Assembly: GCA_041500405.1 (NCBI GenBank) | Contig: JBGQMB010000001.1 | Coordinates: 1-64,000 of the forward strand | DNA from: Candidatus Micrarchaeia archaeon | Lineage (GTDB): Archaea; Micrarchaeota; Micrarchaeia; Anstonellales; J096 | Length of the DNA: 64,000 nt | Direction: 5' to 3' | Translations under genes and position numbers: made by a program | Part shown: positions 1 to 64,000 of the stretch, piece by piece | How positions within the stretch are numbered: the first letter of the stretch is position 1 | How the letters are laid out: each line of letters opens with the position of its first letter | Notes under the pieces: generated by a model | The model's input: only the letters and a program-made list of their open reading frames with translations | Told to the model about the DNA's origin: nothing | Database searches by the model: none

Positions 1-279
1 AAGATAGTTGTTTCGGGCCTTTGGACAAGCATGTGCTTCGCATACACAGCGATACACGGGGTGCGCGAGGGCCTCGACGTTTACGGCTTAATGGATGCAG
101 CAGGGGATGCGACAAAGGATGCGCACAAGTACGGCATAAAGCGGATGCTCCAGGTCGGAGTTGTGCCCACGACGTGCCTTTCCCTGATTTCGGAATGGAT
201 GCATGACTGGGGGAACCCAAAATCCCGCGAACTGGTGCAGAAGGCATACGGAAAATTCGATGCATTGATGCGCATGTAG
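1..279 (+). CDS. Isochorismatase-family (YcaC-like) hydrolase, 5' end outside window
   Basis: Frame open from base 1 (KIVVSGLWTSMCFAYTAIHGVREGLDVYGLMDAAGD...EWMHDW), matching the C-terminal half of cysteine hydrolase/YcaC proteins. Confidence 0.75.
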   Translation, partial: KIVVSGLWTSMCFAYTAIHGVREGLDVYGLMDAAGDATKDAHKYGIKRMLQVGVVPTTCLSLISEWMHDWGNPKSRELVQKAYGKFDALMRM

Positions 280-281
280 CC

Positions 282-391
282 CCTTTCTTTTTTTGCGAAA
301 AAGAAAGCCGTCTACGGGAAAGAAAAAAGCATTTATGGCGCCAGCTGGCGCCAAATAGCTTCTTTTGGCGAGGCTTTTTACTAAAAGAAGC
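282..391. repeat. Cluster of intergenic palindromes (Y-tract/R-tract hairpin, perfect 18-bp palindrome, 11-bp stem)
   Basis: CTTTCTTTT..AAAAGAAAG; TGGCGCCAGCTGGCGCCA at 336-353; GCTTCTTTTGG/CTAAAAGAAGC at 358-391. Confidence 0.6.
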
Positions 392-444
392 GCCTATACC
401 AATGCGCACAATTAAAACGATTTCTCTTTACTATAGTAATCATT

Positions 445-1692
445 ATGGCAAAGACTCAGATGAAGCTGAAGAGGGCTCTCAACTTGCTCGATGCAGTGTC
501 AATAGGCTTAGGTGCAATCATTGGAGCAGGGATATACGTTGTCGTGGGTATTGCCGCCGGGGCCGCAGGGCCGGGAGTGATACTCTCTGTCATTCTCGCT
601 GGCATCATTGCTTCGTTCACCGCACTGAGTTTCGCAGCGCTCAGTTCCACAATCACGAAAGAGGGAGGGGCATACGAATATGTATACGAGCTGATTTCGC
701 CTTCCCTGGGTTTTTTCACTGGCTGGTTTTGGGTTTTCGGACAGATTGTTGCAGGCGCGGCAGTCAGCCTTGGGTTTGCGACATACATGGCGGTGTTAAT
801 TCCACTGCCAGTGAAGTTTGTTGCAGCAGGCGGTTGCCTGCTTTTCATGTTTCTCAACCTGATCGGCGTGAAGCAGTCAAGCCTCGTGAATGATGCACTG
901 GTTGCATCAAAGGTGCTGGTGCTCTGCATCTTTGTGGCAGTTGGAGCTTTGTATATAAAATTCTCGAATTTCGCCCCACTCATGCCTAACGGATTTTCTG
1001 GAGTGGTGAGCGGAGCTGCGCTTATATTCTTCGCCTTCCTTGGTTTTGGGAGAATAACCACGATTTCTGAGGAGGTGAAAAACCCTGAAAGGGTAATACC
1101 GCTCTCAATTCTGCTTGCCCTTGGGATATCCAGCATTCTTTACCTGCTTGTGAGCTTCACTGCAGTGGGCATTGTTGGCTCCAGTGCGCTTTCTTCCTCA
1201 GGTTCGCCCCTTGCCGTTGCAATGGGAGCAACTGGAAACGGGCTGGCAGTGCTGGTTGTATCCATTGGTGGGATTCTGGCAACAGCAAGCGTACTTCTCA
1301 CAACGGTGCTGGGCGTTTCAAGGGTTTCATTCTCAATGGCGAGGAATAAACAGATTCCAGAATTCATAAATACAATTCACCCGCAGTTCCGCACACCGTA
1401 CATTTCAATACTGCTCAGCGGATTCCTGATGGCTGCTCTTGCCTTTTTTGGGGATTTGAAGCAGGTTATCTCGCTTGCCAGTTTCGTCGTGATATCAACG
1501 CATGTGCTCGTCAACTACGCTGCATTTAAGGTGAGGGATAAGTGCAGCTTCAAAATACCGTTCTACCCCATTCCGCCTCTGCTCGGAATAGTAAGCTGTG
1601 CAGCCCTGATGCTCTTCCTCCTGCCTGATGTATGGGGGGTGGCATTGATTGTGTTGCTTGCAGGTTTTGTTTTCTATTTTATAGAAAAATAA
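445..1692 (+). CDS. APC-family amino acid permease
   Basis: GLGAIIGAGIY TM1 motif, FFAFLGF..EEVKNPER, ~12 TM segments. Confidence 0.92.
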   Translation: MAKTQMKLKRALNLLDAVSIGLGAIIGAGIYVVVGIAAGAAGPGVILSVILAGIIASFTALSFAALSSTITKEGGAYEYVYELISPSLGFFTGWFWVFGQIVAGAAVSLGFATYMAVLIPLPVKFVAAGGCLLFMFLNLIGVKQSSLVNDALVASKVLVLCIFVAVGALYIKFSNFAPLMPNGFSGVVSGAALIFFAFLGFGRITTISEEVKNPERVIPLSILLALGISSILYLLVSFTAVGIVGSSALSSSGSPLAVAMGATGNGLAVLVVSIGGILATASVLLTTVLGVSRVSFSMARNKQIPEFINTIHPQFRTPYISILLSGFLMAALAFFGDLKQVISLASFVVISTHVLVNYAAFKVRDKCSFKIPFYPIPPLLGIVSCAALMLFLLPDVWGVALIVLLAGFVFYFIEK

Positions 1693-1767
1693 ATAGAGCT
1701 TCAGTAAATAATCCCAGTTTGCGGCATATATAGAGTTTCCTGAGGAATTCCGTATCTTAGAGATAGA

Positions 1768-1852
1768 TGCAGGGGGTGGGATTCGAACCCACGAACTCCT
1801 GAGAGACAGGGTCCTAAGCCCTGCGCCTTTGACCAGGCTTGGCGACCCCTGC
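1768..1852 (-). tRNA. tRNA-Leu(TAG)
   Basis: Reverse complement GCAGGGG...GGGCT-TAG-GACCC, long variable arm, GTTCGAATC T-loop, acceptor stem pairs. Confidence 0.95.
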
Positions 1853-1892
1853 AGTCATATTAGGAAAAGAAGAAATTAAAAAAGGGAAAGGT

Positions 1893-2966
1893 TCAGCCGC
1901 ACTGCGCCGCTGCCCCGGCGTCCCCTGCGCCGGTATATCCAAATCCGGCAGAAGGCGTTATGCTTGATAGCGAGGCGCTGCACTCAGACGGCGCAACGTT
2001 GAATGCGCTGCAAATGGATGCAAGCATAGATGCCGAATCCCTTCCGGAAGAGGCTGTCACGCCGTTTATGACCAGCGTCGGGCTTCCTCCCACGCCATAA
2101 AGGTTGTTCTCCAATAGGTCTATCGGGTATATCGGGTAGTATCCGCTGAGCCAGTTTGCCTGGTCGTTGAATAGCCCGGTTATGTTGTATGCCGCATCCG
2201 TTGCGTTGATGCATGTGTTAAGCGATGCTGCATTCACTCCGGTGCTGGCAACGCATCCCGAAGCATTGCTTTCGTTGAGGAAGCACGCCAGGTATGGCAC
2301 GAACTTGTCGTTCTGCTCCTTCTGGATGCAGTATTGCCTCGTGTTTTCCTCTATCTCCTTCCAGCCGTGCATCGCGTAGTAAACGAACTTCACGCTGAAG
2401 TTTATCCTGTCTTTCAGGGCTTCCGCAGCGGGCAGCATTCCCTTTTCGGCCTGCGTCCCGTACGGGCAGTAGCTCATTACGAAAAGCTCAACAGTCGGCT
2501 TGTCGCTCTTTGCGACTTTGGCCGTCGTGTTCGCAGTTGAGTTGGAGCCTGCCAGGGACGCCTCTATCGTCTTTGAATAATTTATTATGTCTATAGGAAA
2601 CTCCTGTGCGGTATCCATTATGCTTATGTACTTGTTTGTCTTTGAGAAGATGACCTTTGCAGTTGTGCCGGTTCCCGTGTCAAGGGCAAGCACCTCTATA
2701 AGGCCGTCGCCATCAACCTTTGCGCTTTGGTAAACCAGCGTTATGTTGGAGCCGGTGAGCGCGCTTATCCTGTTGAATGCGTCAATCTGCGCCTTAAGCG
2801 CCGTTTCGTTTATCACATAAGTGTCATTAGCTACGGCTACGCCGCCTGCAGGCGGGGAAAACACAACATACCCTATCCCTATGCCCACGGCGAGGAAGAG
2901 CACGGCTATCACTGCCAGCGCCACTGTGCCGGTGCCACCTACAGCTGCAACAATAGAATTATCCAT
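1893..2966 (-). CDS. Membrane-anchored thioredoxin/DsbA-fold protein (monothiol CPYG)
   Basis: N-terminal TM; VELFVMSYCPYG and GSPTLVING motifs; GGTGA RBS before ATG 2966. Confidence 0.75.
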   Translation of the reverse strand: MDNSIVAAVGGTGTVALAVIAVLFLAVGIGIGYVVFSPPAGGVAVANDTYVINETALKAQIDAFNRISALTGSNITLVYQSAKVDGDGLIEVLALDTGTGTTAKVIFSKTNKYISIMDTAQEFPIDIINYSKTIEASLAGSNSTANTTAKVAKSDKPTVELFVMSYCPYGTQAEKGMLPAAEALKDRINFSVKFVYYAMHGWKEIEENTRQYCIQKEQNDKFVPYLACFLNESNASGCVASTGVNAASLNTCINATDAAYNITGLFNDQANWLSGYYPIYPIDLLENNLYGVGGSPTLVINGVTASSGRDSASMLASICSAFNVAPSECSASLSSITPSAGFGYTGAGDAGAAAQCG

Positions 2967-3077
2967 AACATTTTCACCTTTCCCCATATACAACTGAAAT
3001 GTTTAAAAAAGGCGCGGCGGCGCGATGCTTTTTTAAACGGTTCGACTGATTGGAAATCCAGCAATATAGGTGATATA

Positions 3078-3617
3078 ATGGCGGTAGACATAGGTTCTTT
3101 GGCAGTAGGGCTATTGATAGCCATATTGCAGGTTATAGTCGGCCTCGCGCTCTCGATGGCGGCGGTATACTTGGGAATGAAGATGTTCGACAAGCTTACC
3201 AAAGGCATTGAGGAGATGAGGGAGATACAGAAGGGCAACGTCGCAGTCGGCATACTGATGATAGCGGTCATCCTGTCAATCGCGACGGTTGTGAAGGCTG
3301 GGGTGCTGAGCCTTGTGCTGAGCATAAACCCGAGCGTTGGCATGCAGGCAATGGTGCTTGCAATCCTCGTGGGCCTCTTCAACCTCGTCATAAGCGTTGT
3401 TGTTTCCATAATCGCGATTTATCTCGCAATAAGGATTGCTGAGAAGATAACGGTGGAAATCAACTTCATGAAGGAGATACAGAAGGGCAACGTCGCAGCG
3501 GCGGTAGTGCTGGGCGGCATCCTCTGGGCGGTTTCCTTTGTGCTAAGCGCGACAGTGGAAAGCGTGGCGAACTTCTTGGACGCAAGGGTGCTCGCATCCA
3601 TGATTGGGGTCGGCTAG
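3078..3617 (+). CDS. DUF350-like membrane protein with internal duplication
   Basis: Two EIQKGNVA motifs each between TM helices; GGTGA RBS before ATG 3078. Confidence 0.75.
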   Translation: MAVDIGSLAVGLLIAILQVIVGLALSMAAVYLGMKMFDKLTKGIEEMREIQKGNVAVGILMIAVILSIATVVKAGVLSLVLSINPSVGMQAMVLAILVGLFNLVISVVVSIIAIYLAIRIAEKITVEINFMKEIQKGNVAAAVVLGGILWAVSFVLSATVESVANFLDARVLASMIGVG

Positions 3618-3643
3618 GCCCCAACGCCTTTCTTTTTTAATTT

Positions 3644-4540
3644 ATGAGGCTGGACAACGCGTCATTTTTGGCTCCGATAGCCGAATACTCCAATCTTCCA
3701 TTTAGGCTAATGTGCCTTGAGAACGGCGCAGATTATGCATTGGTTCCGCTTGTCAGCGCGATTGCGATAAGGCATTTCCCTGATTTGGTGAATAGGATAG
3801 ACCTTTCGGAAACTGAGAAGGGAAAGACCGGAATCCAGGTCTTCGGAAAGGAGCCGAAGGACTTCAGCAACGCGATAGAAAAGATAAGGGACAAGTTCCC
3901 TTTTGCGGAATGGTTCGACATAAACTGCGGCTGTCCCATGCAAAAAGTGACAGCAAGCGGAGGCGGCTCCACGCTTCTCAGAAGCCCTGAACATATAGCA
4001 AGGATAATCAAGGAATGCAAAAAGCACTGCAGGACCGTTTCAGCAAAAGTCAGAATCCTAAAAAGCCCTGAAAAAACGCTCAAGGTCTGCAAGGCCGTTG
4101 AGAAAGCCGGGGCGGATTTCATAACCGTGCACGGCAGGACCCCTGAGCAGGGCTATTCCGGCAAGGCCGATTGGGGTGCGATAAAGGCGATAAAGAAAAG
4201 CCTTTCAATCCCGGTAGTGGGGAACGGCGACATAACCGACGTTTTCCAAGGCAGGTCTCTTGTTGAGCAAGGCTGTTGCGACGCATTCATGGTCGCAAGG
4301 GCGGCAATGTCAAACCCATACGTTTTCAGCGGAAAGGACGCGAAAGGTTTCATTGCCAGAAAGGAAATCCTGCTTGGCTATATCGGAAGGTGCGAAAGCC
4401 TCGGCAAGATGGATGTTGTGGATGTGAGGCAAAAGGCGCTTTTCTTCATGCGCGGCTTTCCCGAAAGCGCGGAAATGAGGAATGCGATATCCAGGTTCAA
4501 GAAGATAGACGAGATAACGGGGCTTCTTGAGTCGTATTGA
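3644..4540 (+). CDS. dus: tRNA-dihydrouridine synthase
   Basis: LAPIA, DINCGCP, TVHGRT, VGNGDI, MVARAA motifs. Confidence 0.92.
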   Translation: MRLDNASFLAPIAEYSNLPFRLMCLENGADYALVPLVSAIAIRHFPDLVNRIDLSETEKGKTGIQVFGKEPKDFSNAIEKIRDKFPFAEWFDINCGCPMQKVTASGGGSTLLRSPEHIARIIKECKKHCRTVSAKVRILKSPEKTLKVCKAVEKAGADFITVHGRTPEQGYSGKADWGAIKAIKKSLSIPVVGNGDITDVFQGRSLVEQGCCDAFMVARAAMSNPYVFSGKDAKGFIARKEILLGYIGRCESLGKMDVVDVRQKALFFMRGFPESAEMRNAISRFKKIDEITGLLESY

Positions 4541-5374
4541 CTATTTTATCAATTGTTCCGATTCCTCAACCAGCCTTGACGCCCTGTTTCCCGGTATGCC
4601 CAGCGCGATTAGCTCGCTTTCGCCCTTTTCAACTATTTCCTTTACAAGCAGGATTTCCGCGCGGTCAAGCAGCGAAAACGATGTCTTGTCAAGCGACTGC
4701 AGGACCGTTATCGGATAGAGCTTGTTTTCCTCTACCCTTATCTGCAGGCTCTCATCCCTGGGAAAGCTCCATCCAAGAAGCTTAAGCCCGATGCAGTCGG
4801 AATACTGTATCACATCAATGGAGAATTTTGTGTTTGTCACAAGCCACATTGAGTCTATGTCCGGGCTTGCCTCCCTTATGTCAAGGAACCTTGCCCAGCA
4901 GTAGAGCGCGGTCTGTATGCGGCAAAGCGTTCCCATGGCGTTGTGGAACTTGCACTCCACCGCGGCCCTTGTCGCGGGCCTACCGTTCATCGCCGGCCTT
5001 TCGGCTATGACGTCAATCTCATGGTTTATGCACCTGCCGTTCAGGTTCTGCCTCAGCTTTGTCGAGTATCCCCTGCCCTTGAGCATCGCGCCTATGAAAG
5101 TCTCGAATGGATATCCTTCAGGCCCCAGCTTGAAAAGTGCGGCCTTTAGGCTGAATTTTGAAGCAATCTTCTTGTTTATTTGTTTAAGCTCCCTGAACGC
5201 TATTGCGTAAATCTCCTTTGTTGTCATGCCGGGCTTGAGGACGGAGAAGACCGCGTCAGAGACCTCGCCAGCTTCGGACGCGCTGGCGCCGGACTTTCTC
5301 AGCGACGACTGGAGCTTGTTCGGGTCGAACGGCTCGGTTGTTCCGTCCCCTTTTGTTATCAAAATCTCCTTCAT
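4541..5374 (-). CDS. ATP-cone + Mrr-like PD-(D/E)xK endonuclease-domain protein
   Basis: N-terminal ITKGDGTTEPFDPNKLQSSL (ATP cone); GYPFE, HEIDVIAE, VECKFHN, VTNTKFS. Confidence 0.8.
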   Translation of the reverse strand: MKEILITKGDGTTEPFDPNKLQSSLRKSGASASEAGEVSDAVFSVLKPGMTTKEIYAIAFRELKQINKKIASKFSLKAALFKLGPEGYPFETFIGAMLKGRGYSTKLRQNLNGRCINHEIDVIAERPAMNGRPATRAAVECKFHNAMGTLCRIQTALYCWARFLDIREASPDIDSMWLVTNTKFSIDVIQYSDCIGLKLLGWSFPRDESLQIRVEENKLYPITVLQSLDKTSFSLLDRAEILLVKEIVEKGESELIALGIPGNRASRLVEESEQLIK

Positions 5375-5406
5375 CGTTTTTACCTTGTTTGGAAAGCAAT
5401 AAAAGG

Positions 5407-5796
5407 TTATATATTTCTTAGCCATTCCGAGTCCCGTGAAAGCGCAAGATTCGCGATTTCATCCTTTGCGACCCACTTGAAGCCCGAAAATTCCGCTGAA
5501 ACCGAAACCCTGGCGCTTTTTGCGCTTACTCTGAAAACCATTGCCGGAATCCATGCCTTCCTTTTCCTTGAGCCGGCGTTGTGCCTGCCTTCCAACGCTA
5601 TTTCATGGACCTGCGCGTCTATGCCTGTCTGCGACCTGAATGAGCTGGTCAAAATGGAAACAGGGTCTTCGCCCGCCATGACAAGCGCGCACGGAAGCCC
5701 GAACTTTTCCTTTCCATTCGCGTCATTCCGCACAAGAAGCAGGACCCTGCCATTGTCCTCCAGCATTCCGCACGCGAGCATCGAAGGCTTTGCCAT
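5407..5796 (-). CDS. Nudix-fold protein with degenerate Nudix box
   Basis: RVLLL, FGLPC..GEDP..QTGI, FKWV pattern; the RExxEE residues are absent. Confidence 0.65.
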   Translation of the reverse strand: MAKPSMLACGMLEDNGRVLLLVRNDANGKEKFGLPCALVMAGEDPVSILTSSFRSQTGIDAQVHEIALEGRHNAGSRKRKAWIPAMVFRVSAKSARVSVSAEFSGFKWVAKDEIANLALSRDSEWLRNI

Positions 5797-5812
5797 AAGA
5801 AACAACCAGAAG

Positions 5813-5887
5813 TAGCGGGAGGTGGATTTGAACCACCGATCTCCGGGTTATGAGCCCGGCGGGCACTCCAAGCTACCCTACCCCGCT
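5813..5887 (-). tRNA. Initiator tRNA-Met(CAT)
   Basis: AGCGGGG 5' end with A1-U72, three G-C pairs in anticodon stem (CCGGG-CT-CAT-AA-CCCGG), TTCAAAT T-loop. Confidence 0.95.
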
Positions 5888-5972
5888 GCGCAAAGACATT
5901 GTTCGTGGCAAATATATTTAAAGCGAACGCACGCCCGAAATGTTTAAATTGGAATTACGCAAACTGTAGAGC

Positions 5973-8900
5973 ATGGGTCCTTGCAGTAAACCATTCATAG
6001 CCCTCGGAATTCTTCTTTTGGCCATTGGGGCCGGCTTTTGCGCGGATGACCTCGGCTCGCCGATAGGCAGGCCGTGGCAATACAGCTCGTGGAACGAGTA
6101 CACGTTCACGTTCTTTGGCATGCAAATAGTGAATCCTGATGCCATGGATCCTATGCTTGCGGGCATGATACAAAAAAGCCTTGACAAGGGGAATATGGAC
6201 GCAAAGGCGCTCGGGCTTGCCAACTCTTACGAGGCCTTGCTTGCATCCGCGGTCAAGGATAGGGTGAAGTGCGGCGTTTTCTTCAGGTTTGACGAAGACA
6301 ACAACGTGAACGTTGACACCGTGATAATGGGGAACGCAAGGAGCTCGATGGACAGCGAGAGCGACGCAAAGTTCCTCTACAACAATCCGGATTGCGCCGA
6401 GCTTCTTGGCATGAGGGGCGTTAAGGAGACGTACGAGGAGGACAATGAGACAAAGACGCGCTATTACATAACGGACATTTCCGAGGCAAAACTGTCATTC
6501 TCCGCGTCCTCCATAGCCGCCTTTTCCAAGCTGATAGGATATGTGAACATGAATGACTACACCAGCAGCGAAGAATCCAGCAGCGCAGACCAAATCCTGC
6601 TTCTTGCCGTGCAGAAGGGGTTATTCAACCTTGACCAGGCGCTTAGGGACGAGCTTTATCTGATTTCCTTGCTCGAGTCGGCGCATGCTTGCATAAACTA
6701 CAATGGGGAATTCCTCAACTCCACCGAATACCTTCTCCAAAACTACGATTATTCGGCAAACATGTCCCGTTCCAACATGACCAGGGTAAGCGACATCTAC
6801 AAGGACCTTGAATTCAAGGGATTCTGCAGCAGGAACTACACCGGCATAGGCTCCCAGCTGTGCAGGCAGCTTGAGTCAGAGGTTTATTCGAACGGAACGG
6901 ACTATTTCACAAGGGCGAACGAGGAAGACGCCAAGCTCAGGAACAGCATAAGCAAGATGCCTGCCAACCTGACGTTCGCAATAAGCGGCATGAGCTATAT
7001 GTGGGCGTTCATATCGTCCAATGCCGGGGTGGAGGCCGAATACAGGCAGAAAAACGACTCTTTCTTCAAGCTCCTGCATGACGAGGAGCAAAAAGCGGAC
7101 TCAAACAAGGAGGCGCTTGACAAGGAAACAGCGAAGCCGAAAGCCGAAAAACTGGACGAGATAACCGAGATATACGTTCCGGAGGGCTCGCTGAGCACAA
7201 GCATCGGCGCAATCTCCGCGTCCGAGGCTAGATACGAGGAGGAAAGCAGGAACGCGACAGAGGAGCTTGCAAGGCTGAAACAGCTTGGCGTTGTCAAGGA
7301 CCGTGGCTGGGCAGTGGAGCAATATCAGGGGTATATCGCGCTGAACGCCAGGATGAGCGAGGCCATAGTCTCTGCAAGGGAGACGCTTTATTACGCGCAG
7401 GTCACCGTCAACTACACAAGGTCGCAGGCAGTTTTCATAGCGGAGCAGAAGGCGGCGCAGGGATACAATGTGTCGTTCATATACGACCAGGTGAAGAAGG
7501 GCGACAATGCGACAACGCTCGGAAGCAGGTTTACATTTTACAAGGCCGCGTATCTTTTTGCCCTGTCTCTCTCGGCGCCGAATCCTACGCAGAACCAAAC
7601 CGAAACGCTTGCGGCACTGAAGGCCGAAGTAAGCTCCATGCTGGCCAAGGCAAAGACGGACGGGATAGACGTGTCCTCGGAGCAGGCGAAGTTCGACCTT
7701 TACAAGAATGACGCGAACCTGGTTTTGGCAATAGAGCAGATGAATAACATAAAGGACAGCATCATCCAAAAGGCGCGGGCATCTTTTTCAGATTTGCAGT
7801 ACACAAGGGCAAGGCTGGTCCGCTATTTCGAGGCGGACAGGCAGGGAGTCCTGGATGACATCAGGAACGAGCTTGCAGGGTATGAGGCAGGCCTGATATC
7901 TGGATCTTCCATAGATTACGGGGCCGCGCTCGGAAAGCTCACAGCCCTTAGGGCAAACTATGCAGCCATAGAGAATAAAATAAAGGATGCGCTCGGCTCC
8001 TACCTCAGCTCTGCAATGGTCCCTGAGGTGGAATACGCCCCGCCGGTCGTTGAGATAAACGAGATGTCGTCTGTTTCAGGAACAATAATCATAGAGAATC
8101 CGCTTTCTGATGCTGTTGACAACGTTAACATAAGGTTCACGCCGCCGCTTCCGCTTGAGCCAAGCGAAATATTTGGCATAGTCGCCAAAAAATCCGGAGG
8201 CGACATAGTGTTCACGATACCGAGGCTCGAGCCGCTGGAAATAAAGACGTACGAATTCAGGAAGCAGGGCATCTTCGCAAAAGGCACTCTCATGGCAACC
8301 AATACGGAAGGAGATGGCGGAACAGCACACATCACCGAAAACTGGCTTGTGGAAGTGTCCATTCCACTTGACGGTCTGATAATGGGAGATTACGACAGCG
8401 CAATGTTCAACGGAGTTGAATACCCAAGCGGAACAGTGGCAAAGCCGATTGTGGTGGGGACTTACGAGGCGGCGGCTAAAAAATCCCAGGAAGATGCATA
8501 CAGCATGTCGGAGAGGCAGTCGACCTCTGAGAGCAGCCAGGCAACAATAATCCAAAGGACAATCCACGTGGTTCCAACAATGTATTTCGACACGATATTG
8601 CTGCGCAAGGAAGCAGGGTGCAGCGTGAACAGCTCGTCCTATGCGTACACGCAATCCCAGCAGCAGGTGGTGCTGCAAAAAGTCAGGAATGAAGGGGACA
8701 TCGTTTTGACCTGCACTTATTCCAAAGACACTGTACACGATACAATAGATGACCTTATTGACGACATAACCGGAAGCAACCTCAGCACGCAGGAGCAGCA
8801 GAGGCTTGACAACGTAACCATCATGCTCAGCCTTGGCCAGAACTCCACCGCGCTTTCGGAACTGCTTCTGCTCAACAGGACCGTTGCCATGAGGCTCGAA

Positions 8901-9980
8901 GCGGAGCGCAAGGCAAACACCACGCTCGCAAAGGACCTTCTGCTTCTTGACGGCGAAATCGCGTCATTGAACGAGTCTGTCGTACTGGCAGGCTCGCTTA
9001 ACCATTCATCCTATCTCATTGAGCTTTACAGCGAAAGGCTGGCAAGCCTTCTTTCGCTAAGGGCAAGGGCGATGGCAATGACTGCAGCAAACGCAACCGC
9101 GCTTTTGTCAGGATATAACCCCCAATGGAGCGAAACCGAGACCTCCAAATGGCTTTCCCAGGCGTTCACGAATTTCACCAAGCTGGAAAAGCTTTACAAC
9201 GACAACGGCATGGACGACCCGTCCGTTTCGGAGAACATGGCTCTTTTCAGGCAAAGCTACGTGAAGGCAAAGGGCGCGGAGTCCAACTTCACCCAGGCCG
9301 TTTATTCTTCATATTATCTGGGCAAGGTTTCGGATTCTATATATGCCGTAATCGCAACAAAGTCAAGCGGCCTTGCGCTGCTCAATGCGTCCCTTGAGTC
9401 TGAGCTTTCCGCACTGGAATCCAATTTGACGGTGTACGAGGCGATTTACAACGATGCCAAGCAGTACAAGCTTGAGTCATACTTGCCCTATGCGCCGAGT
9501 TATTTCTCGTCTGAAATAGCGAAAATGCGGAAAGCAACCACAGAAAGGCAGATGCGCCAGTTCATCAACCAAAGCGCAGGCCTATCTGCTACAATTTCAA
9601 GCGCAATTGAAAATGTGGCCGGAATAGCCAAAAATGAGCTCTCTTCAGCAACCCTGATGCTCGAGCAGTACAGGCAAAGGCTGGATTCGGAAACAGTTTC
9701 CAAGATGGAGTCTTCCTTAGCCGATGCCGGAAGCGCGATAGGCATCCAGAAATACGGAACTGCCATAAACCTGTCAAAGGGCGTTTCAGCCAGCATATCA
9801 AAGCTCGCTGCACAAAGCGATGAAGGGAACATGAGGCTGCTTGCGATAGGCCTTTTAGTGATTGGAAGCCTTGCCGTGATTGCATATAGCTACAGGGAGC
9901 CCATAATGGGCCTCTTTGGAAGCCGGAAAGGGAAGATTGCGCTCAGGAAGCTGAAAAAAGGCGAGGAAGGACAGGAATAA
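5973..9980 (+). CDS. Large (1335 aa) exported, C-terminally anchored protein with coiled-coil and beta-rich regions
   Basis: Signal-peptide-like N-terminus, C-terminal TM plus basic tail, many NxS/T sequons. Confidence 0.7.
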   Translation: MGPCSKPFIALGILLLAIGAGFCADDLGSPIGRPWQYSSWNEYTFTFFGMQIVNPDAMDPMLAGMIQKSLDKGNMDAKALGLANSYEALLASAVKDRVKCGVFFRFDEDNNVNVDTVIMGNARSSMDSESDAKFLYNNPDCAELLGMRGVKETYEEDNETKTRYYITDISEAKLSFSASSIAAFSKLIGYVNMNDYTSSEESSSADQILLLAVQKGLFNLDQALRDELYLISLLESAHACINYNGEFLNSTEYLLQNYDYSANMSRSNMTRVSDIYKDLEFKGFCSRNYTGIGSQLCRQLESEVYSNGTDYFTRANEEDAKLRNSISKMPANLTFAISGMSYMWAFISSNAGVEAEYRQKNDSFFKLLHDEEQKADSNKEALDKETAKPKAEKLDEITEIYVPEGSLSTSIGAISASEARYEEESRNATEELARLKQLGVVKDRGWAVEQYQGYIALNARMSEAIVSARETLYYAQVTVNYTRSQAVFIAEQKAAQGYNVSFIYDQVKKGDNATTLGSRFTFYKAAYLFALSLSAPNPTQNQTETLAALKAEVSSMLAKAKTDGIDVSSEQAKFDLYKNDANLVLAIEQMNNIKDSIIQKARASFSDLQYTRARLVRYFEADRQGVLDDIRNELAGYEAGLISGSSIDYGAALGKLTALRANYAAIENKIKDALGSYLSSAMVPEVEYAPPVVEINEMSSVSGTIIIENPLSDAVDNVNIRFTPPLPLEPSEIFGIVAKKSGGDIVFTIPRLEPLEIKTYEFRKQGIFAKGTLMATNTEGDGGTAHITENWLVEVSIPLDGLIMGDYDSAMFNGVEYPSGTVAKPIVVGTYEAAAKKSQEDAYSMSERQSTSESSQATIIQRTIHVVPTMYFDTILLRKEAGCSVNSSSYAYTQSQQQVVLQKVRNEGDIVLTCTYSKDTVHDTIDDLIDDITGSNLSTQEQQRLDNVTIMLSLGQNSTALSELLLLNRTVAMRLEAERKANTTLAKDLLLLDGEIASLNESVVLAGSLNHSSYLIELYSERLASLLSLRARAMAMTAANATALLSGYNPQWSETETSKWLSQAFTNFTKLEKLYNDNGMDDPSVSENMALFRQSYVKAKGAESNFTQAVYSSYYLGKVSDSIYAVIATKSSGLALLNASLESELSALESNLTVYEAIYNDAKQYKLESYLPYAPSYFSSEIAKMRKATTERQMRQFINQSAGLSATISSAIENVAGIAKNELSSATLMLEQYRQRLDSETVSKMESSLADAGSAIGIQKYGTAINLSKGVSASISKLAAQSDEGNMRLLAIGLLVIGSLAVIAYSYREPIMGLFGSRKGKIALRKLKKGEEGQE

Positions 9981-10038
9981 TCTGTTCTTAACAGAAATAT
10001 CCACTTATGATTTTAAACTCTTAGACTGTTCATAAATC

Positions 10039-10602
10039 ATGGAAGACAAGATTTATGATGAATTTACAAGAATGTTTACTCTCGTAGGGAATTCTAGAAG
10101 AGAGCTAAGAACAAAGATAATACAGGAATTTCTTTCCGAAAAAGGAGGATACTGGAAAGATAATATCAAGCACGTAACCCGCTATCGGTATTATGTAGAG
10201 AAATTGGCAGACGGAAGGAGAATATTTCTATATCGCCCCACATTCCTGAATAAGGGAATAGATTTTCAGGTCTGGATTGAGCAATTTGAGGATGGCAAGG
10301 ACAAGAAACCAAGCCATAAGGATATACTGAACGACCTAAAATTAAAACAGAAAGAAAATCCAAAGAAGTACCGGATGCTGCTTAAATCTATACAATGCAT
10401 CTGGAATTGCGAAGATCCAGATGCCATAATTGAAAAGTTTGAGAGTCTATCTTTCAGAAAAGGTTATCCGGTGGATTTGATATTGAAAACTCTTAAATGG
10501 CTCTTCATAGAACAAGACGTAACATACTGGAATTATGATGGGCGCGGCATGCTGATGTCTACGATATATAAAGATAACCCGAAGATAGAGCAATCCCCAT
10601 AG
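10039..10602 (+). CDS. Hypothetical protein, partner of Dam-like methylase (candidate endonuclease)
   Basis: 187 aa, AT-rich, directly upstream of the MTase; no motif recognised with certainty. Confidence 0.6.
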   Translation: MEDKIYDEFTRMFTLVGNSRRELRTKIIQEFLSEKGGYWKDNIKHVTRYRYYVEKLADGRRIFLYRPTFLNKGIDFQVWIEQFEDGKDKKPSHKDILNDLKLKQKENPKKYRMLLKSIQCIWNCEDPDAIIEKFESLSFRKGYPVDLILKTLKWLFIEQDVTYWNYDGRGMLMSTIYKDNPKIEQSP

Positions 10603-10675
10603 GCGTTGACCTCTGCTGGCAAGGAGGTCAGTAAACAATTTAAAAGGGGGCAACCAATATCCTTTCGTGCAGTAA

Positions 10676-11563
10676 ATGGATCTACCAAAACCCTTTGTGA
10701 AATGGGCTGGCGGGAAAAGGCAGCTAATAGAACAGTTGATTCAGTATGCGCCTTCTCACTTTAATGGTTATTTTGAGCCATTTTTGGGCGGTGGCGCATT
10801 CTTTTTCAAACTTTCATCCTTAGGGAGAATAAACAAAGCTTACCTAAACGATTCCAATGAAGAGCTAATCAATGCATATAATGTAATTAAGGAAAATCCA
10901 TTACATCTCATCTCTGAACTAGAAAGCGGTTCGTACAAAAACAACAAAGAGACATTTATAAATATAAGAAAAACACACCCCACGAATACTATAAAAGCGG
11001 CAGCAAGATTTATTTATCTAAATAAGACAGCATTCAATGGGCTGTACAGAGTCAATTCCAATGGCCAATTCAATGCTCCTTTTGGCCGTTATAATAATCC
11101 ATTAATCTGTGATGAGGACAATATACTGGCGGTAAGCCGGGCATTGCAGAAAGATGAGCTGACCTGCATGGATTTTGAAGACGCAGTTAATGATGCCGAA
11201 GAAGGCGATTTGGTATATTTTGATCCGCCTTACGCTCCGCTTAATGCAACATCTAACTTTACAGGATATACTAAAGACAGTTTTTCAGAAAAAGATCAAG
11301 AGAAGCTTGCCAAAACGTTCTCGAAATTAGACCGCAGAGGTTGCTTTGTCATGCTCAGTAATTCATATACACCACTAGTGCTGGATCTATATGATGAATT
11401 CAAGGTAAACACCGTTATGGCATCCAGAGTTATAAACTGTAAAGCGGAGCGCAGAGGAAAGATAAAGGAAGTTATCGTGACTAATGATTACTTACAGGCA
11501 ATCCCAAAAAGCTTAATGGCATACGTTTGCGCTAAGGGAGATATCGGCACTTCATCCGTTTAA
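10676..11563 (+). CDS. dam: Dam/DpnM-like N6-adenine DNA methyltransferase
   Basis: KWAGGK, YFEPFLGGGA, LND, FNGLYRVN, YFDPPY, MLSNS motifs. Confidence 0.93.
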   Translation: MDLPKPFVKWAGGKRQLIEQLIQYAPSHFNGYFEPFLGGGAFFFKLSSLGRINKAYLNDSNEELINAYNVIKENPLHLISELESGSYKNNKETFINIRKTHPTNTIKAAARFIYLNKTAFNGLYRVNSNGQFNAPFGRYNNPLICDEDNILAVSRALQKDELTCMDFEDAVNDAEEGDLVYFDPPYAPLNATSNFTGYTKDSFSEKDQEKLAKTFSKLDRRGCFVMLSNSYTPLVLDLYDEFKVNTVMASRVINCKAERRGKIKEVIVTNDYLQAIPKSLMAYVCAKGDIGTSSV

Positions 11564-11598
11564 AGAGCAGGAATAAAAACACTTTCAAGTCCCTTACC

Positions 11599-12471
11599 TT
11601 GATGGACCCAGTTTCATACAGGGAATACCTTTCGCAGTACACTGATCCGGACGTTCTTCTGGACACGCTGGAGAGTTTGCGGAAGACATTCAGGGTCAAC
11701 ACGCTCAAGTGCTCGGAAGAAAAGTTTCTTTCCTTTACTGAAATGAAGATGGAGAAGGAGCCCCTGCCCCTTGCGTACAGCATGGGCGCGGATTTTCCAA
11801 TAGGCAACACGCTGGAGTTTTTCTCGGGCATGATTCATACGCAGACCCTTTCATCAATGCTCCCGCCGCTTGTTCTGGAGCCCAAGCCGCACGAAAAGGT
11901 GCTTGACATGGCGGCAGCCCCCGGCGGAAAGACAACCCAGATGAGCGCCATGATGAAAAACACGGGAATAATAATCGCGAATGACGTAAAGATAGGCAGG
12001 CTGAGCGTCCTTGTCGGCAACATGCGGAGGCTTGGCGCGCTCAACATAACTGTCACAAGGGGCGACGCAAGGCGCCTTGATTACAAAAATGAGTTTGACA
12101 GGGTTTTGCTCGACGCCCCGTGCTCGTCCATGGGTTCGTCCCTTTCGTCTTTCAGGACATTGGACAGGGACAGGCTAAGGGATATGGCAAGGGTGCAAAG
12201 GAAACTGGCAATCGCGGGCTTTGACGCGCTCAAGCCAAACGGGGCAATGGTGTATTCCACGTGCACGTTTTCAAAGGAGGAGAACGAGGAAATAGTGAAA
12301 TTCCTTCTTGAGAGCAGGCCAAGCGCAAGGCTGGAAAAAATAAGCATGGACATGCCCCACGACGGCGGGCTTTCCGAATACGGGGCGGAATTTAAAAAAG
12401 TTTGGCGCATCCAACCGCACCACTTAAAAAGCGAAGGCTTCTTTATAGCGAGGATAAGCAAGGGCCCTTAG
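11599..12471 (+). CDS. RsmB/NOP2-family RNA m5C methyltransferase
   Basis: VLDMAAAPGGKTT, DRVLLDAPCS, VYSTCT..EENE, GFFIA. Confidence 0.93.
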   Translation: MMDPVSYREYLSQYTDPDVLLDTLESLRKTFRVNTLKCSEEKFLSFTEMKMEKEPLPLAYSMGADFPIGNTLEFFSGMIHTQTLSSMLPPLVLEPKPHEKVLDMAAAPGGKTTQMSAMMKNTGIIIANDVKIGRLSVLVGNMRRLGALNITVTRGDARRLDYKNEFDRVLLDAPCSSMGSSLSSFRTLDRDRLRDMARVQRKLAIAGFDALKPNGAMVYSTCTFSKEENEEIVKFLLESRPSARLEKISMDMPHDGGLSEYGAEFKKVWRIQPHHLKSEGFFIARISKGP

Positions 12472-12533
12472 ATCAGCGGTAGATCGCTCCCCTCGCACGG
12501 GAGAGGCCAGGGGTTCAAATCCCCTAGGGTCCA
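12462..12533 (+). tRNA. tRNA-Ala(CGC), overlapping the last 10 nt of the upstream CDS
   Basis: GGGCCCT/AGGGTCC acceptor with G3-U70, CTCCC-CT-CGC-AC-GGGAG anticodon arm, TTCAAAT T-loop. Confidence 0.93.
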
Positions 12534-12600
12534 AGTCCTTTCTTTTAGAAAAAGAAAGCACTTGGGGAAAGAAAACTACTTCTGTAAAAAAGAAAGGGCT

Positions 12601-12701
12601 TGGGGATACGGGGATTTGAACCCCGACCTACAGGTTTCTTCTAATCGCGCGTCCGCGCAAAACCTGGAGCCTGCCGTGCTACCTGGTTGCACTATACCCC
12701 C
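12601..12701 (-). tRNA. tRNA-Trp(CCA) with ~28-nt intron at 37/38
   Basis: GGGGGTA/TATCCCC acceptor; GCAGG-CT-CCA-G [GTTTTGCGCGGACGCGCGATTAGAAGAA] A-CCTGT; TTCAAAT. Confidence 0.9.
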
Positions 12702-12837
12702 AACAGGTGGTATATGGGCAGAGAAACGTTTAAATTGCTACCTCAGGATAATCCAGTATGCGTAATACATCCTTATTTTTGTCGGTATGGACAACACTGG
12801 CATGGAAGAGGAAAGAATGACAATGGATTAGATTAGC

Positions 12838-14034
12838 ATGGTTAATTCGGCAAAAGGCAATAACGGCAAAATCAATCCGACAGTAATAAAGCTCGGTGTG
12901 GTCAGTTTCCTGACCGACATTTCCAGCGAGATGGTCTTTCCCAACATAGCGCTCTTCCTTACGCTTGTGCTTGGCGCGGGCAAGGAGCTGGTCGGCCTGG
13001 TTGAGGGCGTCGCGGACAGCGCCGCGAGCATCGTCGAGATATTCTCCGGCTACTTTTCAGACAAGCTCGGAAAAAGGAAGCAGTTCGTACTGTTTGGATA
13101 CGGCCTTTCCTCAATAGTCAAGATAGGCATCGCGCTTTCCACCACCTGGTGGATGGTCCTAATAATGCGCGGGCTGGAGCGCGTAGGCAAGGGCATACGG
13201 ACTGCGCCAAGGGACGCGATAATCGCCGCATCTGCAGAAAAGCAAATCCGCGGCAGGGCATTCGGCCTGCACCGCGCGATGGACACTGCAGGCGCGATAA
13301 TAGGCCCGCTGCTGGCGTTCGCGCTGCTCTCTGCATTCGGCACGAACGAAACAGGGTTCCGCACCACATTCCTGATAGCGATAATACCCGCGGTCCTGGC
13401 GGTTGCCGTGATAGCGCTGTTCGTGCGCGAGCCCAAGGTTGCAACAGCCCCGGCCCCTTTGAAAAGGCCGTCCTTCTGGGATGTGCTGAAGCAAATGCCG
13501 CATGGATACAAGACGTTCCTTAAAGTTTCGCTGCTGTTCTCGCTCTCCTATTTCAGCTTTTCGTTCTTCATATTGCGCGCAGCCGACATAGGCGTGGATC
13601 CCAAGGATGTCCTGCTGCTCTATGTTTTCTATAATGTCATATACGCGCTTGCGTCTGTGCCAGGCGGGTGGCTGTCCGACAGGATAGGGCGCAAGCCGGT
13701 GATTGCAGGCGCGTTCGCGCTCTATGCTATCATTTGCGCTGGCTTTGCCTTGGCTACCACCTGGTGGCACGCGGCGCTGCTGTTCGGGCTTTACGGCATC
13801 TTCGTGGCTTTGGACGAGAGCGTGAACAAGGCATACATCAGCGACATGATACCCGAGGAAAGGCGCAGCACAGCGATAGGCGCGTATAACACGGCCATAG
13901 GCGTCGCATATCTTCCGGCAAGCATAATGGTCGGCGCATTGTGGACCGTTGCCGGGCCGGTTACCGGCTTTATGGCAGCAGCGGGCATAGCGGCATTTTC
14001 GGCAGTGGCCCTGATGGCCTTTGTCAGGGGCTGA
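12838..14034 (+). CDS. MFS transporter
   Basis: GYFSDKLGKRK and GWLSDRIGRK motif A in both halves; 12 TM. Confidence 0.92.
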   Translation: MVNSAKGNNGKINPTVIKLGVVSFLTDISSEMVFPNIALFLTLVLGAGKELVGLVEGVADSAASIVEIFSGYFSDKLGKRKQFVLFGYGLSSIVKIGIALSTTWWMVLIMRGLERVGKGIRTAPRDAIIAASAEKQIRGRAFGLHRAMDTAGAIIGPLLAFALLSAFGTNETGFRTTFLIAIIPAVLAVAVIALFVREPKVATAPAPLKRPSFWDVLKQMPHGYKTFLKVSLLFSLSYFSFSFFILRAADIGVDPKDVLLLYVFYNVIYALASVPGGWLSDRIGRKPVIAGAFALYAIICAGFALATTWWHAALLFGLYGIFVALDESVNKAYISDMIPEERRSTAIGAYNTAIGVAYLPASIMVGALWTVAGPVTGFMAAAGIAAFSAVALMAFVRG

Positions 14035-14037
14035 AAT

Positions 14038-15063
14038 TCAAATTTTCCTTGACCCGTTTTTTGTTTCGGTTTTTGCTTTCAGAAGTTGCGCAGCTACAGG
14101 GAAATAGTCCACCTTGTGCTCTTCATAGACATGGAGCATTTCGTAATCCCCGGCAACATCGCCGAAGCGGTTCATGAAGTCCCCCATCATGGACCGGAAA
14201 TCCCTTTCGTCGCTAACCTCTGCCTCTATTTCCAAGTCCCATTCGCCGAAGCAGCCCACGAAATAGACGACTTCCGGTCTCAATGCGCAGAATGAATAGA
14301 TAGTTTTCTCGTCCTTTTCCCCAAGGGATTTTGCGCTGACGATTGCCTTGTAGAATTTCCTGCCTGTTTTCTCCAGGTCCATGATTGTGCGGTATGCCTG
14401 TATTATGCCGTCTTTCTCAAGCTTCCTTATTCTCTCCTTTACCGCCCCATCGCTCATGCCAATTGTCTGCCCAAGTTCGCGGTTTGGCAGCCGGGCATTC
14501 CTGCCAAGGAGCTCCAGCAGCCGCAGGTTAGTTTCGTCCAGCTTGTATGGCCCGTACTCAAAGCCATAGACGAACGTTTCAGGGGGCATTTCCCTTTCTT
14601 CTCCTGTGAGATAGGTCCTCTTGAAGTGGTAGTTGAACGTTGAGGGCGAAACAGAATAGCTTTTCAGCCGCTCGCCAAGCTCAGCCTTGATTTTTCTTAG
14701 GATGTTGCTGAAATCAACCGGGTTCCTTGCCGCCAGGAGAATCTCCAGGTCCCACCTGCCGCTTGTGCTTGCCACCCACATGGACGGCACCTCGCCCTTG
14801 AGATATTCTATTATCTTCGGATAGTCTGACGGAGGGGCTTTCTGCAGCCGCAGATAGAGCCTGTATGAGTAATATCCGAGCTTATGCAGATTGATCAGGG
14901 CAGTGAAACCCTTTATCACCCCGGCTTCAGTCAGCTTATTGAGCCGGTATTTGGCGAGTTGAGGCGAAATCCCGACCTTTTTGGCAAGGACAGCAAGGGG
15001 AATCCGGGCATTGAAGTCCAGTTCGGCGAGCATCCGGAAGTCCTTCTTATCGAGCTTTTCCAT
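14038..15063 (-). CDS. Double-length Lrp/AsnC-family transcriptional regulator
   Basis: Two wHTH+RAM units (LDKKDFRMLAELDFNARIP...; LDETNLRLLELLGRNARLP...), each with GxWD; start MEKLD at 15063. Confidence 0.88.
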   Translation of the reverse strand: MEKLDKKDFRMLAELDFNARIPLAVLAKKVGISPQLAKYRLNKLTEAGVIKGFTALINLHKLGYYSYRLYLRLQKAPPSDYPKIIEYLKGEVPSMWVASTSGRWDLEILLAARNPVDFSNILRKIKAELGERLKSYSVSPSTFNYHFKRTYLTGEEREMPPETFVYGFEYGPYKLDETNLRLLELLGRNARLPNRELGQTIGMSDGAVKERIRKLEKDGIIQAYRTIMDLEKTGRKFYKAIVSAKSLGEKDEKTIYSFCALRPEVVYFVGCFGEWDLEIEAEVSDERDFRSMMGDFMNRFGDVAGDYEMLHVYEEHKVDYFPVAAQLLKAKTETKNGSRKI

Positions 15064-15184
15064 GCTTGTTTTATATTTAGTAGTTTTTATAAGCTTTTCT
15101 ACTTTTTCTAAAAAAATAGGACTATATTGTTTTATATATATCAAAAGCCACGTATAGACACAGGTAAACACAAATGAGGCGATT

Positions 15185-15712
15185 ATGATGACCATGAATA
15201 CCCGGATGCTGGCTTTGAAAGCTGAACGCCTGGAAAAAAAGACGAGAAAATTTGGGATGTCGCATCATTCGATGCTCTTCAATGAACCACTCGTAGAGTT
15301 GAAGCGGGACCTACAGATAAGGCAGGGTATGAAGGATAGCTTTGAGGCTGTCAAAACAAAAGTTTCCCCGGTCGATACAGGTGTAGATAACGGAGTATGT
15401 AAAGGTAAAGGACTTGAGTTCTGGCTGAAAAATTCCCCGACGGGGATTGCCCTTTGCAATGCCTTACCAAAGCAGGCTACCATTCTGGGGAGTGTTTTAA
15501 GTGCTATCCTGGTTGCAGAAATGGCAATATGGTCTATTGTTCCGGAAGCTGTACAAACAATTACAGGCATATATGGAGTTCCAACCAAGTTACTCTGGTT
15601 CTATGAAAATTTTCCTCCAATAGTAGTAACATGCCTTTTTGGGATGTTCACCTCGGCTTTTGCTGGGTGTACAGCCGCAGCGTTCCGTGACGAAGCGATA
15701 AGAGACAAATAA
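15185..15712 (+). CDS. Hypothetical membrane protein with shared MMTMxTRMLAxKAER leader (copy 1)
   Basis: GAGGCGA RBS; two hydrophobic segments; leader shared with next ORF. Confidence 0.7.
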   Translation: MMTMNTRMLALKAERLEKKTRKFGMSHHSMLFNEPLVELKRDLQIRQGMKDSFEAVKTKVSPVDTGVDNGVCKGKGLEFWLKNSPTGIALCNALPKQATILGSVLSAILVAEMAIWSIVPEAVQTITGIYGVPTKLLWFYENFPPIVVTCLFGMFTSAFAGCTAAAFRDEAIRDK

Positions 15713-15728
15713 CACAGATGAGGCGATT

Positions 15729-16640
15729 ATGATGACTATGAAAACAAGGATGCTTGCCCGGAAGGCTGAGCGCGAAATGAACAAAGCGTACAAGCTCGGC
15801 ATGGAGTGGGGCGGAGATTTCCTCAGGCAACTGCGCGACGAACTAAGGGCATTCAAGGTGGATGTCGATAAGGATGATTCTGACACGCGCAGCCCAAGCG
15901 AGATCCACCGCGCTAGATGCTACACCCACGTATGCAACATCTTGCATACGACGGAAAGCACCAAGGAAGCAATCGCAAAATCCATCGATAGCACGGTTGG
16001 GATACTGGAGGATGCGGCAAAGAAGCGCGGCGAACTACAGGAGGGACAGCGCGAAATGTGCGTGGTCTCATACAGGCCTTACAGGTACGAGTGCGAACTC
16101 AAAGTATGTGGCATAAGCAAGGCCGAATTCTGGTTAATGAAGGCAGCGGGCGCAACTCGCAAAACCCTGCTGCCATGTGCGGCAACAGCAGCCATGGCAT
16201 GGCTTGCTTGTGAGAACTGGCCTGCAATAGCGCATGCTGCAACTTCGGCAACAAATCACATCGTAGACATAGCAGTAGCGGCAAAGGCATATCTTGCAAA
16301 AAATATAAGGGAGATTGCAACAGTAGCGGCAGGTTTCGTTATTTTTATGACTATTATAGTTGGAGGGAGAAGCCGGCCTGAGCAGGAGATGTCAGACAGT
16401 GAACTGCTCTTCGCAGCGGTCCACGACATGAGGGTAGGGATGGAGAGGGCGCTGAGGGAGCAAGATAGGAAGTGTGAGGAAAGCGTGGAAGCATGGCGGG
16501 TCGTTCACATGTTTAAGTATCTAATTCCTGCCGAAGAGATGAAGGCGAAGGTCCTGAAAGCGGCAGAGGAAATGCTGGCAACGGTAAATATGATTGAGGC
16601 TGCAGTAAAAGAGCAGCTGCAGCCGGCCAGGAAGATTTGA
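15729..16640 (+). CDS. Hypothetical membrane protein with shared leader (copy 2)
   Basis: Same RBS and leader; two hydrophobic segments; charged helical termini. Confidence 0.7.
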   Translation: MMTMKTRMLARKAEREMNKAYKLGMEWGGDFLRQLRDELRAFKVDVDKDDSDTRSPSEIHRARCYTHVCNILHTTESTKEAIAKSIDSTVGILEDAAKKRGELQEGQREMCVVSYRPYRYECELKVCGISKAEFWLMKAAGATRKTLLPCAATAAMAWLACENWPAIAHAATSATNHIVDIAVAAKAYLAKNIREIATVAAGFVIFMTIIVGGRSRPEQEMSDSELLFAAVHDMRVGMERALREQDRKCEESVEAWRVVHMFKYLIPAEEMKAKVLKAAEEMLATVNMIEAAVKEQLQPARKI

Positions 16641-16653
16641 AGAGGCGATTATT

Positions 16654-18375
16654 ATGGAAATGCAGATGAAGAAATTGGAGATAACGCGCCTTTCCAAAAC
16701 GACATTCCCGATAATGAGTCCGCAAAATGCAGGCAGGATGGTTGAAAACAACTTGAGGATAGACAATATCTTCGCATCGGGCAGGGCGGCTGACCCGCTG
16801 GTTGCGGGGGAGCTTGACGAACTGAAAAAGGAAAGCCTGCACCTGCTGACGATAATGTATCCTCCGAAGGCCTGCAACTTCAAATGCCCGAACTATTGCT
16901 GCACGGAAGGCATCGACAAGGGCAGGCTGGACAACGGGCAGATCCTGGAAATCGTCAGGCAGGCAACCGAGCTGGGCATGAAAGTGACGTACTTTCCCGG
17001 CCTTGGCGAACTGCCCCTGCTGAAGAAATTCTGGGAACTCCAGGAAGAACTTCATAGGATGAGGATAGCTTCAGTCGTGTTCACAAACGGCAGCGCGTTC
17101 TGGGACGACGGGCTGGCAAGGACCGCTACAGGGAAGAGCGCCGAGGAGCTTATAGAGAAGGTCAATGAAATAGGGATGTATCTCTATGTGAAATACTGGC
17201 ACTCTGACCCGAAGGAGGCGGCAAGGATGGTTGGCGTTAGGGAAAGCGAGTATCCGTACAAAACGCTGGCGGACGGCATGCGCATCCCGCTTGCGCTCGC
17301 GAGACTGATGGAACGCATGTCTAAAGACAGGCTCGGCGTCGAGGTGATGGTTTCGCGGGAAAATTACGGCGACGTGGTTGCGAACATCATGCCCAATATA
17401 GAAAAACTTGGCCTTTATGGACTCATGGAGCCGGTCATATTCTCAGGAAAGGCCGAGGGAAGGCAGGCAGAGCTGGCGCTCACGCCGGAGCAGTATTCAT
17501 CGCTCGCAGACCAGTTCATAAGCGGCGGGAAATGGTGCATAAAAAGGCAGTCGCGGGAAGCGTCGCTTGTCGGAGAAAACCTGCTGCTGGCAATGCTGCT
17601 GCCGCCGGCACAGGAGAACCGCGTGCTGGACAACAGCGGAGCGCTGAAGCCTATTCTCGGCATACTGCATGGGCCAGAAGCCAGAAGGATAAGGGCAGAC
17701 AACGACAGGTACGGCTGCGTTTGCAGGCACTATTTTCTTGAGAAGCAGAAGGAGAGAAGGATGGACGAACTTTTCGGCGCCTTTGCGCCTGACTACATCG
17801 TTCACATGGACAGAACGAACCACTCTGCAGTCCAGAAAAGAATAATGGACGGGTTTATCGGCCACATAGGAAAGAAGGTCCTTGACATAGCGACCGGACC
17901 GGGCACAATCGCGAAATACGTGAAGGGAGCAAAGTCGGAATGCGAGGTGCACGGAATTGACAGGAACGAAAAGATGCTCATAGAGGCGACAAAAGACCCT
18001 CAGGGGGTGGAATTCAAGAAAGGCGAGGCCACAGCCCTGCCGGCCAAGGACGGGACTTACGACACCGTAACTTCGTCCTATGCGTTCTATTGGATAAAGG
18101 ATCCGGAAAAGGCGATCTCGGAAGTCGGACGGGTGCTGAAAACAGGCGGAACGTTCATCGTGCTTGAAGAGGAGTTCAACGGCGGGGACACACAACCGGT
18201 CTTCTCCAGATACGACCGGGCAGACCTGAAGGAACTTGCCGGTCTGGAGAACTACATCGGCGTGGCACGCGTAAGGCAGATGATAGAGGCAGCAGGTTTT
18301 GAGTTTGTGGAGCAAGTGCAGTATCCGGTTGACGAACGCCACGGCACAGCAGGGATGGCTTTCAGGAAGAGATAA
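16654..18375 (+). CDS. Radical-SAM domain fused to class I SAM methyltransferase
   Basis: CNFKCPNYCC, PGLGE, VFTNG radical-SAM core; C-terminal VLDIATGPG, GID, YDTV, GRVLKTGG. Confidence 0.8.
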   Translation: MEMQMKKLEITRLSKTTFPIMSPQNAGRMVENNLRIDNIFASGRAADPLVAGELDELKKESLHLLTIMYPPKACNFKCPNYCCTEGIDKGRLDNGQILEIVRQATELGMKVTYFPGLGELPLLKKFWELQEELHRMRIASVVFTNGSAFWDDGLARTATGKSAEELIEKVNEIGMYLYVKYWHSDPKEAARMVGVRESEYPYKTLADGMRIPLALARLMERMSKDRLGVEVMVSRENYGDVVANIMPNIEKLGLYGLMEPVIFSGKAEGRQAELALTPEQYSSLADQFISGGKWCIKRQSREASLVGENLLLAMLLPPAQENRVLDNSGALKPILGILHGPEARRIRADNDRYGCVCRHYFLEKQKERRMDELFGAFAPDYIVHMDRTNHSAVQKRIMDGFIGHIGKKVLDIATGPGTIAKYVKGAKSECEVHGIDRNEKMLIEATKDPQGVEFKKGEATALPAKDGTYDTVTSSYAFYWIKDPEKAISEVGRVLKTGGTFIVLEEEFNGGDTQPVFSRYDRADLKELAGLENYIGVARVRQMIEAAGFEFVEQVQYPVDERHGTAGMAFRKR

Positions 18376-18418
18376 AAGCAACCCTTTCCTTTTTTAAATC
18401 CTGATTTCATATCCACCT

Positions 18419-19831
18419 ATGCTTGCACTGTTCAACAGCCTCACAAGGAAAACAGAGGCGTTCGTTCCCATCAGCGGCAAGTCCATCGGGCTTTACACCT
18501 GCGGGCCCACAGTCTACAATTATCCGCACATAGGCAATTACAGGGCATATATCTTCGAGGATATGCTTAGGCGCTGGCTTGAGTACAGGGGATACATGGT
18601 AATGCACATAATGAACATAACCGACGTTGACGACAAGACCATAAGGGACTCGCAGAAGGAGAAAATCCCGCTCAAGGCGTTCACTGCAAGGTACGAGAAG
18701 GCGTTTTTCGAGGACATAAAGACGCTAAACATAGAGCCTGCATACCTTTACCCAAGGGCGACGGAGCACATACCGGAAATGGTTGCCATGATAAGGAAGC
18801 TGATGGACAAGGGGTATGCTTACAAGGGAGAGGACGGCTCAACCTATTTCTCAATCGCAAAATTCAAGGGCTATGGCAAGCTCTCCCATCTTGACGTTTC
18901 AAAGCTCAAGGCCGGCGCAAGGGTCTCCCACGACGAGTACGAGAAGCAGCAGCTTGCGGATTTCGTGCTCTGGAAGGCCTGGGACGAAAAGGACGGAAAT
19001 GTTTTCTGGGAAACGGAACTGGGAAAGGGAAGGCCGGGCTGGCACATTGAGTGCTCCGCGATGAGCATGAAATACCTCGGCGAGACTTTCGACATCCATT
19101 GCGGCGGAGTCGACAACATGTTTCCGCACCACGAGAACGAGATTGCGCAGAGCGAGGCAGCAAGCGGGAAAAAATTCGTGAATTGCTGGCTGCACGCCGA
19201 GCACCTCATGGTTGAAGGAAAGAAGATGAGCAAGAGCCTTGGCAATTTCTACACGCTAAGGGACCTGCTTTCAAAGGGCCACCATCCCAAGGCAATACGC
19301 TGGCTTCTGCTTTCCACGCATTACAGGCAGCAGCTGAACTTCACGTTCGGCGCGCTTGAGTCTTCTGCGAAAACCGTCCAGAACCTGCTGGACCTTGCGC
19401 TCAAGCTCAGATGCGCAAACGGAAAGCAGGATTACGAGACAGACAGGAAGGTGGAGGCATTCATTTCCAAGCTCATTTCCGGCTTTGAGAAAAACATGGA
19501 CAACGACCTCCATATTTCTGAGGCGCTTGCAGAGCTGTTCAGCTTTGTTTCTGAGGTGAACAAGCTCCTTTTGCAGAACAAGATAAGCAAGGCCAATGCC
19601 GGGAAAATCCTTGACGCGCTTTTCAAGATTGACAGGGCGCTTGGCATAATCGGCGAAGGCGAAAAATTGCCTGAGGACGTGGCCAAGCTCATCGATGAAA
19701 GGAAGGCCGCAAGGAAGGCGAAGGACTGGAAAAGGGCGGACGAGCTGAGAAGCATGATAAAGGGCATGGGGTACAATGTGATGGACAGCGGGGACGATAC
19801 GCTTGTCGGAGTTTCTGTAATTAAGCAATAA
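18419..19831 (+). CDS. cysS: Cysteine--tRNA ligase
   Basis: YTCGPTVY, HIGN, GRPGWHIECS, FPHHENE, KMSKS. Confidence 0.97.
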   Translation: MLALFNSLTRKTEAFVPISGKSIGLYTCGPTVYNYPHIGNYRAYIFEDMLRRWLEYRGYMVMHIMNITDVDDKTIRDSQKEKIPLKAFTARYEKAFFEDIKTLNIEPAYLYPRATEHIPEMVAMIRKLMDKGYAYKGEDGSTYFSIAKFKGYGKLSHLDVSKLKAGARVSHDEYEKQQLADFVLWKAWDEKDGNVFWETELGKGRPGWHIECSAMSMKYLGETFDIHCGGVDNMFPHHENEIAQSEAASGKKFVNCWLHAEHLMVEGKKMSKSLGNFYTLRDLLSKGHHPKAIRWLLLSTHYRQQLNFTFGALESSAKTVQNLLDLALKLRCANGKQDYETDRKVEAFISKLISGFEKNMDNDLHISEALAELFSFVSEVNKLLLQNKISKANAGKILDALFKIDRALGIIGEGEKLPEDVAKLIDERKAARKAKDWKRADELRSMIKGMGYNVMDSGDDTLVGVSVIKQ

Positions 19832-19833
19832 CT

Positions 19834-20490
19834 TTATGCAATGCCTTTGTCGATGTTGCTTAATATTGCCTTAAGTCCGTCTGCATCCTTGACATAATGG
19901 ACCTTGCAGCCGAGTTTGTTGATGTATGACTCAAGCTCGTAGCCAAGGCTTTGCCTGAAGAACGGAGAGTATATTATAAGAGAGAACGGAACCCTGTCCC
20001 CTGCTATTATTTTGGGGTGTATCGCCTTCTTTGATGCCTTGACTTCCGGCTTTCCGTCGCTGAAAAGCTTATACAAATAATACGCGTATGCGACCTCGCC
20101 CATCGCGCCAAGGCTGTTCCCGAGCATCAGGATGCAATCCCCGAAAAGGCAGTGCACAAGGTCCTGCTTGTACCAGCTGTGCGTGTCCAATATTTCGTCG
20201 AATACCCTCTTTCCGTGCATTTCCGAATTGAGGTAAGGCTCAAGGTGGAGTATGCCGAATTCCTTGTCCTCGATCGGGACAGTTCCGTAAACCCTCTTTC
20301 CGTTTAGGCCCTTGTAGCGTGTTGCAATGTCGTAGCATATTCCGTTGTCCGGCAGGAGCACGATTTCGTGCTCGCTTATGGCTTTTGCTATATTGTCAAG
20401 GTGCGAGTCAAAAACCGCCTTGTCCATGCCAAGAAGCTCAAGGAAATGGTATCTCACATCGCCTGGCCCAACGAGGCTTATCCTTAGCAT
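19834..20490 (-). CDS. Hypothetical protein, possible SLOG/LOG-like Rossmannoid fold
   Basis: RISLVGPG, GTVP, ILMLGNSLGAMGEVAYAY resemble SLOG motifs. Confidence 0.45.
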   Translation of the reverse strand: MLRISLVGPGDVRYHFLELLGMDKAVFDSHLDNIAKAISEHEIVLLPDNGICYDIATRYKGLNGKRVYGTVPIEDKEFGILHLEPYLNSEMHGKRVFDEILDTHSWYKQDLVHCLFGDCILMLGNSLGAMGEVAYAYYLYKLFSDGKPEVKASKKAIHPKIIAGDRVPFSLIIYSPFFRQSLGYELESYINKLGCKVHYVKDADGLKAILSNIDKGIA

Positions 20491-20493
20491 ATG

Positions 20494-21282
20494 TCAATGT
20501 TGCGGAGGCTCGGTTTTAATGCTTTCCCTTTTTCCGAAATTGAACCTGAAAAAAGGCAAAACCTTGAACCTCTTTGCCGTCTTGTCAATGTTCAAAAGGC
20601 CTATCTGGGCCCCGCGGAGGCGCTTTTTGCAGATGTTGACAAGGCCTATCGCCAAGCCGTCAAGCTCGGCAATATTGTTGATTGTGGCAAGCGCAATGCC
20701 CCTCATATAGTTTATCTCGTTCACGCCGATTGCGGATATGGAGGCGGCAAAGCCCCTCATTTCTCCTATAACATTGAGCGAGTGCACAAGCCCAAGCGTG
20801 ATGACTGCGGCAATGGGCCCGGCCCTGCCCAGGTCCGCCACAGAATACATGCCTCCAAATGACACCAATGCCTTGTGCAGCTCCTTTATGTCTGTGATGG
20901 ACAAAAGCAAAGACATCGTGGTGGCGCCTTCGGTCCTTTCAATGCTGCTTATAGCAACCCCTGCGCCGAGCGTATCCACGCTGATTCTGCACTTTCCAAT
21001 CCTGTTCTCTGCCATAATGCCTGCCGCCAAAACGCTCTTTTCAGCAACCTCTATGTCGTTGGACGCCCCGACGCCGAGCGCGGACACGCCGCCCCTTGCA
21101 ACCTTGATTTCATTGTCAGCTTCGCAGATACAGGCCGTTCCAACGGCGCCTTCCGCGCGCTCTATTTTGTTTTTTGCTGATGCGCAGAACGCCAAGATGC
21201 CCCTGCTCCTTTGGGCCTCGTCCAGCCTAAGGTTTCCCCTGAGCATTATCTGCGGCATGCGCGCTGCCATCATTTTTTTCAT
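20494..21282 (-). CDS. Beta-repeat protein with LA_2272-like GxxIGLxN repeats
   Basis: GLAIGLVN, GAQIGLLN and C-terminal VLPFFRFNF. Confidence 0.55.
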   Translation of the reverse strand: MKKMMAARMPQIMLRGNLRLDEAQRSRGILAFCASAKNKIERAEGAVGTACICEADNEIKVARGGVSALGVGASNDIEVAEKSVLAAGIMAENRIGKCRISVDTLGAGVAISSIERTEGATTMSLLLSITDIKELHKALVSFGGMYSVADLGRAGPIAAVITLGLVHSLNVIGEMRGFAASISAIGVNEINYMRGIALATINNIAELDGLAIGLVNICKKRLRGAQIGLLNIDKTAKRFKVLPFFRFNFGKRESIKTEPPQH

Positions 21283-21378
21283 GCATATCTTTAGTTAGTT
21301 ATATTTTTTAAATGTTTGTGGAAGATAAAACAGATCCGGCGCATAAACCTTTTATATCTCCTTGGCATTTAGCTTTTC

Positions 21379-21684
21379 ATGGGAATAATATCTGAGTTCA
21401 AGGACTTCCTGCAGGAGTACAAGGTAATGGGCCTGGCAGTGGCGTTCATAATGGCTGTTGCGGCAACGGCGCTCGTGCAGTCGTTGGTCAGCAACATCAT
21501 AATGCCGCTGGTTTCGCCGTTCATACCAGGCGGGGACTGGCAGACCGCGGTGCTTGCCATAGGGCCGTTTAACTTCGGCTGGGGCCCGTTCCTTGCTGCG
21601 CTGGTAAACTTCATCATAATCGCCTTTGCGGTGTTCCTTATCGCGAAGTCGCTGATGAAGGGAACCAAAGCCTCCAAGAAGTAA
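21379..21684 (+). CDS. mscL: Large-conductance mechanosensitive channel
   Basis: EFKDFL..VMGLAVAFIM, SLVSNIIMPL, GPFLAALVNFIII. Confidence 0.9.
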   Translation: MGIISEFKDFLQEYKVMGLAVAFIMAVAATALVQSLVSNIIMPLVSPFIPGGDWQTAVLAIGPFNFGWGPFLAALVNFIIIAFAVFLIAKSLMKGTKASKK

Positions 21685-21842
21685 ACCCTTTGTTTTTAAT
21701 TTATTTTTTTAATTTCTGCTGGCGCTTAGCCAGACCCCATATTCTTTCATATAACCATTCCATCCCTCTTTTTACCCTTTACTCTATACCAATCATCGTC
21801 CCACATGGCAAGTTTTTTAAAGAGTTATTTTTAAATGCCCTT

Positions 21843-22604
21843 GTGGCGCCTGCAAAAAAGGCAGAAAAAAGCGAAAAGGCCAATGACGGCAACGGAGGGG
21901 TATGCACAATGCTCAAAAAATACATTCAGATGTTCCCGTTCGTGAGGAAGGAGCTGGGCGAGCTTGCGGCAAACCCGAACAAGGCAATGCCCAAGGAGAT
22001 AGAAAACTCGACGGCAATCCGCGGCCTGAAGGACGCGGCAATCTCCGCATTCGTCTTTTCCACAGTCATGTCGCTTTTCTGGATTATATTTAGCATGCGG
22101 ACCCTTCTGCCGGCGCTGGCGGCGATGCCCTTGGTCGTGGTTGGCATGGTGATAAGCGTATACGCAATTTCGCTTGTCGCGACGATTTTGTTAAACATTG
22201 TGCTTGAGCTGATTCCGACTGCCTGCGTGTATTATCTCATAGCAAAAGTCTTGGGCGGCAAGGGCTCATTTGGAAAGACCTTGGGAATGCTCAGCACGAT
22301 ATCGGCGCCTAGAAACCTCCTGCTCATCGCACTGCTTGTGATTTCGGGCATACTGATGGCGATTGTCAACACGTTCCTGGGAAGCCTTTACACAATCGCA
22401 TACATACTGGTAATTCTGGGCGGCACTGCGCTGGCGTTCTTCCAGCTTTACCTCAACTACAAGATGGTCAGGATGCTCCACGGCCTTTCAAGGGGCAAGT
22501 CCGTTGTGGTTGTCGCGATTCCGCCTTTGATGGCGATTGCAGTTGTGATGGCGCTTGTGTCATGGATAATTTCCATCGTTGCGTCCATAATGCCCGCCGC
22601 CTAG
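21843..22604 (+). CDS. Yip1-family membrane protein (paralog 1; start 21843 GTG or 21909 ATG)
   Basis: YIQMFPFVRK, AKVLGGKGSFGKT, LHGLSRGKS. Confidence 0.75.
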   Translation: MAPAKKAEKSEKANDGNGGVCTMLKKYIQMFPFVRKELGELAANPNKAMPKEIENSTAIRGLKDAAISAFVFSTVMSLFWIIFSMRTLLPALAAMPLVVVGMVISVYAISLVATILLNIVLELIPTACVYYLIAKVLGGKGSFGKTLGMLSTISAPRNLLLIALLVISGILMAIVNTFLGSLYTIAYILVILGGTALAFFQLYLNYKMVRMLHGLSRGKSVVVVAIPPLMAIAVVMALVSWIISIVASIMPAA

Positions 22605-22653
22605 GCGCGCGGGCCCGTTTCCATTTTTAAATTTTTCCTATCCAGCGTAGGCT

Positions 22654-23367
22654 ATGGCAGACAATTCTTGGGTTGTTGGTCTTAAGGACCTGATAAGGAA
22701 ATACATTATGATTTTCCCGTTCGTGAGGAAGAAGGAATTCACAGAAATAATAATAAACCCGGATTCCGCGATCCCGAACGAGATAAAGACGTCCTCGATA
22801 GGCAAGGGATTCAAGGATGCAGTGGTGCCCTACCTTTTCATCGTCATCATAGGGTCCGTAATCAGCGCTTTGATAAGCATTGCAATGTCTGCGGCCGGAC
22901 TTGGCGCTGCCGGGATTGTGAATACGGTAATATCAAGCGCCATCCAGTTCGTAATCGCGCTGGTCATCGCCCCCATTTTCCTTGCGGTTGCGCTGTTCCT
23001 GACAGCGGCGCTGTATTTCATCCTGGCAAAGGTGCTTGGCGGAAAAGGCAGTTTCGGGAAGACGATGGGCATGCTCGGCACCATAGTGGGCCCGATATGC
23101 CTGCTCAACATAATAACCAACATTTTGAGCGTGATACCGCTGGTTGCATGCATAGCGGCCATACCGGCGCTGGCAATAAGCATATACTGCCTTTACCTTA
23201 ACTTCAGGATGGTCAAGGCGCTGCACAGCCTGGATGATATTAAGGCGGCGGTGGTCGTAATAATACCGATACTGCTGGCGATTGCGCTTACCATTGCCGT
23301 GATAGCGGTGATGGCATCCATGCTGGGAATGGCGGCATACACGCAGGCATTGCCGTCCACGGGCTGA
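22654..23367 (+). CDS. Yip1-family membrane protein (paralog 2)
   Basis: YIMIFPFVRK, AKVLGGKGSFGKT, LHSLDDIKA. Confidence 0.8.
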   Translation: MADNSWVVGLKDLIRKYIMIFPFVRKKEFTEIIINPDSAIPNEIKTSSIGKGFKDAVVPYLFIVIIGSVISALISIAMSAAGLGAAGIVNTVISSAIQFVIALVIAPIFLAVALFLTAALYFILAKVLGGKGSFGKTMGMLGTIVGPICLLNIITNILSVIPLVACIAAIPALAISIYCLYLNFRMVKALHSLDDIKAAVVVIIPILLAIALTIAVIAVMASMLGMAAYTQALPSTG

Positions 23368-23433
23368 ACCGGGATACATTTAAAAGTCTTTCCGGGCATG
23401 GATTGCACTTAGCGTTGACAATTGGGTGATTAT

Positions 23434-23547
23434 TTGGGCTCAAAACCAAGAAAATGGAAGAAGAAAGGCAAAATGAGATGGAAATGGATAAAGAAGAGAA
23501 GAAAAAGGCTCAAGAGAAAGCTTAAGAGAAGGGTCGGCGAGCTTTGA
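23434..23547 (+). CDS. rpl41e: Ribosomal protein L41e (eS32), long archaeal form, TTG start; absent from ORF track
   Basis: Translates (M)[44 protein letters not shown] upstream. Confidence 0.88.
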
Positions 23548-23596
23548 AGTTGCGTCGGACCCTCATTTTTTAAACATTTACTGCGCAAAACAGAAT

Positions 23597-24325
23597 ATGG
23601 CAGAGAATTCCCTGATTATTACGCTGAAGGACTGGACAAGGAAATACATAATGCTTTTTCCGTATATTAGGAAAAAGGAATTCGCTGGTATGGTAACCAA
23701 CCCTGATTCCGCAATCCAGGCCGAGGTAAATTCAGCCTCAGCGTTGAAAGGGGTTGGTGATGCCATACTTTCGTTGTGGCTATACATAATAACAAAGTCT
23801 TGTTTTGTTATAGTTTTGTTCCTTGCGGCAGTCATCATATCAGCTTTTGCCAGCAGAGCAGCAGGCGTCGCAAGCACATATAGCAGCGGAGAATTAATGG
23901 GCCCAATCGCAACCCTAGTTTTGAATTCAGCCAGTGCGCTCGTAATCTTGCCTTTTTTACTGGCCATTGGACTGTTTATTGCGGCCGTCATATATTTTGT
24001 TGTCGCGAAGATACTCGGCGGAAAGGGAAGCTTCGGCAAGACGATGGGAATGCTCGGCACCATAGCAGGCATCGTATTCCTGCTCACGATAATACCAGAC
24101 ATTTTGTGCATTATTCCATTTGGTATATTGATAGCGGCTATACCATTATTGGCCGTATTGATTTTCGCCCTTTACCTCAATTTCAAGATGATCCAGAGCC
24201 TTCACGGACTCAGCGGCATCAAGGCAGCGGCCGTGGTGGTAATATCGTTGCTGATAATAACCGCTCCATTTATCCTTGCCGGAGCCGTGCTGTTAATGCT
24301 ATTATTCAATTTTGCACATATGTAA
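23597..24325 (+). CDS. Yip1-family membrane protein (paralog 3)
   Basis: YIMLFPYIRK, AKILGGKGSFGKT, LHGLSGIKA. Confidence 0.8.
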   Translation: MAENSLIITLKDWTRKYIMLFPYIRKKEFAGMVTNPDSAIQAEVNSASALKGVGDAILSLWLYIITKSCFVIVLFLAAVIISAFASRAAGVASTYSSGELMGPIATLVLNSASALVILPFLLAIGLFIAAVIYFVVAKILGGKGSFGKTMGMLGTIAGIVFLLTIIPDILCIIPFGILIAAIPLLAVLIFALYLNFKMIQSLHGLSGIKAAAVVVISLLIITAPFILAGAVLLMLLFNFAHM

Positions 24326-24363
24326 GTTCTGGCATCCGTGCTGGCGTGGGTTTAACGAATAGA

Positions 24364-25704
24364 TCATTTCGTTTCCTTGTACAGTTTCTCCATCCTTGCG
24401 TACAATCCCTTTCCGTTTTTTGCAGCAAGTTTTTCGTCCATCGAGCTTGCCCATATCCTTATCAGCGGCTCCGTTCCGCTTACCCTTACCATAATCCAGT
24501 AATCCTTGTAGTCAACCCTTGTGGTCTCGTTGTCCATGTTTATTGCATTGTCCTTCTCGAACGTTTTCCTCACCTTTGCCATGAATTTTGCCGATTTTGC
24601 CTTGTCCATCATAAGCTTTTCCTTGTGTATGTGCCAAACCGGAAGCACGGAAACAAGGTTCTTCAGCTTTTTGCCGTCAAGCATCTCCATTATCTTCAAT
24701 GCGGTGAACATGCCGTCCTTTGCCAGGCTCAATTCCTTCCAGATTGTCCCGCCTACCTCCTCCCCGCCTGCCATCATGCCGTCTTCCAGCATCTTCTCGG
24801 CAACATAGGAAGCCCCGACCTTCGTGTACCTTACCTTGAAGCCGGCCTTTTCCGCAATGTGGTTCACGAGCTTCGAGCTTGCAATCGTTGTCGCAACGTC
24901 CCCCTTCAGCCCCTCCTCGTACATCTTCTTCACTGCAAGCGAGAACACAACATCCCCGCTTACGAAATTTCCGTTTTCATCAACCATGCTCAGCCTGTCG
25001 CCATCCCCGTCAAAGGCCAGGCCAGGCAGGCCCTGGCTCCTGCATGTTTCCATGAGCAGCTTGAGGTTTGCCTGCGAGGGCTCCGACTCCCTTCCGGGGA
25101 AGTTTCCGTCCATCGTGGCGTTGAGCCAAACGGTGTCCAGCTCAAGCTCCCTGAGTATCTTTGAGAATATGTCAACAGTGACGCCGTTTCCGTAGTCAAC
25201 CACAAACCTCTTTCCCTTCAGCTTTTTCCTGTCTATGAGCTCAAGCACCCTTTCTATGTAGAATGCGGATGCGCTCTCGCGCCTGTCCCTATCCTTTCCA
25301 ACGCAGTTCCAGTTTGCAAGGCTCGTGCCCTTCGCGACCATTTTGTTTGACGTTTCCTTGTTTATGATTACGCCTCTCCTGTCGGCTATCTTTATGCCGT
25401 TGTACTCCGGAGGGTTGTGGCTCGCCGTGACTATGAAAAGGCCGTCATACCTCTTGAATGTGTTGTAGAACTCCGCAACCGGGCTCGGGCAGTATCCAAG
25501 CTCTATGGCATCGCTTCCGCCGTCCATTATGCCGGAAATCAGGCTATGGTATATTGAAGGCGATGTAAGCCTGTGGTCCATCGCAACGACGATGTTCTTG
25601 CCCAGCTGGGGCGCGAAAATGTTGCCTATCTCGTATGCAGTCCTGCCGTTTATCTCGTCGAATAGCCCCCTGACGCCCGATGTTCCGAAGTCCATATTCA
25701 ACAA
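24364..25704 (-). CDS. Phosphohexomutase (PGM/PMM/GlmM family)
   Basis: FGTSGVRG, TASHNP, DGDGDR, GGEE, RVSGTEP. Confidence 0.93.
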   Translation of the reverse strand: MLNMDFGTSGVRGLFDEINGRTAYEIGNIFAPQLGKNIVVAMDHRLTSPSIYHSLISGIMDGGSDAIELGYCPSPVAEFYNTFKRYDGLFIVTASHNPPEYNGIKIADRRGVIINKETSNKMVAKGTSLANWNCVGKDRDRRESASAFYIERVLELIDRKKLKGKRFVVDYGNGVTVDIFSKILRELELDTVWLNATMDGNFPGRESEPSQANLKLLMETCRSQGLPGLAFDGDGDRLSMVDENGNFVSGDVVFSLAVKKMYEEGLKGDVATTIASSKLVNHIAEKAGFKVRYTKVGASYVAEKMLEDGMMAGGEEVGGTIWKELSLAKDGMFTALKIMEMLDGKKLKNLVSVLPVWHIHKEKLMMDKAKSAKFMAKVRKTFEKDNAINMDNETTRVDYKDYWIMVRVSGTEPLIRIWASSMDEKLAAKNGKGLYARMEKLYKETK

Positions 25705-25802
25705 TTCTTGATATAATGCTTAAAAAGGTTTCAATTTTCCGCCGAACCATAAACATATAAAAACAGTTATATACACAGATTACTCTTCATATAGGTGCCA
25801 AA

Positions 25803-27068
25803 ATGAGCGAAACGTCACATAAGCAAAAAAGACATAAGGACCACCCGGCGGCAAGGCTGGGGAAGTTCTTCTTTGAATCAAAGGAGGGCGCAAAAAGGCT
25901 GCTGCCGCTCAAGCTGGCCCTTAAAAGGCAGGAGCATTTTGAGAGGCTTACGATAGCGGCAATACAGGAGATATCCGCGGACGCCCTGTTCTTTGTCGGC
26001 ATGGACAAGAAGGTAATAAGCTGCAGCGACTCCGCATCTGGCATCTTCGGGTACGGAAAAGGCGAGCTTATTGGCATGGACGCATCAGTGTTCCTTCCAA
26101 GTGAGGATAAGGTAAGGCCGGTGCACGGCCAAATAGCAAAGAGGGTTTGCACATTCATAAGGAAGGACGGCTCAACGTTTTCTGGGGAGCTTTGCGGAAA
26201 GGTCGTGAACGACCATAAAGGCAAGCCCTCTTTCGTCGTGATTTCAGTTTGGGACACCACAGACAGGGAAAGGAGCCTCATGGAGCAAAAAGCCGAGAGC
26301 GCGACAATAGTTGGCAGCGGCCTTGCGCACGACATCAACAACATGTTGGGTGCAGTTTTGGGCAATGTTGAACTGGCGAAAAGCAATGTCCCGCAGCATG
26401 GAATGGACCATGCCAACCCGGCCAAGTGCCTGGCGTACTTGTCAAAGGCCATGGAATCAATCATGGCGATAAGGGGGCTCACGCAAATGTTCAATGACAT
26501 CTCAGGCTTTACAGTAATGAGGGGCGAGCGCGTTGACCTTGAGCCCATCATGGGCTATCTGTTCGACAAGATAAAGGACAATGCAGGCAAGGCAAACGTC
26601 AATCTCGATTTCACGGGCGGAAAGGATTGCGCATTCCTTGGGGACCCGATAAAGACATTGGAAATGCTTGAGATGTTCGCCGTAAACGCCATAGAGGCGA
26701 TGGAAGGGAAGGGCGGAATCCTGCGCATAAGGGTGTTCAAAAGGAACATAGATGCAGCCGGGGCGCCGGGAGACCCGCTTAGCCCAAGCAGGTGGGCAAG
26801 GCGCGATGCGCAAGGAAGGGATTCGATAATGATAACAGTGGCGGATACCGGAAAAGGCATGGACGAAAAGACCAAAAGGAAGATATTTGATCCCTATTTC
26901 TCCACCAAGGACAGGGGATCGCAGAAGGGCATGGGCCTGAGCCTTGCTGTTGCGCATTCCCTGATAAGCATATTCAAGGGGGACATAAAAGTGAATTCCG
27001 CTCCGGGCAAGGGAACGACCTTTTGGATGAGGTTTCCGGCGGCCGGCCAGGAGGACCGCAACATATAA
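25803..27068 (+). CDS. PAS-domain sensor histidine kinase
   Basis: PAS (IFGY..ELIG, RKDGS), H-box LAHDINN, NAIEAM, DTGKGM, FDPYFSTK, GKGTTF. Confidence 0.9.
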   Translation: MSETSHKQKRHKDHPAARLGKFFFESKEGAKRLLPLKLALKRQEHFERLTIAAIQEISADALFFVGMDKKVISCSDSASGIFGYGKGELIGMDASVFLPSEDKVRPVHGQIAKRVCTFIRKDGSTFSGELCGKVVNDHKGKPSFVVISVWDTTDRERSLMEQKAESATIVGSGLAHDINNMLGAVLGNVELAKSNVPQHGMDHANPAKCLAYLSKAMESIMAIRGLTQMFNDISGFTVMRGERVDLEPIMGYLFDKIKDNAGKANVNLDFTGGKDCAFLGDPIKTLEMLEMFAVNAIEAMEGKGGILRIRVFKRNIDAAGAPGDPLSPSRWARRDAQGRDSIMITVADTGKGMDEKTKRKIFDPYFSTKDRGSQKGMGLSLAVAHSLISIFKGDIKVNSAPGKGTTFWMRFPAAGQEDRNI

Positions 27069-27122
27069 AAGCATATTCTCCTGAATTATCCTTTGCAAAC
27101 TCATGATTAGCAGGTGTCAATA

Positions 27123-29318
27123 ATGGGAAAGAAAGAATTCGTTGTAGAAGAAGTGCAGAAAATAATGGACGACCTTAAACACGTCAGGAACGTCGCGATA
27201 GTCGCGCACGTCGACCACGGAAAGACGACGCTTACAGACTCGCTTGTCGCAAGGGCCGGCCTGATATCCAAGGAATTGGCAGGCTCCCAGAGGGTTATGG
27301 ACTACGATGAGCAGGAGCAGAAAAGGGGCATCACAATCAAGGCGGCGAACATATCCCTTGGATTTACGTATGAGGGCAGCGACTACCTCATCAACCTGAT
27401 TGACACGCCAGGCCACGTGGACTTCGGCGGGCACGTCACAAGGGCCATGAGGGCGGTCGACGGCGTCGTTGTGGTCGTTGACTCAGTGGAAGGCGTGATG
27501 CCGCAGACTGAAACGGTCCTGAGGCAGGCGCTCAAGGAAAGGGCGAAGCCGGTCATATTCATAAACAAGGTCGACAGGCTGATAAACGAGCTCAAGCTGA
27601 CCAAGGAGCAGATGATTGAAAGGCTAACGAAGCTGATAATCAACATCAACAAGATAATACAGACCTCGGCACCGCCGGAATTCAAGGAAGACTGGGCGGT
27701 TTCGGTTGAGAATGGCAAGGTGGTGATAGGGTCCGCGTTCAACAAATGGGCGCTCAGCATAACGTCCATGAAGAAAACCGGGATAAACCTCGGGGACATT
27801 TACACCAAGGTTGAGGCAGGGGACCACAAATACCTTGTGGAAAAATCCCCGCTTGACGAAGTCCTGCTTGAGATAATAATAAAGCACCTTCCCACGCCTT
27901 TTGTTGCGCAGAAATACAGGATACCGGTGCTGTGGAAAGGGGACCTTAACTCGCCGGTCGGCCAGAGCATGCTAAACTGCGACAGAAACGCGCCGGTTGT
28001 CGGCATCATTTTCGTCGTGGTCCATGACGAGCACGCAGGCGAAGTCGGGGTGGCGAGGATTTTCGCCGGAAAGGTGGAAAAAGGGACACAGCTTTATCTC
28101 GCATCCAAGATGACATACGCCAAGGCCCAGCAGACCGCGATATACATGGGCCCTGACAGGATAGGGACGGAAAAGGTAACAGCAGGGAACATCGGCGCAA
28201 TAATCGGCCTCCGCGACCTTTATGTGGGGGAAACGATATCCTCGGAGCCGATAGAGCCGTTCGAGCAGATAAAGCACTACTCGGAGCCAGTGGTAACCAA
28301 ATCCATAGAGGCGAAAAACAGCAAGGACCTTGGCAAGCTGATTGACGCGCTGAGAGGGATATCAAAGGAGGATCCGACGCTAAAAGTCGCGCTGAACCAG
28401 GAAACCGGGGAGCACCTCATAAGCGGCATGGGCGAACTGCACCTTGAAATCATTGAATACAAGATAAGGGAAGAGAAGAAGATACCGATTGAGACCTCTC
28501 CGCCGATTGTCGTTTACAGGGAGACTATGACAAGGGCCGGCCCGATAAGCGAGGGAAAGTCGCCAAACAAGCACAACAAGTTCTACATAAAGGCAGAGCC
28601 CCTGTCCAAGGAAGTCATGCAGATGCTGGACAACGGGGAAATCAAGGAAGGCGTCCCGAAGGGAAAGAACCAGGAGGTTGTGGACAAGCTTGTCGCCGCC
28701 GGATGGGACAGGGACGAGGCCAAGGGAATATGGGACGTTTACAACAGGAACATAATTGTGGACGCCACCAAGGGAGTCCAGTACCTGAATGAGGTGCAGG
28801 AGCTTGCCATCCAGTCCTTCGAGGACGCGATGGACAGGGGGCCCCTTGCCCAGGAAAAGGTTTCGGGGCTCAAGATAACGATTGACGACGTTTCGCTCCA
28901 CGAAGACAACGTGCACCGCGGACCGGCCCAGATTCTGCCGGCAGTGAGGAACGCGATATACGTTTCCATGATAAGCGGCGGCATAGTGCTGCTTGAGCCG
29001 AAGCAGAAGGTGCTTATCCAGGTGCCGCATGATTACGCAGGGGACATAATCAACCTCGTGAACGGAAAGAGGGGGCAGATGGTCAACATGGAGCAGGAGG
29101 AGGACCTGACAAAGATTGTGGAAATCCTCCCGGTCGTTGAGATGTTCGGGTTCTCGAACACGCTCAGGGGCGCGTCCCAGGGAAGGGCGATTTGGTACCA
29201 GGAGTATGCGGGGTATGACCCGCTTCCGGTAAACCTCCAAGCAAAGATTGTGGAGGACACGAGGAAGAGAAAAGGGCTTCCGCCGCAGCCGCCGAACGCG
29301 CAGCACTTCATGGAATAA
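27123..29318 (+). CDS. fusA: Elongation factor 2
   Basis: AHVDHGKTT, RGITI, DTPGH, NKVD; diphthamide loop HEDNVHRG. Confidence 0.97.
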   Translation: MGKKEFVVEEVQKIMDDLKHVRNVAIVAHVDHGKTTLTDSLVARAGLISKELAGSQRVMDYDEQEQKRGITIKAANISLGFTYEGSDYLINLIDTPGHVDFGGHVTRAMRAVDGVVVVVDSVEGVMPQTETVLRQALKERAKPVIFINKVDRLINELKLTKEQMIERLTKLIININKIIQTSAPPEFKEDWAVSVENGKVVIGSAFNKWALSITSMKKTGINLGDIYTKVEAGDHKYLVEKSPLDEVLLEIIIKHLPTPFVAQKYRIPVLWKGDLNSPVGQSMLNCDRNAPVVGIIFVVVHDEHAGEVGVARIFAGKVEKGTQLYLASKMTYAKAQQTAIYMGPDRIGTEKVTAGNIGAIIGLRDLYVGETISSEPIEPFEQIKHYSEPVVTKSIEAKNSKDLGKLIDALRGISKEDPTLKVALNQETGEHLISGMGELHLEIIEYKIREEKKIPIETSPPIVVYRETMTRAGPISEGKSPNKHNKFYIKAEPLSKEVMQMLDNGEIKEGVPKGKNQEVVDKLVAAGWDRDEAKGIWDVYNRNIIVDATKGVQYLNEVQELAIQSFEDAMDRGPLAQEKVSGLKITIDDVSLHEDNVHRGPAQILPAVRNAIYVSMISGGIVLLEPKQKVLIQVPHDYAGDIINLVNGKRGQMVNMEQEEDLTKIVEILPVVEMFGFSNTLRGASQGRAIWYQEYAGYDPLPVNLQAKIVEDTRKRKGLPPQPPNAQHFME

Positions 29319-29326
29319 AGGGAGCG

Positions 29327-30460
29327 TTATTTTTCATTTCCCCTGTTCTTTCCAATCTTTTCATAAAGCGCAACAATCCTTTTTGTCTGCTTCACAATGT
29401 CATATTTCTTAGCCGCTTCCCTGCACTTCCTGCAGTTTCCGTGTTTCATGGCAAAACTGACTGCCTTCCCGAATTCATCCGCGTTTGAGAACACAAGCCT
29501 TTTGTCGACCTCTTCGGCAATTTCCGCCCCAGACGTCCCTTTTGCCGCTATGACCGGCATTCCGGACGCCAATGCCTCAACCACAACAAGGCCCTGGGTG
29601 TCAAACGGCGAGCAAAAGACCAGCGCGTTCGCCTTCCTGTAAAGCGCGTTCAGCCTTTTGTGCGGCACAAATCCCAGGAATTTCACGTCCCTTGAGACGC
29701 CGAGCCTTTTCGCCTCCTCCCTGTAATGCGCGATGCCAGGCCCGCCGCCTGCAACAACCAGTTTGGCCTTCTTTCCCTTTTCCTTCATCGCGGCCATCAT
29801 GCACATTGCCGTGTCTATCCTTTTCTCCTTTACGACGCGGCCAACGTGGAGCAAAAGAGGAATTCCCCTATTGGGTTTGCGCATAGCCTTGAGGTATCTG
29901 CCTAACTCTATGCCGTTCGGGAAAACAGCGGATTTTATGCCGTGGTCCGAGAGCATTTTCGCCGCAGTCTCCGACGGCGCAAGAACAGCGTCGTAGTTCG
30001 AGTAAAGCCATCTCAGATAGTGCCACGCGATTGCCTCGAAGTGGCGGTCAAGCATCTTGAATTTGGATATGTAATGCGTCGCTCCCGCGACGTTCGTGTG
30101 GAACGTAACAACTTTCGGGACATTGAGCCTCTTTGCCACCCTGTACGCCGCTATGCTGGTGAAAGCAATGCCGTGGCTATGCACCGCATCTATCTTCAGT
30201 TCCCTGCATTTCCTTGCCAGCGCGTCTATGCCAAGCGTGGCCTCATGCACCATGGCTATCCTGTACTGCGGATATGGCGCAAACGGATGGGACTCGAAAT
30301 AATGCACTTCCTTGTCAACCCAGCTTTCCCTTGATGGGGATGGCGCAAAAACATAGACAGTATGCCCGTTCCTTTCAAGCTCGCCCTTAAGAAGTTCAAT
30401 GCACCTGACAACTCCATCAACGTTTGGCTTGTAGCTGTCCGTGAAAAAGGCAATGTTCAA
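29327..30460 (-). CDS. Glycosyltransferase family 4
   Basis: FTDSYKPNVDGV, VGRVVKEK, DTQGLVVVEALASG. Confidence 0.9.
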   Translation of the reverse strand: MNIAFFTDSYKPNVDGVVRCIELLKGELERNGHTVYVFAPSPSRESWVDKEVHYFESHPFAPYPQYRIAMVHEATLGIDALARKCRELKIDAVHSHGIAFTSIAAYRVAKRLNVPKVVTFHTNVAGATHYISKFKMLDRHFEAIAWHYLRWLYSNYDAVLAPSETAAKMLSDHGIKSAVFPNGIELGRYLKAMRKPNRGIPLLLHVGRVVKEKRIDTAMCMMAAMKEKGKKAKLVVAGGGPGIAHYREEAKRLGVSRDVKFLGFVPHKRLNALYRKANALVFCSPFDTQGLVVVEALASGMPVIAAKGTSGAEIAEEVDKRLVFSNADEFGKAVSFAMKHGNCRKCREAAKKYDIVKQTKRIVALYEKIGKNRGNEK

Positions 30461-30464
30461 GTTT

Positions 30465-31154
30465 TCACCTTATCGGCTCGTACTCTGTCCCCGTCTTGTT
30501 AAGCAGGTTCGCCTCTATGAAATTCCTTGCATGGAAAAACGTGTATTTCAGGTATCCCCATTTCCTCATCCTTCTGGGGCTTGTGAACGCGAACGCGTCC
30601 TTGCTGTGGATTATCCTTCCATGCCTTTTTGCCGCCCTTACAAGCATGGTGTCCTCCCCGGTCATCACGTGCGGGAACCCGCCTATCTTGCGGTAGAACT
30701 TCCTTTCAAGCGCTATGTTGTCCGCGTTTGCGTAGACAAGGTTGAGCATGGACGTTGCTGGAAGCAAAACCTTATTCACCAGGTGCCCTCCCCATTCTTC
30801 CAGGAAGTTGGGCTGGTCTATGTAAAGGCTCCCCATGACCGCGTCCGCCCTTTTCTCTATTATCGGCTCCGTTATCCTTTCAAGCCAGCCCTTGGGGTAA
30901 ATCGCGTCCGCTGAACAGCTTATGAGTATTGTTCCCCTTCCAGCCCGCATGGCCTTGTCCCTTGAGCGGCCTATGCTCCCGCGCGGGTCGAAAATGACCT
31001 TGGCGCCGATGTCCTCCGCTATTTTAACAGTTCCATCGCTGCTATAGCTGTCAACCACTATTGCCTCGATTTTACCGCTTTGCCTAAAAAGGCTGTCAAG
31101 GCACTTTCCGATGTACTTTCCCTCATTGTACGTCGGTATAGTGAAGGTTATCAT
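30465..31154 (-). CDS. Glycosyltransferase family 2
   Basis: IPTYNE, VVDSYSSDGT, GGF..GED, TSPRR. Confidence 0.88.
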   Translation of the reverse strand: MITFTIPTYNEGKYIGKCLDSLFRQSGKIEAIVVDSYSSDGTVKIAEDIGAKVIFDPRGSIGRSRDKAMRAGRGTILISCSADAIYPKGWLERITEPIIEKRADAVMGSLYIDQPNFLEEWGGHLVNKVLLPATSMLNLVYANADNIALERKFYRKIGGFPHVMTGEDTMLVRAAKRHGRIIHSKDAFAFTSPRRMRKWGYLKYTFFHARNFIEANLLNKTGTEYEPIR

Positions 31155-31187
31155 GCGTTTTCCGTGTTGTGCAAACAATTAATAACC

Positions 31188-32111
31188 CTATTGGCTGCTG
31201 CCTTCGGCGGCGCCTTCGGCGGGCTCTTCCACAAACTCTGTTTTCACATCAAGGCCGCTAACCCGCCTTATCCTTTCAATATGCCTTTCTATGCGCTCGA
31301 GCAGCCTTAGCGTCCTCTGCCCTGTTTTCATTGCATCGGTCTGCATTCTTTCCCCGACTCTCCTTTGGGATCCCTTCCTCAGCATCGCATCCCGCGAAAA
31401 CTTGACGGATATTGCCGCGGCTGTTCCAGATGCAACAGCTATCCCAACGGATATCAGCATCTCGGCCAAGCGCTCAGATTGCGGCAGCGGCTCTATGCCC
31501 GGCGGCGCTGCGCTGTCAAGCCTTACCATCTCAATCATCAGGGACATAAGCACGATTCCGCCAAGGTATCCGCCCCATATGGCCCCGGTTTTCCAGTTTT
31601 TCTTGCTATGTGCCTTTAGCGGAAGCCCGTCATAATATCCTATGTCGCTCCTTGCAGACCCGAGCGATTCAACCATTTCCGCATTTACCGCATTGAATAC
31701 CTCCGCGCACTTCCTGCGCGCAAGGTCCAGCGCCTCGCCGACCTTTGTCATATCGCCGCTGAACGTTTCGCTGCCCGGCTTTATTTCCATAATGCTGTTC
31801 TTGAGCAGCGAAAGGCCCAGTATCGGGCTCTCGCAAAGCACCACATCATTCTTGGCTTCGGCATTATCCTCTTTCTTTTCGTTCTTAATTTTCATAGAGG
31901 TTGTGGTTGTCTTGGTCTTAGGAGGCTCCTTTTTCGGGGCCAGCCTCTCCATCCGCTCCATGCAGTCCTTTGCTTTCGCGATGCAGCGGAGCGCCATCTT
32001 CTTTTCGTGGCCCGCAACCAGCTTTTTCACGCATTTCGGCATCTGGGGCTTCCTGAAATGGGCCTGAAAATATGCCTGTATTTTCTCCATCCTCTCGCCT
32101 GGTTCTGCCAT
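31188..32111 (-). CDS. Hypothetical two-TM membrane protein with basic N-terminal region
   Basis: Only long ORF in the interval, TATA-like box upstream, two hydrophobic helices. Confidence 0.6.
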   Translation of the reverse strand: MAEPGERMEKIQAYFQAHFRKPQMPKCVKKLVAGHEKKMALRCIAKAKDCMERMERLAPKKEPPKTKTTTTSMKIKNEKKEDNAEAKNDVVLCESPILGLSLLKNSIMEIKPGSETFSGDMTKVGEALDLARRKCAEVFNAVNAEMVESLGSARSDIGYYDGLPLKAHSKKNWKTGAIWGGYLGGIVLMSLMIEMVRLDSAAPPGIEPLPQSERLAEMLISVGIAVASGTAAAISVKFSRDAMLRKGSQRRVGERMQTDAMKTGQRTLRLLERIERHIERIRRVSGLDVKTEFVEEPAEGAAEGSSQ

Positions 32112-32181
32112 ATACACTTACTATTTGAAACAATTTAAAAAGCTGGCGCTGGTTCAGCTGCCGTTTCCGCCGCGCCTGCCA

Positions 32182-33540
32182 TCACATGTGGAAGTACTGG
32201 TCGAACTCGTAGGCGTTCGGTATCATGCTCCCCATCCTCTGCTCCTTTATCTTCTGTTCTAGGTAATCAACAAGCAGTTCCGGGGTTATTACGCCCTTCA
32301 CGAAATCAACGTCGTTTTCCATGGCATCTATCGCCGTCATCAGGTCCCTTGGGAAGTCCTCAACCTTGAGCCTCTTCCTTTCCTTTGACTGCATTGTCGA
32401 AGGCCTTTCAGTGAGCATCTCCATCGGAGGCTCGGTCTTTCTTTTCACTCCGTCAAGGCCTGCGGCCATTATGACGGAATAGGCCAGGAACGGGTTGAGC
32501 GTCGGGTCCGGGAAGGTCGCGACTATCCTGGCGTCCTTTCCGGAATTGTCTATGAAAACCGCGTTTGACTTGTCCGCATTGCCCCAGGACATGTATTTCG
32601 GATCCTCGTAGAACCTCTTGTATGAGTTTGTCGTGGGGTTTGTGAAAAGCATGAGAGCTTTCAAATGCTCCAGTATGCCTCCGACAAAATACCTTGCGTT
32701 GTCGCTGATTCCGTCCTTTTTGCCGTAGAACACGTTTTCGCCCTTGTCTCCGATTGCCGATATCTCAAGCTCAAGGCCGCTTCCCTTTTCAGACGGTATC
32801 GGCATGGGCATGAACGTGGCGTTTACGCCGTTCAGGAAACCGACCGTCCTTGCCACCTGCTTGAAGGACGTGAATGCAAATGCGGATGTTATGAAGTCCA
32901 GGTCCTTTATGAACATGGCCTGGTGCGAACTGTTGTTCCTGCCGTGCATGTGCCTTTCAACCGCGTATCCAAATTGCGAATAGACCTGGCATATCTGCTG
33001 CCTTATGCCGTTGTAAAGGTCGTTCGGGAACGATGCGGCATTCATGTTTTCCATTATCGGCGCGTTCGGGGTCCACTTGCTTTCCTTGCTTCCGAGCGTT
33101 ACGGCAGAGCCTCCCTCCTTGTAGGTCCTATCCACGCCGTACCTGTCAAAGACGTAGAACTCCACCTTCTGCCTCACGATGATCTTGCTGATTCCGAGCG
33201 CATCCGCGTTCTTTCCGAGCCTGTCGGCGGCGTAAACAGGGTCCTTGAGGTGCCTTGTCCCGTCAGTTTTCTGTATCCTGCAGATGAGCCTTGCGTTCTT
33301 GTCCCCCATGTCAACGTACGTGTCCAAATCCGGGACAAGGACAAGCTTCTCGTAATAGTCGTCATTGAAGATGCTGCCGACATTGTCAGCCTCGATTCCT
33401 TTTTCGAAGTCGCTTGCCGCGATGAGTTCCCTGTTGACGCTGACCTCCCTCACGGAGCCGAAAATGTCTATGAACTGCAGATTCAGCCACTTTATCCCGT
33501 TGGAGTTCATCTTATCCATAATTTCGTTTGAGCTTGGCAT
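32182..33540 (-). CDS. Glutamine synthetase-like protein with degenerate active site
   Basis: LQFIDIFG, LVPD, ATFMP, NPTTNSYKR, FPDP..NPFLA retained; catalytic Glu/His/Arg replaced. Confidence 0.85.
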   Translation of the reverse strand: MPSSNEIMDKMNSNGIKWLNLQFIDIFGSVREVSVNRELIAASDFEKGIEADNVGSIFNDDYYEKLVLVPDLDTYVDMGDKNARLICRIQKTDGTRHLKDPVYAADRLGKNADALGISKIIVRQKVEFYVFDRYGVDRTYKEGGSAVTLGSKESKWTPNAPIMENMNAASFPNDLYNGIRQQICQVYSQFGYAVERHMHGRNNSSHQAMFIKDLDFITSAFAFTSFKQVARTVGFLNGVNATFMPMPIPSEKGSGLELEISAIGDKGENVFYGKKDGISDNARYFVGGILEHLKALMLFTNPTTNSYKRFYEDPKYMSWGNADKSNAVFIDNSGKDARIVATFPDPTLNPFLAYSVIMAAGLDGVKRKTEPPMEMLTERPSTMQSKERKRLKVEDFPRDLMTAIDAMENDVDFVKGVITPELLVDYLEQKIKEQRMGSMIPNAYEFDQYFHM

Positions 33541-33583
33541 AATACCACGTCTTCCTTTTGGGGTCAAGCTGTTTTTAAATCTT

Positions 33584-33928
33584 TTAGCGCTTCACACTCA
33601 ACCTTACATTTCCTGCAATCGAATCGTGGTTCACTGAAACCGATTCGGCTTCCGCGCCGTCGCATCCGGACTCAATGGCGCAGAACGGCGTTTCGTAGGA
33701 CACGCAGGCGCCTGACATCTTTGCCATCTTCACAATATCGGCTTCAAGCCCGACGGGGTCAGAGCAATAGAACATGCCTGTTCCGTGCCTGGCATAAAGG
33801 GTTGAGAGCATGTCCTCCGCTATCGCATACTGCGCCGCCCTCCTGTCGTCCCCGCCGTAGAATATCGGGACCATTGGCAGCATCGCGACCAGCAGCAAAA
33901 GCGAGACAGCGGCCTCAAGCGCCTTCAT
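33584..33928 (-). CDS. Small hypothetical protein with N-terminal hydrophobic helix (possibly pilin-like)
   Basis: MKALEAAVSLLLLVAML start, four Cys. Confidence 0.5.
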   Translation of the reverse strand: MKALEAAVSLLLLVAMLPMVPIFYGGDDRRAAQYAIAEDMLSTLYARHGTGMFYCSDPVGLEADIVKMAKMSGACVSYETPFCAIESGCDGAEAESVSVNHDSIAGNVRLSVKR

Positions 33929-33971
33929 GGTTAAGCATTCCAGAATAAGCTTTTAATCCATAGCGCAACAA

Positions 33972-34018
33972 TGGGCCCGCTGCAGCGATGACCCTGCTGG
34001 TCCATTTGCAGCAGGCCC
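33972..34018 (-). ncRNA. 12-bp hairpin ending in a copy of the tRNA-Ile 3' end
   Basis: GGGCCTGCTGCA / TGCAGCGGGCCC-A on the minus strand; last 11 nt identical to tRNA-Ile 3' end. Confidence 0.35.
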
Positions 34019-34040
34019 TCGGGAGCCATGCCGTATTATT

Positions 34041-34114
34041 TGGGCCCGCTGGGAGTTGGACCCAGGACCTTTCGATTATCAGTCGAACGCTCTACCAGGC
34101 TGAGCTACGAGCCC
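34041..34114 (-). tRNA. tRNA-Ile(GAT)
   Basis: GGGCTCG/CGGGCCC acceptor, TTCGA-CT-GAT-AA-TCGAA anticodon arm; T-loop reads TCCAACT. Confidence 0.9.
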
Positions 34115-34265
34115 CATTGGCATTTAAACGTAGGAAAACGTGCAGGAAAAGGTTTTTAACACGCTTGCCTTTGCGGTTTTGGCAGAACAATCATTTTTGT
34201 GTCTTTTTGTGGCAGAAAGCAATCTTTTTAAACCGTTTGTGGATAGTTATCCAAAAGGTATCATT

Positions 34266-35531
34266 ATGGCAGAACAAACCGTTGCACCAGGGGCAAAGCT
34301 CAATCCGAATTACAGGAAGCTTGCGGCAGGCTATCTTTTTCCGGAGATAGCGAAAAGAGCGAATGCATTTGCGGCCAAAAATCCGGACGCAAAGATAATC
34401 AGGCTGGGCATAGGCGACACTGTTTTGCCCTTGACAGCTACGGTCATAGAGCACCTGCACAGGGGCGTCGACAAGCTTTCAAAGCAGGAGACATATTCTG
34501 GCTATGGAGAAGAGCATGGGGACATCAGGCTGAGGAAAGCGCTGGCTGATTATTACAGGAAAACGAGATATGTAGAGATTGAATCAGAAGAATTTTTTAT
34601 AAGCGACGGGGCGAAATGCGACTCAGGAAACATTCAGTCCATTTTCGACATAAAAAACATCGTTGCTGTGCAGGACCCGGCATACCCGGTCTACGTTGAC
34701 ACGAACGTGGCATCAGGAAGGTCCGAAGAATACAACGCTGACCTTTCATGCTATTCAGGGATAGTGTACATGCCGTGCAATGCATCAAACGGGTTTTTCC
34801 CGGATGTCCCGAAACAGCATGTTGACCTGATATACATCTGCAGCCCGAACAACCCGACCGGCGCGGCTGCAACAAAGGAGCAGCTGAAGACAATTGTCGA
34901 ATATTCAATAGCTGAAAAGGCCATAATACTGTTCGACTCCGCATACTTCATGTTCATAAGCGACCCTTTGCTGCCAAAGAGCATTTATGAGATAGAAGGC
35001 GCAAGGCAATGCGCGATTGAGATTAGCAGCTTCTCAAAATGGGCAGGCTACACCGGTGTAAGAGGGGGCTGGTCCATTGTGCCAAAGACGCTCATTACCG
35101 CTGATTCCAAGCCTGGAGAGGTCCATACTGTATGGAGCCTGTGGCACAGGAGACAGCGCACCTTCTTCAACGGGCCTTCAAACATAGCCCAGGAAGGGGC
35201 ACTTGGAGTCCTTACAGAAAAGGGCCTTGCGGAAAGCCAGGGGCTGATTGACTATTACATGCACAACGCAACGATATTGGCGGAGTGCTTCAAGAAACTG
35301 GGTCTTGAAGTGTATGGCGGGAAAAACGCGCCTTTCCTTTGGGTAAGGACGCCAAACGGCATGAAATCCTGGGAGTTCTTCGACAAGATGCTCAACGAGG
35401 CTCATGTCGTCGTCACTCCGGGCTCAGGTTTCGGGCCAAGCGGAGAAGGGTATTTCAGGGTCAGCGCATTCGGCATGAGGGACAGCATAAACGCCGGCGT
35501 TGAAAGCATAAAGTCAAACCTTAAGCTGTGA
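34266..35531 (+). CDS. dapL: LL-diaminopimelate aminotransferase
   Basis: GYLFPEI, LGIGD, SDGAKCD, CSPNNPTG, SFSKWAGYTGVR, TPGSGFG. Confidence 0.93.
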   Translation: MAEQTVAPGAKLNPNYRKLAAGYLFPEIAKRANAFAAKNPDAKIIRLGIGDTVLPLTATVIEHLHRGVDKLSKQETYSGYGEEHGDIRLRKALADYYRKTRYVEIESEEFFISDGAKCDSGNIQSIFDIKNIVAVQDPAYPVYVDTNVASGRSEEYNADLSCYSGIVYMPCNASNGFFPDVPKQHVDLIYICSPNNPTGAAATKEQLKTIVEYSIAEKAIILFDSAYFMFISDPLLPKSIYEIEGARQCAIEISSFSKWAGYTGVRGGWSIVPKTLITADSKPGEVHTVWSLWHRRQRTFFNGPSNIAQEGALGVLTEKGLAESQGLIDYYMHNATILAECFKKLGLEVYGGKNAPFLWVRTPNGMKSWEFFDKMLNEAHVVVTPGSGFGPSGEGYFRVSAFGMRDSINAGVESIKSNLKL

Positions 35532-36823
35532 TCATGATGTCGCAAAAAACATTGCCGTTCACAAAGCACCAGGTAGAAAAGCTGGCGCAATGCCAGCCTA
35601 CGCCGTTCTACATTTACCACGAAAAGGGAATAAAGGAGACCGCAGGGGGGCTGAACAGCGCATTTTCTTGGGTTCCAAGGGGATTCAGGAACTATTTTGC
35701 TTTCAAGGCCTGCCCAAACCTCTTCATACTGGAAAGGCTGAAAAAACAGGGACTCGGCGCTGACTGCAGTTCTATGTCTGAACTGCAAATGGCTGAAATG
35801 GTCGGGATGAAGGGCGAGGACATAATGTTCACGTCCAACGACACGCCTGCCGAGGAGTTCCAGTATGCAAAGGAGCTTGGAGCGATAATAAATTTGGATG
35901 ACATCAGCCACCTGCCTTTCCTTGAGGAGTATTGTGGCGGCCTTCCAGACCTGCTTTGCTTCAGGCTCAACCCAGGCAAGATTGTCCAAGGGAACAAGAT
36001 CATAGGGCAGCCGGAAGAGGCGAAATATGGGCTGACACCCGACCAGCTTTTCAAGGCATACAAAATCGCGAAAGCCAAGGGCGTGAAAAGGTTCGGCATT
36101 CATATGATGGTGGCGTCCAACGAGCTGGACCCGCAAAAGTTCATTGACGACGTAAGGATGCTTGTCGAAATACAGCTAAAGCTGAAAAAGGACTTTTCAA
36201 TAAACCTGGAATTCATCAACAGGGGCGGCGGAATAGGCATAGCCTACAGGCCAGAGCAGAATGATGTCGATCTTGACTTTGTTTCAGAAGGGATAAGGAA
36301 GGAATTTTCCAGGCTTGAAGGCATAGTTGATCCCATGCCAAGGCTGTTCATGGAATGCGGAAGGATGATTACTGGGCCGCACGGCTACCTTGTATCAACT
36401 GTCAGGCACATAAAACACATATACAGGGACTATGTCGGCCTTGACGCATGCATGGCGAACCTGATGAGGCCTGCGCTTTATGGGTCATACCACCACATAA
36501 CCGTGATGGGCAAGGAGAACATGCCGCTGGACCACATTTACGACGTCACTGGCTCGCTTTGCGAGAACAATGACAAGTTTGCAATCCAGAGGCCGTTGCC
36601 GGAGATTGTGCCTGGAGACATCGTTGTCATCCACGACGCGGGCGCTCATGGATATGCGATGGGCTTTCAGTACAATGGCAAGCTCAGGTGCGCGGAGTTC
36701 CTGCTAAGGGAAAAGGACGGAGAATTCCAGATGATAAGACGGGCAGAAACAACTTCGGACTACCTCTCGACTTTCGACTTCGAGGGCTCAAAGTTCCGCG
36801 ATGCGGTAAGGGAGATGGAATAA
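35528..36823 (+). CDS. lysA: Diaminopimelate decarboxylase
   Basis: PTPFYIY, YFAFKA, GGGIG, ECGR, RPALY, GSLCENND, GAHG. Confidence 0.92.
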   Translation: MIMMSQKTLPFTKHQVEKLAQCQPTPFYIYHEKGIKETAGGLNSAFSWVPRGFRNYFAFKACPNLFILERLKKQGLGADCSSMSELQMAEMVGMKGEDIMFTSNDTPAEEFQYAKELGAIINLDDISHLPFLEEYCGGLPDLLCFRLNPGKIVQGNKIIGQPEEAKYGLTPDQLFKAYKIAKAKGVKRFGIHMMVASNELDPQKFIDDVRMLVEIQLKLKKDFSINLEFINRGGGIGIAYRPEQNDVDLDFVSEGIRKEFSRLEGIVDPMPRLFMECGRMITGPHGYLVSTVRHIKHIYRDYVGLDACMANLMRPALYGSYHHITVMGKENMPLDHIYDVTGSLCENNDKFAIQRPLPEIVPGDIVVIHDAGAHGYAMGFQYNGKLRCAEFLLREKDGEFQMIRRAETTSDYLSTFDFEGSKFRDAVREME

Positions 36824-36860
36824 ACTCCCTTTTTTAAATTTTCCCGAACAATCCAATTGC

Positions 36861-37592
36861 ATGATTTACGTTGTTGATATAGACGGGACCATTTTCATAG
36901 AGGGCGTCGGGGCGATTGACGGCGCCGTTGAATTTGTTGAAAAATTAAAGAAAAAGGGCCCGGTCTACATAATGACCAACAACTCCACCCAGTCGTCCAT
37001 CCAAATAGCAGAGAAAGTATATCCGGTCAAGGTTGATGCGGCGCATATACTTTCAACGCTCCCGATGGTGGAATATGTCATAAAAAGGGACAATATCAAA
37101 AGCGCATTCTATATAGGCAACTTCGTGCTTGAGCAGTTCATACTCAACTCGGGGTCAAGGATAAGCGACAAGGAGGCGGATGCGGTCTTTATAGGCTACA
37201 CCAAGAACCCGAAATTCGCGAACATAACAAAGGCGGCAAGGCTTTTGAGAAAAGGCGCGAGGCTCTATGCGCTCGGCATCGACTCTTTTTACCCAATATT
37301 CGGCAGGCCGACGCCTGGCGTGGGCTACCTTGTGGGCTCGTTCGAGTACCTTTCAGGGCAAAAGCCGACGCTGCTCGGAAAGCCGGGCACAACAATGCTG
37401 GACTTCATAGTCCACAAGGAAAAGGCGAAAAAGGAGGACATCATTGTCATTGGCGACAATCCGGAAACTGACATGAGAATGGCAAACGCCTACGGATGCA
37501 GGGGCATATTGGTTGGAAAAAGGGAGGACAAGCGCGCGACCTGGTGCGTAAGGGACCTGAAATCTGCCATGCAGATAATAGAGAAACTATGA
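36861..37592 (+). CDS. HAD-IIA (NagD-like) phosphatase
   Basis: DIDGT, TNNS, GKP, IGDNPETD. Confidence 0.9.
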   Translation: MIYVVDIDGTIFIEGVGAIDGAVEFVEKLKKKGPVYIMTNNSTQSSIQIAEKVYPVKVDAAHILSTLPMVEYVIKRDNIKSAFYIGNFVLEQFILNSGSRISDKEADAVFIGYTKNPKFANITKAARLLRKGARLYALGIDSFYPIFGRPTPGVGYLVGSFEYLSGQKPTLLGKPGTTMLDFIVHKEKAKKEDIIVIGDNPETDMRMANAYGCRGILVGKREDKRATWCVRDLKSAMQIIEKL

Positions 37593-38669
37593 CTTGTCGA
37601 ACGCTTCCATTATCTTTTCCGCGCTTCCTTTGTATTTTATCCCGCGCCTGTCAAAATGGGCCTTTGTCGCGCTTCCGCCCATCTTTTTGAAGCTGTTTAT
37701 GACATCTTCTGTCTTCGGCGGGCTCATTTTCCTGTATTTTGACGCGTCTGAAAGCGAAAGGAAGAATGGCGGATAGCCCAGTTCGCCCTTTATCAATTCC
37801 AGCATGCGCTTTGCCTCCCCGTCCGCGTTCTTCAGCGCTTTTTTGGCTATGTTCCTGTCCGCAAGGTCTCCCGTCCACAGCGGGCCGGCATAATCGTAAT
37901 ATTTTTTTTCGATTATCGGCTTTTTTGACGTTTTCACAAAAACGGAATCCTTGTCAAGCGCAAAAACATACCCGAGATTTTCCAGGTTCGCGTCGCAATG
38001 CTCCGCCCCGCGCCTCAATCTCAGGATTATCTTCATCTGGTGCCTGTAATAGAAGCACAGCAGCGGCTCTATCCCGAAATTAAACTCATGCGCGCTTTCC
38101 ATAACCCTTTTGACCAATATCCTCAACCCTGTTTCGTGGCAGAACTCGTTGAGCATGGGCTTTGAATGGTAATTTTTTATGCACGGTTTTGGGTGAGTCC
38201 CGCAGAGCACCGCGGTGTCGGTCGCGGTTGCGGAAATGTACGCAACCTTTTCCCTGCGCATCGCCCTTATTGCGGAATGCAGTGACGGAACCGGGCTTCC
38301 GAATGGGTCAAGGTCTATGAAATTGTATTTTCCGTATCCGTCATTCAGCATGTATCTTATCGCATCAGACTTAATCACGTTTCCATTTATTTTGTGCTTC
38401 TTCAGGTTTTTCTTCAACGATTTCACCGCGTTTGGCTCGGCGTCAACAAAGTCAACGCTTTCAACGTTTTTGCATTCAAGCGCATAGCGCATGCCCCTTA
38501 TGCCTGATGCGGCGAACGCGTCAAGCACCCTGAGCTTGTCATCTATCTCATTGATTGCAAGCGAGGAAAGGGTCCTGCTGAGCTCCATGAAGGGGTTGTA
38601 GAACACGTTTTTTCCAATATGGAAAATAAGCCCGTTTTCTGTTATTGCCTTTGCGCCCTGGGATGCCAC
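37587..38669 (-). CDS. trm1: tRNA (guanine26-N2)-dimethyltransferase
   Basis: VFYNP, LDAFAASGIRGMRY, DLDPFGSP, TATD, GPLWTG. Confidence 0.92.
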   Translation of the reverse strand: MASQGAKAITENGLIFHIGKNVFYNPFMELSRTLSSLAINEIDDKLRVLDAFAASGIRGMRYALECKNVESVDFVDAEPNAVKSLKKNLKKHKINGNVIKSDAIRYMLNDGYGKYNFIDLDPFGSPVPSLHSAIRAMRREKVAYISATATDTAVLCGTHPKPCIKNYHSKPMLNEFCHETGLRILVKRVMESAHEFNFGIEPLLCFYYRHQMKIILRLRRGAEHCDANLENLGYVFALDKDSVFVKTSKKPIIEKKYYDYAGPLWTGDLADRNIAKKALKNADGEAKRMLELIKGELGYPPFFLSLSDASKYRKMSPPKTEDVINSFKKMGGSATKAHFDRRGIKYKGSAEKIMEAFDKS

Positions 38670-39322
38670 TATTCAAGCGCCCCAAGAATCCTTGTGAGCA
38701 GCATGTCTGGCGCAAGCGTCCCATCAAAGCCGTCAACAGGCTTTCCGTTCGCAATGACAACAGTCCTCGGGACGTGCCTTACGCCGTTCTTGTCCGCCCA
38801 TTCGCTGAACTCCACGGCCTCAACTCCGCATCCCATGACGTTCTTGTTCAGTATCGCCATGGCGTGCGCGAGCCTCACAGCTCCGGGGCAATACGGGCAC
38901 TGCGGGGTCACGAAAACATCCAGCCTAAGCGGAACATTTATGGACGCAATCTTCTTTTTCAGGTCTTCCGGGAATTCTACGGTTTCCCCTTTCGAGACTT
39001 CCACTATGGTTGCAAGGAAACCGCCGAATTCATGGCCGGACGGTATGCCGTAAAACCTGACCTTTCCCTTGTTCTTGCCATCAAAAATTACCAGCGGCGC
39101 GCGGTCTGCGCCGTATTTTTCCGCGGCGGCCTTGTCGCTTATCAGGTGCTTTTCAACCTCTATCTTGTCGCCAGCGCCCTTTATCTCGTCAAGCAGCATG
39201 GCTATGTCATTGCAGTATGTGCAGTTGTCCCCGCTGTCAAAATAGACAAGCTTTATCCTGTTTTCCATCCCCCTGAGGAAGTTCTTTACCTCGTTCTTCG
39301 TGTTTTCGTCAAGCAGCGGCAT
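38669..39322 (-). CDS. Protein disulfide oxidoreductase (two thioredoxin folds)
   Basis: CTYC and CPYC motifs, YGIPSGHEF. Confidence 0.9.
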   Translation of the reverse strand: MPLLDENTKNEVKNFLRGMENRIKLVYFDSGDNCTYCNDIAMLLDEIKGAGDKIEVEKHLISDKAAAEKYGADRAPLVIFDGKNKGKVRFYGIPSGHEFGGFLATIVEVSKGETVEFPEDLKKKIASINVPLRLDVFVTPQCPYCPGAVRLAHAMAILNKNVMGCGVEAVEFSEWADKNGVRHVPRTVVIANGKPVDGFDGTLAPDMLLTRILGALE

Positions 39323-39460
39323 AGCGGCACCCATTTCCAAAATATAAAGAACTCTTGCGAACAGAGTGTTTAAATAATTTCCGAACGCCCGCGCCGCGTC
39401 CCGGAATGTTTGCGCACCCTTTAAAATCTTAACGCTGCTTATTCCACCTGCTAAGGTGCA

Positions 39461-39871
39461 TTGATGGAAAATTACGAGAAGCTTCTTGACAACGTCTATG
39501 GAAAGCTCAACTCCGAAAAGGCAAAACCCGGGGAAAGGTTCGAGATGCCGCCCCTTGACGTTCTCAATGAGGGAAAGAACAAGACTATCGTTAAAAACTT
39601 CAAAAGGATATGCGACGCCGTAAGGAGGGACCCGGCGATGCTGTCCAGGTACATTTCAAGGGAGGTCGGCGCGCCCGTCGATTTGGACGGCGAACGGCTC
39701 ATCATACACAGGAGGGTGATGGGCATGGTCCTGCAGAAGAGGCTTGACTTCTTCGTTAAGGAATACGTGATATGCCAGCAGTGCGGAAAGCCCGACACCA
39801 ACCTCGCGACAATAGAAAGGACAAAGATGCTCGTTTGCGAAAGCTGCGGGGCAAGAAGGCCGGTGAAATAA
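39461..39871 (+). CDS. eif2b: Translation initiation factor 2 beta
   Basis: YEKLLD, RFEMP, YVICQQCGKPDT, CESCGA. Confidence 0.93.
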   Translation: MMENYEKLLDNVYGKLNSEKAKPGERFEMPPLDVLNEGKNKTIVKNFKRICDAVRRDPAMLSRYISREVGAPVDLDGERLIIHRRVMGMVLQKRLDFFVKEYVICQQCGKPDTNLATIERTKMLVCESCGARRPVK

Positions 39872-40212
39872 TGGGAAGGAAAGAAAGGGAAAAGCAAGCG
39901 GCGGCAATGAAGAACACTGTCTTCAGGGTAAGGATGCCAAGGAAAGAGGACGAGGAGATGTTCGGCATTGTCGTTTCAACGCTCGGCGGGGCAAGGATGC
40001 TCGTTGTCTGCGAGGACGGCAAGGAAAGGATTTGCAGGATACCCGGCAAGATAAAGAACAGGGTCTGGGTCAAGGAAGGGGACTATGTCGTGATCCAGCT
40101 TTGGGACGCGGAGAAGGACAGGAAAGCGGACATTGTCTGGAGATACAGGGACAACGAGTCCAAGTTCCTGAAGTCAAGGGGATTCCTGGACTTCCTCGGA
40201 GCCTCCCAGTAG
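39871..40212 (+). CDS. eif1a: Translation initiation factor 1A
   Basis: LGG.RMLVVCEDG..R.CRIPGK, WVKEGD, KADIVWRY. Confidence 0.93.
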   Translation: MGRKEREKQAAAMKNTVFRVRMPRKEDEEMFGIVVSTLGGARMLVVCEDGKERICRIPGKIKNRVWVKEGDYVVIQLWDAEKDRKADIVWRYRDNESKFLKSRGFLDFLGASQ

Positions 40213-40257
40213 GGCCTTTCCAAAATTCTTATAAACAGTTGGGATGCATATCAGCGC

Positions 40258-40758
40258 ATGCAAAGCTTTGACATAATTGCGCTTTTCCTGCTGCTGGTGC
40301 TGCCGGCATACATAGCAAATGCCATTCCCGTCGTTCTTGGGGGCGGAAAGTCCTTTGACGAGCTGCTGAAAGCCAGGCTATTTGGCAAGAACAAGACCAT
40401 CAGGGGATTTGTTTCAGGCCTTGTTTTCGGGACATTGGCGGCATTCGCGGTTGCGATGGCGCTTCCGGCCTCCATGGTGGCGCCGTACATCGCATTTGGT
40501 TTTCTTTCCTCGCTTGGAACAATGGCAGGGGACCTGCTTGGCAGCTTCATAAAAAGGAAATCCAAAATCGAGGAGGGCAAGCCGTTCTTCCTTGACCAGG
40601 TGCTTTTCATAATACTGGCCATGGCCTTTGGCTATCCGGTGCTGGGAAGCTATTACACGATTGAGCTGATGGCCGCAATCCTCATCCTGACATATGTTTT
40701 CCATGTGCTTTTCAACATAATAGCCAACAGGCTCGGAATCAAGAAAGTTCCTTGGTAG
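40258..40758 (+). CDS. carS: CDP-archaeol synthase
   Basis: PAYIAN, FGKNKT.RG, GDLLGSFIKR, LDQ, KKVPW. Confidence 0.93.
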   Translation: MQSFDIIALFLLLVLPAYIANAIPVVLGGGKSFDELLKARLFGKNKTIRGFVSGLVFGTLAAFAVAMALPASMVAPYIAFGFLSSLGTMAGDLLGSFIKRKSKIEEGKPFFLDQVLFIILAMAFGYPVLGSYYTIELMAAILILTYVFHVLFNIIANRLGIKKVPW

Positions 40759-40759
40759 T

Positions 40760-41965
40760 TCAGCGCATTGCATCTATCGCGTTTATGGACGCGGCGCTCC
40801 TTGCAGGGAGTATTCCGGCAACAACGCCGACAAGCACGCCCATGGCAATAGCTATTATGACGACAAAAGAATCGACCTCAAAAGGGATGCCATAGACTGC
40901 CTTCACAGTATATCCAACGGCCGTTCCGAATAGTGCGCCAAGCGCGGCGCCGGTCATGGACAGCGTGACAGATTCCAGCAGGAATATGCCGATGATGTCC
41001 TTCCTTTTTGCGCCAAGCGCCTTCATTATGCCTATCTCCTTTCTTCTCCTGAAAACGGACGTGAACATGGTGTTGCCTATTCCGACTGCGCTTACAAGGC
41101 TGGCTATGAGGCCGACTGCGGTAGCCCCGATGTACAGTATATTGAGCGACTGGTTGGCCATGTCTATTATGAACTTGGTCGTTATCACGCTGAAGCCGGC
41201 GTTGTCCAGGCTCACGCCCATCCTCCTTGCCAGCAGAGTCTCTATCTGGCTTTTCGTGTCGTCAATGTTGCATCCCTCGCCCACCTTAAGGATGGCCGCG
41301 TCCCTCTTGCCCTGCTTGTCGAACAGCGTTTCTGCCTCGCGTACCGGTATGTATATCTGTTCGTCGTCCGTCTGGCTGTAGGATGTCCCGACCTTGGTGA
41401 GCGTTCCGACCACCCTGAACGTCCTGTTGCCTATCATTATCGACTTGCCGGGCAGGATTTCCTCGCTGAAAATGGTGTTTGCGACCGCATATGCCAGGAC
41501 CGCGGACGTGGTTTCCGTGTCCTTGAACACCCTTCCCTTTGCGACCTGCTGGTAATCGGGGTACATCGTGAAATAATTGTCAGAAAGCCCCATCACCAGT
41601 ATGCTGGCCTCCTCGTCCCCGTAATAGATGTTCTGCTTTTTGTATACCATCTCGCATACGCTCTCCACGCAAGTTAGCCCCTTTATTGCGGTTATGTCAG
41701 CGTTGCTGAATTCCGTTATGGCGCTGAATGCCCCCCCAACGCCGCTGCCCACCATCTTGTTCATGTTGAACGGCATCACTATTATCTGGTCGGTGCCGAT
41801 TTGCATTATCAGGGACTGGACATCCATTATTATCCCCCTGCCGACCCCGAGGATTATGACAGCGGTGAAAAGGCCCAAGAATATGCCTATCAGCGTGAGC
41901 ATGCTCCTGAGGCTGTCTCTTCTGAGCGCATCCACCACAAAGCCCAGCATATGGCCCAATCTCAT
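40760..41965 (-). CDS. MacB/FtsX-like ABC permease
   Basis: RSMLTLIGI, NTMFTSV.RR.KEIGIMKALGA. Confidence 0.9.
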   Translation of the reverse strand: MRLGHMLGFVVDALRRDSLRSMLTLIGIFLGLFTAVIILGVGRGIIMDVQSLIMQIGTDQIIVMPFNMNKMVGSGVGGAFSAITEFSNADITAIKGLTCVESVCEMVYKKQNIYYGDEEASILVMGLSDNYFTMYPDYQQVAKGRVFKDTETTSAVLAYAVANTIFSEEILPGKSIMIGNRTFRVVGTLTKVGTSYSQTDDEQIYIPVREAETLFDKQGKRDAAILKVGEGCNIDDTKSQIETLLARRMGVSLDNAGFSVITTKFIIDMANQSLNILYIGATAVGLIASLVSAVGIGNTMFTSVFRRRKEIGIMKALGAKRKDIIGIFLLESVTLSMTGAALGALFGTAVGYTVKAVYGIPFEVDSFVVIIAIAMGVLVGVVAGILPARSAASINAIDAMR

Positions 41966-41966
41966 G

Positions 41967-43172
41967 CTACTCGTACCTCAGGGCCTCTGCGGCGTTTATG
42001 CCTGACGCTATCTTCGCGGGAACGTATGACGCAACGCCTGAGCCGATTGTTATGAACACGATTGCCAGCCCCGTCTGCAAATATTCTATTGAAAATGGCA
42101 CCCAGGGGGCTATCAGGGTTCCCAACCCAATCCCCACAGCCGCGCCAACCACAGACCCGATGAAGCCAAGGCCCGCGCCCTCAAGAAGGTATATCGCCAG
42201 TATCTCTGACCTTTTTGCGCCTATGGACTTCATTATGGCTATCTCCTTTGTCCTGTCGATGACGTTCATGTACATCGTGTTTCCAACGCCGACAAGGCCG
42301 ATTATCACGGATATTGAGGCGACCGCAATGAAGAATAGGTTAAGGGTTCCCAGTATCTTGTCCATCTGGCTGTTTATGAACGCCGGGGTTATCACAGTGA
42401 ACCATTTGTCGTCCTCGCTGGTTATTTTTTTGTAGAACATCAGCGTTCTCTCTATCTCTGCTCCAACGGAGTTGGAGTCGTATCCGGGGCTTGTCTTCAC
42501 CACAATGGCGCCTATCTGGTCGCTTCCGTACGTGCTGTTGTAGAACTCCCTGCCCGTTTCGTACGGTATGTAAACAAGGTTGTCCAGGTTTGCGGCCGGA
42601 TTGCCGGTCTCGTTGAGTATCCCGACCAGCGTGAACGTCCTGTTGTTGAGCACGATTTTCTTTCCGATGTTTATTTTCCCGCCAAGGTTTTCGTTGACGT
42701 TGCTCCCAAAGACCATCTCAAACCTGCCCGTGCTGAGCCACCTGCCCTCATTCACTATTATTCCAGTTAAAATTTCATCGGCATCCTCCGAAATCGCATA
42801 AACAGAGACCTCGAATTCCTTGTCTTTGTATTCCATCTTTGAGGTCCCGCTCAGCACCGGGATGGCCTTCTTCACGCCCTCCACCATCAGGATTTTCTTT
42901 ATGTCGCTTTCCGTGAACCTGTCGGTCTGCACGCTGAACTGCGTCGCTGAAATAGACGCTATGCTCTGGGTGCTGATTGGTATTATAGTAATGACGTCTG
43001 TTCCAATGAACTTCAGCTTTGACATGACGCTCTCCTCTGTTCCCTTGGAGATGCCTGTCAGAAGCGCCACGCTGAACACGCCTATCACTATCGCCGTAAG
43101 CGTGAGCAGCGTCCTTATGTTGGAGTAGCCCATCGACTTCAGGGCGAACTTCCCTATTGACTCGCGCTTCAT
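41967..43172 (-). CDS. MacB/FtsX-like ABC permease
   Basis: RTLLTLTAI, NTMYMNVIDRTKEIAIMKSIGA. Confidence 0.9.
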   Translation of the reverse strand: MKRESIGKFALKSMGYSNIRTLLTLTAIVIGVFSVALLTGISKGTEESVMSKLKFIGTDVITIIPISTQSIASISATQFSVQTDRFTESDIKKILMVEGVKKAIPVLSGTSKMEYKDKEFEVSVYAISEDADEILTGIIVNEGRWLSTGRFEMVFGSNVNENLGGKINIGKKIVLNNRTFTLVGILNETGNPAANLDNLVYIPYETGREFYNSTYGSDQIGAIVVKTSPGYDSNSVGAEIERTLMFYKKITSEDDKWFTVITPAFINSQMDKILGTLNLFFIAVASISVIIGLVGVGNTMYMNVIDRTKEIAIMKSIGAKRSEILAIYLLEGAGLGFIGSVVGAAVGIGLGTLIAPWVPFSIEYLQTGLAIVFITIGSGVASYVPAKIASGINAAEALRYE

Positions 43173-44626
43173 TTCTTCGCTTCCTTCCTTTTCCTGAACA
43201 GCAGGTATGCGGCAACCGCAACAACGGCTATGCCGATTATCATCAGCATGCCGCCGTCGCCCGATCTCTCCGCCGCCTTTATGTTTATTGGCACTTCTGT
43301 TGTCTTCACATGCTCAACGCCGGACGGGTCCTTGAAGCTGACCGTTATTTCCACGGAGCTGTTTGCCGGCGGGCTGCCCGCTACCCTTATCTTGAATTGC
43401 TGGCTGCTGAAGTCGTCGTTGTTTATTGAGCCTATGAATTTTCTCTTCTCAACGTCCAGGACGTCGAAGCTGTTGGAGTCTATGCTGACCGAGACGCCGT
43501 CCATCTCATAGCTGGCCTTGTTTGCCACAACCACGGAAAGCGTATGCTCGCCCCCCGCGGTAAGCGGGCTTGGGTTCGCCTCCATGTAAATTTCTATGGG
43601 GTCGTCAGACCCGACGGATATCGGCACCCCGATGGTGTCGCTCTTTTCCTGGCCGTTTTCCTTCCAGCGCACGGTGAAGTTGACAACGTTCACTCCGGGA
43701 TCAAGCGAGGTGTATGTCATTTCCGAGAATGATTCCTTCTGCCCGCTTGCCATGTCCCCGGCCTCTATCTCGCTGCTCTTCGTCAGGGTTATGCTGGAGC
43801 CTGGCGTTATCCTGATGTCCTGCGCCGCTTCTCCCTTGTTCTCGACAGTGAATGCCAGGGCGCCGCTCTTCCTGTTTGTTATTGTTCCTGTCTGGCTTAT
43901 GACGAACCTGCCAGCCTCCTTGGAGATGCTCATCGGTATATAGACGGTTTCGGAATATCTACCGCCAAGCGTGTCCGAATAGCTGAGGTTGAACGCTATG
44001 TTGCCGGTCCCCTCATTCAGGCCGGATGAATCGTATTCCGCATTCACTGTTGTGCAGTTGCTCACGCTGCTGATGTATATCCTTCCGCCGTTAAGGTAAA
44101 GCTGCGACGAAATTTCAATGTTCTTCGGGCTTCCCTTCTTGGCGCAGACCGTCAATCCGATCGTGCCGCTCTTGCCTATGCTTTTCGGGCTCGCCTCAAG
44201 CGTAATTACCGGCTTCGAGACGACCTTGACTATAACGGCCGCGACCCCGCTGTCAATCTTGTCGCTCTTTGTCCCGCTCTCGTCGATCTTGGCAACGCCG
44301 GACACCGTTGCCGGCACAGTGTAAATGCCCTCCTGCGTGTTCGCCCCTATCGTAATGGGCACGGTCAGTATGGTGCTTCCGCCGCTTATGGTGCCAAGGT
44401 TCTGGTAATAGTCCGTGAAAGACGAATACGACGTTATAGTGACAGCGCTGAACCCTGAAAGCGTCTCGCCGGACGCTAGGTTCGTCGTCATCGCAACGTT
44501 CAATGTCGCATATCCAGAGTCCCCGGGCTCATAGCTGGCCTTGTCAGTAGACCAGGACGTTATCGTTATCCCAAACGACGCCACCATGAGCGCCGCCAAC
44601 ACAAACAACATGCAAAGTTTTTTCAT
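43169..44626 (-). CDS. Exported Ig/CARDB-like (COG1361-type) protein of the ABC operon
   Basis: Signal peptide, repeated beta-sandwich segments (V.N.G..A), C-terminal TM and basic tail. Confidence 0.7.
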   Translation of the reverse strand: MKKLCMLFVLAALMVASFGITITSWSTDKASYEPGDSGYATLNVAMTTNLASGETLSGFSAVTITSYSSFTDYYQNLGTISGGSTILTVPITIGANTQEGIYTVPATVSGVAKIDESGTKSDKIDSGVAAVIVKVVSKPVITLEASPKSIGKSGTIGLTVCAKKGSPKNIEISSQLYLNGGRIYISSVSNCTTVNAEYDSSGLNEGTGNIAFNLSYSDTLGGRYSETVYIPMSISKEAGRFVISQTGTITNRKSGALAFTVENKGEAAQDIRITPGSSITLTKSSEIEAGDMASGQKESFSEMTYTSLDPGVNVVNFTVRWKENGQEKSDTIGVPISVGSDDPIEIYMEANPSPLTAGGEHTLSVVVANKASYEMDGVSVSIDSNSFDVLDVEKRKFIGSINNDDFSSQQFKIRVAGSPPANSSVEITVSFKDPSGVEHVKTTEVPINIKAAERSGDGGMLMIIGIAVVAVAAYLLFRKRKEAKK

Positions 44627-45312
44627 TTCTTTTCAACCTCTTTTTCTATTTTTCCATCCCTTAGGAATATAATCCTGTCGGCATGCGCCGTAAGGTCCGA
44701 GTCATGCGTGACTATCACGATTGTCTTTCCCTCGTCGTTGAGCTCCTGGAACAGCTCTATCACGTCCTCCCCGCTTTTGGAGTCCAGGTTTCCCGTAGGC
44801 TCGTCCGCAAGCAGGAAGGACGGCCTCATGCTAAGCGCCCTTGCTATCGCGACGCGCTGCTGCTGGCCCCCGCTGAGCTGGTTGGGCCTGTTCTGCAGCC
44901 TGTCGCCCATGCCGAGCCTTTTTAGCGTCTCTTCCGCAGTTTCCCTTGCCTCTTCGTCGTCAAAATCATAAATCTGCATCGGCAGCATGACGTTCTCAAC
45001 CGCGGTAAGCGACGGTATGAGGTTGAACGCCTGGAAAATGAACCCTATGTCCTTGCCCCTTTCCGCCGCGGCCTCGTCCTCAGTGAGCTTTGAGACATCC
45101 TTGTCGTTAAGGAACACCTTTCCCGTTGTCGGCGTGTCCAGCAGCCCCATCATGTGGAGCAAGGTTGACTTTCCGCTTCCGCTGGGCCCAAGTATTGTCA
45201 GCAATTCGCCTGGGTGCACCTCGAGGTCAATGTCCTTCAGCACGTGCGCCTTTATCACCGTGCTGTTGTATATCTTGTTGACATTCTCCAGCTTCATCGT
45301 GTGCTTGTGCAT
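44623..45312 (-). CDS. ABC ATP-binding protein (LolD/MacB type)
   Basis: GPSGSGKST, LSGGQQQR, LADEPTGNLD, VTHD. Confidence 0.95.
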   Translation of the reverse strand: MHKHTMKLENVNKIYNSTVIKAHVLKDIDLEVHPGELLTILGPSGSGKSTLLHMMGLLDTPTTGKVFLNDKDVSKLTEDEAAAERGKDIGFIFQAFNLIPSLTAVENVMLPMQIYDFDDEEARETAEETLKRLGMGDRLQNRPNQLSGGQQQRVAIARALSMRPSFLLADEPTGNLDSKSGEDVIELFQELNDEGKTIVIVTHDSDLTAHADRIIFLRDGKIEKEVEKK

Positions 45313-45653
45313 CCTGCCATCTCCCTCATGAACTGCCCCCTCATCCCGTGGCTCACGAATCCCTTAGCCGCGGACAGGCATTTTGCGCCCTTTGACGTTA
45401 TTGTGTAGCAGACCTTCCTGCCTTTTTTGCCCCTTGATATGAGCCCCTCCTTTGACATTGAAGACAGGAGCGGATATATCCTTGACGCCTTTATGTATCC
45501 CATGCCCATCGCATTCAGGTCCTTCATTATTGCGTAGCCGTGGGCGGAGCCCCTGCCCATTATCCAGAGCACGACAATGGTGTGCTTCATGCGCATGACT
45601 TTCCGCACGAAGCCTATGCCGAGCTTCCCGCCTTTGGGCATGCGTATATCCAT
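45294..45653 (-). CDS. PadR-family transcriptional regulator
   Basis: HGYAIM, IYPLL..M.KEGLI, Y.IT.KG. Confidence 0.8.
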   Translation of the reverse strand: MDIRMPKGGKLGIGFVRKVMRMKHTIVVLWIMGRGSAHGYAIMKDLNAMGMGYIKASRIYPLLSSMSKEGLISRGKKGRKVCYTITSKGAKCLSAAKGFVSHGMRGQFMREMAGCTSTR

Positions 45654-45680
45654 AATTGGATATATCTTGGATTTGATATA
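45645..45680. promoter_or_regulatory. Two overlapping TATATC-N8-GATATA inverted repeats, candidate PadR operator
   Basis: 45645-45664 and 45661-45680, covering the PadR start codon and the region just upstream. Confidence 0.55.
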
Positions 45681-45746
45681 TAAACCTTTGCCTTTTTTTG
45701 CGTCGATAGCTTAAGGGTTATAAATCTATGATAGGATATCATTCCG

Positions 45747-46442
45747 ATGCCAATGGCGGAATCAAGGCCGTATGTGATAAGGTCCATAGACAGGATAGGG
45801 GACATAAAGGTGTTCCGGCTTTTCCCTGAAGACGGAAAGCCGGTTGCGTTCCTGCCTGGCCAATTCGTTAGCCTCTTTAAGCTGGACGAAAGGACATTGA
45901 CGCGCGCATATTCTGTCGCCTCTTCTCCAGACTCGCCCCTGATGGAGCTGGCAATCCAGATAATCGGCGGGAAGTTCACGTCATATCTTGACACCCTTAA
46001 GGCCAATGACAGAATAGGGCTGATGGGGCCTTTTGGCGCCAACGGCTATTCCGGGGAAACAAAGGCGGTCATGATAGCGGCGGGGGTCGGCATAACGCCC
46101 ATGGCGTCCATATGCAGGCACATCGCCTCAAAAAAGATAAAGGGCGATTTCAGGCTTTACTATTTCTGCGGGAAGAGGGAGAACGCGGCGTTCCTTCCAG
46201 AGCTTATGTCATATTCCAAGTCCGGCATCATAAAGGGCGATTTCAGGTTCACCAAGGAACCGGTTCCGGGATTCAGCCAGGAAAGGGTTAATATCAACAA
46301 GGTAATCGAGAGCCTGGGTCCCTCGTTTGCGGAATACTCGTATTACCTCTGCGGGCCTGTTGCAATGGTTAAGTCGTTCAGCGACGCAATCATCGCAAAG
46401 GGCGTTGACAGGAAAAAGATAAAGTCCGACGCGTTCGGCTAG
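45747..46442 (+). CDS. FNR-family FAD/NAD(P) oxidoreductase
   Basis: PGQFV, RAYSVAS, GPFG, GVGITP, YLCGP. Confidence 0.9.
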   Translation: MPMAESRPYVIRSIDRIGDIKVFRLFPEDGKPVAFLPGQFVSLFKLDERTLTRAYSVASSPDSPLMELAIQIIGGKFTSYLDTLKANDRIGLMGPFGANGYSGETKAVMIAAGVGITPMASICRHIASKKIKGDFRLYYFCGKRENAAFLPELMSYSKSGIIKGDFRFTKEPVPGFSQERVNINKVIESLGPSFAEYSYYLCGPVAMVKSFSDAIIAKGVDRKKIKSDAFG

Positions 46443-46527
46443 AGCGAGAAAATAAAGTAGGAAATATTGGCCCTGGGCTGCGATGGATTTTAAAACTGTT
46501 ATAATACCACTTAATATGTGGTTTATA

Positions 46528-47316
46528 ATGGCACTCAGAACCAAAGAATCGGCAACAGGACCATGCACGGCGCCCTCGGGCATTTGCAAATTCAAGAACG
46601 CAACTGAAATCGGAAAAAATGCATCCGCAACCAAGAGCATGCTTCATACAAAATTCGGCCTGGCAATATGGAGAAGGAATCTGGATTCTGCAACCAGGTG
46701 CATTGCGGACGGGGCCGACCCCAATGCGATGTTTGATGGCATTCCGGACGCAATCAACCAGGGCCTATGGACGATGTTCTCCTATGCATGCCATCATGCG
46801 TTGTCTGAAAATGACGCCCATATAGTGAGGGCGATGCTTGAAAGGTGCAGGGGCGTGGGCATCAACGCAATCGACATCGAAGGCAAAACCCCGTTGATGC
46901 TGGCATTGGAAAATTCCAACAAGGAGGTTGCCGGGCTGATACTGAAATACGATGTGGACGTCAGAATAAAGGACAATGAAGGCAAGACTGCCCTGGTTCA
47001 CGCAATCAAGAACTGCAACGGCATTGGTATCATTGCCATGATTCTTGAAAAAGGCGCGGATGCCAATGCAACCGACAACTGCGGCAGGACGCCGATGATG
47101 TGGGCTTCTGATTCGGAGTGCGCCGCGGCGCTTATTGCCAGCAGAGCAGAAATGAATGCAAGGGACGCCAACGGCAGGTCCGTGCTTGGCCATGCTATCG
47201 GAAGCCTCGAGTTCTGCAAGGCATGCCTCCATTCCGAACTTGAATATTACATCGAAATGGTGGAGAGTTATGGCAAACTGGTTGATTTCCTAAAAGGCGC
47301 AGGCGCAAGGGAATAA
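46528..47316 (+). CDS. Ankyrin-repeat protein
   Basis: GKTPLMLA, GKTALVHA, GRTPMMWA, GADAN repeats; start chosen at ATG 46528. Confidence 0.88.
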   Translation: MALRTKESATGPCTAPSGICKFKNATEIGKNASATKSMLHTKFGLAIWRRNLDSATRCIADGADPNAMFDGIPDAINQGLWTMFSYACHHALSENDAHIVRAMLERCRGVGINAIDIEGKTPLMLALENSNKEVAGLILKYDVDVRIKDNEGKTALVHAIKNCNGIGIIAMILEKGADANATDNCGRTPMMWASDSECAAALIASRAEMNARDANGRSVLGHAIGSLEFCKACLHSELEYYIEMVESYGKLVDFLKGAGARE

Positions 47317-47324
47317 TAGCGGCA

Positions 47325-48413
47325 TCATATCGAGAAAACAAGGTACGGAATTATTATTGAGCCGAGCAGCGCCGTTTTCTCGTCGTAGAATTTGTTTCCC
47401 ACTGCAAAAGACGCCAGCATCAGCGCCGCGCCTGCCAGCCCGGATGTCGCAATGACAACAAGCGATATTGCCGCGGCAGCCAGGGCATACCCAAGCCTGC
47501 CCCTGCTGATTGTCCTGAAAATATTCTCTGCGACCGCAACCACAATCAGCGCGCCTGCGACATAGCCCATCACGAACCAGATTTCGTTTCCTTTCACGAT
47601 GTCCGCAATCTGGATGGTCGCGCCCACGCGCGGGGCCCCGACATCCAAGCCGGAAAAGCTCATGAAATACTGGGACGCGGAGAACGAGGAAAAGAAGGAC
47701 AGCATGGAAATGTCCTTCAGCATCGGATATGCAAACGCGCCCATTGCAGACGGCGCGCCCACTGCCGGAATTCCGAAGGAGACAAGCGCAAGCAGGACGC
47801 CAAGAATTGCACCCTTCGCCATTTCCTTGGAGTTTGGCATGCGGATGCTCTGCTGGACCGGCTTTTCCGTCCTTCCAAGCATTCCTCCGATGAGGAACGG
47901 AAGCGCAAAAAGGCCAGTGAAAATCGCCATGAACGGGTTGTCCAGATGAAAAGATATGCCGATGTAGCCGATTGCGCCTGAAAGAAGCAATCCAATGACC
48001 CAGCCGATGCGCCTGTTGAAAACCAGATTAAGGAAAAGCACAAGCAGGACAAGGTAAAACGAAACGGGCTTTAACAGGGTTGCGGCGCTTTGCACAACGC
48101 TCCCGGGAATCATCACAGAAAGAATCAATCCAATGAACCCTGCGCCAAGCCAGCAGAAAACATACTCCCTGAGCCTGCCCTGGTTCAGGAACCTGTGCAC
48201 AAGCGGAAGGGCTATGCCTGCCTCCCCTGGCGAGTAGGCGTAGATTATGGTCTGGATGATGACAAGCGCTGAAAAGGACCCGTACATCAGCATAAGCGCC
48301 TCGGGCGGCAGGATGCCCTCCGTAAGGCTCAAAATAAGCGAGATATGCACCCCTGGCAAGAACGAGAAAAGAACGACCAATGCCAGACCAATGGCAAGGT
48401 CCACTGCAGCCAT
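47325..48413 (-). CDS. TctA/DUF112-like multi-pass membrane protein
   Basis: LPGVH, LPLVHRFL.QG, FTGLFALP; ~11 TM. Confidence 0.65.
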   Translation of the reverse strand: MAAVDLAIGLALVVLFSFLPGVHISLILSLTEGILPPEALMLMYGSFSALVIIQTIIYAYSPGEAGIALPLVHRFLNQGRLREYVFCWLGAGFIGLILSVMIPGSVVQSAATLLKPVSFYLVLLVLFLNLVFNRRIGWVIGLLLSGAIGYIGISFHLDNPFMAIFTGLFALPFLIGGMLGRTEKPVQQSIRMPNSKEMAKGAILGVLLALVSFGIPAVGAPSAMGAFAYPMLKDISMLSFFSSFSASQYFMSFSGLDVGAPRVGATIQIADIVKGNEIWFVMGYVAGALIVVAVAENIFRTISRGRLGYALAAAAISLVVIATSGLAGAALMLASFAVGNKFYDEKTALLGSIIIPYLVFSI

Positions 48414-48465
48414 GAATCAGATTGGCGCAGCCTGATTTTTAACCCCTTCGCCGTACAATAAAGGC

Positions 48466-48954
48466 ATGCAGCAGCGCCAGAAGGAAAAGGAGCATGGCCG
48501 TTTCAGGAAAAAGGCAATGCACCTGCTGGAATCAGGCAAAAGGTCAGTAAAGAGGATACTCACGCTCTCAAAGAAGAGCAAGGAGCTGGATGAGGCGCTC
48601 ATCGTCTCCGCATGTAATGGCAACAACGTGGGAGTAATGCGGCTAATCAGGGCAGGAGCAAATATCGCAGCAAGGGATAACGAAGACAGGACAACAGCCC
48701 TGTTATGGGCCGCACGGAATGGATACACTAAAACCTGCGCCCTGCTTATCTCAGAATATACAAAAGCCAACGGAAACATAAAGAGACTGATTGCAGCAAA
48801 GGACAATAAAGGCAGAACAGCTACGAAATGGGCCGCACGGAACGGACACACCCAAATTGTTCAGTTGTTCGATTCCATGGAAAACATGCAGGAAAGCATG
48901 GGCAAGGAAGCGTTCAGCTCATTCCTTTCCGCTTTCAATGAATGCGTTTCCTGA
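48466..48954 (+). CDS. Ankyrin-repeat protein
   Basis: TALLWAARNG and TATKWAARNG, GANI. Confidence 0.85.
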   Translation: MQQRQKEKEHGRFRKKAMHLLESGKRSVKRILTLSKKSKELDEALIVSACNGNNVGVMRLIRAGANIAARDNEDRTTALLWAARNGYTKTCALLISEYTKANGNIKRLIAAKDNKGRTATKWAARNGHTQIVQLFDSMENMQESMGKEAFSSFLSAFNECVS

Positions 48955-49073
48955 CCCCCAAACGGGCTTTTTAAACAGCCCTTCCGTCTAAGTGGTATTC
49001 CAAGCTCACCCCCGCCCTTTTTATAATGTTTGTAGCTAAAAATAGCTTGTCAAAGTTTAATTTACGGTGAAAC

Positions 49074-49769
49074 ATGATGCCCAAAAGGTATGAAGAGATT
49101 GGCCAGTTCCTGGCCAACGACGCCGTGAGGAAAGAACTCATAAACTGCGCAGGCGAGAACGCGATAGACATACTCAAATTGCTGGGCAAGGAAACCGAAG
49201 ACGAGAAAATCGCCAATGTCCTCAAGCTGAAGGTCAGCGACGTCCGCTCCGTCTTAAACAGGCTGAACGAGATAGGCATCGCCTTCTATGACAGGACCAA
49301 GAACGAGGACACGGGCTGGTACTACTACAACTGGTCGGTGGACATGAACAAGTTCAGGGGCTGGGTGAACAGCACGCTCAGGAACCAGGACGCAAGGATA
49401 AAGTACGCGTACCTCATTGAGGATGAGCATTATTACTGCCCGCAATGCGGGATAGGGACAAGCTTTGCGTTCCATGACGCGGCTGATTTGGTGTTCAAGT
49501 GCCCGTCCTGCACAAACACGCTGGAGCTTATAGAAAGCGGGGTTTTGGACAGGTATTTTGGCAGGCCAAAGAAGCTGACAGTCATGCTGCCCCCGGTTGT
49601 GCATGAGCATAGGCACGTTCCGTCCGGGCCGAAGCACGAAAAAAAGCCGCACCTTGTAAAGCACACGGCAAAGGCCCACAAGGCTGCCGCTAAAAAAGCC
49701 GTTAAAAAAGCAGTGAAGAAAAAGGCTAAATTCTCAGCCAAGAAAAAGGCAAAGAAAAGGAAAAGATGA
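49074..49769 (+). CDS. tfe: Transcription factor E alpha with Lys/Ala-rich tail
   Basis: wHTH (DEKIA..VRSVLN.L), TGWYYYNW, CPQC..CPSC zinc ribbon. Confidence 0.88.
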   Translation: MMPKRYEEIGQFLANDAVRKELINCAGENAIDILKLLGKETEDEKIANVLKLKVSDVRSVLNRLNEIGIAFYDRTKNEDTGWYYYNWSVDMNKFRGWVNSTLRNQDARIKYAYLIEDEHYYCPQCGIGTSFAFHDAADLVFKCPSCTNTLELIESGVLDRYFGRPKKLTVMLPPVVHEHRHVPSGPKHEKKPHLVKHTAKAHKAAAKKAVKKAVKKKAKFSAKKKAKKRKR

Positions 49770-49775
49770 TTGCCT

Positions 49776-50858
49776 TTAGCCTGTTCCGTTCATCGCTGTC
49801 TCATTGCTAAGGCAATCTGTTTTCATGGTCCCGTTAGCTATCCTTTCGCAGTATGCCGGGTCCTTCTTGTCCATTACCTTGCCGAAATAGTACCAGCACT
49901 GGTCCTTTTCGCTTCCTGAAAGCAGCGGGCACGCGTTCGGGTTCTTGGTCCCTGTCATATAGTCCAGGATGCAGAGTGAGAAGTTCGACGTTTTCCTGCA
50001 CAGCTCAGGCATGCGGTACTCCATTGCCAGGGTTATCATGCCGGTGTCCGAGGAAACGTTGTTGTATGCCTTCCAGAACTGCGAGAAAGAATAGAAAAGC
50101 GCCTTGAACTCCGTGTCATTGACAACAGAGGGGGATTCTATTTCGCTTGAAGACCTCGCAAAGGACGTGACGTTTGTGCTTTCGGAGTATCCCTGCCCCA
50201 AATAAGTGTAATCAAGGCTGTCAAAAACCCTCATTCCGTCCGATTCTCCGAAAGCCATCCTTTCATTGAATGAAAGCACGCTTATCAGCGGTGACGTTGG
50301 CGAGATGTAAAGCATTGAAAGCTCCTCCCCGCTAAGGTCCTTGAGAGAAAATCTCATTGCAAAGGCGCTTCCTTTGCTGTCGTTGCTGAATTCGGTTATG
50401 TTGAGCGAGTTGTGCTCCATCAGGCCATTGTATTCCACGGAAAGCTGGCTTGCCTGCGCTTTCGTTAAAAGGACTGAGGAAAGGCTTGAGGATATGCCTG
50501 AGGACGATGTTCCCAAAACGGAGATGTTTGCAGTGCACGATGTCTGGTTCCCGAATTTCAGGCAAAGGTATTCCGTGCCGTTCTTCTTTATTGTTGTCCA
50601 GGCATAGAACTCCGAGCCCAATGAAACGGAATAATCGCTTCCGTGCCTTGAGACGCTTACATCGGACGTCCTGTTGGACACTGACATCACTATCGTTTCG
50701 GAATAGTCGCCTGTGCTGTTGACCAAATATATGTACCTGTTGATGCTTGCGTTGAACGCGTCCATTGCCGCATTGCCCTTGGATTCTCCGCCCAGGCATC
50801 CGAACACAAGGCACATTGCCATTGCCAAAACAATTATTTTATATCCCATCATAATCAC
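49776..50858 (-). CDS. Putative lipoprotein with C-terminal Cys-rich repeats
   Basis: LVFGC lipobox-like signal; C-x9/10-C units near the C-terminus. Confidence 0.6.
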   Translation of the reverse strand: MIMMGYKIIVLAMAMCLVFGCLGGESKGNAAMDAFNASINRYIYLVNSTGDYSETIVMSVSNRTSDVSVSRHGSDYSVSLGSEFYAWTTIKKNGTEYLCLKFGNQTSCTANISVLGTSSSGISSSLSSVLLTKAQASQLSVEYNGLMEHNSLNITEFSNDSKGSAFAMRFSLKDLSGEELSMLYISPTSPLISVLSFNERMAFGESDGMRVFDSLDYTYLGQGYSESTNVTSFARSSSEIESPSVVNDTEFKALFYSFSQFWKAYNNVSSDTGMITLAMEYRMPELCRKTSNFSLCILDYMTGTKNPNACPLLSGSEKDQCWYYFGKVMDKKDPAYCERIANGTMKTDCLSNETAMNGTG

Positions 50859-51991
50859 TTCTTTGCTGTTGAAACGATTTTGATTACATCCAAATCCTTA
50901 ATAATGTGATCCTTCGCGATTTTCATCTTGGTCCTTGCGTCTATCCCGTACAGCATGTTGTTCGCTATGTCCGTGTGGATTGTCGCCGCCAGGTCGTGCG
51001 CCGTCTTTCCCTTTTCCAGAAGCTTGACGTTTGGCAGGACGTTGCCTTTCTTGTCCGTAAGCTTTGTTTCGTCTTCCACCGGATAGGCCGTTATGTACCC
51101 AAGAAGCTCGAACGCCATTGCGTTGAGCGCCTCTGTTATCCCGGTTCCATTGTTCCTGTCCATGAATTCCTTTATCCTCGCAAGCGCGGCCTTCTGTTCA
51201 TCTGTTCCATTGTTTATCGTGAATGTCCTGTCCCCCGGCATGTAGCTTATTACCCCTGCCTTTGCCGCCTTTACAAGCGCAAGCTCATAGACCCCCGAGC
51301 CGTAGATTACCGGCCTTGAGCATATTATTTCCTTCTTTCCCTTGTCAGCCTTGTTTCCGAAAACGAGTATGGGCTTGTCCTTGACTATTTGGTCTGCAAG
51401 CGCCCACGCGATTTTCTCGTCCATCCTGACCTTGCCCTTGTCTATGCCCGCCTTTTCCGCGGCGCGGAGCATCATTTCATTATCAACTTTCAATGAGGAA
51501 AGGATGTCCATAAGCTTGGCGATGTCCCTGTTCTCAAAATCCTTCCTGTTCCTGAGTATTATGCCCTTTATCCATTCCCTTAGCTCCGTTTCAATAAGCT
51601 CGACTTCCTTTGAAGGGTCGCAGTCCCCTGGATTTCCCTCCAGGTCAGACTGGCCGGACGCGTCAACCACTATGATGATTCCGTCCGCCTGCCTCATATC
51701 ATCGAGGAACTGCAATCCTAATCCCTTTCCCGCGTGCGCATCAGGCACAATCCCTGCCACGTCCAGCAGCTGCGCAGGTATCAGCCTTGAGCCGCTGACG
51801 CATATCGAGTCCTGGGGATTGCATTTAACGTGAAAATCCGAGCACGGGCACGCCTTCCTCAGGTAACCCACGCCCCTGTTCGGCTCTATGGTGGTAAACG
51901 GATAGTTTGCTATCTTTACGTCCACATGGGTTGCCGCAGAGAAGAACGTCGACTTGCCAGAGTTGGGCTTGCCCACTATTCCGATCAGCAT
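50855..51991 (-). CDS. ychF: OBG-family GTPase/ATPase (archaeal YchF-like)
   Basis: GKPNSGKST, YPFTT, DVAG, NKAD, C-terminal TGS. Confidence 0.9.
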   Translation of the reverse strand: MLIGIVGKPNSGKSTFFSAATHVDVKIANYPFTTIEPNRGVGYLRKACPCSDFHVKCNPQDSICVSGSRLIPAQLLDVAGIVPDAHAGKGLGLQFLDDMRQADGIIIVVDASGQSDLEGNPGDCDPSKEVELIETELREWIKGIILRNRKDFENRDIAKLMDILSSLKVDNEMMLRAAEKAGIDKGKVRMDEKIAWALADQIVKDKPILVFGNKADKGKKEIICSRPVIYGSGVYELALVKAAKAGVISYMPGDRTFTINNGTDEQKAALARIKEFMDRNNGTGITEALNAMAFELLGYITAYPVEDETKLTDKKGNVLPNVKLLEKGKTAHDLAATIHTDIANNMLYGIDARTKMKIAKDHIIKDLDVIKIVSTAKK

Positions 51992-51992
51992 T

Positions 51993-52223
51993 TTACTTCT
52001 TTCCCTTTTTCGGCTTTTTCTTGGCCTTTGGCTTTGCCGCCGGCTTTATGGGAACGATGACGTCCTCACTTTGTTCCTCCTTCGGGGGCGCCTTTTCCTC
52101 GCCAATCATGTCCCTCTCAACATCCTCGTTCTTCTCGAATTCAGTGACGTCGTCGGGCTCGAGCTTGATTTCGCTTGGCTCCTTTTTCCCGAAAAGCGAC
52201 TTGAACCATTCTATCAGTCCCAT
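51993..52223 (-). CDS. Small hypothetical protein, acidic core with Lys-rich tail
   Basis: GGTGG RBS, abuts ychF; ends KPAAKPKAKKKPKKGKK. Confidence 0.6.
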   Translation of the reverse strand: MGLIEWFKSLFGKKEPSEIKLEPDDVTEFEKNEDVERDMIGEEKAPPKEEQSEDVIVPIKPAAKPKAKKKPKKGKK

Positions 52224-52323
52224 TCTACCACCTTCTGAAATGTAGGCTACTTGTATTTATAAATTTTGCCGTTTTCCTAGAAGTTGCAGGCTATTTTTAA
52301 TTGCTTTGGCGCATTGGGGTTGC

Positions 52324-52665
52324 ATGCAGAAAGAGAATCCTTTGGCTGGGCCGGAACCAGTGAAAAAGGAGATAATGGCCGCGCTTTCAACGGTCATAGA
52401 CCCGGAAATCGGCATAGACATCGTCAACCTGGGTCTGGTTTACGGCGTTGAGGTTGATTTAAAGAACAGCAAGGCAACGGTCCGCTTGACAATGACAACG
52501 CCGGCCTGCCCGCTCATGGGCGTCATCCTTTCTGACATCGAAAAGGCGCTCGGCGAAGTCAAGTCAGTGAAGGACATAATAGTCAAGCTTGTCTGGGACC
52601 CGCCATGGGACCAAAACAGGATGAGCGAAAGGGCGAAGATGATGCTTGGCGCGCCGAAACCCTAG
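52324..52665 (+). CDS. DUF59/SufT-like metal-sulfur cluster assembly factor
   Basis: VIDPE, IVNLGLVY, TTPACP, VWDPPW. Confidence 0.9.
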   Translation: MQKENPLAGPEPVKKEIMAALSTVIDPEIGIDIVNLGLVYGVEVDLKNSKATVRLTMTTPACPLMGVILSDIEKALGEVKSVKDIIVKLVWDPPWDQNRMSERAKMMLGAPKP

Positions 52666-53258
52666 ACGCGCTTGAACGCAATGAGCCCGCCCTGGACCCT
52701 TGCAAACCTGTAATTGAGGATTAAGTATTTTTTCTGGATAAGGCTTCCGCCGCTTTCTATATTCGCCCTTATGTCGCCTTCAGGAAGCTCGCCGCACATG
52801 CCGACCGCGTACTCAAGCCCGTTCCTTTTTGCCTCCCTTTCCCTTTCCTCTATGAGCATCTCTATTATGCCCTTGCCCTGGTACTCGTTCAGCACCGCGG
52901 TCTCCTCCATGTAAAGCGCGTTTGCGGCCTGGCCGGTGTCAAGCGTCTTTTCAGACCTGTCGAAAAACACGGGCCACGCAAGGCCAACCCCGACTATGAA
53001 CTTCTCCACGCACGCGCCGTAGCTGTGGCCTTCGGCAATGATGTCCTTTATCTGCTTCACTTCCCTTGTCCCTATCTCGAAAAGGGCGCTTCTCATCAGC
53101 TTGACGACCTCCTCAAGGTCTTCCTCATCAAGGCGCTTTATCTCGGCGCTTTCGTTGCTCGCTATTTCCAGGTCCTCAAGCAGCGCCCTCCTTTTCAGCG
53201 CGGACGGCGGGGCAAGCGCCTTGTGCCTTTCCTCCTTTTCCTTCTCCTGCTGGACCAT
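52662..53258 (-). CDS. GNAT-like acetyltransferase
   Basis: AV..EYQGKGI acetyl-CoA motif A. Confidence 0.6.
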   Translation of the reverse strand: MVQQEKEKEERHKALAPPSALKRRALLEDLEIASNESAEIKRLDEEDLEEVVKLMRSALFEIGTREVKQIKDIIAEGHSYGACVEKFIVGVGLAWPVFFDRSEKTLDTGQAANALYMEETAVLNEYQGKGIIEMLIEEREREAKRNGLEYAVGMCGELPEGDIRANIESGGSLIQKKYLILNYRFARVQGGLIAFKRV

Positions 53259-53310
53259 GTTTTTTTGTGGAACTGTTTTGTTTTAAAACGTTGCCCTGCC
53301 CCAAACTATC

Positions 53311-53964
53311 ATGAAGGAGATTTTTCCCGGCGTCTTTGCGGACGGAAGGAGGATATTCACCATAAACGCAGTGCCGGGCAAGAGCGTGTACGGGGAAAAG
53401 CTCGTCCGCCAGGGAAGCGTCGAGTTCCGCGAGTGGGACCCTTTCAGGAGCAAGCTGTGCGGGGCGCTCAGGAAGGGGCTGAAGACATTCCCGTTTTCCA
53501 GGACCAGCAAGGTCCTTTACCTTGGCGCGTCAACCGGAACGACTGTAAGTCACCTTTCAGACATTGCGGAAGAAGGGGAAATCTACGCGGTTGAGATGGC
53601 GCCGGTAATGGGCGAAAGGCTGATGGAACTGGCTGAAAAAAGGCAGAACATAGTGCCCATAATCGCCGATGCAAGGAAGCCGGACGAGTATGCGGAAATA
53701 CCTGAAGTTGACGTCGTGTACCAGGACGTGGCCCAGCCGGACCAGGACAGGATTCTTGCGATAAACGCAAGGCAGTTCCTGAAAAAGGGCGGAATTGCGA
53801 TGCTGTGCGTTAAGAGCCAGAGCATAGACGTGACAATGGACCCGAAGAAGGTGTTTGCGATGGTTGAAAAGTCCCTTTCTTCTGATTTTGAGATAGTTGA
53901 AAAGTTTTATTTGGAGCCGTATGACAAGGAGCACGAGTTCCTTGTGCTGAGGCTGAAGGGATAG
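53311..53964 (+). CDS. flpA: Fibrillarin-like rRNA/tRNA 2'-O-methyltransferase
   Basis: VYGE, WDPFRSKL, LYLGASTGTTVSH, DVAQPDQ. Confidence 0.96.
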   Translation: MKEIFPGVFADGRRIFTINAVPGKSVYGEKLVRQGSVEFREWDPFRSKLCGALRKGLKTFPFSRTSKVLYLGASTGTTVSHLSDIAEEGEIYAVEMAPVMGERLMELAEKRQNIVPIIADARKPDEYAEIPEVDVVYQDVAQPDQDRILAINARQFLKKGGIAMLCVKSQSIDVTMDPKKVFAMVEKSLSSDFEIVEKFYLEPYDKEHEFLVLRLKG

Positions 53965-54005
53965 AGCAGTTCCATTAAAAAACCCCTTTATCCACAAATA
54001 AGCAC

Positions 54006-55724
54006 ATGAAAAGGCTGCTGTACCGCGCGCGTCACCATCCCATAGGCGCAGCCAACCATCCGCCGGCACAAACCCAGGAGCCAGCAATAGAATCCCCTGC
54101 AAGCATGTTGAAGGAGAGGGTATCCGCGCTCCTGCAAAAGGTCATGTCCAGCCCGCGTTATGACCAAAGGATGCAGCCTATTGTCAACGACATAATCCAG
54201 CTGGAGTGCAAGTTCGGGAATGAAAAGGACGGATACGACAACAGCAACAGGGTGAAGATAGACTCGCTGGAGGAGCTTTCCCTGCTCATGGAAAGCGGCG
54301 CGCTCGGAAAGCACCTTGCGCCAATCCTGGCTGAACTGCACAGCAAGCTCATTTCTGCGGCAATTGAGGCAGGCAAATGCTTTTACGCGCGCAATTTCAT
54401 GGAGTCAAAAAGGAACGTCTCAACATCGCTGTTCTGGGCCCTGAAGCAGCTAAGGAGGCTGTCCCAGGCTCCGGAGTTTTCCGGGACAGACGCAATGCTT
54501 GCCGAAAAGGCCACAATGAGGACAGATTTCGGCAACATCATGTTCAGCTATTCAATTTTGAAATCGATGCTTGGCAACAGGAACCTGGACAAGCTTAAGG
54601 AAAGCAGGAACGCATTCGACAACACATTCATTTCCATAACAGATGCCGCAAAAGAGGCAGTGAAAAAGGCATACCGCAGGCAGGACCCGGGCCAGCTGTA
54701 TGCATGGATAGAGAGGATTGCGGGCAGCCCCAATTTCGGCCCTGACACCGTCCCGGCGCTGGTCATGGTGCTCAACGACATCGGCATCGGATACAGCGTC
54801 GCTGCAAAGTCCATGAACCCGGAAAGCGCCACAAAGGCCGCGGCCTCGATTTCCGAACTGGGCCTCCTTATCAATTCCCCGAACTATGACCGCCACGCTG
54901 AGCTGGCGCTGCGCAATGTTGCAATAACCGGCGAGCGCATGCTTGCCTCAGACACTGTCAATGCGATGTACTCTGTTTTCATTAACAAAAACCTGCCGGA
55001 AGAAGCGCGCCGCACTGTATTTTTCATATCAACCAAGTGCCCGCCAAAGCACCTGATGCGCGCCTATAATGCAGCATCCCGCCTTTTCAAGATAGGAAAG
55101 TTCCAGGGCAGGGTAGGCTCCGCGATAGCGAGTGCCGCATCGGCGATAGAGGACCAGGACCTTGCAGACTTCCTGGATTCCATTGCAAATGCAGTATGCA
55201 GCGATCCAGGCATCAAGCCAAGGATGGTGGCCCCGCTTTGCAGCGTAATACTGGGCTGCGTGCATGACGAAAAGACCAGGGAGGAATGCCTGGGCCTGTT
55301 TTCCAAAATCGCAAACCACAAGAACATGAAAGGCAGGATGGTCCGCGTACTGGACATGGCCGCTTCGGAAAGGGGGGAGGACCTTTATCCTGCCCTTGCC
55401 TCGCTTTATTCGCTTATCAACAGCAACCCGTTCAGCAACAAGTTTTCGGTCATGGCGGAAAAGGCGGCGTCATTGGCGAAAGAGGGCGCAGTGTCGGACT
55501 CGCTTGACATGCTTGGCATCATGCTGAAAAACGAGATGATAGGGATAAGGCGGCTTGACAGGGACCTTTTGTCGGCTTCGTGCGCAATCGCCAACCATGC
55601 GTCGCTTGCAAGGCACGGGGGCATGCGCCAGGGCACAGTTGCTGACGCGCTCAAGAAGCTTGGCAGAGGGTTTTCCAAGGAAGACCTGCTCTGGACGGCA
55701 GAAGCGCTTCCCTCGTTCAAGTGA
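54006..55724 (+). CDS. Orphan alpha-helical ~36-aa repeat protein
   Basis: Recurring IAGSPNF, LINSPNY, LINSNPF type motifs. Confidence 0.65.
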   Translation: MKRLLYRARHHPIGAANHPPAQTQEPAIESPASMLKERVSALLQKVMSSPRYDQRMQPIVNDIIQLECKFGNEKDGYDNSNRVKIDSLEELSLLMESGALGKHLAPILAELHSKLISAAIEAGKCFYARNFMESKRNVSTSLFWALKQLRRLSQAPEFSGTDAMLAEKATMRTDFGNIMFSYSILKSMLGNRNLDKLKESRNAFDNTFISITDAAKEAVKKAYRRQDPGQLYAWIERIAGSPNFGPDTVPALVMVLNDIGIGYSVAAKSMNPESATKAAASISELGLLINSPNYDRHAELALRNVAITGERMLASDTVNAMYSVFINKNLPEEARRTVFFISTKCPPKHLMRAYNAASRLFKIGKFQGRVGSAIASAASAIEDQDLADFLDSIANAVCSDPGIKPRMVAPLCSVILGCVHDEKTREECLGLFSKIANHKNMKGRMVRVLDMAASERGEDLYPALASLYSLINSNPFSNKFSVMAEKAASLAKEGAVSDSLDMLGIMLKNEMIGIRRLDRDLLSASCAIANHASLARHGGMRQGTVADALKKLGRGFSKEDLLWTAEALPSFK

Positions 55725-55789
55725 ACTATTTCCACCTTTTGTCACTAGTGCAAACCAATAAAAACCCTTAGCAGCAATAATATATATTT

Positions 55790-56590
55790 ATGGATACCAA
55801 AAATGCCACCGGAAGCGGACAAGGGCACAAGGATCCCCAGCCCGGCCGCACTGCCGCACATGAGCCATTGGAAAGCGGAACCGGCGAGCACAACTTTTTT
55901 GCTCAATTGTGCAGCAAGCTTTCAAAAGACCGCCAGGCAGTCTCATTCATAACCGCCCTTTCAAGAAGCATAACCCCGGCCATGCCGAACTATGAGCTGC
56001 TGGCCAAAGGCAAAAGCGCCTCAAACGCCCTGGTCCTTCTTGCAAAGCGCATAGCCGAAATCTATAGGGACAGCCCGCCCCACGGCAGCATGGCGTCACA
56101 GGCCGCGCTCAGGGCGATTTGCGGGCCAAGGCTTGACGAAGGCTCGCTGTCCCTTCTGCTTTCAGCGGCGCTCCGCTCTTCAGAGATGCACACAGGCCTT
56201 TGCATCAACACCATAAGCGACATGGCGGAGAAGGGAATCCTGTCGTGCGCAGGCGTCGGGGGCACCCTGGATTCATTTGTCATACGCACCGATGCGAACG
56301 AGGTTTATCCGTTCCTCCTGGTGTCGGATGCCGCGCTTTCCAACCCGCACATGCCTCAAGGGAGCATTACCATAGCCGTGCTTTCTGACATCCATGATGC
56401 AGTCTCGGCATTCTGCCGCAATTCCCCCGGCAGCAGCTTGCCGATAGAGGTGCTCAACATGGCGGCATATCTTGAAATCATGTCGTTCCAAGTGCACACG
56501 CACGCCGATTCCCCTGCCCATGAGCCGTCTGCAGCTGCCGGCGAAAATGCCATCAAGCAGATGATAAAGATGATGCAGGGCAAGCCATAG
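55790..56590 (+). CDS. Orphan helical protein, probably same repeat family
   Basis: AICGPRLD, ALSNPHMP; low-complexity N-terminus. Confidence 0.55.
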   Translation: MDTKNATGSGQGHKDPQPGRTAAHEPLESGTGEHNFFAQLCSKLSKDRQAVSFITALSRSITPAMPNYELLAKGKSASNALVLLAKRIAEIYRDSPPHGSMASQAALRAICGPRLDEGSLSLLLSAALRSSEMHTGLCINTISDMAEKGILSCAGVGGTLDSFVIRTDANEVYPFLLVSDAALSNPHMPQGSITIAVLSDIHDAVSAFCRNSPGSSLPIEVLNMAAYLEIMSFQVHTHADSPAHEPSAAAGENAIKQMIKMMQGKP

Positions 56591-56673
56591 GCGCCCCGAA
56601 TCGCATTATTCTCTTTGTGTTTAAATATAAGCGCAAGTGTAGCATTATTAAACTGTTTGCTGCGCAATAAAAC

Positions 56674-57396
56674 ATGGTAAAATCCTGCTCCCTAGCATAT
56701 GCCGCCAGCAGAAACTGCAATGGCTGCGCAGCGGGGCAGGGCAATGAATTTTTCAGCAGTTACAAATGGTTTTGCTCCCCTGACATGACTTCTTACAAAA
56801 AGCAAAGGGCGGCGGCAGGCATCCGCATGACATCAAGGTCGCTTTGCAGAATTGCAGATGGCAGTGCCCAGCTATCGGCCAATCACTCCCTGATGAAGCT
56901 GATAGGCGAAGAAAAGTTTGACCCGTCAATCCTTCCTTTTATGAACAGGCTCGTCTCGAATGGCCGCCTTTCAGGATTTTATACCGCGATTTCCATAAAC
57001 TGTTTCAGGGATATATGCGCAACCGGAAGATTCGAGAGGTCAATGCTGCCTTTCTTTGATTGCATGCTCCGCAAAAAAGGGAAGAATGACATGTACCTTG
57101 CGGTCGAATCCGTGCGCGCGCTTTTCCGCAACCCGGATTTTGACAAAGGATGGCTCACGCAGGACAACTACGCCATTATATTGAGGATAATCGGCGCCAT
57201 GGCCCAGAAACCGGATTCGGACACTGTGCCTTATCCATTCTACAGCTTCACTTCCCTGATAGGCAGCAGGGGATTCTCGGTTGCTGAGCTTCCCAAGGTG
57301 CATGACGGCATGCAAAACCTGAACGGCATTGCGATGGCGGCGTATTTTTACAGTCTTGAGAAGGAGCGGCATCCAAACGCCGAGCCGAAAACCTAA
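56674..57396 (+). CDS. Orphan alpha-helical ~36-aa repeat protein
   Basis: KFDPSILPF, RFERSMLPF, NPDFD spaced 38 and 36 aa. Confidence 0.6.
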   Translation: MVKSCSLAYAASRNCNGCAAGQGNEFFSSYKWFCSPDMTSYKKQRAAAGIRMTSRSLCRIADGSAQLSANHSLMKLIGEEKFDPSILPFMNRLVSNGRLSGFYTAISINCFRDICATGRFERSMLPFFDCMLRKKGKNDMYLAVESVRALFRNPDFDKGWLTQDNYAIILRIIGAMAQKPDSDTVPYPFYSFTSLIGSRGFSVAELPKVHDGMQNLNGIAMAAYFYSLEKERHPNAEPKT

Positions 57397-57449
57397 AAAA
57401 TCAGGGCATGGGTCAATAGCTTTTAATCTTATCCCGCAGTAATAAGCGC

Positions 57450-59276
57450 ATGGCCCAGCAGGGCGATCTAAATTGGGGCTCGGCGCTTGCAATCGTTGCA
57501 TTAGTGTCCATCATCGCAATCGTGGCTTACGTATTTTTCGCGCATGGCCCAAGGGAGATTGTGATGGGCGGAAGGACGCCGCTCCTGAATTCCGCGATAA
57601 GCTTTTACATCCTCAATGGCGACGGGAGCAAGGGCGCGCTTGCAGGCAGCACAACAACGGATGAGGACGGCATTTATGTCACTGCAATCAACGCGTCGCC
57701 CAATGATTTCCTTCTCATTGAGGCAACAAACGGCTCGTATGCCAAGGACACAGCCAACACAAGGCCGCTCAAGCCATCGCAAAGCCTGGCAACAGCAGTG
57801 TCCGCGTCAAACTCCAGCACTTGGGCAGCAATAACGCCTCTCACGCACATGGCAGCAGCAAGGGCAAGGGCGCTCGCGGCAGGAGGGACGCCATTGTCGA
57901 CAGCCGTTGTGTCATCAAACATTGGCGTTGCGCGGCAGTATGGCCTTGCTGACATAATATCAAACCAGCCTGTTCCTGTTGACGACGAGGAATGGGCCGC
58001 GCGCGCGAACATTGACGAACGGCAATATTCTCTTGTCATTGCGGGCATCTCAGAAGAGGCGGAAGACCTCAATATGGACGCCGTGGGTTTTGCGGACGCG
58101 CTTGCAAAGGACGCGAGCGACGGCCTGCTTGACGGCAAAGAGAACGGAGAGCCGATAACAATGGAGTCATTGTCAGGCGGGACAATGAGGCTTGACGCGA
58201 ATGCCGGGACAGAAGGCGTGCAGGACGGCATTGCCAGCGCGCAGGTCGCACCAAACCTTGCGCCCAACCAGGCAAATGCCCAAGTGCCGCTCCAGCCAGT
58301 CCAGCTCGGCATAAACGGGGCAGGGAAATTTTACATAACATCAACAATGCTTCCTGCTGCCATAGCGCAAACACAATATAATTTTCAGTTAACTGCACAA
58401 GGGGGAACTACCCCTTACACGTGTTCATTGGCAGGAAGGAATGCGGACAACACGGTTTCGGCTTTGCCGAATTGGCTCTTGCTTGGAAACGATTGCACGC
58501 TTTACGGCGGCGTTCCTTTGCTTGCAGGCGGAACAACGATGTCAATTTCACAGCCGTTCACAATAGCAATGTGCGATTCCGCAAACTCGTGCGAAAACCT
58601 GGAGCTGCGCATAACGACAATAGGGCAGAAGCCGGAGATAACGACATATATCGCCAAGTGCTTTATTAATGAATTCTGCAACCAGAACATCGCAACAGCG
58701 CAAGGAGGGATAACGCCGTATTATTTCAGGTCCGACTATCTCAGGAACGGCGCGTCGCCGCTCGGCACAATCGTGGACCTGAACGGCAACATCCGCGGGA
58801 CGCCAACGGAGATGGGGACGTTTGACGTCGGCGTTTGCGCAATAGACAGCATAGGCGCATACTCCTGCGATACAGCCGAAGTCAGGGTTATTTCGCGGAA
58901 CGTTACGCTTTATCTTACGAAAACTGGCACCGGCACAGGCAAGGTCTACTCGAACCCCTTCAATGACGACAACATCTTTTCGTACGGCGTGACGCTCACG
59001 CTCACGGCAACCCCGAACAGCGATTCCGAGTTCACGGGATGGGGCGGCGCGTGCAGCGGAACAGGGACATGCAGGCTACTGATGGACGGGGACAAGGAAA
59101 TCACTGCGGAGTTCACCCAGACAGAGGAGGAGCCTACGCCGAACCCCAATCCGCCGGACACATGCGGAAGCGGATATCACATCAGCAACTGCGGAAACGG
59201 CCAGACGCGCTGCTGCCGCAGCGGCTGGGAGTGCTGCAACAGCGGCAACTGCGCGCCGGCTGTCTGGTGCGGCTGA
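57450..59276 (+). CDS. Membrane-anchored surface protein with Ig-like (He_PIG-type) modules, B-repeat-like domain and Cys-rich tip
   Basis: N-terminal TM; two AQGGxTPY units; LTATP....FTGWGGAC; 8 Cys in the last ~38 aa. Confidence 0.7.
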   Translation: MAQQGDLNWGSALAIVALVSIIAIVAYVFFAHGPREIVMGGRTPLLNSAISFYILNGDGSKGALAGSTTTDEDGIYVTAINASPNDFLLIEATNGSYAKDTANTRPLKPSQSLATAVSASNSSTWAAITPLTHMAAARARALAAGGTPLSTAVVSSNIGVARQYGLADIISNQPVPVDDEEWAARANIDERQYSLVIAGISEEAEDLNMDAVGFADALAKDASDGLLDGKENGEPITMESLSGGTMRLDANAGTEGVQDGIASAQVAPNLAPNQANAQVPLQPVQLGINGAGKFYITSTMLPAAIAQTQYNFQLTAQGGTTPYTCSLAGRNADNTVSALPNWLLLGNDCTLYGGVPLLAGGTTMSISQPFTIAMCDSANSCENLELRITTIGQKPEITTYIAKCFINEFCNQNIATAQGGITPYYFRSDYLRNGASPLGTIVDLNGNIRGTPTEMGTFDVGVCAIDSIGAYSCDTAEVRVISRNVTLYLTKTGTGTGKVYSNPFNDDNIFSYGVTLTLTATPNSDSEFTGWGGACSGTGTCRLLMDGDKEITAEFTQTEEEPTPNPNPPDTCGSGYHISNCGNGQTRCCRSGWECCNSGNCAPAVWCG

Positions 59277-59353
59277 GGCGTTTTCTTAGGCGGGCGCCTT
59301 GCATTTTGCCTCATATTTATAAATTAAGCGAGCCAAATGCCATTGTGGTCAAA

Positions 59354-60202
59354 ATGGAAAAAATACACATCGCTTTTGCAATGTTAGCGTTGCTTCTGTT
59401 CTCTTTCGGGTGCACAAGCCTGATGAGCGACACTCAAAGCTTGGTTGGCGGCGACAGCGGGCGCACGTCATCCACTATAGGCGTTTCGGAAGACTTGAGC
59501 TACAAGTCGGCGCCAAGCGCATCAGACGGCGCTGTCCAGGACGCAATGGTCATAAAGACCGGCTCTGCGCAGATAGAGGTGCCTGAGAACACGCTTTCGG
59601 CAAGGTACGAAAGCCTAAAGGCTATGGCTGTCCAATATGGCGGCTCAATCTCGTACTCAAGCTACTATGAGAGCGAATCCGGCAAGACGCAGTATGTCAC
59701 CGTGAAAGTGAACTCGGAAAAATTTGACGAGTTTACGGGAAGGCTCTCCGAGATAGGGACAGTCAAGAGCTTCTCCAGCAACACGGACGACGTCACGCAG
59801 GAGTACATCGACACGACCGCGAAGCTCAGCAACCTGATAGCCTCAAGGGACAGGCTGCTTGCGCTGTACAACACGACGGGAAACCTGAGCGACATACTGA
59901 TGCTCGAGCAGGCGATTGAGAACGTGCAGTACCAGATAGACTCCGCGACGCAGCAGAAGCTGTACTACGAGAGGCAGTCCGCGAAGGCGAGCGTGAGCAT
60001 AACTCTTTCCGAGCCGCTTCCGGTCGTCGACACCACGATTCTGGACCCGCTTTCGCAGCTTGCGAACCTGTTCATCGGCAGCCTCATTGTCGGCGTGACG
60101 CTTATCGTCATTGGCGCCGGCTTCGTGATACCGATAGCCATAGCGCTGTTCGTGCTCTGGAAGATATGCGCGTGGCTCTGGACCAAGCTCAAGAAGAAAT
60201 GA
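59354..60202 (+). CDS. DUF4349-like lipoprotein/membrane protein
   Basis: SFGC signal, VIKTG, DVTQEYID, C-terminal TM. Confidence 0.75.
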   Translation: MEKIHIAFAMLALLLFSFGCTSLMSDTQSLVGGDSGRTSSTIGVSEDLSYKSAPSASDGAVQDAMVIKTGSAQIEVPENTLSARYESLKAMAVQYGGSISYSSYYESESGKTQYVTVKVNSEKFDEFTGRLSEIGTVKSFSSNTDDVTQEYIDTTAKLSNLIASRDRLLALYNTTGNLSDILMLEQAIENVQYQIDSATQQKLYYERQSAKASVSITLSEPLPVVDTTILDPLSQLANLFIGSLIVGVTLIVIGAGFVIPIAIALFVLWKICAWLWTKLKKK

Positions 60203-60270
60203 TTTTGTTTTTTAATTTCTTTTTTCGTTTTTCCGAATGATTTTTATATTTATCCATCAAAAATAACAGT

Positions 60271-61053
60271 ATGGCCGAAAAGAGCGTCCAGGCCCAAACG
60301 GGAAAGCCGGAAGGGAAGCGGATTCACGCCGGCATAATTGAGCAGTCCGCAGTCTCAATGAAGGACATCGTCGAAGCCATAAGGACCGCCATTTCCTTTT
60401 CCGACGACCGCGGCATTCCGCTGCCAAACGAGCTGACGCTTCCGCAAAAGCAAAAGGACGCGATAATGGGCTTTGTGGAATCGCTTGCAAAGGACCCTGC
60501 AAGGGACAGCGACCTTGTCTCGTTCGCAGTCGCAATAAGCCGCATATGCAATTCTTGCTCGTACAATGAAGAAAGGCTGGCCACGCTCAATACGTTGGCG
60601 ATGCTGGTCTCCGGGGAGAGGTTCAAGGAGCTCTCAAAGGAAACGGTCGGCATAGTCCACAAGGTGGCGCTCAACCCGCTGAACAGCGGCATAAAGGACT
60701 CAATCTTGGTGTCGCTTGCCAGCTTGATTGACAGCCCGGACTTCAGTGGCGGGCTTCTGCCGGCCCTGCACATCATTTCAGAGCAAACAGACGGCGCGCA
60801 CATGGTAATGTCGCTGGAGCACATGCTGAGCATATGCCAAAGCAAGCGCTGCACGCCTGCCGTCGAGGCCCTGGTGCTTGAAGTGGCCAAGAAGACATGG
60901 AGCAAGGAGACGGAGCTCTCCCTGTGCTCGCTTTCCCTGCTTGTGGAAAGCAGCAAGGCGTCGGACGCCCTGTTCGCCGGCCTGCGCAACGAGATAAGGG
61001 ACATGCCGGCCTACAGCATAGCGCTCCGCATCAACAACACAAGAGGCGGATAA
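60271..61053 (+). CDS. Orphan alpha-helical repeat protein
   Basis: LVSGERF, LIDSPDF, ICQSKRC, LVESSKA at ~36-40 aa spacing. Confidence 0.65.
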   Translation: MAEKSVQAQTGKPEGKRIHAGIIEQSAVSMKDIVEAIRTAISFSDDRGIPLPNELTLPQKQKDAIMGFVESLAKDPARDSDLVSFAVAISRICNSCSYNEERLATLNTLAMLVSGERFKELSKETVGIVHKVALNPLNSGIKDSILVSLASLIDSPDFSGGLLPALHIISEQTDGAHMVMSLEHMLSICQSKRCTPAVEALVLEVAKKTWSKETELSLCSLSLLVESSKASDALFAGLRNEIRDMPAYSIALRINNTRGG

Positions 61054-61054
61054 G

Positions 61055-61738
61055 ATGGATTCAGTGAAAAGACCGTTAAATAAGCAAGGCGAACCCGCGA
61101 ACAACAAGAAGCCGCAGCTTGAGAAGTTCAAGGACAGGTTCCCGAAAGCGAACCTCATATGCAGGCGCCTCGGCGCCAAGATGGACAACTTCGACCGCAT
61201 GACGAGGCTTCCGCAGGAGGACAGGCAGAACATACTGGATTATGCGGCAATGCTTGCAAGCCGCAACAAAAAGGGAAATCTCGGCCTGCTTGCGAGCACG
61301 GTAGACGCAATCTGCAACTACGGCGAGCCGCACGACAGGAGCTACTTTAACCTCGTTTATCTGAACAGGCTACTTGGAAGCCAGCGGTTCATTGATGCGC
61401 CGCGCTTTGTCATGGTTCCTGTTGCAATGATAGCGTGCCAGCCAAGGAACAGGGATCTGCTCTATTTTCACTTGGACTCCATAAGGACGATAGCGGACGA
61501 CAACTTCCTTTCGGCGGCAACCGCGTTGGAGCTGTGCACGATGGCCATGGGAAACACAGGAAACGACCTTTCGATGAAATTCCACGAGCTCATAATAAGG
61601 CTCAGGGCGGAAAGGAAAAAAGAAAACATGAAATCCGGCCGCGAGCTTGGAAAAACGCTAAAGGAAATTGACCACTTTGAAAAGTCCAGCAGGAATCCGA
61701 ACCCGCCAATAATGGTCAAGGAAAAGAAGCAGGCGTGA
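61055..61738 (+). CDS. Orphan protein, tandem paralog of 60271..61053
   Basis: LPQ..I....LA, ICN, RF, A..P.N pattern aligns by eye. Confidence 0.62.
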   Translation: MDSVKRPLNKQGEPANNKKPQLEKFKDRFPKANLICRRLGAKMDNFDRMTRLPQEDRQNILDYAAMLASRNKKGNLGLLASTVDAICNYGEPHDRSYFNLVYLNRLLGSQRFIDAPRFVMVPVAMIACQPRNRDLLYFHLDSIRTIADDNFLSAATALELCTMAMGNTGNDLSMKFHELIIRLRAERKKENMKSGRELGKTLKEIDHFEKSSRNPNPPIMVKEKKQA

Positions 61739-61811
61739 GACGGGCGGTGCGGTTCCTTTTTAAATTTTTCACTGGAATAAGGCAAAAGCATAACCGTAAA
61801 GGTGTTTATCG

Positions 61812-62099
61812 ATGAAATTTCCAGGGGAACTAATGAGGTATTGCCCGCACTGCAACGCAAGGACTTTGCACAAGGCGAAGAACGTGTCAAAGGGCAAGGC
61901 AAGCCCGTTCTCGTTCGGAACCATGAAGCACGCAAAGAAGCTCATGGGCCACGGCGGAAAAAGGGCGGGCCAGAAGGAAGTGAAGAAGCAGGGCAAGAAG
62001 CAGAAGGTAATTTTAACGTGCACGGCCTGCAGCAAGAAGCAGGAGTGGGTCTGCCACAAAAGGACCAAGAAAAAGGTGGAAATCGTGAAGAAACAGTAA
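61812..62099 (+). CDS. rpl44e: Ribosomal protein L44e
   Basis: RYCPHC..T.H, GHGG, L.CTAC.K. Confidence 0.93.
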   Translation: MKFPGELMRYCPHCNARTLHKAKNVSKGKASPFSFGTMKHAKKLMGHGGKRAGQKEVKKQGKKQKVILTCTACSKKQEWVCHKRTKKKVEIVKKQ

Positions 62100-62109
62100 A
62101 GTGATGCTT

Positions 62110-62283
62110 ATGGCAACAAGTTTCATGAAGATAAAGTGCTCGAAGTGCGGCGAGGAAAGGAAGGTTTTCTCGCATTCAAACAAGGACATCTTCTGCGGCA
62201 AGTGCAAGGCGCACCTAATGCAGCCGAGAGGCGGAAAGGCGCTGCTGATTGACGCGGAGATATTAGAGGAGTACAATGAGTGA
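62110..62283 (+). CDS. rps27e: Ribosomal protein S27e
   Basis: FMKIKCSKC..VFSH..CGKC..PRGGKA. Confidence 0.93.
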   Translation: MATSFMKIKCSKCGEERKVFSHSNKDIFCGKCKAHLMQPRGGKALLIDAEILEEYNE

Positions 62284-63046
62284 CATAAAGGATCTCAAGC
62301 TTCCGCAGAAGGACGAGCTTGTAGTCGGCGAAGTGAAGAAGGTCCTGAATTACGGCGCATTCTGCTCATTATTGGAGTATCCGGGCGTTGACGGGTTTTT
62401 GCACGTCAGCGAGGTCGCAAGCAAGTGGATAAGGAACATAGGCGAGTATGTCAGGGAGAACCAGAGGGTCGTAATCAAGGTAATAAACGTCGACCCAGGC
62501 AAGAACGTGGTTGACGTCTCATTAAGGCGCGTCAATGAGAACGAAAGGAAGCAGGTGCTGGAGTTTTTCGACAGCAACCAAAAGGCAGAAAGGATGATAG
62601 GGGTTGCTTCAAAAAAGACCAAGATTGAGGTTCCTGCAAACATCGTTTCTGAAATACTGAAAACCTACAGCTCGGTCTATGATTTCGCATATGACGTTTA
62701 TGAGAAGGGCGAGGCAGTGGCGGAAAAGGCCGGCATGCCGAAAAAGCTCGCAACGGCCTATTTCGAGCTGGTCCAGATCTCAATGAAGCCGTCCAAGGTC
62801 ACCGTAAGGGCCGAGATAAAGGCAACATCCCTCAGGCCCAAAGGCGTTGAGGACATAAGGGCCGTGCTTTCCGGGATAGAGGGCGCCTCAATAAAATACC
62901 TGGGCGCGCCGAGGTACATGGCGGTAATAGAGGACGAGTCGTTCAAGCAGGCCAACAAGAGGATGACCGCGCTTTTGTCGTCGGTGGAAAAGAAGGCAAA
63001 GGCGTCCGGCGTGTCCATGGAATACGAGATAATGAAAAATGAGTGA
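62276..63046 (+). CDS. eif2a: Translation initiation factor 2 alpha
   Basis: S1 domain LHVSEVASKWIRNI, DVSLRRV, GAPRY. Confidence 0.95.
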   Translation: MSDIKDLKLPQKDELVVGEVKKVLNYGAFCSLLEYPGVDGFLHVSEVASKWIRNIGEYVRENQRVVIKVINVDPGKNVVDVSLRRVNENERKQVLEFFDSNQKAERMIGVASKKTKIEVPANIVSEILKTYSSVYDFAYDVYEKGEAVAEKAGMPKKLATAYFELVQISMKPSKVTVRAEIKATSLRPKGVEDIRAVLSGIEGASIKYLGAPRYMAVIEDESFKQANKRMTALLSSVEKKAKASGVSMEYEIMKNE

Positions 63047-63200
63047 AATTCTTGGAAGATTGAGGAGGTGCACGGCATGCGGGGCATACACGATGCTCAT
63101 CACCCACCACAAAATGCTCTCAACCAACGCCCACAGCCCGGTTTTTAAGCCTTTTGACAGATACGCAAAGTATAGGGAGATGGAGAAGGAGATTGAATGA
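63039..63200 (+). CDS. nop10: H/ACA RNP protein Nop10; absent from ORF track
   Basis: MSEILGRLRRCTACGAYTM...AHSPVFKPFDRYAKYR; conserved position between eif2a and PAC2. Confidence 0.88.
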   Translation: MSEILGRLRRCTACGAYTMLITHHKMLSTNAHSPVFKPFDRYAKYREMEKEIE

Positions 63201-63952
63201 ACCACACGATGATAGTGGTCAGGAAGAAGCTGCCGGAGCAGCTCAACAAGCCAGTGCTTCTTGTCGGGTTGCCCGGAGTGGGATTCATAGGCCGCGTTGT
63301 TGCCAAGTACATGATAAGCAAGCTCAACGGCGAGCGTTTCGCCGATGTCTATTCGCCGTATTTCCCGCCGCATGCGATAATGGCGCGGAGCGGCGTGCTG
63401 AGGCTCATAAAGGACTCATTATACCTGGTCAAGACCAAGAATGCGGACGTAATCGTGCTTTACGGGGAGACGCAGGCGCTCAGCACGGAAGGGCATTATG
63501 AGTTTGCCTCAAGGATGCTGCATTTCTGCGAAGTCCATAAAATCAAGGAGATCATAACAGTAGGCGGATACGCGACAGGCAAGCTGATAAAGGAGCCGAG
63601 GATTTTCGGCGCAGCCAACTCAAAGGCGTACGTTGAAGCGCTCAAGAAAAAGGGGATATCGTTCGGGGACTCGTTCGGGGCGATAGCCGGCATATCCGGC
63701 CTGCTTCCGGCGATGGCAAAGTCGGTGAGGATACCGGCGGTGTGCCTGATGGGCGAGACGCACGGCGGGTTCGTCGACGCGGTCGCGTCAAGCAAGATTT
63801 TGGAGTTCATTTCATCCTATTTCGAGACAAAGATAGACATGGCGGAGATTGACAAGGCCGTGAAGATAAACGAGGACGTCATAAAGAAGGTTGAAACCGA
63901 GATAAAGAAGCAGATGTCCGAAAGCGCGACCAAGCCAAGCTACATCAGGTGA
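63197..63952 (+). CDS. PAC2-family proteasome assembly chaperone-like protein
   Basis: GLPGVG.IG, GGY, G.SGLL, CLMGETHG..VD; C-terminal YIR. Confidence 0.9.
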   Translation: MNHTMIVVRKKLPEQLNKPVLLVGLPGVGFIGRVVAKYMISKLNGERFADVYSPYFPPHAIMARSGVLRLIKDSLYLVKTKNADVIVLYGETQALSTEGHYEFASRMLHFCEVHKIKEIITVGGYATGKLIKEPRIFGAANSKAYVEALKKKGISFGDSFGAIAGISGLLPAMAKSVRIPAVCLMGETHGGFVDAVASSKILEFISSYFETKIDMAEIDKAVKINEDVIKKVETEIKKQMSESATKPSYIR

Positions 63953-64000
63953 TTTTACGGTATCAATGGACAAGGCGATAATAGGCAGGATAGTCAGGAA

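What the first reader, a model, noticed from the sequence alone, without database searches (positions are those of the whole stretch)
12838..18375. Candidate undescribed modification system: Lrp regulator, leader-bearing pair, rSAM-MTase, adjacent MFS
Seen: three co-directional genes with gaps of only 13-16 nt, all using the same GAGGCGATT translation-initiation sequence. They are transcribed divergently from a double-length Lrp/AsnC regulator, whose stop codon lies 3 nt from that of an MFS transporter. The rSAM protein also starts with a Met-rich basic stretch (MEMQMKK). Inference: a regulated unit in which the enzyme modifies the two membrane proteins or a small molecule. The MFS link is positional only. 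I do not recognise this gene combination.
Basis: inference. Interest (0 to 1): 0.72.

Follow-up and report, generated by a model that had tools for sequence, protein, structure and literature searches.

The report
Lrp-paired radical SAM-methyltransferase cassette
A tiny DPANN archaeon carries a double-length Lrp regulator back to back with a fused radical SAM-methyltransferase gene that likely tailors a small metabolite; the regulator-enzyme pairing recurs in related archaea, whereas the two leader-sharing orphan genes and the transporter beside it do not and are likely passengers.

Summary
The anatomy is real, but it is three layers, not one system. (1) The conserved unit is a divergent double Lrp plus an unassigned radical SAM enzyme with a CX3CX3C motif. 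The Lrp is present in 10 of 10 close archaeal loci whose upstream DNA is visible. A dedicated class I methyltransferase follows as a separate gene in 3 of 9 and is fused only here. (2) The two orphans share a duplicated 63-nt 5' segment (25 residues, 68% identical). No related locus holds them (0 of 17), the enzyme lacks their leader, and other orphan pairs with shared N-termini occur without any enzyme. (3) The MFS is a genus-level neighbour, kept in two relatives that show no sign of the cassette. Several loci hold only Lrp plus radical SAM, and bacterial relatives sit with amino-acid ligases, EpmA/LysRS-like domains and exporters. Best reading: small-metabolite tailoring (0.55); substrate unknown. 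One oddity: this copy's C-terminal lobe is selectively diverged. The scan noted this enzyme-regulator pair before on other DNA.

The parts
14038..15066 (-). Double-length Lrp/AsnC regulator (342 aa, two HTH units, each followed by a likely RAM domain); part of the conserved unit
   Evidence: Two HTH_24 and two HTH_AsnC stretches, weak AsnC_trans_reg hit; two Lrp stretches in NCBIfam; start from alignment with G109
15067..15184 (.). Divergent promoter region with a conserved TATA-like element, likely also the Lrp operator
   Evidence: Closely conserved with G109 up to the start codons; TTTTA.ATA element conserved in 5 of 5 aligned regions; function inferred
15167..15229 (+). 5' segment copy 1 (leader RNA, ribosome site, first 15 codons of orfA); the cassette's native first-gene start
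   Evidence: 63-nt repeat; equivalent position starts a large radical SAM gene in G109
15185..15712 (+). orfA, 175 aa orphan, two hydrophobic segments, atypical codon use; likely passenger
   Evidence: No Pfam family; GC3 and CAI in the lowest 2% of 562 genes, hydropathy; only two weak non-self hits (E 0.002 with internal stops, E 0.007) in 100 relatives
15711..15773 (+). 5' segment copy 2, 83% identical to copy 1
15729..16640 (+). orfB, 303 aa orphan, one strong hydrophobic segment; shares residues 1-25 with orfA; likely passenger
   Evidence: 17 of 25 identical; only self in the 5.8-billion search, 0 of 60 relatives, no Atlas hit
16639..16656 (+). Short third copy of the translation-start segment before the enzyme
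   Evidence: 18 nt, 89%
16654..17745 (+). Radical SAM domain of an unassigned family, with a degenerate SPASM/twitch-like C-terminal lobe
   Evidence: Model pLDDT 84.9; fold matches SuiB Z 19.4, MoaA 18.6, SkfB 18.2; 13 stand-alone homologues at 42-53%
16873..16899 (+). CX3CX3C cluster motif (Cys74, Cys78, Cys82)
   Evidence: Invariant in 14 of 14; the three Cys invariant in 42 of 42 of the wider family
17536..17724 (+). Three conserved C-terminal cysteines (Cys295, Cys355, Cys357), predicted auxiliary metal site
   Evidence: Cys in 39, 38 and 39 of 42; geometry not measured
17761..18375 (+). Class I SAM methyltransferase domain, fused in frame; a separate gene in relatives
   Evidence: Methyltransf_11 E 5.8e-19; 38-43% identical to the separate genes of L011, L013, L038; junction confirmed in other runs
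12838..14034 (+). MFS transporter: neighbour only, not part of the cassette
   Evidence: 80-88% identical copies beside the same tRNA in G061 and G401; no relative in 17 family loci

Best explanation
The double Lrp and the radical SAM-methyltransferase form a recurring divergent cassette that likely tailors a free small metabolite, probably amino-acid-like, while orfA and orfB are lineage-specific genes that were likely inserted behind the cassette's promoter and the MFS is an unrelated neighbour. Shown: the pairing, the separate-versus-fused methyltransferase, the three-cysteine motif, the fold class, the duplicated 5' segment, and the absence of orfA, orfB and MFS from related loci. Inferred steps: (1) the Lrp binds the 118-nt divergent region and switches it according to an amino-acid-like ligand, substrate or product; (2) the CX3CX3C [4Fe-4S] cluster cleaves SAM and the 5'-deoxyadenosyl radical abstracts hydrogen from the metabolite, with the three C-terminal cysteines holding a second metal site; (3) where present, the methyltransferase methylates the product, and the fusion couples both steps; (4) orfA took over the first-gene position and its 5' end was duplicated in front of orfB, so both are co-regulated but are not substrates.
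For: Divergent double Lrp in 10 of 10 close archaeal loci with upstream DNA (11 loci in all; L040 and L041 encode one protein) and 2 of 2 distant ones. In 9 of the 10 the enzyme directly faces the Lrp across about 100 nt. Orthologous MTase directly downstream in 3 of 9 loci with downstream DNA; its clade has 19 proteins at E<=1e-30, and three further MTase/enzyme pairs share source and contig length (circumstantial). No precursor-like gene recurs; L040 and L041 show the enzyme alone. Bacterial relatives: fused to an MFS domain between two ATP-grasp/L-amino-acid-ligase genes (L014); after an MTase and a MATE exporter (L128); fused to EpmA/LysRS-like domains (P0034, P0039). MTase fold neighbours are mostly small-molecule enzymes (AtmM, MitM, RebM, phosphoethanolamine MTases), with a Trm112-bound archaeal MTase equally close. 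SufB/D, NifU-like and MetK genes are present in 5 of 5 carrier genomes tested, so the cell can supply cluster and SAM. CX3CX3C has precedent in AprD4 (PMC13707489, passage).
Against: No substrate is shown and no curated family matches (best NCBIfam E 4.8e-15 in 42 members; the window protein scores 27 bits against a cut-off of 380). The top fold matches include peptide maturases (SuiB, SkfB, EpeE) as well as small-molecule enzymes (MoaA, BlsE, viperin), within about 3 Z units. The amino-acid clue rests on 4 bacterial relatives, two from a distant subclade. The double Lrp is promiscuous: 123 of 401 genomes, and only 1 of its 14 closest relatives faces this enzyme family, so adjacency says little about the ligand. 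No exporter accompanies the archaeal loci (ORF inspection). This copy's C-terminal lobe is unusually diverged (0.36 against 0.56-0.65 mean identity), so it may not do the family reaction.
Confidence: 0.55

Rival explanations
1. The enzyme modifies a housekeeping macromolecule (a tRNA, a membrane lipid or a cellular protein) that needs no gene in the cassette; the methyltransferase finishes the mark.
For: Lrp plus radical SAM alone is a sufficient unit. The top MTase fold match is a Trm112-bound archaeal MTase. EpmA-like fusions could point to protein modification.
Against: Patchy spread (7 of 401 genomes), a local regulator, and exporter or ligase neighbours in bacteria fit an accessory metabolite better. 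No tRNA- or lipid-modifying family ranks above the generic radical SAM hits.
Confidence: 0.18
2. This copy is drifting: the cassette lost its original first gene, picked up two orphans, and the enzyme's substrate lobe is decaying, so the locus has little or altered function.
For: 17 of 112 conserved columns are changed, the most among 14 sequences, 14 of them from residue 294 onward; core identity is normal. The slot is hypervariable in the genus.
Against: The frame is intact, all six conserved cysteines are kept, codon use of the enzyme is host-like, and the fusion is the same in three other runs.
Confidence: 0.12
3. One reading: a RiPP-like system in which the enzyme recognises the shared 25-residue leader and modifies the two membrane proteins.
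For: The shared leader is real (0 of 1000 shuffles), the genes are tightly linked, the fold resembles peptide maturases, and the substrate lobe diverged in the one genome that has orfA and orfB.
Against: 0 of 17 related loci carry such genes. The shared part includes untranslated DNA, as a duplication predicts. Comparable pairs occur with no enzyme: one on contig C20 of this genome (60% over 30 residues) and one at the same slot in G061. The model's N-terminus has two helices and no three-stranded sheet. No protease gene lies in the unit.
Confidence: 0.07
4. An arsenic-tailoring pair analogous to ArsL plus ArsM, using the three C-terminal cysteines to hold As(III).
For: Radical SAM plus class I MTase layout; three conserved extra cysteines; ArsL binds As(III) through a C-terminal three-cysteine motif (PMC13598754, passage).
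Against: The MTase has no invariant cysteine in 4 sequences and scores 46 bits against the ArsM cut-off of 240. No ArsL model is among the 25 families shown. No ars genes were seen in the loci (inspection).
Confidence: 0.04

Closest known systems
SPASM/twitch-type radical SAM enzymes (SuiB 5v1s, MoaA 2fb2, SkfB 6efn, anSME 4k38, BlsE 7vob, EpeE 8ai3)
   Same: Partial TIM barrel plus C-terminal lobe; Z 19.4 (rmsd 3.9, 288 aligned) for SuiB, 18.6 for MoaA, 18.2 for SkfB; conserved glycine-glutamate SAM motif
   Different: 12-17% identity; CX3CX3C spacing; only three conserved C-terminal cysteines; no RRE-like sheet in the model; no precursor gene in related loci
AprD4 (apramycin radical SAM dehydratase)
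   Same: Non-canonical CX3CX3C motif (PMC13707489, passage) and a small-molecule substrate
   Different: Weak fold match (Foldseek rank 46, TM 0.38); no aminoglycoside genes nearby; the wider family is mostly CX3CX2C, so the spacing likely arose independently
Lrp/AsnC (FFRP) local regulators with a divergent target
   Same: HTH plus RAM layout, divergent promoter
   Different: Two units in one chain; expanded in this phylum (123 of 401 genomes) with swappable cargo
ArsL plus ArsM (arsinothricin)
   Same: Radical SAM followed by a class I methyltransferase; C-terminal cysteines
   Different: MTase lacks invariant cysteines and is far under the ArsM cut-off; Lrp rather than ArsR (ArsR link recalled)
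Prokaryotic viperins
   Same: Barrel core Z 17.1; accessory, patchy gene
   Different: Viperin models match only the N-terminal motif region of two homologues (E 3.7e-6, 3e-10) and not the window protein; extra cysteine-bearing lobe; no kinase neighbour

Membership tests
Radical SAM superfamily | Canonical CX3CX2C motif | tested here: not met
   CX3CX3C in 14 of 14 close homologues; most of the wider family has CX3CX2C; three cysteines kept in 42 of 42
Radical SAM superfamily | Partial TIM-barrel fold and homology to members | tested here: met
   Z 19.4 to SuiB; 30 of 42 family members match PF04055
Radical SAM superfamily | [4Fe-4S] binding and reductive SAM cleavage | not testable with these tools
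   Needs reconstitution, EPR and 5'-deoxyadenosine assay
SPASM/twitch subclass | C-terminal auxiliary-cluster cysteine motif | tested here: inconclusive
   Three cysteines in 38-39 of 42, a fourth in 13 of 42; Pfam SPASM in 1 of 42; nearest Atlas cluster 77% SPASM
RiPP maturase system | Leader-bearing precursor gene that co-occurs with the enzyme across genomes | tested here: not met
   0 of 17 related loci; enzyme alone in L040 and L041
RiPP maturase system | RRE (PqqD-like) leader-binding domain | tested here: inconclusive
   No Pfam PqqD hit and no N-terminal sheet in the model, but alignments to SuiB and SkfB begin at model residue 19; the N-terminus was not folded alone
RiPP maturase system | Enzyme binds the leader | not tested
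Class I SAM methyltransferase | Rossmann-like fold with SAM-binding motif I | tested here: met
   Methyltransf_11 69 bits; fold matches E about 1e-13
UbiE/MenG | Curated model cut-off | tested here: not met
   70 bits against 158
ArsL/ArsM pathway | ArsM with conserved arsenic-binding cysteines, above model cut-off | tested here: not met
   No invariant cysteine; 46 bits against 240
Viperin | Full-length match to viperin models | tested here: inconclusive
   No pVip hit for the window protein, partial hits in two homologues; fold Z 17.1, within 3 units of the top
Lrp/AsnC | AsnC-type HTH | tested here: met
   Two stretches, 84 bits
Lrp/AsnC | RAM ligand-binding domain and amino-acid binding | tested here: inconclusive
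   PF01037 21.9 bits against cut-off 25; ligand binding not testable here

The most novel reading that the evidence does not exclude
The cassette is a synthase-receptor signalling module of DPANN archaea, functionally like LuxI/LuxR: the radical SAM-methyltransferase makes a new modified amino-acid signal, the double Lrp reads it, and in this lineage two orphan membrane proteins were wired in as outputs while the fused enzyme's remodelled substrate lobe changed the signal.
Probability: 0.12. Interest if true: 0.8.

Novelty: new variant of a known kind. Interest (0 to 1): 0.38.

Why it matters
DPANN archaea are thought to make few metabolites of their own, yet this one keeps a regulated iron-sulfur radical enzyme of an unassigned family with a rare cluster spacing. 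The minimal two-gene form and this single-chain fusion make the chemistry directly testable. The locus also shows how the expanded double-Lrp promoters take on new cargo, and it warns that shared N-termini among DPANN orphans are not evidence of RiPP leaders.

Tried and rejected
The wide structural search did not run; only Foldseek and its re-alignment were obtained. No RNA holder was listed, which says nothing on expression. No relatives in viral contigs, plasmids (one distant query) or phages (one partial hit, E 2e-6); no sequence match to solved structures. Whole-length paralogy of orfA and orfB: not shown beyond residue 30 (118 of 1000 shuffles). Signal peptide readings of the leader (Sec, Tat, class III; definitions recalled): rejected because no hydrophobic stretch lies within the first 99 residues. 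Host-delivered enzyme for lack of cofactors: weakened, since Suf, NifU-like and MetK genes are present in 5 of 5 (archaeal-type SAM synthase in 1 of 5). Integration repeats at the cassette ends: none evident among the repeats shown. Link between the window MFS and the MFS fused in L014: no similarity (E 0.18). Defence libraries: only generic HTH and MTase hits. Dropped before counting: L015 (E 2e-12, receiver-fused, different architecture) and 31 weak genome hits (E 7.7e-31 or worse). Contexts of most protein-only homologues could not be read.
Full report
Setting. The window is the first 64 kb of contig C1 of a 916-kb, 86% complete genome. A same-order genome carries a Micrarchaeota label (L010; G109), so this is a DPANN archaeon. 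Holders of the DNA are sediment metagenomes.

Observation. All coordinates, gaps and the shared start sequence are as reported. The motif is a near-complement of the 16S 3' end, but it precedes only these 3 of 678 long ORFs. It is part of a 63-nt segment duplicated between orfA and orfB at 83%, with an 18-nt third copy before the enzyme. The Lrp most likely starts at 15066, which leaves a 118-nt divergent region. Contigs from other runs confirm gene order and the in-frame fusion (X2 may be the source of this DNA, X4 and X6 are not so marked).

The enzyme. Pfam sees only the methyltransferase. The N-terminal 364 residues have 13 homologues of 342-364 aa at 42-53% identity, none fused, among proteins of 315-1003 aa. 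All 14 have CX3CX3C. A profile search reaches a wider family (33 representatives at E<=1e-30) that mostly has CX3CX2C; 30 of 42 aligned members match PF04055. The model (pLDDT 84.9) matches SPASM/twitch-type enzymes without a clear winner: SuiB Z 19.4, MoaA 18.6, SkfB 18.2, viperin 17.1, BlsE 16.7. Three further cysteines are conserved in 38-39 of 42. No curated family is approached. In this copy residues 290-358 average 0.36 identity to the 13 homologues, which average 0.56-0.65 among the set, while the core is normal at 0.52.

What travels with it. The family occurs in 7 of 401 genomes of the phylum, own included. I read 11 close archaeal loci, 3 distant archaeal loci and 2 bacterial loci; one genome contributes two contig ends, so one search tested 17 stretches. 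A divergent double Lrp is present in 10 of 10 close loci with upstream DNA and 2 of 2 distant ones. The orthologous methyltransferase follows as a separate gene in 3 of 9 close loci with downstream DNA (L011, L013, L038); for L039 only about 300 nt are visible. In 401 genomes this MTase clade scored strongly only in the two genomes already in its alignment, the next hit being 3e-34. The three distant loci add a B12-type radical SAM gene (B12-binding domain found in 2 of 3; the third is cut) and, in two, a different MTase. orfA, orfB and the MFS have no relative in any of the 17. L040 and L041 have the enzyme alone opposite the Lrp.

The regulator is a platform. Double Lrps match in 123 of 401 genomes, often in several copies. 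Of the 14 closest to this one (40-51% identity), 5 face a large radical SAM gene, 5 an uncharacterised protein family, 1 another radical SAM, and 3 orphans (by inspection; part was cut); only G109 holds this enzyme family. On a tree of 42 Lrps the 12 that face the family need at least 4 label changes. The window and G109 Lrps lie in one starred clade, and their enzymes group together with moderate support (SH-aLRT 87). The promoter and leader RNA are conserved with G109 up to the start codons, where the first gene is a 565-aa radical SAM protein. Inference: orfA occupies the cassette's native first-gene start.

The orphans. orfB finds only itself in the 5.8-billion search and in 60 relatives; orfA has two weak, unconvincing hits in 100 relatives and was not searched in the large collection. 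They are alike over 25 residues and not demonstrably beyond. The enzyme does not carry their leader. The genome has other orphan pairs that share a basic N-terminus with no radical SAM neighbour, such as the C20 pair. At the same slot before CysRS, G061 has a different tandem pair whose first 116 compared bases are identical, and G401 has two unrelated membrane genes between the MFS and CysRS. The slot is hypervariable and 5'-end duplication is a local habit.

The MFS. G061 and G401 keep it at 88% and 80% identity beside the same tRNA. G061 shows no match to the enzyme, the Lrp or the MTase at the thresholds used (92% complete, with a contig break after the MFS). The 3-nt stop-to-stop gap reflects where the cassette landed.

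Mechanism. Because the minimal unit has no substrate gene, the substrate must be generally available. The four bacterial contexts point to amino-acid chemistry and export: ATP-grasp ligases flanking an enzyme-MFS fusion, MTase plus MATE, and two EpmA/LysRS-like fusions. Lrp proteins sense amino acids (established knowledge). Five of five carrier genomes tested encode Suf, NifU-like and MetK proteins. I therefore commit to radical tailoring of a small, probably amino-acid-like metabolite followed by methylation (0.55). Every chemical step is inferred.

Literature. I saw passages of PMC13707489 (AprD4 has CX3CX3C), PMC13598754 (canonical motif; ArsL cysteine tail), PMC9692996 and PMC3132745 (the string occurs in other senses). 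Other papers were seen as search listings only. Searches listed no paper whose title or abstract opening describes this family or DPANN double-Lrp cassettes; the library lacks most subscription journals and no supplements were read.

Earlier scan notes. A follow-up on another genome reported the same enzyme-regulator pair with an orphan passenger, and several others report double Lrps facing small-molecule gene sets. I had formed this reading before looking. They are unchecked leads and do not enter the score.

Verdict. The proposed four-part system does not hold. What remains is an unassigned radical SAM family in a regulated DPANN cassette, here in a fused form not seen in any homologue examined and with a remodelled lobe: a new variant of a known kind, interest 0.38.

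Noticed in passing
window 12601-12701 (-): Intron-containing tRNA, read by eye as Trp (CCA), found by Rfam and missed by ARAGORN.
   Followed up: partly
window 10039-11563 (+): Dam-like DNA methyltransferase with an unassigned 187-aa upstream ORF in a low-GC stretch; G061 has different genes at this slot. Likely a swapped restriction-modification pair.
   Followed up: partly
L035 (G061, before CysRS): Tandem orphan pair with an identical 5' segment of 116 compared bases and lipoprotein-like N-termini, at the slot that holds the cassette in the window.
   Followed up: partly
G000:C24:7379-9151 (-): MetK match split in two inside an 852-aa frame, probably an intein.
   Followed up: no
G000:C18:3863-6179: Second double Lrp, convergent with a single Lrp and divergent from a methyltransferase-like ORF with a basic N-terminal extension.
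   Followed up: no
G000, contigs C1, C2, C6, C8, C9, C19, C32-C36, C45: Many short paralogues, ankyrin-like by eye, with variable basic N-terminal extensions, some shared with unrelated bodies.
   Followed up: no
P0034, P0039: Radical SAM domain fused to an EpmA/LysRS-like ligase domain; no matching paper was listed in one search. Worth its own follow-up.
   Followed up: partly
L014 45-7463: Bacterial cluster: ATP-grasp ligase, radical SAM-MFS fusion, a secreted-looking protein, a histidine kinase (by eye) and a second ligase; could be a signal synthesis and sensing unit.
   Followed up: partly
L109 (G190) 2201-7970: A close double Lrp faces a radical SAM gene followed by genes that look by eye like NAD salvage enzymes.
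   Followed up: no
window 21909-24325 (+): Three tandem paralogous membrane proteins, conserved in G061 and G401.
   Followed up: no

Follow-up and report, generated by a model that had tools for sequence, protein, structure and literature searches.

Two adjacent genes of a Candidatus Micrarchaeia archaeon encode proteins of different lengths that begin with nearly the same fifteen residues, which raises the question of what has kept these beginnings alike. The genes lie in a window of 64,000 nucleotides, by which we mean the whole stretch of DNA analysed. P1 (15185..15712, + strand) is an ORF for an orphan protein of 175 amino acids with an N-terminal helix, the motif VCKGKGLEFWLK at residues 71–82 and two hydrophobic segments; P2 (15729..16640, + strand) is an ORF of 303 amino acids with an N-terminal helical hairpin, a CX4C pair (C64, C69), the motif VCGISKAEFWLMK at residues 126–138 and a C-terminal helical domain. 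Downstream lies the gene for a 573-residue fusion (16654..18375, + strand) of a radical-SAM-like domain (residues 1–360) and a class I SAM methyltransferase (about 390–560), and on the opposite strand a divergent Lrp/AsnC-type regulator of 341 amino acids with two HTH modules (14038..15063, − strand, ATG at 15063), recognized by Pfam (HTH_24, 2e-29; HTH_AsnC-type, 5e-24; two stretches each) and by Lrp-type models of NCBIfam. P1, P2 and the enzyme fusion, separated by gaps of 13–16 nt, form one operon under the divergent regulator. The initial annotation of this DNA regarded the common N-terminus as a modular tag on unrelated cargo, either a leader that the adjacent enzyme recognizes or a signal for export. 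We consider it fairly probable that P1 and P2 are old tandem paralogues of a rare family, situated in a variable island, which keep a selected N-terminal helix and an initiation region.

The similarity is visible at the nucleotide level as a direct repeat (15167..15229 and 15711..15773, both + strand), of which copy 1 consists of an 18-nt 5' leader with a Shine-Dalgarno sequence plus P1 codons 1–15, and copy 2 of 18 intercistronic nucleotides plus P2 codons 1–15. The copies are identical at 52 of 63 positions without gaps, as first reported, and an independent repeat search recovered the same pair (family D1, 83%). The fifteen codon pairs comprise 6 identical, 7 synonymous and 2 non-synonymous ones (N5K and L11R), in agreement with the earlier count, and 7 of the 10 nucleotide differences within these 45 coding bases fall at third positions. 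When ten random substitutions were simulated in codons 1–15 of P1 or P2, the mean was 6.7–6.8 residue changes, and two or fewer changes occurred in none of 20,000 trials started from P1 and in about 2 of 20,000 started from P2. As counts this low were reached in no more than 2 of 20,000 trials, selection on the N-terminal peptide is supported, with a chance estimate that is somewhat optimistic because the segment was picked after the peptide match had been seen. Moreover, the nine identical residues other than Met are encoded by different codons in seven cases, which puts synonymous sites close to saturation and makes the copy an old one. The codon pattern and the simulations thus bear out the original proposal of conservation at the peptide level without a recent copy.

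Divergence sets in later than residue 15, where it had been placed: the similarity of P1 and P2 extends to residue 26 (17/26 identical, BLASTP E 1e-6), and from residue 27 to the end the comparison gives a z of about 1, with a score reached by 86 of 500 shuffles. The second common patch that had been noticed, VC..EFWL, is present (E 0.33) but insignificant alone, as 32 of 500 shuffles reach the score of linker plus motif. Its description as preceding two transmembrane helices fits P1, which has two clear hydrophobic segments by hydropathy (about 96–126 and 142–168, the first hydrophobic window starting near residue 93), but fits P2 in part, since there a single strong membrane segment (about 193–211, window maximum at 193, KD 2.01, first hydrophobic window starting near residue 189) is accompanied by a stretch rich in Ala that is weakly hydrophobic (KD about 1.0). 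Because the two proteins are unlike beyond residue 26, full-length paralogy of P1 rests on the N-terminus and one weak collinear motif.

When 5.8 billion proteins were searched with a word index, neither P1 nor P2 matched anything but itself. An exhaustive search with HMMER, covering 1.84 billion representative proteins, returned a single relative of P2 (E 4.6e-6), the 371-residue protein P0014, which comes from another organism and is known from a contig of 2,114 bp. P0014 matches P2 in three blocks arranged in the same order, namely the N-terminus (residues 2–48, 23/46 identical, E 8e-9), an ISKxEFxLxK motif (124–155, E 5e-4) and the C-terminal domain (250–293, E 2e-5), and the part of P2 from residue 27 onwards is by itself significantly similar to P0014 (z 8.4, none of 1,000 shuffles as good). 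The two proteins also have conserved cysteines in common, including the CX4C pair. Significant collinear similarity therefore unites P1, P2 and P0014, in the case of P1 up to residue 27 (residues 2–27 against P0014, E 1e-5, with no significant similarity beyond). The EFWL motif of P1 stands at the place, in collinear order, of the motif that P2 and P0014 have in common. Within P0014 the supposed leader helix is repeated, residues 8–62 aligning with 116–170 (z 6.7, none of 1,000 shuffles as good). As P2 thus has a full-length relative that shares the N-terminus as just one among three conserved blocks in collinear order, and in which the helix recurs, the notion of a modular tag on unrelated cargo finds no support. 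The outcome that had been named as counting against a leader, ordinary full-length paralogy with no excess conservation of the first 15 residues and no further bearers or co-occurrence, is seen by half: the paralogy is collinear and no further bearers were found in the genome, yet in each of the three pairings conservation is highest over the first 14–15 residues (13/15, 10/14 and 9/14, counted from the sequences). Because of this, and because the first seven residues (MTMKTxM) lie outside the internal repeat of P0014, the extreme N-terminus may have a specific role.

Other resources added little to this picture. The ESM Atlas contained no usable match for P2, and its best score for P1 (0.76) was below the useful level; tblastn found no match to P2 among plasmid records or to P0014 among phage records; and PHROGs, PADLOC and NCBIfam gave nothing specific for any of the three proteins. 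An AF2 model of P2, built from a two-row alignment, places helices at 4–22 and 26–41, but its confidence (pLDDT 37.6) is too low for a search by fold. An ..LGMS.. pattern suggested a ribbon-helix-helix (CopG/Arc/MetJ) domain, which was rejected in the absence of any RHH profile match: the N-terminal 60–66 residues of P1, P2 and P0014 match no RHH family at E ≤ 10, and PF01402 finds nothing in the genome of the organism at E ≤ 0.001. A relationship by descent between the P2 family and the N-terminal part of the enzyme was likewise rejected (hhalign probability 0.7%).

The profile scan that had been suggested for further leader-bearing genes uncovered no third case in the genome itself, in 400 genomes of the phylum or in 175 genomes of the order; the best hit of a two-row leader profile in the 400 phylum genomes had an E-value of 0.0097 per genome, no better than chance when so many genomes are scanned. 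None of 591 pattern stretches in metagenome contigs, nor of 56 and 364 stretches in two scans of viral contigs, was confirmed, and a degenerate DNA pattern for MTM[KN]TxMLA found 41 metagenome stretches and one viral stretch, none of which continues as the leader. Most of the stretches with this pattern that have a long ORF behind them resemble ordinary signal peptides. Further bearers were thus found in none of the collections searched, which does not favour a modular tag.

The neighbouring enzyme bears on the proposal that the N-terminal 14–26 residues are a recognition handle, bound by the operon's radical-SAM-like/methyltransferase fusion, which would modify full-length P1 and P2. Its methyltransferase part is readily recognized (Pfam Methyltransf_11, 5.8e-19), while the Pfam Radical_SAM model does not match the window protein and matches three of ten family members, with a best E of 0.009. 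In an alignment of ten sequences (A1), C74, C78, C82 and C295 are invariant and C355 and C357 are present in nine; the cluster motif C74/C78/C82 is CX3CX3C and not the canonical CX3CX2C. An AF2 model (pLDDT 83.3, confident except for the cysteine loop 70–90) predicts a partial TIM-barrel fold like that of solved radical SAM members, with Foldseek matches to SuiB, CteB, BlsE, SkfB, viperin, NifB and MoaA (E 4e-7 to 7e-4). The closest solved folds are the peptide and protein maturases SuiB, CteB, SkfB, EpeE, PqqE and anSME of the twitch/SPASM type (E 4e-7 to 4e-5, TM-scores 0.40–0.54 normalised to the query), with which the enzyme also shares cysteines in its C-terminal part. It differs from these maturases in its CX3CX3C motif, in the lack of an N-terminal recognition domain and in its fusion to a class I methyltransferase. 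Pfam at E ≤ 1 detected no PqqD-like element either in this protein or in the ten family members, and the model has just two helices (26–41 and 48–58) before the first strand (64–68); the enzyme may nevertheless have a recognition site of another type.

Homologues of the enzyme adjoin a homologous Lrp-type regulator, located upstream, in three other archaea (L019, L020 and L021), L019 having another radical SAM gene in between; in L020 and in a further locus, L022, the radical-SAM-like and methyltransferase halves are separate genes. The three loci whose upstream side is visible (L022 ends at the 5' end of the enzyme gene) contain no P1- or P2-like ORF and leave too little space for a small ORF between the genes for the regulator and the enzyme. 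The predicted co-occurrence of leader and enzyme is therefore seen in 0 of these 3 loci, and, because regulator and enzyme are kept there without P1 or P2, the enzyme family appears from its gene neighbourhoods not to depend on them. When residues 1–60 of P2 were co-folded with the radical-SAM-like domain, represented by alignment A1, the score of 0.00 against a mark of 0.32, obtained without controls, spoke neither for nor against binding.

According to the portion of the source available, RiPP precursor families of the NHLP/Nif11 type carry one conserved leader on many divergent cores (PMC2887384). P1 and P2 are like them in being paralogous, in standing beside a radical-SAM-fold enzyme and in combining a conserved N-terminus with divergent downstream parts; unlike them, they share further collinear blocks with their relative P0014, inside which the helix recurs, and the enzyme has no detected recognition element and has homologous loci without such genes. 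The available portions of the Nif11/NHLP leader literature yielded nothing on the P1/P2/P0014 family, nor did those on Micrarchaeota and radical SAM enzymes yield anything on the regulator/enzyme module. RiPP precursors are short peptides made of a leader and a short core, whereas P1 and P2 have 175 and 303 residues and contain hydrophobic segments; to our knowledge no known precursor resembles them in length and membrane segments. Thus the common operon, the strong conservation of the N-terminus in all three proteins, the kinship of the enzyme model to maturases and the conserved cysteines of P2 and P0014 speak for a handle, but the other features weigh against it, and we consider it unlikely. 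More specifically, that the helix is a dedicated handle by which the CX3CX3C twitch-type enzyme/methyltransferase fusion recruits whole membrane proteins for modification seems to us quite unlikely; if true, it would mean leader-guided chemistry of the RiPP kind on full-length proteins in a DPANN-like archaeon.

The composition of P1 raises another possibility: P1 may be a partial duplicate, young or in decay, that arose when the 5' end of P2, with the initiation region and the opening codons, was placed ahead of sequence unrelated to it, and that has little or no function. The codon use of P1 is atypical (CAI 0.476, 0.3rd percentile; GC3 0.446, where the genome averages 0.662), and its CAI is barely above that of its own other frames (0.414 and 0.459); for P2 the CAI is 0.608, against 0.40–0.49 in other frames. 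The codon use of a foreign-looking Dam gene is as atypical as that of P1. With significant similarity to P2 and P0014 confined to residues 1–27, P1 could be a partial duplicate instead of a full-length paralogue. However, its frame of 175 codons is intact and encodes two clear hydrophobic segments, and its EFWL motif is collinear with that of the family. Contigs from several sediment runs, which show the same strain and are thus uninformative on selection, carry an almost identical locus, and the one difference seen within genes, in P2, is synonymous as read by eye. Synonymous saturation with only two replacements implies that the N-terminal codons were under purifying selection long after the copy, and a young or decaying P1 is accordingly improbable.

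The 18 nucleotides upstream present a different pattern from the codons, with 17 of 18 positions identical and one difference despite the near-saturation of synonymous sites; at a divergence of 40–64%, the probability of at most one difference in 18 is 1e-3 to 3e-7. An 18-nt translation-initiation core (GAAGAGGCGATTATTATG) is found in a third copy before the enzyme gene (16639..16656, + strand; repeat family D2, 89%), and the 11-mer GAGGCGATTAT precedes all three genes of the operon and occurs once elsewhere in the 916-kb assembly, four times in total. Because the 16S rRNA ends in GAUCACCUCC, GAGGCGAT can pair with this end with one mismatch. The three initiation regions fold no better than shuffled sequences (z −0.2, +0.6 and −0.3), and open initiation sites are expected to be unstructured. 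An RNA element as explanation of the repeats was rejected, since neither a structured RNA nor a match to Rfam was found there. These data could also suggest a nucleotide-level cassette, in which the 5' leader and first codons form a common initiation or regulator-binding site and the peptide similarity is secondary. This is improbable, as the prevalence of third-position changes in the coding part is the signature of selection on peptide and not on RNA, P0014 keeps the peptide in another organism, and the third gene shares the 18-nt core without the codons.

A signal of uncharacterised type that would direct variable cargo to export or to the membrane, which the membrane segments of both P1 and P2 and the basic N-terminus might suggest, is very improbable: residues 1–26 (7 K/R, 2–3 D/E) contain no hydrophobic core or RR pair, the absence of Sec and Tat features having been correctly noted before, and no lipobox, and so fit neither a lipoprotein nor a class III signal peptide; P0014 has the same N-terminus and no membrane segment (maximum KD 0.66), which argues against a signal for export or insertion, and carries a copy of the helix internally; and no other protein of the genome bears this N-terminus.

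No result of the analysis shows the N-terminus to serve as a tag for the adjacent enzyme or as a signal for export. If P1 and P2 are instead tandem paralogues, then they and P0014 would be the three known members of a very rare protein family, and the common 63 nt would be the still recognizable remainder of a strongly diverged duplication. A strong initiation region, made up of GAGGCGAT as an extended Shine-Dalgarno sequence and of its spacer, would have been preserved by selection at the nucleotide level, and the first helix of the N-terminal helical hairpin by selection at the peptide level. This helix would lie in the cytoplasm as an integral part of P1 and P2 and not as a detachable leader; a hydrophobic hairpin, C-terminal or inserted, would tie it to the membrane, and it may be a module for docking or oligomerisation. 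P1 and P2 probably act with the regulator/enzyme module of their operon.

The island that contains them, between genes for an MFS protein and CysRS, appears variable among genomes of the same genus. In one (G002), an aquaporin-like and a membrane methyltransferase-like gene, as read from the sequences, lie between the same MFS and CysRS genes; in another (G001), two other tandem paralogues (L032, 3294–4346 and 4419–5339) precede CysRS. Like P1 and P2, the latter are adjacent and combine near-identical N-termini with diverged bodies; unlike the charged helix of P1 and P2, their common N-terminus is a lipoprotein-type signal, a hydrophobic stretch ending in AGC, as read from the sequence.

If the interpretation as tandem paralogues holds, the locus would represent an ordinary pattern, in which duplicated genes keep one functional module, in a family that is extremely rare, only three members having come to light in collections of billions of predicted proteins. 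It would be valuable chiefly as a clear small case in which synonymous saturation separates the constraint on nucleotides, at the Shine-Dalgarno sequence, from that on the peptide, in the first helix. The more interesting by-product is a module of an Lrp-type regulator, a CX3CX3C radical-SAM-fold enzyme that Pfam does not recognize and a class I methyltransferase, the enzyme parts being one fused protein here, which recurs in several archaeal lineages.

The neighboring genes P1 (15185–15712, 175 aa) and P2 (15729–16640, 303 aa) are closely spaced on the plus strand with a third gene (16654–18375, 573 aa) that encodes a fusion of a radical-SAM-like protein and a methyltransferase; the gene for an Lrp/AsnC-type regulator (14038–15063) lies divergently on the minus strand. 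The starts of P1 and P2 fall within a 63-nt repeat (15167–15229 and 15711–15773) that is identical at 52 of 63 positions, the same pair being recovered by an independent repeat search. Codons 1–15 comprise 6 identical positions, 7 with a synonymous and 2 with a non-synonymous difference. When 10 random substitutions were simulated over these 45 bases in 20,000 trials, 6.8 residues changed on average, and two or fewer did so in at most 2 of the 20,000 trials. Different codons are used at 7 of the 9 identical non-methionine residues, and synonymous sites are therefore near saturation. Given this saturation and the rarity of the low-change outcome, the shared N-terminal peptide is held by purifying selection, as the initial annotation had argued. 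Recent copying or gene conversion as the source of the peptide is excluded by the near-saturated synonymous sites. The near-complete divergence described after residue 15 sets in later, since the likeness runs to residue 26 (17/26, E = 1e-6); beyond this point P1 and P2 are indeed not significantly alike (z about 1). The other shared patch, VC..EFWL, is marginal by itself, being equalled in 32 of 500 shuffles. Of the two transmembrane helices assigned to each protein, P1 has two clear hydrophobic segments, and P2 one strong segment and one weak, alanine-rich stretch.

The 18 nt upstream of P1 and P2 differ at a single position, and an 18-nt core of this stretch recurs before the enzyme gene. 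Of the four copies of the 11-mer GAGGCGATTAT in the 916-kb assembly, three lie at the starts of these three genes. The genome has an archaeal 16S rRNA that ends in GAUCACCUCC; thus, GAGGCGAT is an extended Shine-Dalgarno sequence with one mismatch. Folding of the three initiation regions as RNA was no better than that of shuffled sequences, and Rfam returned no match there. A four-codon mini-ORF, ATG AGG CGA TTA TGA, is found in each copy of the repeat (15173–15187 and 15717–15731), and its stop shares bases with the initial ATG of the main gene (ATGA); the copy of the core before the third gene has no upstream ATG, and the mini-ORF may be a chance product of the conserved Shine-Dalgarno region. 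Public gene calls begin P1 and P2 at codon 4 (codons 1–4 being 15185–15196 and 15729–15740), yielding 172 and 300 aa. The first or second ATG appears to be the favored start because of the Shine-Dalgarno spacing, the start of the third gene and that of P0014, a relative of P2.

Codon use is typical of the genome in the enzyme gene (CAI 0.731, 47th percentile; GC3 0.682), lower in P2 (CAI 0.608, 9th percentile; GC3 0.581), yet clearly above the P2 off-frames, and strongly atypical in P1 (CAI 0.476, 0.3rd percentile; GC3 0.446), where it barely exceeds that of the off-frames. Near-identical copies of the locus occur in contigs from several sediment metagenome runs; one difference, 16037 A>G, falls in P2 and is read as the synonymous change CTA to CTG. 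A 151-nt contig from one sediment run (X3, record 3) matches 15041–15190, between the regulator and P1, with 19 differences and one gap, a possible sign that a diverged relative of the locus is present in this habitat. P1, P2 and the enzyme are all missing from both same-genus genomes, G001 and G002. In G002 the corresponding interval, flanked as here by MFS and CysRS genes, is occupied by two unrelated genes for membrane proteins. Upstream of CysRS, G001 (locus L032) has two other tandem paralogues on the minus strand (3294–4346 and 4419–5339; 350 and 306 aa). These agree almost completely over about the first 22 residues (MDMKPASGKSHAARRIRKRPFR..); a hydrophobic stretch with AGC at its end comes next, and the N-terminus looks like a lipoprotein signal. 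The evolutionary pattern is that of P1/P2 and the variable region is the same one, but the genes are different. Elsewhere in the window, a low-GC stretch (9800–11600; 36–42% versus 51% for the genome) includes a gene read from its sequence as a Dam-type DNA adenine methylase (10676–11563; CAI 0.475, 0.3rd percentile) that looks acquired. A tRNA-Ala (CGC) gene at 12462–12533 has an inverted copy of its 3' part at 12588–12624 (81% complementary), which could be an uncalled second tRNA gene, a fragment of a split tRNA or the scar of an old integration.

Neither P1 nor P2 has a meaningful match in Pfam, NCBIfam, PHROGs or PADLOC, and in a word-indexed search of 5.8 billion proteins each retrieves only itself. 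An exhaustive HMMER search of 1.84 billion representatives with P2 yielded one relative, P0014 (371 aa, E = 4.6e-6), whose gene lies on one contig of 2,114 bp. Three blocks are conserved in order between the two: residues 2–48 (50% identical), a segment around ISK[AS]EF.L.K (E = 5e-4) and a helical C-terminal block (E = 2e-5); residues 27 to the end alone give z = 8.4, and a CX4C pair is common to both in the MAFFT alignment. The match of P1 to P0014 is confined to residues 2–27 (E = 1e-5). Further leader-bearing genes, which the annotation had proposed to look for in this and related archaeal genomes, were not found: six frames of the own assembly (86% complete) gave no other bearer by regular expression or by an HMM of 48 positions built from the three N-termini, nor did full-length P1 and P2 against 60 relatives, P0014 against 175 genomes of the order, or metagenome and viral contigs; the best N-terminal profile hit in 400 genomes of the phylum (E = 0.0097 per genome) is at chance level, and neither P0014 against phage records nor P2 against plasmid records gave a match. 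With only three members, profiles of this family are weak. Structural statements on P1 and P2 are all of low confidence, including the helical character of the P2 N-terminal region suggested by an AF2 model (pLDDT 37.6; helices 4–22 and 26–41).

A match to Methyltransf_11 (5.8e-19) identifies the C-terminal part of the enzyme as a class I SAM methyltransferase, and residues 1–360 belong to a family of stand-alone ~350-aa proteins (42–50% identical) in which C74, C78 and C82 are invariant, forming CX3CX3C in contrast to the canonical radical SAM CX3CX2C; C295 is also invariant, and C355 and C357 nearly so. Pfam Radical_SAM matches 3 of 10 family members (best E = 0.009), the window enzyme not among them, and the enzyme profile found no match among PDB sequences. 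The confident AF2 model (pLDDT 83.3), however, matches twitch/SPASM radical SAM enzymes, with SuiB, CteB, BlsE, SkfB and viperin at the top (E = 4e-7 to 3e-5). Homologues occur at four other archaeal loci (L019–L022). A two-HTH Lrp-type regulator lies immediately upstream and divergent in L020 and L021; L019 has the order regulator, canonical radical SAM gene, enzyme homologue; and the methyltransferase, fused in the window, is a separate downstream gene in L020 and L022. As the L022 sequence breaks off where the enzyme gene starts, the upstream side is visible at three loci, none of which has P1/P2-like genes or space for a small ORF. What is conserved is therefore the pairing of regulator and enzyme, the methyltransferase being optional; P1/P2 are an addition seen in this genome only.

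These observations fit a reading of P1 and P2 as tandem paralogues that belong to a rare family and duplicated long ago. Constraint would have persisted on two adjacent elements, acting on the nucleotides of the initiation region and on the peptide of the helix that opens an N-terminal helical module. Our committed guess is that this N-terminus is a cytoplasmic docking or oligomerization helix of membrane-anchored proteins that act with the enzyme or are regulated together with it. Recognition of the N-terminus by the enzyme, as initially suggested, is a less likely alternative. It would suit an operon that includes a maturase-like fold, and the position of the best-conserved stretch at the extreme N-terminus, but it finds no positive support and is opposed by three observations: three enzyme loci lack P1/P2-like genes, no PqqD-like recognition element is seen in the enzyme by Pfam or in the model, and P0014 residues 8–62 recur at 116–170 (z = 6.7; 0 of 1000 shuffles as good), placing a copy of the helix from the latter half of the "leader" in mid-protein. 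An export or targeting signal is unlikely, since P2 is inferred to have both termini in the cytoplasm and a hydrophobic part that forms an inserted hairpin, P0014 being soluble and signal-free (no membrane segment; hydropathy at most 0.66 in any 19-residue window) with the C-terminal domain of P2. Beyond the docking or oligomerization helix proposed for P1/P2, a conserved archaeal module emerges, consisting of a two-HTH Lrp-type regulator, a ~350-aa radical-SAM-fold protein with an invariant CX3CX3C motif unrecognized by Pfam and, often, a class I methyltransferase, and this module may merit separate study.
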